Source: a virus
Taxonomy: Duplodnaviria > Heunggongvirae > Uroviricota > Caudoviricetes
Reading direction: 5' to 3' (one strand)
Length of the DNA stretch: 9,837 nt
Virus record (IMG/VR): IMGVR_UViG_2711768014_000003
The notes beneath the pieces were generated by a model. That model worked only from the letters and a program-made list of their open reading frames with translations. It searched no databases and had not been told where the DNA came from. Of this stretch, positions 1 to 9,837 are shown piece after piece. The first letter of the stretch is position 1, and each line of letters begins with the position of its first letter. The position numbers and the translations under genes were made by a program.

Positions 1-186
1 GCTCGCCACGGGAATATCTACGGCAGCAAGCCAGTAATGGGTTAAGTGATAACAGGTGTCTGGAAATATAGGGGCAAATCCAGCGTTCATCAGCCCCCGC
101 ATTGCCGACAGGATCACAGACGGGGGGCGCAACTGGTTGTCGTTCAACTGGCCCAGCTACCGTTCTTGTATCAGAGGTGTGGCTGC

Positions 187-1578
187 ATGACAACACCAGT
201 CTGGCGTAATGATGACCTGGAAGGCGCTGTCATTGGCGCATTCTTTCTGCGTGGGGCAGATCATGAAGTGATGGATATTCTGATCACACTACCGGCGGAC
301 ATTTTTTCTGTACGAGCGTATCGGGATATCTACACAGGCATCTGCAGACAGGCCCGTGTTTCAGGAGTGATTGACCCCGTGCTGTTGTGTAATGAGATGC
401 CGGAACTTGCCCCGGTGATTACTGATACCGGGCGTAAAACCTGGGTGAAGTCTTCACTGGAGCACTATGTTGCAGCGTTGCGGCGCAATGCCGCACTGCG
501 CGATGCAGAAAAAACACTGAATGAGGCGCTGCAGAAATTACGTGATGCGCATACCTGTGAAGCAGCTGAAGATGCCCTGAAGGATGCGCAGAACATGATG
601 GTCACACTGTCGACAGGAAAGGGCGTCATTCAGCCGGTACATATTGATGATGTGCTTCCGGAAGTGGTTGAGCGTGTTGAATGCCGGAATCAGGGGCTGG
701 AGAAATCCAGGACGTTGATGACCGGTATTGATGAACTGGACGCAAAAACAGGCGGTATGGAGCCCGGAGACCTGGTATTCATTGCCGCCCGTCCTTCGAT
801 GGGGAAAACCGAACTTGCGCTGGACATCATCGACAAGGTGACTGAGCAGGGGCATGGTGTGCTTCTGTTCACCATGGAGATGGCGAACATCCAGATTGGT
901 GAACGTATGGTGTCTGCGGCTGGAGGGATGCCAGTATCACGCCTGAAATCTGTGGCTCACTTTGAAGATGAAGACTGGGCGCGTTTCTCACAAGGGGTGG
1001 GGCGGATGACCGGGCGCAATATCTGGATGGTGGACCAGGCGAACCTGACCATTGATGAGATATGCGCAACAACGAAACACCATCTGATTAAACATCCGGA
1101 AACGGCGCTGGTGGTGGTTGATTATCTCGGGCTGATAAAAACCCGAACCACGGGGCGTCATGACCTTGCCGTGGGTGAAATCTCAAAGGGGCTTAAAGGC
1201 CTGGCAAAATCCGGTGGTTTTCCGTTGATTGCGCTGAGCCAGCTCTCCCGCGGTGTGGAGTCCAGACCCAATAAACGTCCCATGAACTCAGACCTGAAAA
1301 ATTCCGGAGAAATAGAGGCGGATGCAGACATCATTCTGATGCTTTACAGGGATGAAGTGTACAACCCGGATACACAGGCTACAGGCATAGCAGAAATTAA
1401 TATCACGAAACAACGTAACGGTTCTCTGGGGACGATTTACCGGCGTTTTTATAACGGACATTTTCTGCCTGTGGACCAGGAAAGCGCACAGGTTCTTTCC
1501 ACCCCAATGCGGCAGCCCCAGCCGCGCAGATACAGCAATACACGTACCGACAGCAGTAAGATGGAGCGTTTCTTTTGA
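187..1578 (+). CDS. Replicative DNA helicase, DnaB-like (phage replication protein)
   Basis: ORF-track frame 46..1578. The N-terminal part (MTTPVWRNDDLEGAVIGAFF...) resembles the DnaB N-domain; the C-terminal part has a Walker A motif (AARPSMGKTELALD) and Walker B-like VVVDYLG. The start is placed at the first ATG (187), preceded by GAGGTG about 8 nt upstream; the 46..186 extension begins with GTG and does not look protein-like. Confidence 0.85.
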   Translation: MTTPVWRNDDLEGAVIGAFFLRGADHEVMDILITLPADIFSVRAYRDIYTGICRQARVSGVIDPVLLCNEMPELAPVITDTGRKTWVKSSLEHYVAALRRNAALRDAEKTLNEALQKLRDAHTCEAAEDALKDAQNMMVTLSTGKGVIQPVHIDDVLPEVVERVECRNQGLEKSRTLMTGIDELDAKTGGMEPGDLVFIAARPSMGKTELALDIIDKVTEQGHGVLLFTMEMANIQIGERMVSAAGGMPVSRLKSVAHFEDEDWARFSQGVGRMTGRNIWMVDQANLTIDEICATTKHHLIKHPETALVVVDYLGLIKTRTTGRHDLAVGEISKGLKGLAKSGGFPLIALSQLSRGVESRPNKRPMNSDLKNSGEIEADADIILMLYRDEVYNPDTQATGIAEINITKQRNGSLGTIYRRFYNGHFLPVDQESAQVLSTPMRQPQPRRYSNTRTDSSKMERFF

Positions 1579-1589
1579 ACAACCAGACA

Positions 1590-1832
1590 ATGACTTTTAC
1601 CTCTGAACAATTGCGTAAACACGCGCAGGAAATGTTGCGACAGGCGGAACAACTGGAAAAAACAGGTGTAACAAAAGATGCCATTCGTCGGGATATGGTG
1701 CCAGCGCTCAGGGAACTGATGCAGGCGAAACATCGCGCACAAAAAGCGGTGGATGAGCTCGTTGATTGTGTGGCAGAGCTGGAAACCAAAGTTGGAAAGT
1801 TTGAAAAAATGGTGCAGGAGGTGCTGCGCTGA
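1590..1832 (+). CDS. Hypothetical small protein, predicted helical/coiled-coil (nin-region-like position)
   Basis: ORF-track 1575..1832. TTG at 1575 overlaps the helicase stop; the first ATG is at 1590. Charged, Q/E/K-rich 80-aa product. I recognise no family. The stop overlaps the rusA start (TGATG). Confidence 0.5.
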   Translation: MTFTSEQLRKHAQEMLRQAEQLEKTGVTKDAIRRDMVPALRELMQAKHRAQKAVDELVDCVAELETKVGKFEKMVQEVLR

Positions 1833-2203
1833 TGCGCCATGAGTTTATTTTACCTTATCCGCCGACGGTGAATACTTACTGGCGACGTCGTGGCAGCACA
1901 TATTTTGTATCAAAAGTTGGTGAGCGTTATCGCCGTGATGTGACGCTAATTGTTCGCCAGCAGCGGCTGAAATTAAACCTGTCCGGAAGGCTGGCGATAA
2001 AGATTATTGCAGAGCCACCGGATAAGCGCCGTCGTGACCTGGACAATATCCTGAAAGCACCACTGGATGCGCTGACGCATGCCGGACTACTCATAGACGA
2101 CGAGCAGTTTGATGAAATCAATATTGTGCGCGGTCAGCTCGTTCCTGGTGGGCGACTGGGCGTGAAGATTTATGAAATCACAGGTGATAACGATGGCGCG
2201 TGA
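1832..2203 (+). CDS. rusA: Crossover junction endodeoxyribonuclease RusA (Holliday junction resolvase)
   Basis: The 123-aa translation ([12 protein letters not shown]...[31 protein letters not shown]...[11 protein letters not shown]) matches my recollection of RusA, including the acidic DLDN motif. Position downstream of replication genes and upstream of Q is typical for lambdoid phages. Confidence 0.85.
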
Positions 2204-2579
2204 TATTCAGCAGGTTATGGAACGGTGGGGGGCTTGGGCTGCAAACACTCATGAAGATGTATCCTGGGCGTCGATCGCTGCTGGTTTTAAAGGGTTAATT
2301 CCGTCGAAAGTGAAATCACGCCCTCAGTGTTCTGATGATGATGCAATGATAATTTGTGGCTGTATGGCCCGGTTGAACAAGAAAAATCAGGATTTGCACG
2401 ATTTGCTGGTGGATTATTACGTAGGTGGAATGACTTTTATGAGTCTGGCACGGAAACATGGGTGTTCGGATACCTGTATTGGCAAGCGCCTGCAGAAAGC
2501 GGAAGGGGTTATTGATGGCATGTTGATGATGCTTGATATCCGGCTGGAGATGGACAGATACGTAGAACGAATTATGTAG
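2193..2579 (+). CDS. Q: Late-gene antitermination protein Q (Q-family antiterminator)
   Basis: The translation ([23 protein letters not shown]...[20 protein letters not shown]...) matches my recollection of the Q antiterminators of Stx-phage and phage-21-type lambdoids, with Cys-rich putative zinc-binding residues. Start chosen at ATG 2193 (AGGTGA 7 nt upstream); an alternative in-frame ATG at 2172 overlaps rusA. A promoter-like element follows the stop immediately. Confidence 0.8.
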
Positions 2580-2583
2580 GTGC

Positions 2584-2613
2584 TTGACCAGACACATTGT
2601 CCGGGGCTATATT
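2584..2613 (+). promoter_or_regulatory. Candidate late promoter (pR'-like): TTGACC, 18-nt spacer, TATATT
   Basis: The -35 hexamer TTGACC (2584-2589) and -10 TATATT (2608-2613) start 5 nt after the Q stop codon, the canonical position of pR' in lambdoid phages. A hairpin (CGCCAG-N6-CTGGCG, 2621-2638) lies in the predicted initial transcript. Confidence 0.5.
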
Positions 2614-2674
2614 CCTCACGCGCCAGCAAAATCTGGCGTCGGGATTGGAACCCCGGATAGAGACCGCGACAGAC

Positions 2675-2698
2675 ACACGCCGCGAGCGTGTTTTTTAT
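2675..2698 (+). terminator. Intrinsic terminator (tR'-like) downstream of the candidate late promoter
   Basis: Stem ACACGC (2675-2680), loop CGCGA, stem GCGTGT (2686-2691), followed by a T-run (2691-2697). It would end a short (~75 nt) 6S-like leader RNA unless antiterminated by Q. Confidence 0.5.
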
Positions 2699-2824
2699 TG
2701 TCGTATGCACGCGCACATCTGAATTATGGTGGGGCGCATGGGGGAGCTGAAAAGCTCGCCGGTCGGTTTCCCGGTAGTTCCAACCCTGTGCGTCTCACCA
2801 CCCGATGATTGGAACCTGACGGTG

Positions 2825-2853
2825 TTGACAGTTTCAGGTTTGCAGTTTACATT
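2825..2853 (+). promoter_or_regulatory. Near-consensus sigma70 promoter (TTGACA, 17 nt, TACATT), likely for the ORF6N gene
   Basis: TTGACA at 2825-2830, exact 17-nt spacer, TACATT at 2848-2853. It is followed about 35 nt later by a weak hairpin (CCACA 2889-2893 / TGTGG 2905-2909) plus a T7 run (2910-2916), then about 145 nt of leader before the ORF6N start. Confidence 0.4.
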
Positions 2854-3059
2854 TCCCCGCGGTGCTCAAAACACCTCGAAAGCGGTATCCACACCCGATA
2901 GCCATGTGGTTTTTTTGTGTCCAGAATTCTTGGTTTATGACCGGGTGTGCGGCTAATACAATACCAGCAATGGAAATACGCCCGCCGACTTTCGACGGTT
3001 TTGAGCGCCCGGTCACCCTCTCAAAAGGGGTAAATCAAAATATTCGAAAGGACATGTCT

Positions 3060-3623
3060 ATGAATCGCACGTCTATTGAAAAACTCCCGTCACTTACGCA
3101 TAACCATCTTCCTGTCATGACAACAGAGCTGCTGGCTGATTTGTACGGAACAGAGCGCCAGCGTTTGACAAACAATTTCAATCGAAACAAAGAACGGTTT
3201 ATAGAAGGTAAACATTTTTTCCTGATAGAAGGTGATGCGTTACGAGAGTTGAAGAACGAAAACTCTTTAAGAGTTTCTGTGAAAATTGCCCGTAACGTTC
3301 GCTCCCTCATCCTCTGGACAGAACGTGGCGCAGCCCGTCACGCCAAAATGCTCGAAACCGATCAGGCGTGGGAAGTGTTCGAAAAACTGGAAGACTGTTA
3401 TTTCAACCAGAAACAGCCACCAGCGGCACAAAACACATCTATCGAAAATGATGGATGCGCATTACTGAGCCACTTCGATAAACACGGTCAGGTTGAGTTC
3501 ACGGAAAAGGTACCCGCCGATGCGATGGTATGTACTCTGGAACGGTTTAAATTTTATCTGGAGCAACACGGGTGGATCGTTGCCCGTAAAGAGCAACTGG
3601 TGGAGCGGTTGATGCGGTTTTAA
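3060..3623 (+). CDS. ORF6N-domain protein (KilA-N/antirepressor-like DNA-binding domain) with uncharacterised C-terminal domain
   Basis: ORF-track 2862..3623. The N-terminal region (HLPVMTTELLADLYGTERQRLTNNFNRNKERFIEGKHFFLIEGDALREL) fits the ORF6N consensus as I recall it (V..T..LA.LYG...R.L...RN..RF.EG..F.L). Start chosen at ATG 3060, with AAAGGA 7 nt upstream; the ATG at 3054 is in frame but too close to the SD. The upstream 64 codons of the ORF are probably untranslated. Confidence 0.7.
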   Translation: MNRTSIEKLPSLTHNHLPVMTTELLADLYGTERQRLTNNFNRNKERFIEGKHFFLIEGDALRELKNENSLRVSVKIARNVRSLILWTERGAARHAKMLETDQAWEVFEKLEDCYFNQKQPPAAQNTSIENDGCALLSHFDKHGQVEFTEKVPADAMVCTLERFKFYLEQHGWIVARKEQLVERLMRF

Positions 3624-3698
3624 AAATTTTTTCCGAAAACTTTACGATCGTAAAAAGTTGAATATCCTGTTAAGAGTGGTTACTACGCCACACAGCTT

Positions 3699-3726
3699 AA
3701 ACCCGCCGATGAGCGGGTTTTTTTAT
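3699..3726 (+). terminator. Intrinsic terminator after the ORF6N gene
   Basis: Stem AAACCCGC (3699-3706), loop CGATGA, stem GCGGGTTT (3713-3720), followed by TTTT (3721-3724). Confidence 0.6.
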
Positions 3727-3774
3727 ACCTGAAAAACGGCACAGGACGTTAAACGTGCTGGTGGTCAGATGAGT

Positions 3775-3803
3775 TTGCAGATGTGATGACATATGGTTAT
3801 TAT
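3775..3803 (+). promoter_or_regulatory. Candidate promoter for the tRNA array (TTGCAG, 17 nt, TATTAT)
   Basis: The -35-like TTGCAG (3775-3780) and -10-like TATTAT (3798-3803) sit about 10 nt upstream of the first tRNA 5' end (3813). Confidence 0.35.
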
Positions 3804-3812
3804 TCTGCCTCC

Positions 3813-3889
3813 GGCCCTTTAGCTCAGTTGGTCAGAGCGAGCGACTCATAATCGCCAGGTCGCTGGTTCAAGTCCAGCAAGGGCCACCA
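3813..3889 (+). tRNA. tRNA with anticodon CAT; sequence resembles E. coli ileX-type tRNA-Ile2 (lysidine, AUA-decoding), although the anticodon alone would read as Met
   Basis: Manual cloverleaf: acceptor GGCCCTT/AAGGGCC, D-arm GCTC...GAGC, anticodon loop CTCATAA (CAT at 3847-3849), T-arm GCTGG-TTCAAGT-CCAGC, discriminator A, encoded CCA. 77 nt. Confidence 0.85.
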
Positions 3890-3890
3890 A

Positions 3891-3967
3891 CCACCACTAG
3901 CTCATCCGGATAGAGCATCAACCTTCTAAGTTGACGGTGCGAGGTTCGAGTCCTCGGTGGTGGGCCA
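3891..3967 (+). tRNA. tRNA-Arg (anticodon TCT, decodes AGA/AGG)
   Basis: Manual fold: acceptor CCACCAC/GTGGTGG (unusual C1-G72), D-arm GCTC...GAGC, anticodon stem TCAAC/GTTGA with loop CTTCTAA (TCT at 3925-3927), T-arm CGAGG-TTCGAGT-CCTCG, discriminator G, encoded CCA. It starts 1 nt after the previous tRNA. Confidence 0.8.
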
Positions 3968-3969
3968 GC

Positions 3970-4045
<76 letters not shown>

Positions 4046-4048
4046 TAT

Positions 4049-4123
<75 letters not shown>

Positions 4124-4570
4124 GCGAGATTTGAGACGAAGGTTGTTATTTGCACTGACACAATATTGTGTGGGAATGTCTGACTCCTTACCATCTCCTG
4201 TTCTGTGATGTTGTTTTGTTGCAGTTCCAGTGCTCTTTTTTCAGCACCAGAATGGTGCATTGTCGGTCAGGTTACGTAGTGAACCTCTGGCAGGGGACTG
4301 ATGATTCATCATTCTGGTGTTGTAAATATCTCTTCGGACAACTTACAAAATATTCTAAGCAAACCCCGGGAACACACTCTTAACTGCCTTGGCTGGCGGT
4401 TTTTTGTACAGCGCTCGGTATGTGTGAGCTGGAAATCAGATTTTGCATGGACTGGAATCATGCTGTTATTTAGGGGCGAAGAACTGGCTTTTTCTTCCGC
4501 CTTCTCACCAGTAACGATTAGAAAAATAATGAAATGCCCCCCTCCGGGGAGGAGGACCGTAGAAAAAAGG

Positions 4571-4628
4571 ACCCGCCAGCAAAAACATTGGGGATGAACA
4601 GCTTTCGCTACTCAGATTGCTGGCGGGT
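4571..4628. repeat. 12-bp perfect inverted repeat (ACCCGCCAGCAA, 34-nt spacer, TTGCTGGCGGGT)
   Basis: Arms at 4571-4582 and 4617-4628 are exact reverse complements. On the minus strand the structure is followed by CCTTTTTTCT (complement of 4561-4570), so it could act as a minus-strand terminator or a structured RNA/protein-binding element. Confidence 0.5.
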
Positions 4629-4736
4629 AAAGTTCCTCATGAATTAAGAATGCTACGCGATCTTTTTTAATGGAAATGAAAATTATTGTCAATTAGTCGT
4701 GCGTGTTTTTTCATACAATATTGGTAAAGGTGATTC

Positions 4737-4769
4737 AGGCCATCAGAGTTTTGCTGATGGCCTTTTTTC
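4737..4769 (+). terminator. Strong intrinsic terminator about 35 bp upstream of the holin gene
   Basis: Perfect 10-bp stem AGGCCATCAG (4737-4746) / CTGATGGCCT (4754-4763), 7-nt loop, followed by TTTTTT (4763-4768). Confidence 0.6.
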
Positions 4770-4803
4770 TTTCCGATAGCACAGGTCTGTCGGGGGGCGG
4801 GAT

Positions 4804-5019
4804 ATGTATCAGATGGAAAAAATATCAACAGGCATTGCCTACGGCACCTCCGCCGGCAGTGCCGGCTACTGGTTTTTGCAGTGGTTGGATCAGGTCAGTC
4901 CATCACAGTGGGCTGCGATTGGTGTGCTGGGAAGTCTGCTTCTGGGGCTTCTGACTTATCTGACAAATCTGTATTTCAAAATAAGAGAAGACAAGCGTAA
5001 GGCTGCGAGAGGTGAATAA
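4804..5019 (+). CDS. S: Class II holin, phage 21 S-type pinholin with dual-start motif
   Basis: The 71-aa product ([71 protein letters not shown]) is near-identical to my recollection of phage 21 S21: two TM segments, charged C-terminus, Met1/Met4 dual start (alternative start 4813). The stop overlaps the endolysin start (TAATG). Confidence 0.9.
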
Positions 5020-5166
5020 TGTCGCCATCATTACGCAAGGCTGTTGCAGCTGCTATTGGTGGTGGGGCTGTTGCTATAGCATCTGTGTTAATCACTGGCC
5101 CAGGTGGTAACGATGGTCTGGAAGGTGTCAGCTACATACCATACAAAGATATCATTGGTGTATGGA
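5019..5166 (+). CDS. R: SAR endolysin (R21-type lysozyme), 5' part only; 3' part lost in the N run
   Basis: The N-terminus ([52 protein letters not shown]) matches the signal-anchor-release domain of phage 21 R as I recall it. The ORF runs into the Ns at 5167, so the catalytic domain is not visible. Confidence 0.85.
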
Positions 5167-5483
5167 CTGTATGTCANNNNNNNNNNNNNNNNNNNNNNNN
5201 NNNNNNNNNNNNNNNNNNNNNNNNNNNNNNNNNNNNNNNNNNNNNNNNNNNNNNNNNNNNNNNNNNNNNNNNNNNNNNNNNNNNNNNNNNNNNNNNNNNN
5301 NNNNNNNNNNNNNNNNNNNNNNNNNNNNNNNNNNNNNNNNNNNNNNNNNNNNNNNNNNNNNNNNNNNNNNNNNNNNNNNNNNNNNNNNNNNNNNNNNNNN
5401 NNNNNNNNNNNNNNNNNNNNNNNNNNNNNNNNNNNNNNNNNNNNNNNNNNNNNNNNNNNNNNNNNNNNNNNNNNNNNNNNNNN
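5167..5483. other. Run of 317 N (assembly gap or masked sequence)
   Basis: Directly visible. It interrupts the endolysin 3' region and the 5' regions of Rz and Rz1. The apparent in-frame continuity across the Ns in the ORF track is an artefact. Confidence 0.99.
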
Positions 5484-5660
5484 GCAGTCTGTCAGTCAGT
5501 GCGTGAAGCCACCACCGCCTCCGGCGTGGATAATGCAACCAGCCCCCGACTGGCAGACACCGCTGAACGGGATTATTTCACCCTCAGAGAGCGGCTGATG
5601 ACGATGCAGATGCAACTGGAAGGGGCACAGGAGTATATCCGCACTCAGTGCATTAAGTAG
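5484..5660 (+). CDS. Rz: Rz i-spanin, C-terminal part only (5' end in gap)
   Basis: The translation after the gap (AVCQSVREATTASGVDNATSPRLADTAERDYFTLRERLMTMQMQLEGAQEYIRTQCIK) closely matches my recollection of the lambda Rz C-terminus. Stop at 5658-5660. Confidence 0.85.
   Translation, partial: AVCQSVREATTASGVDNATSPRLADTAERDYFTLRERLMTMQMQLEGAQEYIRTQCIK
5485..5598 (+). CDS. Rz1: Rz1 o-spanin, C-terminal part only, embedded in the +1 frame of Rz (5' end in gap)
   Basis: The +1 frame after the gap gives QSVSQCVKPPPPPAWIMQPAPDWQTPLNGIISPSESG, matching the proline-rich lambda Rz1 C-terminus as I recall it. The lipobox and start lie in the N run. Confidence 0.8.
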   Translation, partial: QSVSQCVKPPPPPAWIMQPAPDWQTPLNGIISPSESG

Positions 5661-5702
5661 CCTTTTTATCGTGGTAAACATTTCGCAGGGTATGAGGTAT
5701 TT

Positions 5703-6053
5703 ATGCCATCACTAATCCCACGTGCCTGCCGTAAGCGTGGATGTGCAGGTACAACCACAGACAGTTCGGGTTACTGCGATAAACATCGCGGTGAAGGCTG
5801 GGTGCAGCACCAGCGCGGACTGAGCCGCCACCAGCGTGGCTATGGCTCAAAATGGACGGTGATTCGTGCCCGTATTCTGAAGCGCGATAAAGGTCTGTGT
5901 CAGTTGTGTCTGCGTGTCGGTGTGGTGAGCGAGGCGAAAACCGTCGACCACATCATCCCGAAAGCGCATGGCGGAACAGACGCAGACAGCAACCTGCAGA
6001 GTCTGTGCTGGCCCTGCCATAAAGCGAAAACAGCGCGCGAACGAATCCGGTGA
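5703..6053 (+). CDS. HNH endonuclease (phage packaging-associated HNH)
   Basis: The 116-aa product has paired Cys motifs (C..C...C..H and CQLC...CWPCH) and an HNH core (DHIIPKAHGG...N). ATG at 5703 with GAGGT 5 nt upstream. It sits immediately upstream of the terminase small subunit, the arrangement known from HK97-like cos phages. Confidence 0.85.
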   Translation: MPSLIPRACRKRGCAGTTTDSSGYCDKHRGEGWVQHQRGLSRHQRGYGSKWTVIRARILKRDKGLCQLCLRVGVVSEAKTVDHIIPKAHGGTDADSNLQSLCWPCHKAKTARERIR

Positions 6054-6075
6054 TAATTATTCTCACTTGTAGGGA

Positions 6076-6136
6076 GGGGCGGGGCAAATCCCTGTGACCT
6101 GACGTCTTCCGGACTGCCCGCCCCATCGTTTTTTTA
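6076..6136 (+). promoter_or_regulatory. GC-rich dyad element with T-run between the HNH and terS genes; candidate cos region and/or terminator
   Basis: GGGGCGGG (6076-6083) pairs with CCCGCCCC (6117-6124) across a ~33-nt spacer, followed by a T-run (6129-6136). It lies in the 121-bp intergenic region where HK97-like phages place cos. Confidence 0.3.
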
Positions 6137-6174
6137 TACCCGCGAAAAATGAAATTTAACCAGGAGTGCCGCAT

Positions 6175-6669
6175 ATGGCTGGAACGGCGGGGCGTTCCGG
6201 GCGTCGCCCCAAGCCAACGGCGCGCAAGGCGCTGGCCGGAAACCCCGGCAAGCGAGCCCTGAACAAAGATGAACCTGTTTTTACGCCCATCAAAGGTGTT
6301 GAGCCACCAGAGTGGTTCGCTGAAGAAGATCTCCCTCTCGCCACGATCATGTGGCAACTGACAACCAAAGAACTCTGCGGTCAGGGCCTGCTGTGCGTGA
6401 CTGACCTGGCGGTACTTGAGCGGTGGTGCGTGGCCTATGAGTTCTGGCGACGTGCCGTGAAAAATATTGCCATACAGGGCAACACCATCACCGGTGCAAT
6501 GGGCGGCAGGGTCAAAAATCCGGAGCTGACCGCCAAAAAAGAACAGGAGTCCGAGATGAGCAGCACGGGGGCAATGCTCGGACTCGACCCCAGCAGCCGC
6601 CAGCGTCTGATTGGCCTGGCGGGGCAGAAGAAAGCCACTAACCCGTTTCTGAAAATTATCGAATCATGA
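6175..6669 (+). CDS. Terminase small subunit (P27-family-like)
   Basis: ORF-track 6166..6669. ATG at 6175 with CAGGAG 8 nt upstream. Basic N-terminus ([27 protein letters not shown]) and overall resemblance to the P27-family small terminases as I recall them. The stop overlaps the terL start (ATGA). Confidence 0.75.
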
Positions 6670-8399
6670 GCCGGAAATCTTACCCCAACGTAAATGCTGC
6701 AAATCAGTATGCCCGGGATGTCGTGCGCGGAAAGATTGTTGCCTGCCAGTTTGTGATTCAGGCCTGCCAGCGCCATCTTGATGACCTGATGGCGGAAAAA
6801 AGTAAGTCGTTTCGTTACCGCTTCGACAAGGACCTGGCTGAACGGGCCGCGAAATTTATTCAGCTGTTGCCGCACACCAAGGGGGAGTGGGCATTCAAAC
6901 GGATGCCCATCACGCTGGAGCCGTGGCAGCTATTTGTGATCTGCTGTGCGTTTGGCTGGGTCAATAAAGGCACCCGGTTGCGCCGCTTCCGGGAGGTGTA
7001 CACCGAAATCCCCCGTAAGAACGGCAAATCAGCAATCTCTGCCGGTGTTGCCCTGTATTGTTTTGCCTGTGATAACGAGTTTGGCGCGGAAGTGTATTCC
7101 GGTGCCACGACAGAGAAACAGGCGTGGGAAGTCTTTCGCCCGGCGCGACTGATGTGTAAACGCACACCCATGCTGACGGAAGCGTTCGGGATTGAGGTTA
7201 ACGCCTCAAACATGAACCGTCCGGAGGATGGCGCGCGGTTTGAACCGCTGATCGGCAACCCAGGTGATGGTTCATCACCCCACTGTGCCGTGGTTGATGA
7301 ATATCACGAGCATGCCACCGATGCGCTTTATACCACAATGCTTACCGGGATGGGGGCGCGACGTCAGCCACTGATGTGGGCCATCACCACCGCCGGGTAC
7401 AACATTGAGGGGCCGTGCTACGACAAGCGGCGGGAAGTCATCGAGATGCTCAACGGCTCGGTGCCTAACGATGAACTGTTCGGGATCATCTATACCGTTG
7501 ATGAAGGTGACGACTGGACCGGCCCGCAGGTGCTGGAAAAAGCCAATCCAAATATTGGCGTGTCGGTTTATCGCGAATTTTTGTTAAGTCAGCAGCAGCG
7601 TGCGAAAAATAACGCCCGTCTGGCAAACGTCTTTAAAACAAAACACCTCAATATCTGGGTGTCGGCGCGTTCGGCGTATTTCAACTTGGTGAGCTGGCAG
7701 AGCTGCGAGGATAAATCACTGACCCTTGAGCAGTTCGAGGGGCAGCCGTGCATTCTGGCCTTTGACCTGGCGCGTAAGCTGGATATGAACAGCATGGCGC
7801 GACTTTATACCCGCGAGATTGACGGTAAAACGCATTACTACAGTGTGGCCCCGCGTTTCTGGGTACCGTATGACACGGTGTACAGCGTCGAGAAAAATGA
7901 AGATCGACGGACAGCCGAACGCTTTCAGAAATGGGTGGAAATGGGCGTTCTGACCGTTACCGATGGTGCGGAGGTGGATTATCGCTACATCCTCGAGGAG
8001 GCCAAAGCGGCGAACAAAATCAGCCCGGTCAGTGAGTCACCCATCGACCCCTTCGGGGCGACCGGGTTGTCACATGACCTTGCTGATGAAGACCTGAATC
8101 CCGTCACTATCGTCCAGAACTTCACCAATATGTCCGATCCGATGAAAGAGCTGGAAGCAGCGATTGAATCGGGACGTTTTCATCATGACGGCAATCCCAT
8201 CATGACCTGGTGTATCGGCAACGTGGTCGGCAAAAACATGCCGGGTAACGATGATGTGGTGAAACCCGTCAAAGAGCAGGCGGAAAACAAAATCGATGGT
8301 GCAGTTGCGCTGATTATGGCGGTTGGCAGAGCCATGCTGTACGAGAAAGAAGACACGCTGTCTGACCACATTGAGTCCTACGGGATCCGCTCGCTTTAA
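6666..8399 (+). CDS. Terminase large subunit (ATPase plus nuclease)
   Basis: 577-aa product with a P-loop-like motif ([14 protein letters not shown]) and Walker B-like VVDEYHE. Length and position (after terS, before portal) are typical of Terminase_1-type large subunits. Confidence 0.9.
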
Positions 8400-8410
8400 C
8401 TGAGGTAATT

Positions 8411-8593
8411 ATGATCATGCTGATTCTCGCGCCTCTGGTGGGCGTGCTGGGTGCGCTTTTGCTGGCGTATGGTGCCTGGCTGATTTATCCCCCGGCGGGT
8501 TTTGTTGTTGCCGGGGCGCTGTGCCTGTTCTGGTCGTGGCTGGTGGCGCGATATCTCGACCGTACACGGCAGTCTGTCGGCGGAGGTAAATAG
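8411..8593 (+). CDS. Small hydrophobic membrane protein (two predicted TM helices), function unknown
   Basis: The 60-aa product ([60 protein letters not shown]) has GAGGT 5 nt upstream of ATG 8411. Its TAG stop overlaps a GTG (TAGTG) that is preceded by GGAGG. Confidence 0.5.
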
Positions 8594-9749
8594 TGTTCTT
8601 TTCGGGATTATTTCAACGAAAAAGCGATGTGCCGGTGACCACGCCAGCAGAACTGCTGATGCTATCGGGCTGTCATACGACACCTATACCGGAAAGCGGA
8701 TCAGTAGCCAGCGGGCCATGCGCCTGACGGCGGTCTATTCTTGCGTCAGGGTGCTGGCAGAGTCTGTTGGTATGCTGCCCTGCAGTCTCTACAAAATCAG
8801 CGGTACCCTGAAAACACGGGCGGTGGATGAACGACTGCATAAGTTGGTTTCGGCAAAACCTAATGGCTACATGACACCGCAGGAATTCTGGGAGCTGGTT
8901 ATTGTCTGCCTGTGTCTACGGGGGAATTTTTACGCCTACAAGGTAAAGGCACTGGGAGAAGTGGTGGAGCTTCTTCCGATAGATCCGGGCTGTGTGGAAC
9001 CGAAGCTGAACAGCCAGTGGCAGCCGGTTTATCAGGTGACGTTTCCGGATGGTTCCGTGGATGTGTTGACCCAGAATGAAATCTGGCATGTGCGCACCCT
9101 GACGCTGGATGGACTTGTCGGGCTGAATCCCATTGCGTATGCGCGTGAGGCCATTTCACTGGCAGCGGCAACCGAGGAGCACGGTGCCAGGTTGTTTAGT
9201 AATGGTGCGGTGACATCCGGTGTGTTGCGTACGGAACAAAAGCTCACGCCGGATGCTTACGAGCGTCTGAAGAAAGATTTTGAGGAGTGTCACACGGGGC
9301 TTGGCAATGCTCACCGCCCGATGATTCTGGAAATGGGGCTGGACTGGAAGTCGATGGCGCTGAACGCCGAGGACAGTCAGTTCCTGGAAACCCGCAAGTT
9401 TCAGCTGGAAGAAATCTGTCGTCTGTTCCGGGTGCCGTTGCACATGGTGCAGAACACCGATCGCGCCACCTTCAACAATATCGAAGAGCTGGGGCTGGGA
9501 TTTATCAACTATTCACTGGTGCCGTATCTGACCCGCATCGAACAGCGGATCAACACCGGACTGGTACGAAAAAGTAAGCAGGGCGTTTATTACGCCAAAT
9601 TTAACGCCGGGGCGTTACTGCGCGGGGATATGAAGTCCCGTTTTGAAGCCTACGCCACCGGGATCAACTGGGGAATTTACTCTTCCAATGACTGCCGCGA
9701 CCTGGAAGATATGAATCCGCGTCCCGGTGGTGTAATGCCGATCAGTTAA
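8593..9749 (+). CDS. Portal protein, HK97-family-like; reading frame apparently disrupted near the 5' end (frameshift, pseudogene or sequencing error)
   Basis: The body (frame of ORF-track 8502..9749) carries portal-like motifs (RAMRLTAVYSCVRVLAESVGMLP...). That frame has no in-frame ATG or GTG before 8718. An RBS-backed GTG at 8593 (GGAGG 6 nt upstream, coupled to the upstream stop) opens a different frame encoding MFFSGLFQRKSDVPVTTPAELLMLSG..., which stops at 8725-8727. Confidence 0.7.
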
Positions 9750-9782
9750 GGATCAGTTGACCGATCCAGTGGCTGTGTAAGA

Positions 9783-9817
9783 ATCCGGAAACGCTCACTT
9801 GTTTCCGGATTTTTTTA
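9783..9817 (+). terminator. Intrinsic terminator downstream of the portal gene
   Basis: Perfect 10-bp stem ATCCGGAAAC (9783-9792) / GTTTCCGGAT (9801-9810), 8-nt loop, followed by TTTTTTT (9811-9817). Confidence 0.7.
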
Positions 9818-9837
9818 TGCACATTGGACAGGCTCTT

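What the first reader, a model, noticed from the sequence alone, without database searches (positions are those of the whole stretch)
2825..3726. Self-contained cassette in the Q-to-lysis interval: consensus promoter, structured leader, ORF6N-domain gene, terminator
A near-consensus promoter (TTGACA, 17 nt, TACATT) is followed by a hairpin plus U7 tract (2889-2916) that could attenuate transcription or release a ~55-nt RNA. Then comes a gene whose N-terminal half is an ORF6N/KilA-N-like DNA-binding domain and whose C-terminal ~85 residues I cannot place. A terminator (3699-3726) closes the unit. An autonomous unit inside the late operon is the signature of a moron, likely expressed from the prophage. 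ORF6N proteins are usually annotated as antirepressors, so the role of this one (regulator, superinfection exclusion, other) is unknown.
Basis: partly seen in the sequence, partly recalled or inferred. Interest (0 to 1): 0.5.

Follow-up and report, generated by a model that had tools for sequence, protein, structure and literature searches.

The report
Antisense-RNA-gated phage antirepressor cassette
The cassette is a self-contained prophage switch in which a small structured RNA in the leader can pair with the ribosome-binding site of an antirepressor-like gene, like the phage P1 c4/ant immunity system but using an RNA family (sRNA-Xcc1) whose job was not known.

Summary
It also missed a canonical IsrK/C4 immunity-RNA unit directly upstream (2584-2815).

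The hairpin-2 loop of the Xcc1-like RNA (CUUUCGA) is complementary to UCGAAAG in the short leader RNA and to UCGAAAG overlapping the gene's Shine-Dalgarno. A second element (UUUUGAG) matches CUCAAAA in two hairpin loops.

Across 88 related phage loci there are 51 different loops. In 30 of them at least 7 nt match both sites, against 0.6% of cross-class controls. The genes downstream are antirepressor types (ORF6N, Bro-N, KilA-N, Rha, AntA, P22_AR).

The protein is 49% identical over its full length to Gifsy-1 AnrP, which induces that prophage.

Best reading: a P1 immI / Gifsy-1 isrK-type RNA-gated antirepressor module that uses a second, C4-like RNA family. It is autonomous, but it is phage regulatory circuitry rather than a lysogenic-conversion moron. 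The C-terminal domain remains unplaced.

This exact copy sits in a Shigella sonnei-type prophage present in thousands of assemblies. I rate it a new variant of a known kind, of moderate interest.

The parts
2584..2613 (+). Promoter-like site of the upstream unit (PisrK-like; TTGACC, 18 nt, TATATT), directly after the Q stop codon
   Evidence: Its position is conserved in E. coli and Stx-phage relatives. It is homologous to the Gifsy-1 isrK promoter region (PMC4825925).
2620..2696 (+). IsrK-like short RNA. It carries the a1/b1 target hairpins (Rfam c4-a1b1 at 2607-2659) and its own terminator (2675-2691 plus a T run)
   Evidence: Rfam isrK 77.5 bits (gathering score 50); c4-a1b1 50.1 bits. Terminator; fold.
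2722..2805 (+). C4 antisense RNA of the upstream unit
   Evidence: Rfam C4 71 bits (gathering score 45). Its b' element GUUCCAA covaries with b1 and b2 across the window, PhiR12 and Nil2.
2808..2815 (+). b2-like target (AUUGGAAC) of the upstream C4 RNA. The a2 site, Shine-Dalgarno and ant gene that normally follow are absent, so this marks a fusion junction at about 2823-2860
   Evidence: Alignment A1. Homology to C4-then-ant modules ends at 2833/2834.
2825..2853 (+). Sigma-70 promoter-like site of the cassette (TTGACA, 17 nt, TACATT); predicted start near 2860-2861
2861..2916 (+). Short leader RNA (about 56 nt). It has a hairpin GGUG[CUCAAAA]CACC (2861-2875, a1-like), then UCGAAAG (2876-2882, b1-like), then a terminator hairpin 2889-2909 and U7 at 2910-2916
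   Evidence: Sequence; fold. Duplex with the Xcc1-like RNA is -46.7 kcal/mol, reached by 0 of 500 shuffles. Family conservation.
2939..3022 (+). sRNA-Xcc1-family RNA, a C4-like antisense RNA. It has a closing stem, two hairpins, b'-like CUUUCGA (2989-2995, in the hairpin-2 loop), a'-like UUUUGAG (2999-3005, in the 3' junction) and an ACCC tail
   Evidence: Rfam RF02221 77.4 bits (gathering score 53). Fold z = -1.8. Covariation.
3016..3052 (+). Translation-initiation region with the downstream targets. A hairpin CCCU[CUCAAAA]GGGG carries the a2-like site (3020-3026). UCGAAAG (3044-3050, b2-like) overlaps the Shine-Dalgarno AAGGA (3048-3052)
   Evidence: Sequence. Duplex -30.2 kcal/mol, reached by 0.6% of shuffles. 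In 67 of 68 relatives the target runs into the SD, and the start codon is mostly 8-11 nt downstream.
3060..3623 (+). Antirepressor-like gene (187 aa): an ORF6N domain (residues 13-97) plus a conserved C-terminal part of unknown fold. It is an AnrP homologue
   Evidence: Pfam. 4660 homologues. 49% identity over the full length to Gifsy-1 STM2616/AnrP. Structure and fold search.
3699..3726 (+). Intrinsic terminator that closes the unit
   Evidence: -12 kcal/mol, z = -3.4.

Best explanation
The cassette is an RNA-gated antirepressor module. It has the logic of phage P1 immI (c4 RNA and ant) and of the Gifsy-1 isrK-orf45-anrP locus, but its regulatory RNA belongs to the Rfam sRNA-Xcc1 family.

1. 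Inferred: a constitutive sigma-70 promoter (2825-2853) starts transcription near 2861.
2. Inferred: many transcripts stop at the weak leader terminator (2889-2916), giving a 56-nt RNA that carries two target sites, CUCAAAA in a hairpin loop and UCGAAAG.
3. Shown from sequence: read-through transcripts contain the Xcc1-like RNA (2939-3022) and the gene.
4. Inferred: that RNA is probably cut out, as C4 is.
5. Shown: the RNA presents CUUUCGA in the hairpin-2 loop and UUUUGAG in the 3' junction. These are complementary to the leader sites. They are also complementary to CUCAAAA (3020-3026) and to UCGAAAG (3044-3050), which overlaps the Shine-Dalgarno. Both relationships covary across the family.
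6. Inferred: pairing at the Shine-Dalgarno blocks translation of the ORF6N protein, so the protein stays off in the lysogen.
7. Inferred by analogy with IsrK: the short leader RNA is the better-matched partner. It acts as a decoy, in trans or in cis, that titrates the antisense RNA and switches translation on.
8. Inferred: the protein is an AnrP-like antirepressor whose production derepresses the prophage.

The IsrK/C4 unit upstream (2584-2815) is a separate-specificity unit that has lost its own ant gene and now reads into this cassette.
For: **RNA identity and complementarity**
- Rfam hits: sRNA-Xcc1 77.4 bits, isrK 77.5 bits, C4 71 bits, c4-a1b1 50.1 bits.
- Three specificity variants show matched three-way changes. 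The window has loop CUUUCGA and targets UCGAAAG twice. EC12 and RM8082 have CUACUGA and UCAGUAG twice. Nil2 has CUACUUG and CAAGUAG twice.
- Among 88 unique phage loci there are 51 different hairpin-2 loops. In 30 of them at least 7 nt are exactly complementary to both a leader site and a site just upstream of the start codon. In 39 at least 6 nt are. The cross-class controls give 16/2550 and 115/2550.
- The junction element has a 6-mer or longer complementary to both sites in 59 of 88 loci, in about 10 motif classes. The cross-class control gives 37/1112.
- In 67 of 68 loci the downstream target runs into the Shine-Dalgarno, and the start codon is mostly 8-11 nt downstream.
- Duplex energies are -46.7 kcal/mol with the leader (0 of 500 shuffles reach it) and -30.2 with the initiation region (0.6% of shuffles). 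There is no cross-talk with the upstream C4/IsrK.
- The minimum-energy fold of the full 5' UTR pairs 2861-2885 with 2984-3012. This resembles Gifsy-1 'structure A' (PMC4825925).

**Promoter and terminator**
- Both are conserved in position across the family.

**Gene function**
- Of 59 distinct genes downstream of such RNAs, the Pfam matches are ORF6N 13, Bro-N 12, KilA-N 9, Rha 8, P22_AR_N 6, AntA 6 and P22_AR_C 17.
- The protein is 49% identical over its full length to Gifsy-1 AnrP. AnrP expression induces Gifsy-1 and raises transcription of the antQ operon, and AnrP alone is not toxic (PMC4825925).
- Gifsy-1 has the same layout: Q, isrK, C4, anrP, isrJ, tRNA, lysis genes.
- The c4 mechanism, antisense pairing around the ant ribosome-binding site, is established (PMC12197685).
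Against: - There is no expression, processing or binding data for this RNA family in phages. All steps beyond complementarity are inferred.
- The leader terminator is weak.
- The Rfam C4 model does not hit the Xcc1-like RNA. The relation to C4 is one of architecture, not demonstrated homology.
- The direction of the short RNA's effect, activator or co-repressor, is unknown.
- There is no icd/orf45-like coupling ORF between the RNA and the gene, so the details must differ from P1 and Gifsy-1.
- In bacterial chromosomes, mainly Xanthomonadaceae, the match between loop and downstream site is weaker: at least 7 nt in 47 of 115 loci. The rule may therefore not hold for the whole family.
- Antirepressor activity of this ORF6N protein is untested.
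- The host prophage looks IS-ridden and may be defective.
Confidence: 0.75

Rival explanations
1. This is a plain moron. A promoter, a simple transcription attenuator, a DNA-binding gene of unknown role and a terminator are expressed from the prophage for the host's or the phage's benefit. No antisense control is involved.
For: Promoter-like and terminator-like sites flank the gene. The unit is found in different genomic positions.
Against: This does not explain the three-way covariation between the RNA loop, the leader site and the Shine-Dalgarno site. It does not explain the Rfam RNA in the leader. It does not account for the homology to AnrP.
Confidence: 0.08
2. The promoter at 2825 and the hairpin plus U7 are the Q-dependent late promoter PR' and its terminator tR'. 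The 56-nt RNA would be the 6S-like terminated late transcript, and the gene simply the first late-operon gene.
For: The layout 'Q gene, then promoter, then a short terminated transcript' is the textbook Q cassette (bioRxiv 10.1101/651190). Q here is Q21-like (PF06530; PDB 6p18, E = 2.8e-7). I found no other convincing PR' before the holin gene.
Against: The same promoter-leader-RNA-gene unit lies upstream of Q in the nin region of Nil2 and Stx phages. None of 10 diverse phage contigs has a Q gene upstream of the unit. The leader sequence covaries with the downstream RNA, not with Q.
Confidence: 0.03
3. The Xcc1-like RNA is mainly a trans-acting sRNA that regulates host genes, as first proposed for Xanthomonas. 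Its position next to the ORF6N gene would be incidental.
For: sRNA-Xcc1 was detected as a stable RNA of about 88-100 nt in Xanthomonas and described as trans-acting (PMC2996969, PMC12189769). Other prophage sRNAs do act on host targets.
Against: The variable loop matches sites in its own unit in about 60-75% of specificity classes, against 0.6-4.5% of controls. With more than 50 different loops, a conserved host target is unlikely. A secondary trans role is not excluded.
Confidence: 0.07
4. The unit is a type I toxin-antitoxin-like or abortive-infection module. The ORF6N protein would be toxic, and the RNA an antitoxin that blocks its translation.
For: In Xanthomonas integron cassettes sRNA-Xcc1 sits upstream of the toxin gene symE (bioRxiv 10.1101/2025.06.18.660453). 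Translation-blocking antisense RNA is the logic of type I toxin-antitoxin systems.
Against: The homologue AnrP was not toxic on its own in cells lacking the locus. In Gifsy-1 the toxicity came from AntQ (PMC4825925). The downstream genes in phages are antirepressor families.
Confidence: 0.05

Closest known systems
Phage P1/P7 immI operon (c4 antisense RNA, icd, ant)
   Same: - The antisense RNA is encoded upstream of the antirepressor gene, on the same strand.
- Two short antisense elements sit in the same structural places, the hairpin-2 loop and the 3' junction inside a long closing stem.
- Matched target pairs lie both upstream (a1/b1) and downstream (a2/b2).
- The downstream site covers the ribosome-binding site.
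- Specificity varies between phages, which is the basis of heteroimmunity.
   Different: - The RNA is an sRNA-Xcc1 family member and is not hit by the Rfam C4 model.
- There is no icd-like ORF. The RNA acts directly at the ant Shine-Dalgarno, only 37 nt separate the RNA from the start codon, and no translational coupling is apparent.
- The leader has its own terminator.
- The antirepressor is an ORF6N protein, not P1 Ant.
Gifsy-1 isrK-orf45-anrP-isrJ locus (Hershko-Shalev et al. 2016, PMC4825925)
   Same: - It occupies the same genomic slot, between Q and the tRNA and lysis genes.
- The protein is homologous (49% identity, 187 aa against 187 aa).
- A short terminated leader RNA carries the target sites and is complementary to a downstream structured RNA.
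- Alternative pairing in cis is predicted.
- The window also carries a true IsrK/C4 copy directly upstream.
   Different: - In the window the IsrK/C4 unit is separated from the gene by a second, complete unit of a different RNA family and a different specificity.
- The orf45 coupling frame is disrupted. The homologous frame 2726-2956 runs into the second unit.
Rfam RF02221 sRNA-Xcc1 (Xanthomonas campestris integron-cassette sRNA)
   Same: The covariance-model match is above the gathering score (77.4 against 53) and covers the full length of the model.
   Different: It was described as a trans-acting sRNA of unknown target. Here it appears as a cis-encoded regulator with matched sites in its own unit, in front of phage antirepressor genes. 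The APSE-phage paper noted that it lies next to an ORF6N gene but gave no mechanism (bioRxiv 10.1101/2020.03.17.996009).
Satellite phage P4 CI RNA with seqA/seqC
   Same: A processed immunity RNA has complementary sites upstream and downstream in the same transcript.
   Different: P4 CI causes premature transcription termination of replication genes. Here the downstream site is a Shine-Dalgarno, and the gene is an antirepressor type.

Membership tests
Rfam sRNA-Xcc1 (RF02221) | The covariance-model score reaches the curated gathering score over the full model | tested here: met
   2939-3022, 77.4 bits against 53, model positions 1-87 of 87.
Rfam C4 antisense RNA (RF01695) / C4 clan | The covariance model matches the RNA that precedes the gene | tested here: not met
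   At 2939-3022 there is no C4 or c4-2 hit, even at E <= 1. The upstream RNA at 2722-2805 does match (71 bits). The cassette's RNA therefore works like C4 but is not a member by this test.
immI-type antisense control (P1 c4/ant) | Two antisense elements in the RNA, each complementary to a site upstream and a site downstream of the RNA | tested here: met
   CUUUCGA pairs with UCGAAAG at 2876-2882 and 3044-3050. UUUUGAG pairs with CUCAAAA at 2865-2871 and 3020-3026. Covariation is shown.
immI-type antisense control (P1 c4/ant) | The downstream target overlaps the ribosome-binding site of the regulated reading frame | tested here: met
   The target 3044-3050 overlaps AAGGA at 3048-3052. The same holds in 67 of 68 relatives.
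immI-type antisense control (P1 c4/ant) | A small upstream ORF (icd or orf45) whose translation is the direct target and is coupled to ant | tested here: not met
   There is no ORF between 3023 and 3059. The only frame from the upstream unit (2726-2956) ends inside the RNA.
immI-type antisense control (P1 c4/ant) | The RNA is released from the precursor by RNase P, which needs a tRNA-like acceptor stem and a CCA-like tail | not testable with these tools
   The closing stem is followed by ACCC. About 83% of viral copies have a CC-rich tail (CCC, ACC or CCA), but many Xanthomonas copies have TTC. This is suggestive only.
ORF6N domain proteins (PF10543) | The Pfam HMM match is above the gathering score | tested here: met
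   74.4 bits against 27.8, residues 13-97.
AnrP-type antirepressor (Gifsy-1 STM2616/SL2578) | Full-length homology, and prophage induction or derepression when the protein is expressed | tested here: inconclusive
   Homology is met: 49% identity over 184 of 187 residues, E = 6e-58. The activity cannot be tested here.
Moron | Its own promoter and terminator around a gene that is not needed for lytic growth, expressed from the prophage | tested here: inconclusive
   Promoter-like and terminator-like sites are present and conserved. Expression in lysogens cannot be tested here. The homologous IsrK, STnc1160 and IsrJ RNAs are highly expressed in Gifsy-1 lysogens (PMC7067206).
Q-dependent late promoter unit (PR', pause element, tR') | It lies immediately downstream of Q, has a Q-binding element and a sigma-dependent pause element, and is linked to Q across phages | tested here: not met
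   The unit occurs upstream of Q in Nil2. It occurs without any Q gene upstream in 10 of 10 diverse contigs. The Q-binding and pause elements were not identifiable.

The most novel reading that the evidence does not exclude
sRNA-Xcc1-family RNAs are a second, widespread class of C4-like 'immunity RNAs' with programmable specificity. This sample alone holds at least 50 different loops. Each RNA is part of a three-partner switch: a decoy leader RNA, the antisense RNA, and the Shine-Dalgarno of an antirepressor-type gene. The class occurs in phages of many Proteobacteria. This would give a mechanism and a target to an Rfam family so far described only as a trans-acting virulence-linked sRNA. The window would hold a two-layer version, an IsrK/C4 unit feeding into an Xcc1 unit.
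Probability: 0.5. Interest if true: 0.65.

Novelty: new variant of a known kind. Interest (0 to 1): 0.5.

Why it matters
Antirepressor modules decide whether a prophage stays silent or is induced. They also decide which phages are immune to each other.

If the Xcc1-type RNA works as inferred, several things follow:
- A common Rfam family gets a concrete target and mechanism.
- The many 'ORF6N/Bro/KilA/Rha' genes in prophage annotations gain a recognisable control element.
- The variable 7-8-nt loop with its two matching sites becomes a readable specificity code for predicting cross-immunity between prophages, including Stx and Gifsy-type phages.
- The matching is simple enough to test with reporter fusions and compensatory mutations.

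This particular copy is an ordinary, very common Shigella/E. coli prophage element. The interest lies in the family-level rule, not in this locus.

Tried and rejected
- **PR'/tR' reading of the 2825 promoter and the U7 hairpin.** Rejected, because the unit is not linked to Q genes.
- **Locating the real late promoter.** I compared 4560-4830 with phage records. Only the holin gene matched, so PR' stays unlocated.
- **Terminator loop as a duplicate of the RNA's 3' arm.** The idea was that the conserved terminator loop CCCGAUAG copies the 3' arm of the RNA's closing stem and covaries with it. The self matches were no better than the cross controls, so I dropped it.
- **Cross-talk between the upstream C4/IsrK and the cassette's sites.** The duplexes are no better than shuffles.
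- **Placing the C-terminal domain.** Pfam gives nothing. The AlphaFold model is weak there, at pLDDT 55-67. Foldseek against the PDB has no hit below E = 0.76.
- **RNase P-type CCA tail as a family feature.** It holds in phage copies only.
- **phiP27 as a guide to the Q-to-lysis interval.** Its Q region differs from the window's.
- **Literature check.** I searched for 'sRNA-Xcc1', 'RF02221', 'c4-a1b1', 'ORF6N' and antirepressor terms. No paper in the held library links sRNA-Xcc1 to C4-type control. Chen et al. 2011 (RNA Biology) could not be read.
Full report
**Setting.** The window is a lambdoid prophage segment. It carries, in order:
- a DnaB-like helicase gene and RusA;
- a Q21-family antiterminator (PF06530, 2172/2193-2579; PDB 6p18, E = 2.8e-7);
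- the region of interest;
- four tRNA genes (3813-4123);
- a phage-21-type holin (4804), lysozyme, HNH endonuclease, small and large terminase, and portal.

The exact ORF6N protein occurs in thousands of assemblies of 4.8-5.0 Mb genomes with IS elements nearby. Its 99% match is named Shigella sonnei. The best complete E. coli match to the region is only 87% identical.

**Check of the observation.** All the listed features are there.
- The promoter-like site (TTGACA 2825-2830, 17 nt, TACATT 2848-2853) scores 10/12. On its own it is no more than chance would give: 5 sites found against 3.0 +/- 1.5 expected.
- The hairpin CCACA/UGUGG plus U7 (2889-2916) is real but weak. It folds at -7.8 kcal/mol with z = +0.83.
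- The gene 3060-3623 has an ORF6N domain (E = 8.8e-21, residues 13-97).
- The terminator 3699-3720 is strong (z = -3.4).
- The C-terminal 60-85 residues stay unplaced. Pfam has no hit, the AlphaFold model has pLDDT 55-67 there, and no PDB fold match falls below E = 0.76.

Rfam finds four RNA elements between Q and the gene:
- c4-a1b1 (2607-2659);
- isrK (2620-2696, 77.5 bits);
- C4 antisense RNA (2722-2805, 71 bits);

The first three form the known immunity-RNA unit of phage P1 immI and of Gifsy-1. In Gifsy-1 the order is Q, isrK, C4 (= STnc1160/orf45), anrP, isrJ, tRNA, lysis genes (PMC4825925). The window's protein is 49% identical to AnrP over the whole length, 187 aa against 187 aa.

**The cassette is a second, complete unit.**
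- Homology to ordinary 'C4 then ant' modules (E. coli Z1323, PhiR12, Stx2a phages) ends at 2833/2834. The a2 site, the Shine-Dalgarno and the 5' half of the first ant gene are missing.
- From 2861 onward the window matches the 'promoter, leader, antB' unit of phage Nil2. That unit follows a first ant gene in the nin region, upstream of Q.
- The tandem form also occurs in E. coli EC12 and RM8082. It occurs in Salmonella-like contigs L007 and L116, which also carry isrJ and isrI respectively.

**RNA-RNA matching.** By direct reading:
- The hairpin-2 loop CUUUCGA (2989-2995) is complementary to UCGAAAG in the leader (2876-2882). It is also complementary to UCGAAAG at 3044-3050, which overlaps the Shine-Dalgarno AAGGA (3048-3052) ahead of ATG 3060.
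- The 3' junction UUUUGAG (2999-3005) is complementary to CUCAAAA, which sits in a hairpin loop both in the leader (2865-2871) and downstream (3020-3026).
- Three natural variants change all three loop-related positions together. The window has CUUUCGA and UCGAAAG, EC12 and RM8082 have CUACUGA and UCAGUAG, and Nil2 has CUACUUG and CAAGUAG.

**Family-wide test.** A scan of viral contigs for the conserved core gave 88 unique units.
- They carry 51 different hairpin-2 loops.
- In 30 classes at least 7 nt, and in 39 at least 6 nt, are exactly complementary to both a leader site and a site just upstream of the start codon. Cross-class controls give 16/2550 and 115/2550.
- The junction element behaves the same way: 59 of 88 units match, in about 10 motif classes, against a control of 37/1112.
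- In 67 of 68 units the downstream target runs into the Shine-Dalgarno. The start codon is mostly 8-11 nt further on.
- Of 85 units, 52 have a promoter match of at least 9/12 at a fixed distance, against 6% of shuffles.
- Of 84 units, 64 have a leader hairpin plus T run, with 18 different stems.
- Duplex energies in the window are -46.7 kcal/mol with the leader (0 of 500 shuffles reach it) and -30.2 with the initiation region (0.6% of shuffles). There is no cross-talk with the upstream C4/IsrK.
- The whole 5' UTR is predicted to pair leader and RNA in cis, as in Gifsy-1 'structure A'.

**What is regulated.** The 59 distinct genes behind such RNAs in phage contigs match ORF6N (13), Bro-N (12), KilA-N (9), Rha (8), P22_AR_N (6), AntA (6) and P22_AR_C (17). 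These are the classic antirepressor-type families. None of 10 diverse units has a Q gene upstream, which rules out the PR'/tR' reading.

**Mechanism.**
- Shown: the parts, their order, the complementarities and their covariation, and the overlap with the Shine-Dalgarno.
- Inferred from P1 c4 (PMC12197685) and from IsrK/AnrP (PMC4825925):
  - The Xcc1-like RNA blocks translation of the ORF6N protein.
  - The short leader RNA competes for it and turns translation on.
  - The protein derepresses the prophage.
- Differences from P1 and Gifsy-1: there is no icd/orf45 coupling ORF, the RNA family is different (the C4 model does not hit it), and the leader has its own terminator.

**Breadth.** The same RNA core occurs in Xanthomonadaceae, Rhodanobacter, Pasteurellaceae, Neisseria, Moraxella, Azospirillum, Desulfovibrio, Geobacteraceae, Chromobacterium, Photorhabdus and others. 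In those chromosomal copies:
- the loop matches the leader strongly, at least 7 nt in 97 of 115;
- the loop matches the downstream region less often, at least 7 nt in 47 of 115;
- the downstream proteins mostly have no Pfam family.

The rule is therefore best supported for phage antirepressor units.

**Literature.** The papers I could search describe sRNA-Xcc1 as a trans-acting, virulence-linked or vesicle-borne sRNA. They note its position upstream of symE or of an ORF6N gene, but none proposes C4-type control.

**Verdict.** The element is an autonomous, mobile cassette. It is phage regulatory circuitry of the immI/isrK kind, built on a different RNA family. This copy is common and possibly sits in a defective prophage. 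The family-level rule appears to be new and is easy to test.

Noticed in passing
window 2584-2815: A complete IsrK/C4 unit (promoter, a1/b1 hairpins, terminator, C4 RNA, b2 site) sits directly after Q. It lacks its a2 site, Shine-Dalgarno and ant gene, so it reads into the second unit. The fusion junction (about 2823-2860) is shared with E. coli EC12 and RM8082.
   Followed up: yes
window 2726-2956: The frame homologous to Gifsy-1 orf45 starts at +107 of the IsrK-like RNA and overlaps C4. Here it runs 76 codons through the second promoter and leader and ends inside the Xcc1-like RNA. Translational coupling to the ant gene, as in Gifsy-1, is unlikely here.
   Followed up: partly
window 2172-2579: The Q gene overlaps RusA. 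Public annotations call a 128-aa product, which corresponds to a start at 2193 rather than 2172. I could not locate the Q-dependent late promoter.
   Followed up: partly
window 3774-4123: There are four tRNA genes: Met(CAT), Arg(TCT), Thr(TGT) and Gly(TCC). A promoter-like site (TTTGCA, 18 nt, TATTAT; 3774-3803) lies 10 nt upstream. The layout recalls the tRNA clusters downstream of Q in Stx phages.
   Followed up: no
window 4124-4803: About 680 nt without a convincing gene hold several terminator-like hairpins. One is a strong terminator at 4737-4763, only 40 nt before the holin start. This stretch has no similar sequence in the phage collection.
   Followed up: partly
window ~5170-5480: A run of N (masked sequence) lies inside the lysozyme gene (5019-5660).
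   Followed up: no
L066, L100, L113, L061 (viral contigs): Each of these contigs carries two sRNA-Xcc1 units. Tandem or multiple RNA-gated antirepressor units in one phage are therefore not rare.
   Followed up: no
L129-L248 (bacterial genome contigs): In Xanthomonadaceae and Rhodanobacter chromosomes the Xcc1-type RNA precedes proteins without any Pfam family, for example those starting 'MSTFDSDDLETTGYFLPEDSQLRL...'. There the loop matches the leader well but matches the downstream region less often.
   Followed up: partly
L249-L253 (Shigella-type chromosomes), upstream of the DnaB-like gene and after HNH: IS-type transposase genes flank or interrupt the prophage in several genomes. The prophage carrying this cassette may therefore be defective.
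   Followed up: no
leader terminator loops across the family (e.g. window 2894-2902): The loop of the leader terminator keeps the sequence CCCGAUAG / CCCGNYAG across very different units. A test for covariation with the RNA's closing stem was negative, so its role is unexplained.
   Followed up: partly

Follow-up and report, generated by a model that had tools for sequence, protein, structure and literature searches.

The interval between the tRNA array and the holin gene of this lambdoid prophage, positions 4124-4803 of the window (the whole 9,837-nucleotide stretch analysed, IMG/VR record IMGVR_UViG_2711768014_000003), reads as a mosaic of two conserved non-coding modules. We consider it probable that the interval is non-coding regulatory DNA located in the 'moron' slot of the late operon and built by recombination of these two modules. 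This estimate applies to the explanation as a whole, which comprises the modules, a tRNA-operon trailer, a leftward sRNA and a set of terminators overridden by Q.

The interval measures exactly 680 bp, from the end of tRNA-Gly(UCC) (4049-4123) to the holin ATG (4804). A sequence-only reading had described about 680 bp with no convincing ORF and with strong structure at this place, and the observation of an ORF-free, structure-rich region was confirmed. A mechanical ORF list contains three entries here (4168-4383, 4301-4597 and 4703-4954), none of which matched Pfam or PHROGs even at E ≤ 1 and all of whose frames are broken by in-frame stops and frame shifts in diverged relatives; in the interval we found neither an open frame kept in relatives nor a family match that would point to a protein-coding gene. 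Nine E. coli genomes have the interval at an identity of at least 99%, and in all nine the RefSeq annotation is blank over it. Terminator-like sites are abundant, with 8 observed in 3400-5100 compared to 1.9 ± 1.2 in shuffled sequences. A hidden gene for a small protein, such as the 63-aa ORF of AR_0086-type prophages or a micropeptide, is in our estimate extremely improbable. PGAP does call a 63-aa hypothetical protein (WP_000502162.1) in about half of the genomes with the 87% allele among the matches listed, but in the window, L207, pEC244, EC958 and ATCC 25922 alleles the ATG is replaced by ATT and indels break the frame, the protein has no family match, and its ORF would run through t2, the terminator in front of the holin.

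The same slot is used for toxin cargo in Stx phages, as the sequence-only reading had proposed. The gene order in Stx2 phage Min27 is Q, tRNAs, stx2AB, esterase, two small ORFs and a holin 83% identical to that of the window, which places stx2AB and the esterase between the tRNAs and the holin. This position, and a mosaic make-up with a clear junction at 4408-4422, could be taken as the scar of lost cargo, that is, of a decayed toxin, esterase or other moron gene, an idea that had also been raised from the sequence and that we now regard as very improbable. Both halves of the interval are intact, widespread in many prophages and under structural constraint instead of decaying, and its ORFs give no protein-family signal. 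A nucleotide search of phage records had been suggested as a check: megablast against 50,697 phage records gave no match for the interval and a sensitive blastn search of the same records gave short partial matches only, with no similarity to stx, esterase or other phage cargo found in these searches, and at the corresponding site other prophages hold stx2AB/esterase or STnc100/AsxR/PapR. Rfam searches of the interval, at the gathering threshold and at E ≤ 10, returned only tRNA-related matches and spurious miRNA-type matches on a hairpin (cmscan covered 3600-4900 on both strands at E ≤ 10), and nothing relevant came from a full-text literature search for strings taken from the pR', trailer and module 2 sequences.

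Upstream of the interval lies an array of four tRNA genes (3813-4123, + strand) with a CAU anticodon, Arg(UCU), Thr(UGU) and Gly(UCC), located by ARAGORN, Rfam and the RefSeq annotation of an identical array; the CAU-anticodon tRNA is Met according to ARAGORN and tRNA-Ile according to RefSeq. The consensus scan placed a predicted sigma-70 promoter (TTGCAG, 17-nt spacer, TATTAT; 3775-3803, + strand) about 8 nt ahead of the first tRNA. The promoter form TTGCAR-17-TATTAT is conserved ahead of the array, with hexamers and 17-nt spacing constant and the spacer letters variable (L016, L101, L163 and CFSAN029787). Judged by homologous trailers, covariation and the lack of a conserved ORF, module 1 (4124-4407, + strand) is a predicted structured RNA that forms the 3' trailer of this prophage tRNA operon, which has its own sigma-70 promoter, and ends at the predicted intrinsic terminator t1 (4382-4407, + strand; 7-bp stem and U6, -10.6 kcal/mol, z = -2.9). 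Trailers that are only 67-72% identical to module 1 have a CCGCC...GGCGG-U8 terminator at the place of t1. The common b-type trailers are without t1 at the equivalent position, and in phage 683R6, the one b-type locus scanned, a t1-like terminator is found farther downstream, about 360 nt after tRNA-Gly. The sequence-only reading had offered, as one option, a long tRNA-operon trailer ended by the element just before the holin; the trailer was borne out for part of the interval, and its terminator is t1, not the pre-holin element. Ten nucleotides of the trailer (4374-4383) are complementary to part of the pR' leader (3668-3677); since the other contexts in which this trailer occurs do not conserve the match, it was taken as chance.

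Trailers homologous to module 1 follow tRNA-Gly(UCC) in 64 of the 106 distinct IMG/VR contexts, and homologues are present in 233 of 5426 E. coli genomes (~4% of complete genomes), 77 of them near full length. Module 1 is assigned to an unannotated RNA family found after tRNA-Gly(UCC) in many Escherichia prophages; no Rfam match was found for module 1 at E ≤ 10, nor any Rfam family match in the trailers of 12 related loci. Scanning genome contigs with a loose pattern (AATGGTGCAT, gap, CNGRTGTTGT) gave chance matches in unrelated phyla, and the Shigella flexneri match is the only one that seems genuine. Read from 5' to 3', the trailer has a small hairpin, a variable region and a hairpin of ~26 bp, after which come an unpaired but conserved stretch (UAAGCAAAC/ACC..GGRAA) and the terminator. 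Ten of the 63 predicted pairs in the full-length trailer alignment show compensatory changes; part of this alignment was gathered with a search pattern located within the hairpin's 3' arm, which leaves those columns fixed in those sequences, and the variation comes from the unbiased tRNA-anchored set.

Evidence for a structured RNA comes from the long hairpin (4238-4326, + strand), which consists of ~26 bp and a small apical helix and has a folding energy of -40.4 kcal/mol (z = -5.2) on the + strand vs -23.2 on the - strand. Across 29 distinct sequences 98.3% of the cells pair and 6 pairs are changed on both sides, values that were reached by none of the 500 shuffles, and in slid controls pairing is 31-58%. 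The hairpin has 169 G·U cells vs 2 A·C cells, and pairing drops to 78.5% if the alignment is read as the - strand. The covariation and the strong G·U strand bias together argue that the hairpin folds as a + strand RNA, and the combination of compensatory and wobble changes on one strand that marks structured RNAs in general is found in it. A covariance check across related prophages, proposed earlier for this interval, has come out in favour of non-coding RNA, here a predicted trailer RNA supported by covariation.

The small hairpin at the start of the trailer is the 14-bp perfect palindrome ACACAATATTGTGT (4158-4171, + strand; -7.4 kcal/mol, z = -2.6). The palindrome reported in the sequence-only reading is real, but it does not come right after tRNA-Gly, since it starts 35 nt past it. 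In relatives its stem ACACA/TGTGT is changed to GCGTA/TACGT, with compensatory A-U to G-C and U-A to C-G replacements. The variable part of the trailer contains a look-alike of the GcvB R1 seed (TGTGATGTTGTTTTGTTG; 4204-4221, + strand), which matches positions 66-83 of E. coli K-12 gcvB on the same strand at 17 of 18 bases and has a local alignment score of 31, higher than all 500 shuffles (maximum 30). The look-alike is confined to the window-type trailer allele and for this reason may be due to chance. It would be of interest in a reading, which we think improbable, that treats the tRNA-Gly trailer as a prophage regulatory RNA of a new class, with a conserved scaffold made up of hairpin 1, the long hairpin, the unpaired motif and the terminator, and with an exchangeable seed cassette between the two hairpins, here GcvB R1-like. 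If true, the prophage would be a constitutive source of a GcvB-like repressor, or of a decoy for GcvB sponges such as SroC or AgvB, and host amino-acid and peptide uptake would be retuned, in a mirror image of AgvB, the known phage anti-GcvB RNA.

Homology to a widespread holin-linked segment begins at position 4423, which places the predicted recombination junction between the modules at 4408-4422 (no strand assigned). In AR_0086-type prophages the DNA left of the junction point is instead occupied by the promoter of a PapR-like sRNA. Module 2 (segment C; 4423-4803, likewise without strand) is a non-coding segment with 84-87% identical copies in 1427 of 5426 E. coli genomes (26%), on chromosomes and plasmids. 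Intact prophages have the copy directly upstream of the class II holin gene, and in ExPEC islands and iss plasmids it persists as a relic from which the holin has been deleted; the carriers include ColV-type iss plasmids and ST131 / ATCC 25922 island relics. The module is known from about five alleles at 84-87% identity, a number too small for a covariation test.

Mean pairwise identity among six module 2 alleles is highest in a leftward terminator (0.92), closely followed by a leftward promoter-like block (0.91), and is 0.74 in the 5' body of the sRNA that they would delimit. Because its best-conserved blocks are this promoter-like site and the leftward tandem terminators, module 2 is suggested to encode an antisense sRNA of ~95 nt (4563-4657, - strand), predicted from these two boundaries. 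The predicted leftward intrinsic terminator (4563-4628, - strand; -28.8 kcal/mol, z = -5.8) has a 12-bp perfect stem, an inner hairpin with a GAAA loop and a U6 run at 4570-4563. Its arms, 4571-4582 and 4617-4628 with 34 nt between them, are the 12-bp perfect inverted repeat with a 34-nt spacer noted in the sequence-only reading, where it was listed without a strand; we assign it to the - strand, since the A-run upstream on the + strand implies that it terminates leftward transcription only. Two single substitutions among its alleles (C to T in pEC244; CA to TT in L207/L213) favour + strand pairing. Just beyond it on the - strand is a second, terminator-like hairpin (4536-4557, - strand; 9 pairs, -15.5 kcal/mol, U-rich tail), which is weak (z = -1.7) and has a strand preference that varies between alleles. 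This hairpin at 4557-4536, the - strand reading of the 12-bp repeat, the long hairpin at 4238-4326 and the + strand terminator at 4382-4407 had all been missed before. The leftward promoter-like site (4664-4692, - strand), called on the basis of conservation, consists of TTGACA (4692-4687), a 17-nt spacer and TAAAAA (4669-4664). The TTGACA is invariant across all alleles. The AR_0086 allele scores 10/12 in the consensus scan, as TTGACA-18-AAAAAT, and the window allele, with a poor -10 element (TAAAAA, no T at the last position), falls below the scan call. As the relics lie near papI, module 2 was compared with the papI mRNA, and nothing convincing was found.

Convergent sRNA genes at the moron site of lambdoid prophages have been documented by experiment (Tree et al. 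2014, PMC4104026). Pairs of STnc100 (RF02076) with AsxR/AgvB (RF02703/RF02702) or with PapR (Khandige et al. 2015, PMC4546395) occupy the same slot as the interval, between pR' and the lysis genes, and have the same layout, in which a rightward non-coding RNA and a leftward sRNA converge and each ends in a terminator, the leftward sRNA being predicted in the window. STnc100 (+) was mapped facing AsxR (-) in Stx2 phage Min27, and in an AR_0086-type prophage STnc100 (+) faces a PapR-like unit (-), the pair adjoining the left side of the module 2 copy. The window differs from these pairs in that its rightward partner is a tRNA-operon trailer and its leftward partner an undescribed sequence. With cmscan at E ≤ 10, AsxR and AgvB were not found on either strand of 3600-4900 and STnc100 was not found in the window; in the same library the AsxR model found its target in Min27 at 88 bits and the STnc100 model matched L002, L200 and Min27 at 114-208 bits. 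PapR (RipA) was rejected as the identity of the leftward unit, given that its 5', middle and terminator sequences, rebuilt from published UTI89 primers, do not occur in the window; L200 and L291 have them, L002 has them in part, and the 5' part is also found in Min27 (L443). In other prophages PapR lies left of module 2. A guess about a UTI89 prophage at the DLP12 locus proved wrong.

There is a positional parallel with PasA and PasC, two sRNAs of EPEC E2348/69 (Pearl Mizrahi et al. 2021, PMC8550237; Zhu, Shabalina and Storz 2026 preprint, 10.64898/2026.05.13.724894), which are leftward, Hfq-dependent, ~80 nt long and located 200-300 bp upstream of a class II holin with a rightward terminator in between. 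The candidate in the window also runs leftward (4657 to 4563, holin at 4804) and has an intrinsic terminator, within the range of 150-300 bp upstream of the holin used for this comparison; PasA in L008 runs from 4000 to 3916 on the - strand, with the holin at 4214. The terminator stems of PasA and PasC share a GCCAGC/GCUGGC core with that of the candidate, whose 34-nt loop is unlike theirs. We placed PasA, PasB, PasC and PasD1 of E2348/69 via their published coordinates and rejected all four as the identity of the interval RNA for lack of similarity: blastn at word size 9 gave no match between the Pas RNAs and 4124-4803, and local alignments to PasA (p ~0.09) and PasC (p 0.5) were not above shuffles. 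PasB is located in the tail genes and is irrelevant to the lysis-side slot.

The interval ends with t2, a predicted intrinsic terminator (4737-4773, + strand) that consists of a 10-bp perfect stem (4737-4746 / 4754-4763) followed by TTTTTTCTTTC with its U-run. The stem-loop at 4737-4763 (-17.3 kcal/mol, z = -4.1) is the 10-bp-stem terminator that had been reported about 35 bp before the holin, and this holds: t2 lies 31-40 nt ahead of the holin start and its U-run ends ~34 nt before the ATG. A GC-rich hairpin with a U-run is also found 35-55 nt before S in PhiR5_2, E2348/69 PP2 and PP4, 683R6, the LT-IIb phage and Stx2 phage Min27, and the stem sequences of these six other lambdoid phages differ. 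In module 2 relics without a holin, t2 is degraded. The holin itself (4804-5019, + strand) is a 71-aa class II protein of the P21/Stx type with a dual-start MYQM motif (PF04971, E 1.5e-35), and shares 83-93% identity with its counterparts in Stx and other lambdoid phages.

Late control in the window resembles that of lambda, 82 and DLP12 in its Q family, in the homology of pR'/tR', in the tRNA genes that follow tR' and in the holin family downstream. The Q protein (2172-2579; PF06530, E 2.7e-52) is 82% identical to DLP12 QuuD. A pR'-like late promoter region with the start of its leader (3641-3680, + strand) has TTTACG at 3641-3646, a 16-nt spacer and TATCCT at 3663-3668; these hexamers are weak (8/12) and under the threshold of the consensus scan, and we infer that 3641-3680 is the late promoter pR' by homology alone, as 3641-3722 is 88% identical to the K-12 DLP12 sequence ~120-200 bp upstream of essD. 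It is followed by a tR'-like intrinsic terminator of the short pR' transcript (3699-3727, + strand; 8-bp stem and U7, -12 kcal/mol, z = -3.3), and terminators resembling tR' occur 45-110 nt past the Q genes in three other prophages (L002, L004 and L008). The four predicted terminators tR', t1, t2 and the leftward one all combine a GC-rich stem with a direct U-run. The match of pR'/tR' (3641-3727) to DLP12 and the identity of Q to QuuD argue that lysis needs Q read-through of tR', t1 and t2, in agreement with the dependence on Q that the sequence-only reading had deduced from the terminator before the holin. The window is unlike those systems in two respects, namely that an inserted module with the isrK/C4 antisense RNA and an ORF6N antirepressor separates Q from pR', and that the cargo slot is purely non-coding.

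Taken together, these elements suggest the following sequence of events. In the lysogen, host RNA polymerase would start at TTGCAG-17-TATTAT, transcribe the four tRNAs and the 285-nt trailer, and stop at t1. Processing of the tRNAs would then free the trailer as a stable RNA, which may be an sRNA of the 3'ETS type or a processing/stability element. The leftward promoter-like site and the tandem terminators would yield the antisense sRNA of ~95 nt, converging on t1. Transcription that does not depend on Q, whether it starts at pR', at the tRNA promoter or at the promoter of any moron, would be blocked before the lysis genes by tR', t1 and t2 together. After induction, Q would modify the polymerase at pR' (~3641-3680), and the modified polymerase would ignore tR', t1 and t2, with the holin, endolysin and packaging genes being expressed as a result. 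That the RNAs accumulate, are processed and act in trans is what we infer from this arrangement.

Much of this could also be expected of a purely cis-acting insulator or processing region that makes no stable or trans-acting RNA, an explanation that we judge rather unlikely. According to it, the tRNA precursor or the late mRNA would be processed at the long hairpin, either by RNase III or through a block to exonucleases; t1 and t2 would just stop read-through, and the leftward terminators would do no more than block stray antisense transcription from the lysis region. RNase III cuts near-continuous long duplexes of such a kind, and the nearly continuous 26-bp duplex would suit it; every terminator fits insulation, the leftward -10 element of the window is poor and matches to known sRNA families are absent in Rfam. 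What insulation does not explain is that the unpaired stretch from the long hairpin to t1 is kept in trailers that are ~70% identical overall, when a bare terminator needs no such stretch, and that the leftward promoter-like block is conserved as strongly as the terminator. In addition, the leftward unit is retained in relics whose holin is gone, and experimentally proven sRNAs hold the same slot and strand in related prophages.

For the preferred explanation, in which the trailer is released as an RNA, there is a precedent in 3'ETS-leuZ, which Lalaouna and co-workers reportedly described in 2015 as a regulatory RNA processed out of a tRNA operon's 3' external spacer, and which is an Hfq-bound sRNA in EPEC data. 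Like 3'ETS-leuZ, module 1 comes directly after the last tRNA and ends at the intrinsic terminator of the operon; unlike it, the trailer of the window is carried by a phage, is five to six times as long and has the 26-bp hairpin as its dominant structure. Phage T4 also co-transcribes structured stable RNAs of unknown function, 'species 1 and 2', with the end of its tRNA cluster; T4 is an unrelated phage and the likeness to the trailer is by description only.

In pathogenic E. coli, small RNAs that alter host regulation are known from the 'moron' slots of prophages, among them AsxR, AgvB, PapR and the Pas RNAs. The present analysis adds two unannotated candidates, a trailer RNA family of prophage tRNA arrays and a leftward unit beside the holin. 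The terminator before the holin is a shared, sequence-variable feature of the lysis cassette, Stx2 phages included, and bears on the tightness of lysis/Q coupling in toxin phages. If the two RNAs are expressed, the catalogue of phage-borne regulators would grow, and the trailer would be a second functional tRNA-operon trailer besides 3'ETS-leuZ.

The window comes from a lambdoid prophage of the Escherichia type and corresponds to its late-control and lysis region. It carries genes for a DnaB-type helicase (46-1578), RusA (1832-2203) and the Q antiterminator (PF06530, 2172-2579), an inserted module with four Rfam RNAs (2607-3022) and an ORF6N antirepressor-like gene (2862-3623), four tRNA genes (3813-4123), a class II holin of the P21/Stx type (4804-5019) and, 3' of a run of 307 Ns (5177-5483), HNH, small and large terminase and portal genes. 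The run masks most of the gene that follows the holin, presumably the endolysin, and the ORFs listed across it are artefacts. The whole arrangement was not found in any complete E. coli genome, the closest genomes being mosaics of the same parts. Terminator-like sites between 3400 and 5100 are four times commoner than in shuffled sequence (8 vs 1.9 +/- 1.2). ARAGORN calls the first tRNA (3813-3889) Met with a CAU anticodon, and RefSeq calls the first tRNA in the array of an identical interval tRNA-Ile, which we take to mean a lysidine-type Ile2 like ileZ of Stx phages.

The 680 bp between tRNA-Gly and the holin (4124-4803) had been proposed, in a sequence-only reading, to lack a protein gene and to occupy the cargo slot of Stx phages, and both proposals hold. 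Searches of Pfam and PHROGs with eight candidate ORFs on both strands gave no match even at E<=1, and RefSeq annotates nothing in the interval in the nine genomes whose copies of it are >=99% identical. The ORFs named in that reading are all in the mechanical ORF list, and the frames 4168-4383 and 4301-4597 are broken by stops and shifts in trailers 67-79% identical. PGAP annotation of the right half's 87% allele sometimes includes a 63-aa ORF; in the window and in four other alleles its start codon reads ATT instead of ATG and indels disrupt the frame. The slot is filled by stx2AB and an esterase gene in the Stx2 phage Min27, which has a holin with 83% identity to that of the window. A scar of lost cargo, as had also been suggested, is not what the comparison indicates, since both parts of the interval are homologous to DNA at matching sites in other prophages: the left part, from 4124 to about 4330 (to 4407 in some relatives), resembles DNA that lies 3' of tRNA-Gly in other prophages, the LT-IIb phage and vB_EcoS-683R6 among them, and about 1,500 E. 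coli records have DNA with 84-87% identity to the right part (4423-4803) directly 5' of this type of holin. By these homologies the interval is a mosaic of two parts, joined at 4408-4422. Taken together, the observations of the earlier reading are confirmed and its interpretation is partly supported.

The left part, module 1 (4124-4407, plus strand), is the trailer of tRNA-Gly(UCC). A scan of IMG/VR prophage contigs anchored on the 3' end of this tRNA, which leaves the downstream sequence unbiased, showed that 64 of 106 distinct trailers are homologous to the window's. The family is present in 233 of 5426 complete E. coli genomes, always chromosomal and almost never annotated. The arrays in front of it have two to four tRNAs, the last clustered one always being tRNA-Gly; ARAGORN adds a doubtful, distant fifth tRNA in two loci. 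Arrays that open with a CAU-anticodon tRNA are preceded by the putative promoter TTGCAR-17-TATTAT, with its predicted start at the tRNA. Its hexamers and spacing are constant and its spacer sequence is variable, the conservation pattern typical of a functional sigma-70 promoter.

Eight trailers aligned over their full length, at identities as low as 67%, give a consensus fold of 63 pairs, 10 of which show compensatory changes, with a conserved terminator at its end. This covariation upholds the earlier suggestions of a long tRNA-operon trailer and of non-coding RNA, and the 14-bp palindrome already noticed at 4158-4171 is one helix of the fold, with ACACA/TGTGT changed to GCGTA/TACGT in relatives. 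The trailer's terminator had been misjudged: it is the rightward terminator at 4382-4407 (t1), which had been overlooked together with a long hairpin at 4238-4326. The hairpin was measured on 29 distinct sequences, about half of them collected with a search pattern that lies within the 3' arm, the informative variants being those of the tRNA-anchored scan. Pairing cells reach 98.3%, with both sides changed in 6 pairs and one side only, via wobble, in 15; none of 500 shuffles attained the observed values, and slid controls paired at 31-58%. G·U cells number 169 against 2 A·C cells, pairing on the other strand is 78.5%, and the folding energy of the window's own hairpin is -40.4 kcal/mol for the plus strand and -23.2 for the minus strand. 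On the aligned sequences and the fold model, the long hairpin is a plus-strand RNA structure, on the same strand as the tRNAs. An unpaired stretch (UAAGCAAA(A/C)C..GG.AA) between it and t1 is conserved across otherwise diverged trailers. Three IMG/VR contigs (L027, L028 and L062) hold a second trailer copy, 5'-truncated and starting inside the long hairpin and not after a tRNA, which suggests that the hairpin is a recombination breakpoint.

Our interpretation is that module 1 forms the 3' external spacer of a tRNA operon under constitutive transcription, apparently selected as RNA, and that its most likely predicted product is a 3'ETS-type RNA, processed and stable. The main rival is that the module is purely cis-acting and provides processing and termination only. 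As an RNA family, absent from Rfam, the tRNA-Gly trailer is well supported, with good support from covariation. Within its variable part, 17 of the 18 bases at 4204-4221 agree on the transcribed strand with the R1 seed of GcvB (K-12 gcvB 66-83), with an alignment score above all 500 shuffles. A match by chance is a serious possibility, because the look-alike occurs in the window-type allele only and the sequence is G/U-rich; if true, this stretch would be a phage-borne GcvB mimic.

The right part, module 2 (4423-4803), has copies in 1427 of 5426 E. coli genomes and abuts the holin in intact prophages. Relics from which holin and endolysin are deleted lie on ColV-type plasmids beside iss and in ExPEC islands near papI (EC958, ATCC 25922). 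In the relics L228 (2501-2809), L229 and L230 (both 2501-2818) IS fragments flank the module, papI being about 2 kb away in EC958 and ATCC 25922; their leftward promoter and terminator unit is intact and their pre-holin terminator degraded. Mean pairwise identity over six alleles is 0.92 in the leftward terminator (4563-4630, minus strand) and 0.91 in a leftward promoter-like block, TTGACA-17-TAAAAA (4664-4692, minus strand), with 0.74 in the stretch between them (4631-4663) and 0.66 in the block 4489-4535. The 12-bp perfect inverted repeat with a 34-nt spacer (4571-4582/4617-4628) had been correctly seen and its strand misjudged; because a U-run follows it on the minus strand, it reads as a leftward terminator, which had been missed. 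The terminator folds at -28.8 kcal/mol (z = -5.8), and in other alleles two substitutions speak for pairing on the plus strand; the alleles are few and give no covariation. The promoter scores 10/12 in a consensus scan in the AR_0086 allele, and the -10 of the window allele is without its final T. Since this pattern matches that of phage anti-sRNAs, in which a conserved promoter and terminator surround a more variable 5' body (PMC4104026), we predict that module 2 encodes an sRNA of some 95 nt, transcribed leftward.

The 10-bp perfect stem and U-run before the holin (t2, 4737-4773) are present as described earlier. A GC-rich hairpin with a U-run also lies 35-55 nt 5' of the S start in PhiR5_2, E2348/69 PP2 and PP4, 683R6, the LT-IIb phage and Min27. 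Because these counterparts vary in stem sequence (e.g. GGCCATCAG/CTGATGGCC vs GGACCATCGG/CCGGTGGTC) and t2 has acquired mismatches in holin-less relics, t2 is, as judged by comparison, a conserved part of the lysis cassette. Between the 3' arm and U-run of t2 (4754-4778) and the first holin codons (AUGUAUCAGAUGGAAAAAAUA dual-start region, 4807-4831) there is 72% complementarity over 25 nt, and the centroid fold pairs the U-run with an A-run; such pairing might act as an sdi-like switch that influences which of the two holin starts is used.

Lambdoid Q acts on polymerase at the late promoter pR', and the modified polymerase passes terminators. Dependence of the lysis genes on Q read-through, proposed earlier, is supported by the predicted pR'/tR' pair: window 3641-3722 has promoter-like TTTACG-16-TATCCT and a strong terminator and is 88% identical to DNA upstream of essD in K-12 DLP12, and the window's Q is 82% identical to DLP12 QuuD. 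Similar terminators stand directly after Q in three other prophages. Q-modified polymerase from pR' would thus pass tR', t1 and t2, and other transcription, including transcripts from the tRNA promoter, would be stopped 5' of the holin. Q and the pR' region are split by an insertion, nmpC in DLP12 and the isrK/C4/ORF6N module in the window. The latter, immI-like (2580-3623), lies between the end of Q (2579) and the presumed late promoter (3641), with a promoter TTGACC-17/18-TATATT (about 2584-2613) and Rfam matches to c4-a1b1 (2607-2659), isrK (2620-2696), C4 antisense RNA (2722-2805) and sRNA-Xcc1 (2939-3022); we take it to be a Gifsy-1 IsrK/AnrP-type arrangement at the place of nmpC in DLP12.

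The moron site of such phages carries convergent sRNA genes (Tree et al., PMC4104026). By Rfam mapping, STnc100 (plus) faces AsxR (minus) in Min27. In the AR_0086-type prophage STnc100 (plus) faces a leftward unit that has its middle and terminator in common with PapR, which we identified via published primers. This pair adjoins the left side of the module 2 copy there, whereas in the window the tRNA array and trailer stand in place of the whole pair, the replacement junction falling about 16 nt 5' of the PapR-like promoter. In the AR_0086 locus (L002 3698-3960) STnc100 (3698-3886) converges on the leftward unit, which has a promoter TTGCAA-18-TATTAT (3981-3952) and a terminator GCCCGTGCCTCCCAGCGCGGGC-U6 (3914-3893), both on the minus strand, and shares its middle and 3' end with UTI89 PapR, its 5' part being different; it looks like another conserved 3' end with an exchangeable 5' end. 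At 4437-4457 the window retains a CAG, AT-rich, CTG motif (CAGATTTTGCATGGACTG), though the PapR-like gene is absent; it matches the spot about 83 nt 5' of the PapR-like start in AR_0086-type prophages, a position at which Khandige et al. (PMC4546395) described a partial Lrp site. In Min27 (L443) the initial 67 nt of the primer used to knock out PapR, a stretch covering the PapR promoter and 5' end, match 100% (4372 to 4306, minus strand) just 5' of AsxR (4233 to 4181, minus strand), so that a single leftward locus seems to yield PapR and AsxR as overlapping or allelic products. In 683R6 (L004 3257-3331) and c-type trailers a leftward terminator (CACGAGTATTCCAGGATGCTCGTG-U7) directly follows the t1-like terminator; the two would be a further convergent pair, and the leftward partner matched no Rfam family. 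The EPEC sRNAs PasA and PasC, like the window's candidate sRNA, are leftward and just 5' of the holin, with no significant sequence similarity to the window.

The window would work like these moron-site systems and belongs to none of the named families. On the comparisons made here, the interval is a set of predicted prophage moron-site non-coding RNAs and insulating terminators.

Follow-up and report, generated by a model that had tools for sequence, protein, structure and literature searches.

A run of 307 Ns in a phage-21-type lysis cassette: probably an assembly gap over an ordinary 624-bp interval

The locus raises the question of what a run of Ns in the lysis cassette of a lambdoid prophage stands for, how much sequence it replaces and whether it has any biological meaning. 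The window, i.e., the whole stretch of 9,837 nt that was analyzed, contains a single such run, which according to the N count of the whole window comprises 307 N from position 5177 to 5483. An earlier note on this DNA had reported 317 N at 5167-5483; the run exists and its end was placed correctly, but its start and the count were off by 10. Comparison with related sequences indicates, with a probability which we put at roughly 85%, that a draft, scaffolded assembly was left with a gap here, most likely of an ordinary 624 bp, and that the run does not represent a biological feature. The finding is an assembly artefact over known, well-characterised biology.

The gap is located in a lambdoid prophage with the gene order DnaB-like helicase, RusA, Q, four tRNAs, pinholin, SAR endolysin, Rz/Rz1, HNH, P27-type TerS, TerL and portal. 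The coordinates of the features around the gap are given in Table 1. The CAT tRNA, one of the four tRNAs, was called Met by ARAGORN; the tRNA-Ile which RefSeq gives as the first gene of the corresponding cluster of a related prophage (L001) may be its homologue.

Table 1. Features of the window in and around the N run (window coordinates)
Feature	Position	Strand	Remarks
Four tRNA genes, anticodons CAT, TCT, TGT, TCC	3813-4123		between the ORF6N-domain gene and the lysis cassette
Class II holin, phage-21 S-type pinholin, 71 aa	4804..5019	+	PF04971, E=1.5e-35; 65/71 identical to phage 21 S
SAR endolysin R, 5' part, codons 1-52 + 2 nt	5019..5176	+	ATG at 5019; Gly/Ala-rich SAR domain, catalytic triad
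Artefactual 213-aa ORF, R head + Rz tail via 102 X codons	5019..5660	+	ORF list, translation
N run, probable assembly-scaffold gap	5177..5483	no strand	replaces 624 bp of identical relatives: R codons 53-165, Rz codons 1-96, Rz1 codons 1-23
i-spanin Rz, 3' part, last 58 codons + stop	5484..5660	+	PF03245 positions 69-125, E=8.5e-22
o-spanin Rz1, 3' part, last 37 codons + stop, +1 frame of Rz	5485..5598	+	PF06085, E=6.8e-19
HNH endonuclease (PF01844), P27-family small terminase (PF05119), large terminase, portal	5703-9749		directly after Rz/Rz1

Length and content of the interval in relatives

The 29-mer adjoining the gap on the left was used as query and returned 27 IMG/VR loci, none of which has a long N run. 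In the genome-contig and metagenome-contig collections the same 29-mer gave 0 matches. Three IMG/VR loci, which belong to three different genome ids, are 100% identical to both flanks of the gap over 5,159 + 4,343 nt (L012), 261 + 4,354 nt (L021) and 5,176 + 4,266 nt (L024), respectively. Between these flanks each of them has 624 bp without any N, and all three fills are identical. In addition, the 4.79-Mb NCBI replicon CP045524.1 (L033) was reached by an exact look-up of the holin protein and is, among the matches listed, 100% identical to the flanks and the fill over 3,216 nt.

The earlier note had held that the N count was too short for the missing content and had proposed to compare the gap span with homologous lysis cassettes. 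This comparison, made on the 54 fetched loci in which one alignment runs across both gap edges, agrees with the claim, as the interval is 624 bp in the flank-identical sequences and also in 48 of the 54 loci, and ranges from 603 to 627 bp against 307 N in the window, with no locus near 307. In phage 21 the homologous anchor points are about 621-624 bp apart. The guess that "roughly 600 bp or more" would be hidden was therefore close to the 624 bp found in the 100%-identical relatives. Since these relatives have 624 bp, the 307 N would understate the gap by about 317 bp, and the N count is not usable as a distance. The content of the 624 bp can be read in the relatives and is most likely the same in the source strain. 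For the following analysis the locus was reconstructed from window 1-5176, the 624 bp of L012 (L012:5160-5783) and window 5484-9837, so that the gap covers 5177-5800 in reconstructed coordinates.

The number 307 itself fits neither of two familiar kinds of N run. By GenBank practice a fixed 100 N are used for gaps of "unknown length", and 307 N differ from this conventional size. A gap or mask that is true to length would have to agree with the 624 bp of the flank-identical sequences and the 603-627 bp of the 54 loci, all of which are relatives of the source strain. The idea that the count is an unmeasured placeholder thus holds in so far as 307 is not a measured length, but 307 is no conventional fixed size either. 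A poor estimate of the paired-read distance by the scaffolder is at least as likely as a placeholder. A numerical origin of 307 was sought but no explanation was found, the number being neither a conventional placeholder nor near 624.

No insertion, moron or mobile element was found in the 624-bp fill of the 100%-identical relatives (L012, L021, L024 and L033). It had been suggested that the gap could hide a moron or a mobile element. This idea was reasonable because one relative, L026, carries an IS in R; L026 is less similar, however, and such an element is absent from every 100%-identical relative.

The lysis genes on both sides of the gap

The holin upstream of the gap matches PF04971 with 121 bits, against a Pfam cut-off of 26, and has kept the dual starts Met1/Met4 of an S21-type class II holin. 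Its stop overlaps the start of R at 5019. Whereas S of phage 21 starts with MKSM, the holin of the window starts with MYQM (4804-4815) and is thus without Lys2, to which the S21-71 antiholin owes its additional positive charge. The MYQM variant is very common and was seen in 4,969 blocks of the public assembly collection.

The visible part of R had been given as about 49 codons, which is too few, as 52 codons and 2 nt precede the gap when counted from the ATG at 5019. Criteria for SAR domains have been described (PMC9239132), and the visible residues 8-27 form a weakly hydrophobic, Gly/Ala-rich stretch which is nearly identical to R21. The motif E-X8-D-X5-T is the canonical lysozyme catalytic motif (PMC9239132) and is listed for the phage 21 endolysin (PMC4640515). 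In the window the triad is present as E35 (5121-5123), D44 (5148-5150) and T50 (5166-5168), all upstream of the gap. The gap had been thought to remove the catalytic part of the endolysin; the triad is visible at 5121-5168, but residues 53-165 with the rest of the fold are indeed hidden. This hidden share amounts to the remaining two-thirds of R and to about 104 of the 123 residues of the PF00959 match, and the 52-aa head alone gave no Pfam match. When the fill supplies codons 53-165, the reconstructed R has 165 aa and matches PF00959 over residues 34-156 with 154.5 bits, above the Pfam cut-off. It aligns over all 165 residues with PDB 4zpu (RrrD, E=1.6e-109) and likewise end to end with 3hde (R21), at an E-value of about 1e-109. 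The R stop overlaps the Rz start (ATGA).

Downstream of the gap the last 58 Rz codons and the last 37 Rz1 codons had been recognized correctly, and their ends at 5660 and 5598 were confirmed. The visible spanin tails match PF03245 with 78 bits and PF06085 with 68 bits and stand in the right frames relative to each other. The gap covers the spanin TMD, the lipobox VVGC (Cys20) and the start codons of both genes, which are seen only in the identical relatives. With codons 1-96 from the fill, the reconstructed Rz has 154 aa, an N-terminal TMD and a PF03245 match of 176.7 bits, above the cut-off. The reconstructed Rz1, for which the fill gives codons 1-23, is a 60-aa protein in the +1 frame of Rz with the lipobox VVGC at Cys20 and a proline-rich stretch, and it matches PF06085 with 71.1 bits, again above the Pfam cut-off.

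Four listed ORFs cross the Ns (5019-5660, 5104-5598, 5162-5506 and, on the minus strand, 5152-5538). As the earlier note had warned, any such ORF is an artefact. In the real sequence the frames of R and Rz differ. The false R-Rz fusion ORF arises because the shortfall of 317 leaves a remainder of 2 when divided by 3, which brings the R and Rz frames together. The 213-aa product was not on record in the protein look-up. Neither this ORF at 5019-5660 nor the other N-crossing ORFs must be annotated.

Several side observations concern IS elements and altered cassettes. The first 71-82 bp of the window are the end of an IS3-family element. L024, a 100%-identical contig, has a transposase orfA/orfB (HTH_Tnp_1 + rve; L024:3379-4652) that stops at window position 71, and window 1-82 shows 92.7% identity with the end of the insertion, 1,331 bp long, that L009 and L013 carry. 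Draft contigs often begin inside IS elements. The 510-aa DnaB-like ORF (46-1578) starts within the IS junction, so that its true 5' end may have been altered by the IS. In L009 (3195-4525) and L013 the 1,331-bp element is located at window 4997-5001 with a 5-bp overlap, which suggests a target duplication. Other IS insertions of close relatives are found at window 4794-4797 and 5089/5090. Taken together, the IS insertions in the cassettes of relatives point to IS-rich, Shigella-like hosts and decaying prophages. In L039:580-1545 (NGVZ01000114.1) an extra G is present in the G-run before the R stop (reconstructed 5510), giving an R-Rz fusion ORF of 321 aa that matches both PF00959 and PF03245; the extra G is a sequencing error in the homopolymer or else a genuine frameshift.

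Origin of the gap

Repeat collapse is the likely cause of the gap. The R-Rz stretch would be a near-identical repeat common to co-resident lambdoid prophages, which the assembler was presumably unable to place uniquely, and the scaffolder would then have joined the unique sequence on either side across a distance that it estimated poorly. In complete E. coli genomes the median number of places with the 624 bp is 2 per genome and the maximum 10, with 7 in FDAARGOS_944, and five IMG genomes have the left-flank 29-mer on two or three different viral contigs each. In the E. coli strains FDAARGOS_944 and RMDEC465 the best left-flank and the best right-flank matches lie in different prophages. The mismatch map of the L002/L030-type prophages from these two strains shows many differences up to 5174, followed by about 880 identical bp, which cover the whole gap with R, Rz and the start of HNH. 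Prophages of the L001 type behave the other way round: they are 99.3% identical on the left, identical at 5238-5680 and lose homology at 5760 (reconstructed coordinates). Judged from these alignments, the prophage is a mosaic, and the junction at 5174/5175 is consistent with a recombination event within the endolysin gene, which is conserved. The left gap edge (5176/5177) lies 2 nt past the last base that distinguishes the L002/L030 type, i.e., at a repeat boundary, and an assembler that breaks at repeat boundaries would therefore stop there. In the mismatch maps the right gap edge is without an equally sharp boundary.

Contig ends of other drafts were also considered. Some are found in or near the interval, as in L040 (5316), L007 (5314) and L077 (5175, all in reconstructed coordinates). 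When only true ends were counted, many loci being chunks of longer contigs, 15 of 138 contigs ended inside the 1.4-kb cassette and 7 of them inside the interval. These counts are roughly at chance level for contigs of 4-20 kb which were picked by the cassette pattern, and therefore they were not used as evidence for a hotspot. As a separate observation, the IMG/VR locus L005 (L005:851) is 100% identical to window 3713-5176 and on to reconstructed 5226, and then has a single N and a second copy of 4258-4797. This suggests a further draft that was mis-joined or scaffolded at the lysis cassette.

It is unlikely that the source strain differs inside the gap from its 100%-identical relatives, be it by an IS or moron in R or Rz or by a deletion that fuses R and Rz. 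If this were true, the gap would conceal a lysis cassette that this particular strain has inactivated or remodelled, although even then the interest would be low. An IS sitting in the interval, whether or not cassette sequence was lost with it, could have broken the assembly as a multi-copy element, and relatives offer examples: in L026 codon 59 of R is followed directly by an IS3-family orfA (reconstructed 5195, 19 bp into the interval; L026:1-541), L009 and L013 have the 1,331-bp insertion in the cassette, L008 and L011 carry others, and the window start is itself inside an IS3-family element. However, L026 is only 97.5-99.7% identical to the left flank, whereas L012, L021, L024 and L033, 100% identical on both flanks, have no insertion. 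Moreover, a simple insertion leaves contigs which abut at one position of the cassette, yet here 624 bp are missing, and we regard an IS as quite improbable. For the deletion to apply, 307 bp would have to be about right, and a loss of some 317 bp would have ruined R and Rz, or fused them, in a prophage undergoing decay. At a length of 307 the start of R does read in frame into the end of Rz, and degraded cassettes do occur in relatives, as in L039, where the additional G fuses R and Rz, and in L035, where Rz runs into an IS. Such a frame match, however, has a chance of 1 in 3, none of the 54 spanning loci is near 307 (603-627 bp), intact prophages share the flanks at 100% identity over 9.5 kb, and a deletion gives no reason why the bases should be unknown, all of which makes it very unlikely.

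The two remaining explanations concern the way in which the record was made. A chimeric scaffold could have joined left and right contigs from two prophages that share the R-Rz repeat, as might be suspected from the separate best matches of the two flanks in FDAARGOS_944 and RMDEC465 and from the fact that, in the collection, not one complete E. coli genome has a single place matching 80% or more of the 2.1-kb query. The same left-right join is nevertheless contiguous, free of N and 100% identical in L012, L021, L024 and CP045524.1, which renders a chimera highly improbable. Hardly more can be said for a mask of arbitrary length which a data provider or pipeline laid over known sequence. One sequence collection is described as having a few stretches masked as N runs, and none of the collections searched yielded the window's own record, but here the length was not preserved (307 vs 624), and the hidden sequence is openly present in other collections, so that there is no evident reason for masking it. 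A scaffold gap over the ordinary R-Rz interval thus remains the preferred reading.

Comparison with known systems

The flanking genes had been described as those of a phage-21-type SAR endolysin with Rz/Rz1, and the Pfam matches, PDB 4zpu/3hde and the 88-96% amino acid identity to phage 21 uphold this. The lysis mechanism of pinholins, SAR endolysins and spanins is well established. By analogy, the cassette is expected to work as in phage 21: the pinholin would depolarise the inner membrane, the membrane-tethered SAR endolysin would then be released and refold to the active muramidase, and the Rz/Rz1 spanin complex would disrupt the outer membrane. To score the prophage as lysis-defective is not warranted from this window.

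The lambdoid coliphage 21 (GenBank OL657228.1) shares the gene order and the overlaps (R stop with Rz start, Rz1 in the +1 frame of Rz) as well as the same Pfam families in the lysis cassette. After reconstruction the amino acid identities are 65/71 for S, 158/165 for R, 135/154 for Rz and 55/60 for Rz1. As a difference, 307 N stand in the window itself for 624 bp of the cassette. Furthermore, phage 21 has bor downstream, whereas the window has an HNH endonuclease followed by a P27-type TerS, an HNH-terminase arrangement that is typical for HK97-like packaging modules. The cassette also resembles RrrD/RzpD/RzoD of the DLP12-type defective prophage of E. coli K-12, as the reconstructed R aligns end to end with RrrD (4zpu), and rrrD, rzpD and rzoD are the RefSeq names for the homologous genes in E. 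coli genomes. Here the differences are the flanking prophage modules and R, which in the window is readable for 52 codons only.

With respect to the N run itself, the closest comparison is with repeat-induced scaffold gaps in draft bacterial assemblies. As in these, the missing stretch is multi-copy within genomes, a gap edge coincides with a repeat boundary and the window starts inside an IS; moreover, in 2,889 of the 4,969 blocks with the holin the longest contig copy measures 5-10 kb. What differs is that the N count is here about half of the true span and departs from the fixed 100-N convention. The case shows how near-identical lysis modules of co-resident lambdoid prophages break draft assemblies.

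Follow-up and report, generated by a model that had tools for sequence, protein, structure and literature searches.

The window analysed here (the whole stretch of viral DNA, 9,837 nt) is the late region of a lambdoid prophage, and its genes are as follows.

46-1578: DnaB-like helicase
1832-2203: RusA
2172-2579: antiterminator Q
2862-3623: ORF6N protein
ending at 5660: lysis genes, partly masked by N
5703-6053, + strand: HNH endonuclease, the counterpart of HK97 gp74, an accessory factor for cos cleavage (Pfam HNH, E = 1.6e-16)
6175-6669, + strand: small terminase (TerS) of the P27 family, with ribosome-binding site AGGAG at 6162-6166 (Pfam Terminase_4, E = 3.7e-20)
6666-8399, + strand: large terminase (TerL) of HK97 type (Pfam TerL_ATPase and TerL_nuclease)
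8502-9749: portal

A 306-nt run of N (5178-5483) masks the C-terminal part of a likely endolysin and the start of Rz, and the listed open reading frame 5019..5660 is an artefact because it spans this mask. The element may be a defective prophage.

Comparison of the packaging proteins with those of HK97 gives 34% identity over 70 aa between the window HNH protein and gp74 (E = 2e-10), and 26% identity over 522 aligned positions between the window TerL and gp2 (E = 8e-31), with TerL_ATPase and TerL_nuclease domains present in both large terminases. The window TerS has no significant BLASTP match to HK97 gp1; it belongs to Pfam Terminase_4, and gp1 is without a Pfam match. Of the marks of an HK97-type 3'-cos module, the window carries the TerL, the HNH protein and a cos region that can be aligned, and lacks homology of TerS to gp1 by BLASTP. 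Also present is the mark of the SfV/SfI/phiP27 type, a cohesive-end sequence (T/C)GCCCGCCCC flanked by the HNH gene and a terS of the P27 family.

The HNH open reading frame ends at 6053 and the terS ATG lies at 6175, leaving an intergenic region of 121 bp (6054-6174). The sequence-only reading had described a G/C-rich dyad followed by a T-run in this gap, and we re-located both as described: the arms, GGGGCGGG at 6076-6083 and CCCGCCCC at 6117-6124, form a perfect 8-bp complement 33 nt apart, and a run of seven T (T7, 6129-6135) follows the right arm after 4 nt. Perfect inverted repeats of at least 8 nt occurred in 7% of 2000 dinucleotide-preserving shuffles of the 121-nt gap. Across the whole window we found 12 clusters of 8-nt inverted repeats against about 9 expected at random by our rough estimate, the HNH-terS dyad being the only all-G/C case among the 12. 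Folding of the dyad region is not exceptional (RNA z = -1.2, DNA z = -1.8), and the dyad exceeds chance expectation only weakly.

The identity of the region becomes apparent on comparison with phages whose ends have been mapped or annotated. Run-off sequencing outward from both ends of SfI virion DNA gave reads that both lack, relative to the prophage, the 10-nt sequence 5'-TGCCCGCCCC-3' (PMC3636060), and window positions 6115-6124 are identical to this termini gap. The last bases of the SfI record are ...GGACTGCCCGCCCC, and its first base corresponds to window 6125. In phiP27 the annotated 10-bp "cos-site", CGCCCGCCCC, falls on the columns of window 6115-6124, and the right end of the HK97 record, CGCCGCCAAA, aligns to these overhang columns without gaps. 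Since TGCCCGCCCC occupies the overhang columns of SfI, phiP27 and HK97, it is the eight 3'-terminal bases of this cohesive end that form the right arm of the dyad. The features of the gap, with distances counted from the proposed top-strand cut, can be laid out as follows.

6072-6090, + strand: left cos element, consisting of a G-rich box GGGAGGGGCGGGG (6072-6084) and CAAATC (6085-6090); holds the left arm of the dyad
6091-6114, + strand: spacer of 24 nt in the ungapped alignment, fixed in length and variable in sequence, ending GAC
6115-6124, + strand: cohesive-end sequence TGCCCGCCCC, identical to the SfI termini gap and aligning with the phiP27 cos-site and with the last 10 nt of the HK97 and SfI records; holds the right arm of the dyad
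6129-6135, + strand: T7 run, +5 to +11 after the cut, read as an A/T tract and not as the tail of a terminator
6137-6149, + strand: candidate TerS recognition motif TACCCGCGAAAAA, +13 to +25 after the cut

On this basis, region 6054-6174 very probably holds a cos site, that of a lambdoid prophage whose packaging module is of HK97 type and falls in the SfV/SfI/phiP27 subgroup. The suggestion from the sequence alone that the HNH-terS gap is the best candidate for the genome end thus agrees with the SfI overhang identity, the phiP27 cos-site and the HK97 layout. The alignment with HK97-type cos sites that had been named as a check gives an ungapped match in which a G-box and CAAATC are followed by a 24-nt spacer and then by a 10-nt overhang with YGCC at its start. 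What is read directly from the compared sequences is the identity to an experimentally mapped cos site, the conservation of the layout, and the homology of both TerL and HNH. That the region has no packaging role, being part of a decayed prophage remnant or of a phage that packages by the headful mechanism, is highly improbable: HNH, terS, terL and portal are intact open reading frames, the cos region is nearly identical to those of the viable phages SfI, SfII, SfIV and SfV, and the TerL is of the HK97 cos type.

In this cos site the top strand is probably nicked at 6124|6125 and the bottom strand at 6114|6115, which would leave a 10-nt 3' overhang. In HK97 the virion DNA has 3' overhangs of 10 nt, and cleavage at cos is stimulated by gp74 (PMC9410871). 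The proposed 3' polarity draws on this homology to HK97 and on the gap in the SfI run-off reads; we infer that a gap in both reads is expected for a 3' overhang because the template 5' ends are recessed.

The deposited ends of the sister phages disagree with one another. The SfI, SfII, SfIV and SfV records are all linearised inside the HNH-terS gap, yet those of SfV and SfIV begin 7 nt before the overhang, at the base corresponding to window 6108, that of SfII starts near 6050, and that of SfI ends at 6124|6125. Deposited record starts are partly conventions, and the cos mechanism of SfV is called "postulated" in the SfI paper (PMC3636060). Two viral contigs recovered by the pattern scan described below, L164 and L174, stop exactly after CGCCGCCAAA, the HK97 overhang, as would be expected for assemblies ending at a physical cos terminus.

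The closest matches to the window cos region come from the serotype-converting Shigella phages SfI, SfII, SfIV and SfV, which share TGCCCGCCCC, about 98% DNA identity from cos to terS (megablast against phage records; the terS genes by themselves give about the same value) and the order HNH-cos-terS-terL. Within the left element one or two bases set them apart from the window (G for T at 6084, C for T at 6091), and their upstream genes are different. The window HNH DNA is closer to that of the Stx2e phage phiP27 (NC_003356, cos-site 21806-21815), at 93.7% identity. This phage shares the layout and spacing, and has an overhang (CGCCCGCCCC) one base different from that of the window, and a TerS of the same Pfam family, but the two TerS proteins are only 48% identical and the spacer and downstream leader sequences differ. 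The HK97 record ends in ...GGGGGGGGGATCAAATC, 24 nt ending GAC, and CGCCGCCAAA, and begins GTTTGAATTTAACGCTAACCCGATTTTTTT. Like the window, HK97 has homologous TerL and HNH proteins, a G-tract with TCAAATC, a 24-nt spacer ending GAC, a 10-nt overhang, and, roughly 15-30 bp past the cut, an A/T tract with an ACCCG motif. The two differ in 5 of the 10 overhang positions and in the placing of the HNH gene: in HK97, 319 bp separate its end from the genome end, and in the window, where it adjoins cos and the terminase genes, 61 nt lie between its end and the overhang.

We extended this comparison to an anchored, ungapped alignment of cos regions from 80 viral loci encoding HNH relatives, comprising 61 unique sequences with HK97 included. 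In 61/61 unique sequences a G-rich tract is followed by (C/A)AAAT(C/T), always 24 nt upstream of the overhang; the spacer is constant in length and its last two bases are AC throughout, and a 10-nt block starting YGCC follows it in every case. The G-box and CAAATC are found at this fixed 24 bp from the cut in HK97, phiP27, SfV-type phages, Klebsiella phages and many uncultivated phages. A pattern scan of viral contigs with GGNTCAAATC-N24-CGCCGCC returned 120 loci, with an HNH relative nearby in 100 and a TerL in 90; the left element thus recurs in about 100 further loci linked to HNH. Two of the contigs, L164 and L174 named above, end exactly at the overhang, and about 15 hits are without a G-box and without HNH or TerL and look like chance matches.

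This alignment also bears on the dyad itself, which had been put forward as the cos candidate. All eight pairs are kept only in the SfV/SfI and phiP27 overhang types, that is, with TGCCCGCCCC (the window and the SfV/SfI type) and CGCCCGCCCC (phiP27). Pairing falls to 7/8 with CGCCCGCCTC, to 6/8 with CGCCCGCCAA, CGCCCGCCTA and CGCCCCCCTC, to 4/8 with CGCCGCCTCA (a Klebsiella phage) and to 3/8 with CGCCGCCTGA, the commonest type (34 unique sequences). HK97 is likewise without the dyad (3/8 pairs), as its overhang differs at 5/10 positions. No compensatory changes in the left arm were found across the 61 unique aligned cos regions. The region that had been singled out does hold cos, but the dyad within it does not appear to be a recognition feature, given that its complementarity is lost in most relatives. 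The G-box adjoins the C-rich overhang of the SfV/SfI/phiP27 subgroup, and judging from the alignment the dyad is therefore an incidental by-product of two separately conserved cos elements: G-box and overhang are complementary by coincidence in this subgroup.

The same data allow two functional readings of the dyad to be weighed. It could be a two-fold symmetric element, acting as a cruciform or as the site of a dimeric protein, through which terminase or HNH recognises cos. The SfV/SfI and phiP27 subgroups have perfect arms, and the cosN site of lambda has partial two-fold symmetry. However, the symmetry centre of the dyad, near 6100, lies about 20 nt upstream of the midpoint of the staggered cut; the complementarity is unconserved across homologous cos sites and shows no covariation; the DNA fold is unexceptional (z = -1.8); and classes C and D of the aligned loci, together with HK97, suggest that changes at the overhang end (CCCC to AA in class C) are tolerated when the terminase components match. 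We consider such a role very improbable.

The second reading, which had been offered as the possibility that the dyad is only a terminator, takes the dyad and T-run as an intrinsic terminator of the lysis/HNH transcript, possibly besides a cos site. A G/C-rich stem can form here, with 8 pairs (11 if one bulge is allowed), and its position ahead of T7 invites this comparison, but the geometry departs from expectation, with a 33-nt loop and a T-run 4 nt past the stem in place of a 3-8 nt loop and an immediate T-run. A terminator scan does not call the site, the RNA fold is ordinary (z = -1.2), and pairing falls to 3/8 in HK97 and in 34 unique relatives, without compensation, the T-run being still present elsewhere there. 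In lambdoid phages Q-modified late transcription has to pass from the lysis genes through cos into terS; the Q gene of the window lies at 2172-2579. The scan, the geometry, the fold statistics and the unconserved pairing thus lend the suggestion no support, and we regard a terminator here as very unlikely. A structured RNA in the HNH-terS gap was also considered and rejected, the region having no Rfam match at E <= 1. Elsewhere in the window, hairpins with immediate T-runs at 3699-3720 (8 pairs) and 4737-4763 (10 pairs), downstream of Q and the ORF6N gene, look far more terminator-like than the HNH-terS dyad.

With the dyad read as incidental to cos, the T-run finds a place among the A/T tracts that follow the cut in every class, including those without a hairpin (+24 to +30 in HK97, about +33 to +40 in classes C and D). 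In HK97 the TerS site has been mapped to CTAACCCGATTTTTT at +15 to +29, and the T-tract at +24 to +29 is part of it (PMC11331095). The candidate motif TACCCGCGAAAAA of the window resembles this mapped site and lies at a similar offset, despite the lack of BLASTP similarity between the two TerS proteins. The core A(T/C)ACCCGCGAAA keeps a constant distance in phages of the SfV type, in phiP27 and in Klebsiella phages, the identity of their TerS proteins being 48-88%. We propose TACCCGCGAAAAA as a putative TerS site; the transfer of its position from HK97 to the window is by analogy only, since the window TerS has no detectable sequence similarity to gp1.

A packaging scheme for this prophage can be drawn up on the model of HK97. 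The P27-family TerS would bind the concatemer just downstream of the cut, at the candidate TACCCGCGAAAAA and its flanking A/T tracts (6129-6157), and would position the HK97-type TerL. TerL and the adjacent HNH protein would then nick the bottom strand at 6114|6115 and the top strand, 10 bp further on, at 6124|6125, leaving the 10-nt 3' cohesive end TGCCCGCCCC. Packaging would proceed rightward from terS and terminate at the next cos, so that the HNH gene and the G-box/CAAATC element would enter the head last. The activity of this prophage is presumed. The logic is that of the cos site of lambda (cosQ-cosN-cosB), in which the cut is likewise flanked by an upstream, last-packaged element and a downstream TerS-binding region beside the terminase genes. 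Lambda cos differs in having 12-nt 5' overhangs and no HNH partner.

Within this scheme the G-box/CAAATC element corresponds in position to lambda cosQ, lying at the last-packaged end, and any function it may have is putative. We found no description of the G-box in the literature on a cosQ-like element in HK97. It is possible, if rather less than probable, that the G-box/CAAATC, exactly 24 bp upstream of the cut, is a distinct, uncharacterised cos subsite that remains linked to the HNH gene when terS and the right cos half are swapped. Such a subsite might signal termination in the manner of cosQ, or serve to dock HNH or TerL.

The exchange of cos halves can be followed in the compared loci. 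The window HNH protein is 97-100% identical to those of class-C loci, while TerS identity between terS classes is only 21-48%. HNH genes whose proteins share this 97-100% identity, together with the left cos half, adjoin at least three right halves and terS classes (window 5703-6114 against loci L005-L084), and the break between the halves falls in the spacer or at the overhang. From the position of this break cos appears to be a mosaic recombination joint, and the pattern suggests independent recombination of the two halves among phages, HNH travelling with the left one and terS with the right one. One viral contig, L207, carries a natural hybrid cos, in which an HK97-like left half (spacer TTCAAAACCTTTGCCCCAAAGGAC) is joined to a right half of the CCTCTTTTCACATCGCCGCAGG... 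class.

For annotation, the comparison means that the left end of the prophage genome starts at 6125 and its right end finishes at 6124, and that the packaging module belongs to the SfV/phiP27 branch of the HK97 type. The cos site as such is already known, its cohesive end having been measured in a near-identical phage and its layout being that of HK97. There is little new biology in its position, because experiments on SfI had established the cohesive end in 2013 and phiP27 carries it as an annotation. What is modestly new is the invariant G-box/CAAATC at a fixed distance from the cut and the independent assortment of the cos halves, and both could guide mutational work on the recognition of HK97-type cos sites.

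Follow-up and report, generated by a model that had tools for sequence, protein, structure and literature searches.

A frameshifted and IS4-truncated portal pseudogene in a decayed prophage of Shigella sonnei

In the stretch of DNA analysed here (IMG/VR record IMGVR_UViG_2711768014_000003, 9,837 nucleotides, called the window below), the portal gene of a tailed phage appears in two pieces, a plausible N-terminus in one reading frame and a long body in another, which raises the question of whether the gene has been broken by a mutation, has been misread during sequencing, or is still expressed as a single protein. As the original prediction had described, the first frame opens at GTG 8593-8595, with GGAGG at 8582-8586 (spacing 6 nt), and this GTG shares one base with the TAG stop (8591-8593) of the preceding ymfR-like gene (TAGTG). 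The frame runs over 44 codons (8593..8727), its product begins with MFFSGLFQRKSDVPVTTPAELLMLSG and it is closed by TGA at 8725-8727. The long portal ORF (8502..9749) lies in the -1 frame, with TTG as start codon and its earliest ATG at 8718, also as predicted, and matches the Pfam family Phage_portal (PF04860) over residues 77-403 with E=3.3e-107 (358.8 bits for a cut-off of 39.1; profile positions 2-321 of 321). The locus thus has the family profile of an HK97-type portal, and it has the head-operon position as well, the order large terminase (TerL), ymfR-like gene, portal being that of phiP27 and SfIV (Table 1).

No single frame leads from the native start codon to a native stop, as a 1-nt deletion and a junction with the insertion sequence IS4 interrupt the gene; among PF04860 portals it is therefore a pseudogene and not a functional member. 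With 20 of 21 residues identical in the first frame and about 359 residues running collinear with intact portals in the second, the portal homology in both frames cannot be explained by chance. We propose, with a probability of about 95%, that a P27/SfIV/ST64B-type prophage (HK97-like head) has decayed in the Shigella sonnei chromosome and that the locus is its portal gene, inactivated by a frameshift and by IS4 truncation. All the S. sonnei assemblies examined showed both lesions, at the same exact positions; the order in which the two arose, and the absence of a functional portal, are what we infer.

Table 1. Coordinates of the portal pseudogene, its neighbours and the bounding insertion sequences in the window
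Feature	Position	Strand	Basis or remark
IS2-like element end	1..83	.	left boundary of the remnant and left contig end
Large terminase gene	6666..8399	+	intact, 577 aa; Pfam TerL_ATPase and TerL_nuclease; length equals SfIV TerL
ymfR-like small membrane protein gene, 60 aa	8411..8593	+	ORF list; ymfR/membrane protein in phiP27, E. coli A36 and K-12 e14
Portal Shine-Dalgarno GGAGG	8582..8586	+	read in the sequence; invariant among relatives
Portal pseudogene codons 1-21, original frame, native GTG	8593..8655	+	20/21 identical to phiP27, SfIV and e14 BeeE
1-nt deletion site, one G of ancestral CTGGCT lost	8654..8656	+	lone alignment gap
Portal pseudogene body, codons 22-380, -1 frame	8656..9732	+	PF04860; 93.7% nt identity to phiP27
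343-aa ORF of gene callers, first body-frame ATG to stop within IS4	8718..9749	+	
Premature TGA closing the 44-codon frameshifted product	8725..8727	+	sequence and ORF list
IS4 left end, terminal repeat TAATGCCGATCAGTTAAG	9733..9837	+	100% match to IS4/InsG; replaces codons 381-413; window ends within

The comparison with intact portals that had been suggested as a check was made on DNA, by aligning positions 8560-8800 of the window with three intact relatives (phiP27, SfIV and E. coli A36), and places the shift at 8654-8656, between residues 21 and 22. The alignment contains a single gap: the relatives read GAGCTGGCGGA and the window GAACTG-CTGA, one of two Gs having gone. At this site the relatives carry CTGGC(T/G), with CTGGCG in the three that were aligned, and the window CTG-CT. 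The loss of one base had been predicted between about 8620 and 8690, and this part of the prediction holds; the A5 run at 8619-8623, which had been pointed out in this connection, was rejected as the site, because it is identical in all four aligned sequences and thus invariant in the intact relatives. The 8593 frame resembles the intact portals over residues 1-21 and the -1 frame does so from residue 22 onwards (ADAIGLSYDTYTGKRISSQRAMRLTAV...), so that the homology passes after Leu21 from MFFSGLFQRKSDVPVTTPAEL in the 8593 frame to ADAIGLSYD in the -1 frame. When a G is inserted after 8655, 380 unbroken codons are obtained, which align collinearly with the portals of phiP27 and SfIV. In the frame restored in this way, neither of the two substitutions flanking the gap (GAG>GAA and GCG>GCT) alters the amino acid. 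Compared with phiP27, codons 1-21 show 5 synonymous and 1 non-synonymous changes, and the complete restored gene has 68 codons with synonymous and 10 with non-synonymous differences. This synonymous excess indicates that, until recently, the 8593 frame was still evolving as protein-coding DNA. One IMG/VR contig (L014) has an intact allele with exactly GAACTGGCTGAT. In our reading, the DNA comparison with intact relatives at 88-94% identity settles the question of the frameshift.

The same relatives bear on the native start. In this region the nucleotide identity is 93.7% with phiP27, about 88-89% with SfI, SfII, SfIV and the Salmonella phage ST64B, and up to 93.6% with prophages of complete E. 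coli genomes, and in each listed phage or E. coli alignment the subject span equals the query span plus one base. The annotated portal is 413 aa long in phiP27, E. coli A36 and SfIV. Where the small upstream gene is annotated, the portal of the relatives starts at a GTG overlapping the ymfR-like stop, equivalent to 8593, and the same arrangement is seen in the K-12 cryptic prophage e14, where ymfR is followed by the portal-derived ORF beeE. The outcome which the original prediction had named as speaking against it, intact homologues starting at the equivalent of ATG 8718 or TTG 8502, did not occur: they start at the GTG equivalent to 8593 and have in common the N-terminus MFFSGLFQRKSD. It could still be argued that the gene is unbroken, that it truly starts at ATG 8718 (or at TTG 8502) and that the 8593 frame is noise or an independent small gene, and automatic annotation does name the 343-aa ORF from ATG 8718 "portal protein". 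We see a very slight chance for this reading, as the 8593 frame matches the intact N-termini at 20 of its first 21 residues, the -1 frame encodes the counterparts of intact-portal residues 22-42 ahead of ATG 8718, and the extension from TTG 8502 has no counterpart in any homologue in the protein alignment; both codons were rejected as native starts on these grounds. Furthermore, by eye, ATG 8718 is preceded by no recognisable Shine-Dalgarno sequence.

A second way to save the gene is to suppose that the genome is intact and that one G was dropped in a draft assembly, and the window is clearly a short-read draft contig, with an IS2-like start, an IS4 end and a 307-N gap standing for 624 bp. Against this, the deletion site (CTG-CTG) is not a homopolymer run, and the 201 bp from 8560 to 8760 show zero differences in 10 of 10 chromosome-scale S. 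sonnei assemblies (4.78-5.04 Mb) obtained by different projects; positions 8400-9837 are identical in the 9 of 9 assemblies compared (all except L009). The comparison with the same prophage in related genomes, which had been recommended, thus finds an identical deletion in all S. sonnei assemblies examined. Six IMG/VR contigs share the deleted version as well, and gene callers begin the ORF at ATG 8718 on at least 1000 contigs carrying the exact 343-aa sequence (indexed in 1695 blocks), the named cluster members listed being all from Shigella sonnei and annotated as portal protein or partial. This leaves the error practically no probability, and sequencing error as the cause of the frameshift, the escape left by the original prediction, is excluded. 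Among 5426 complete E. coli genomes the deleted allele was not found, the matches being at most 95% identical (best 94.8%, over 8500-8900) and carrying the extra base in every listed match. Exact-pattern scans of a genome-contig collection with the deleted and the restored sequence gave no match, a result uninformative on the feature, S. sonnei being perhaps unrepresented there, which is a guess.

The two frames could also be united during expression, by programmed -1 ribosomal frameshifting or by transcriptional slippage, giving a full N-terminus. Programmed -1 frameshifting occurs in phage late genes such as the tail chaperone G/GT of lambda; recoding is not known in the portal gene family. 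The -1 frame is open throughout 8502-9749, so that a slip anywhere in 8593-8724 would read through, and the A5 run is at hand at 8619-8623. But no slippery heptamer X XXY YYZ was found in any frame of 8593-8727, and the only runs of this segment, T4 and A5, are too short for efficient transcriptional slippage. The A5 run is moreover unchanged in homologues whose frame is continuous, and a slip at this run would give other residues in place of the conserved SDVPVTTPAEL; the gene is truncated by IS4 anyway. The two-frame arrangement was not seen among the homologues, the phages and the listed E. coli matches being single-frame with one extra base. The remark in the original prediction that programmed frameshifting is not known for portal genes is in line with these data, and we give recoding next to no credence.

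The remaining question is whether the broken gene still yields something of use. ATG 8718 sits just upstream (about 5 nt) of the premature TGA (ATGCGCCTGA), a layout compatible with termination-reinitiation, which could in principle yield, as read from the sequence, a 343-aa product shortened by 42 residues at the N-terminus and by 33 at the C-terminus; there is no sign that this product would be functional. The remnant, including the doubly truncated fragment, could nevertheless have been kept as useful, for example by hindering the assembly of superinfecting phages of the SfI/SfII/SfIV type. It is in agreement with such a role that TerS, TerL, the lysis genes and the tRNAs are intact, that the remnant is alike in every S. 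sonnei assembly examined, and that the Shigella phages are about 88% identical to it in nucleotides of the portal gene. On the other side, neither expression nor selection is evident, the 343-aa fragment has no Shine-Dalgarno sequence, and S. sonnei is a young clone with zero variation at this locus, so that conservation is uninformative and descent is enough to explain fixation. A role of this kind therefore has a slight chance in our view. The specific form it might take, in which residues 43-380 plus VMPIS, reinitiated at ATG 8718, would act as a dominant-negative subunit poisoning the portal rings of superinfecting SfI/SfII/SfIV/P27-type phages, is likewise very doubtful; if it were true, the remnant would be a domesticated anti-phage element and not junk.

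The frameshift is not the only lesion of the portal. The homology to portals ends at 9732 and IS4 begins at 9733, the first 105 bp of the element being present in the window. The tail of the portal ORF reads ...PGG-VMPIS-stop, of which the last five codons and the stop (9732-9749) belong to IS4, and 33 portal codons are missing. The original prediction was right on the 5' frameshift and missed this second, larger lesion. The two lesions co-occur, every sequence with one of them having the other.

The element could be followed beyond the end of the window in the S. sonnei chromosomes. A full copy in L009 (11016-12441) measures 1426 bp and has matching terminal inverted repeats, the left end being TAATGCCGATCAGTTAAG and the right end differing by 2 mismatches, and the transposase in S. 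sonnei chromosomes has 442 aa with the domains Nterm_IS4 and DDE_Tnp_1. IS4 is an element of 1426 bp with 18-bp terminal inverted repeats, and length, repeats and DDE transposase agree in identifying it here. In several strains an IS2-like element has inserted into this IS4 and lengthens it by 1336 bp; the strains with a bamE flank whose junction was read (L004-L006) are of this kind.

At the right flank of IS4 in the S. sonnei chromosomes a target-site duplication (11-13 bp) is absent, the flank being unrelated chromosomal DNA, and the 12 bp directly before the element (GTCCCGGTGGTG) have no copy after its right end. To the right of IS4 lie bamE-recN-nadK-grpE or, in two strains, raiA-pheL-pheA-tyrA-aroF, and within 10 kb on this side none of the 10 S. 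sonnei chromosomes carries protease, capsid or tail genes. The two different right neighbours of the same IS4 copy can be taken as evidence of IS4-mediated inversion or rearrangement within S. sonnei. Since the duplication is absent and the prophage DNA that should follow is gone, recombination or deletion involving IS4 came after the original insertion, and the junction seen in the window is the left half of an IS4 insertion later rearranged.

One IMG/VR contig (L020, IMGVR_UViG_2663762996_000003) has the same 1-nt deletion in the portal and carries, at the right junction of IS4, the 12-bp duplication GTCCCGGTGGTG followed by the rest of the portal and by protease, capsid and tail genes. On its sequence, this contig shows that IS4 first entered the portal by simple insertion. 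This right junction (CTGGCATTA followed directly by GTCCCGGTGGTGATGTC) was found in IMG/VR only on L020, and in no complete E. coli genome. Positions 2433-4582 of the contig hold a frameshifted portal running to its natural stop, then N, an inverted hairpin copy of IS4, and IS4 from nt 69; after the 12-bp duplication stands a second copy of 386 bp of portal and protease, differing at 3 positions. With N, an inverted IS4 hairpin and a 386-bp duplicate around its left junction, the contig is read as a chimeric or scaffolded assembly, probably between the remnant and a second SfIV-like prophage. The missing right half may survive elsewhere in some genomes. The 228-aa protease of L020 was considered as a mark of the IS4 right junction and rejected, 228 aa being the annotated length in SfIV; because of this equal length, an S. 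sonnei label on a 228-aa protein is no evidence for a surviving other half.

The portal fragment is part of a remnant of about 9.65 kb between the IS2-like element and IS4. Positions 1-83 of the window match the terminus of the 1331-bp IS3-family insert inside the IS4 of L004, and in S. sonnei chromosomes the remnant is preceded on its left side by transposase ORFs of 121 and 301 aa with HTH_Tnp_1 and rve domains. Between these bounds lie a truncated dnaB-like gene, rusA, Q, an ORF6N-domain gene, four tRNAs, holin, lysozyme and Rz, and then HNH, TerS, TerL, ymfR and the portal fragment. Since genes needed to build a virion are missing at the locus and rearrangement scars bound it, this is a cryptic prophage remnant. 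The predicted portal pseudogene thus stands, and the failure to package that had been thought likely has a more basic cause, the prophage being an IS-bounded fragment without other head or tail genes. Several S. sonnei chromosomes agree with the window at 100% identity on either side of the N run. A literature search found no paper on this remnant.

Several observations were made along the remnant outside the portal. The flanks of the N run (5177-5483, 307 N) are 624 bp apart in S. sonnei chromosomes, the hidden segment extending from the 3' end of lysozyme to the 5' end of Rz. Over 5048-5627, on both sides of the N run, L009 has about 30 clustered differences from the window, and it differs elsewhere only in the stretch hidden by N; these lysis-cassette differences look like a recombination patch or a collapse of paralogues and may be why the draft has a gap. 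Between the Q-like and the ORF6N-domain genes, Rfam matches at gathering level were obtained for c4-a1b1 targets (2607-2659), isrK (2620-2696), C4 antisense RNA (2722-2805) and sRNA-Xcc1 (2939-3022), a cluster (2607-3022) which suggests that a P1/P7-type C4 antisense immunity module or an IsrK/anti-Q-type module has been kept. The four tRNAs (Met-CAT, Arg-TCT, Thr-TGT and Gly-TCC; 3813-4123), upstream of the lysis cassette, are all intact. The dnaB-like helicase ORF (84-1578) begins directly after the IS2-like end, so that the 510-aa ORF of the program-made list is artificially extended into the IS, gene callers giving 463 aa from a start at 187, and in L007 and L013 another IS lies within this gene at about window position 416-419. 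In four of the ten assemblies (L007, L010, L011 and L013), TerL (locus about 7949-9682, corresponding to 6666-8399 of the window) is called as an ORF 498 aa long or split into 194 and 341 aa, and not 577 aa, and the TerL region has more indels in the alignments of L007, L010 and L013; the shorter or split TerL could come from errors of long-read assembly or from further decay in some strains.

Taken together, these data describe a gene inactivated by two lesions. The portal would at first have begun at GTG 8593, translationally coupled to the ymfR-like gene. The loss of one G from CTGGCT at 8654-8656 shifts the frame after Leu21, so that ribosomes starting at the native GTG would make a 44-residue peptide and halt at 8725-8727. 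The IS4 abutting codon 380 (9732/9733) removes the last 33 codons and adds VMPIS and a stop, and later recombination or deletion involving IS4 would have taken away the prophage DNA beyond the element.

For annotation, the locus should be described as one portal pseudogene (8593-9732) with a frameshift at 8654-8656 and a 3' end truncated by IS4, and not as a 343-aa "portal protein", and prophage predictors should not count it as a sign of a packaging-competent phage. The two lesions, present in all S. sonnei sequences examined and absent from the complete E. coli genomes, could mark the lineage. The locus also illustrates the dismantling of Shigella prophages by IS4 and IS2; beyond annotation it carries little weight.

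The closest known counterparts are the portals of phiP27, SfI/SfII/SfIV and ST64B, which share the order HNH, TerS, TerL, ymfR-like gene, portal and the same overlap of GTG and ymfR stop, and are 88-94% identical in nucleotides to the window over codons 1-380. These phage portals are intact with 413 aa, whereas in the window a G is gone after codon 21 and codons 381-413 have been replaced by IS4. The beeE gene of e14, which sits beside ymfR in another defective prophage, is likewise a decayed portal; its N-terminus (MFFSGLFQRKSDAPVTTPAELADAIG...) is identical and it has the same TAGTG start. In contrast to the window, where a frameshift separates N-terminus and body and IS4 has taken the place of the C-terminus, beeE is a 157-aa N-terminal fragment that arose through an internal deletion of the prophage. 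The portal locus resembles the lambda G/GT frameshift in that two frames of a phage late operon overlap and the second part lies in the -1 frame, but it has no slippery heptamer and its two-frame arrangement is not conserved among homologues. In S. sonnei, IS1, IS2, IS4, IS600 and IS911 have expanded (Hawkey et al. 2020, PMC7373316), about 50% of the pseudogenes are caused by IS, and 12% of the interrupted genes carry an IS together with another lesion (PMC7373316). Prophages are not mentioned in that article (the word has 0 occurrences). The portal locus, with its IS4 and IS2 bounds and its combination of an IS with an indel, fits the IS decay described there (PMC7373316) as simply one more instance, and is an ordinary pseudogene in an IS-ridden pathogen.
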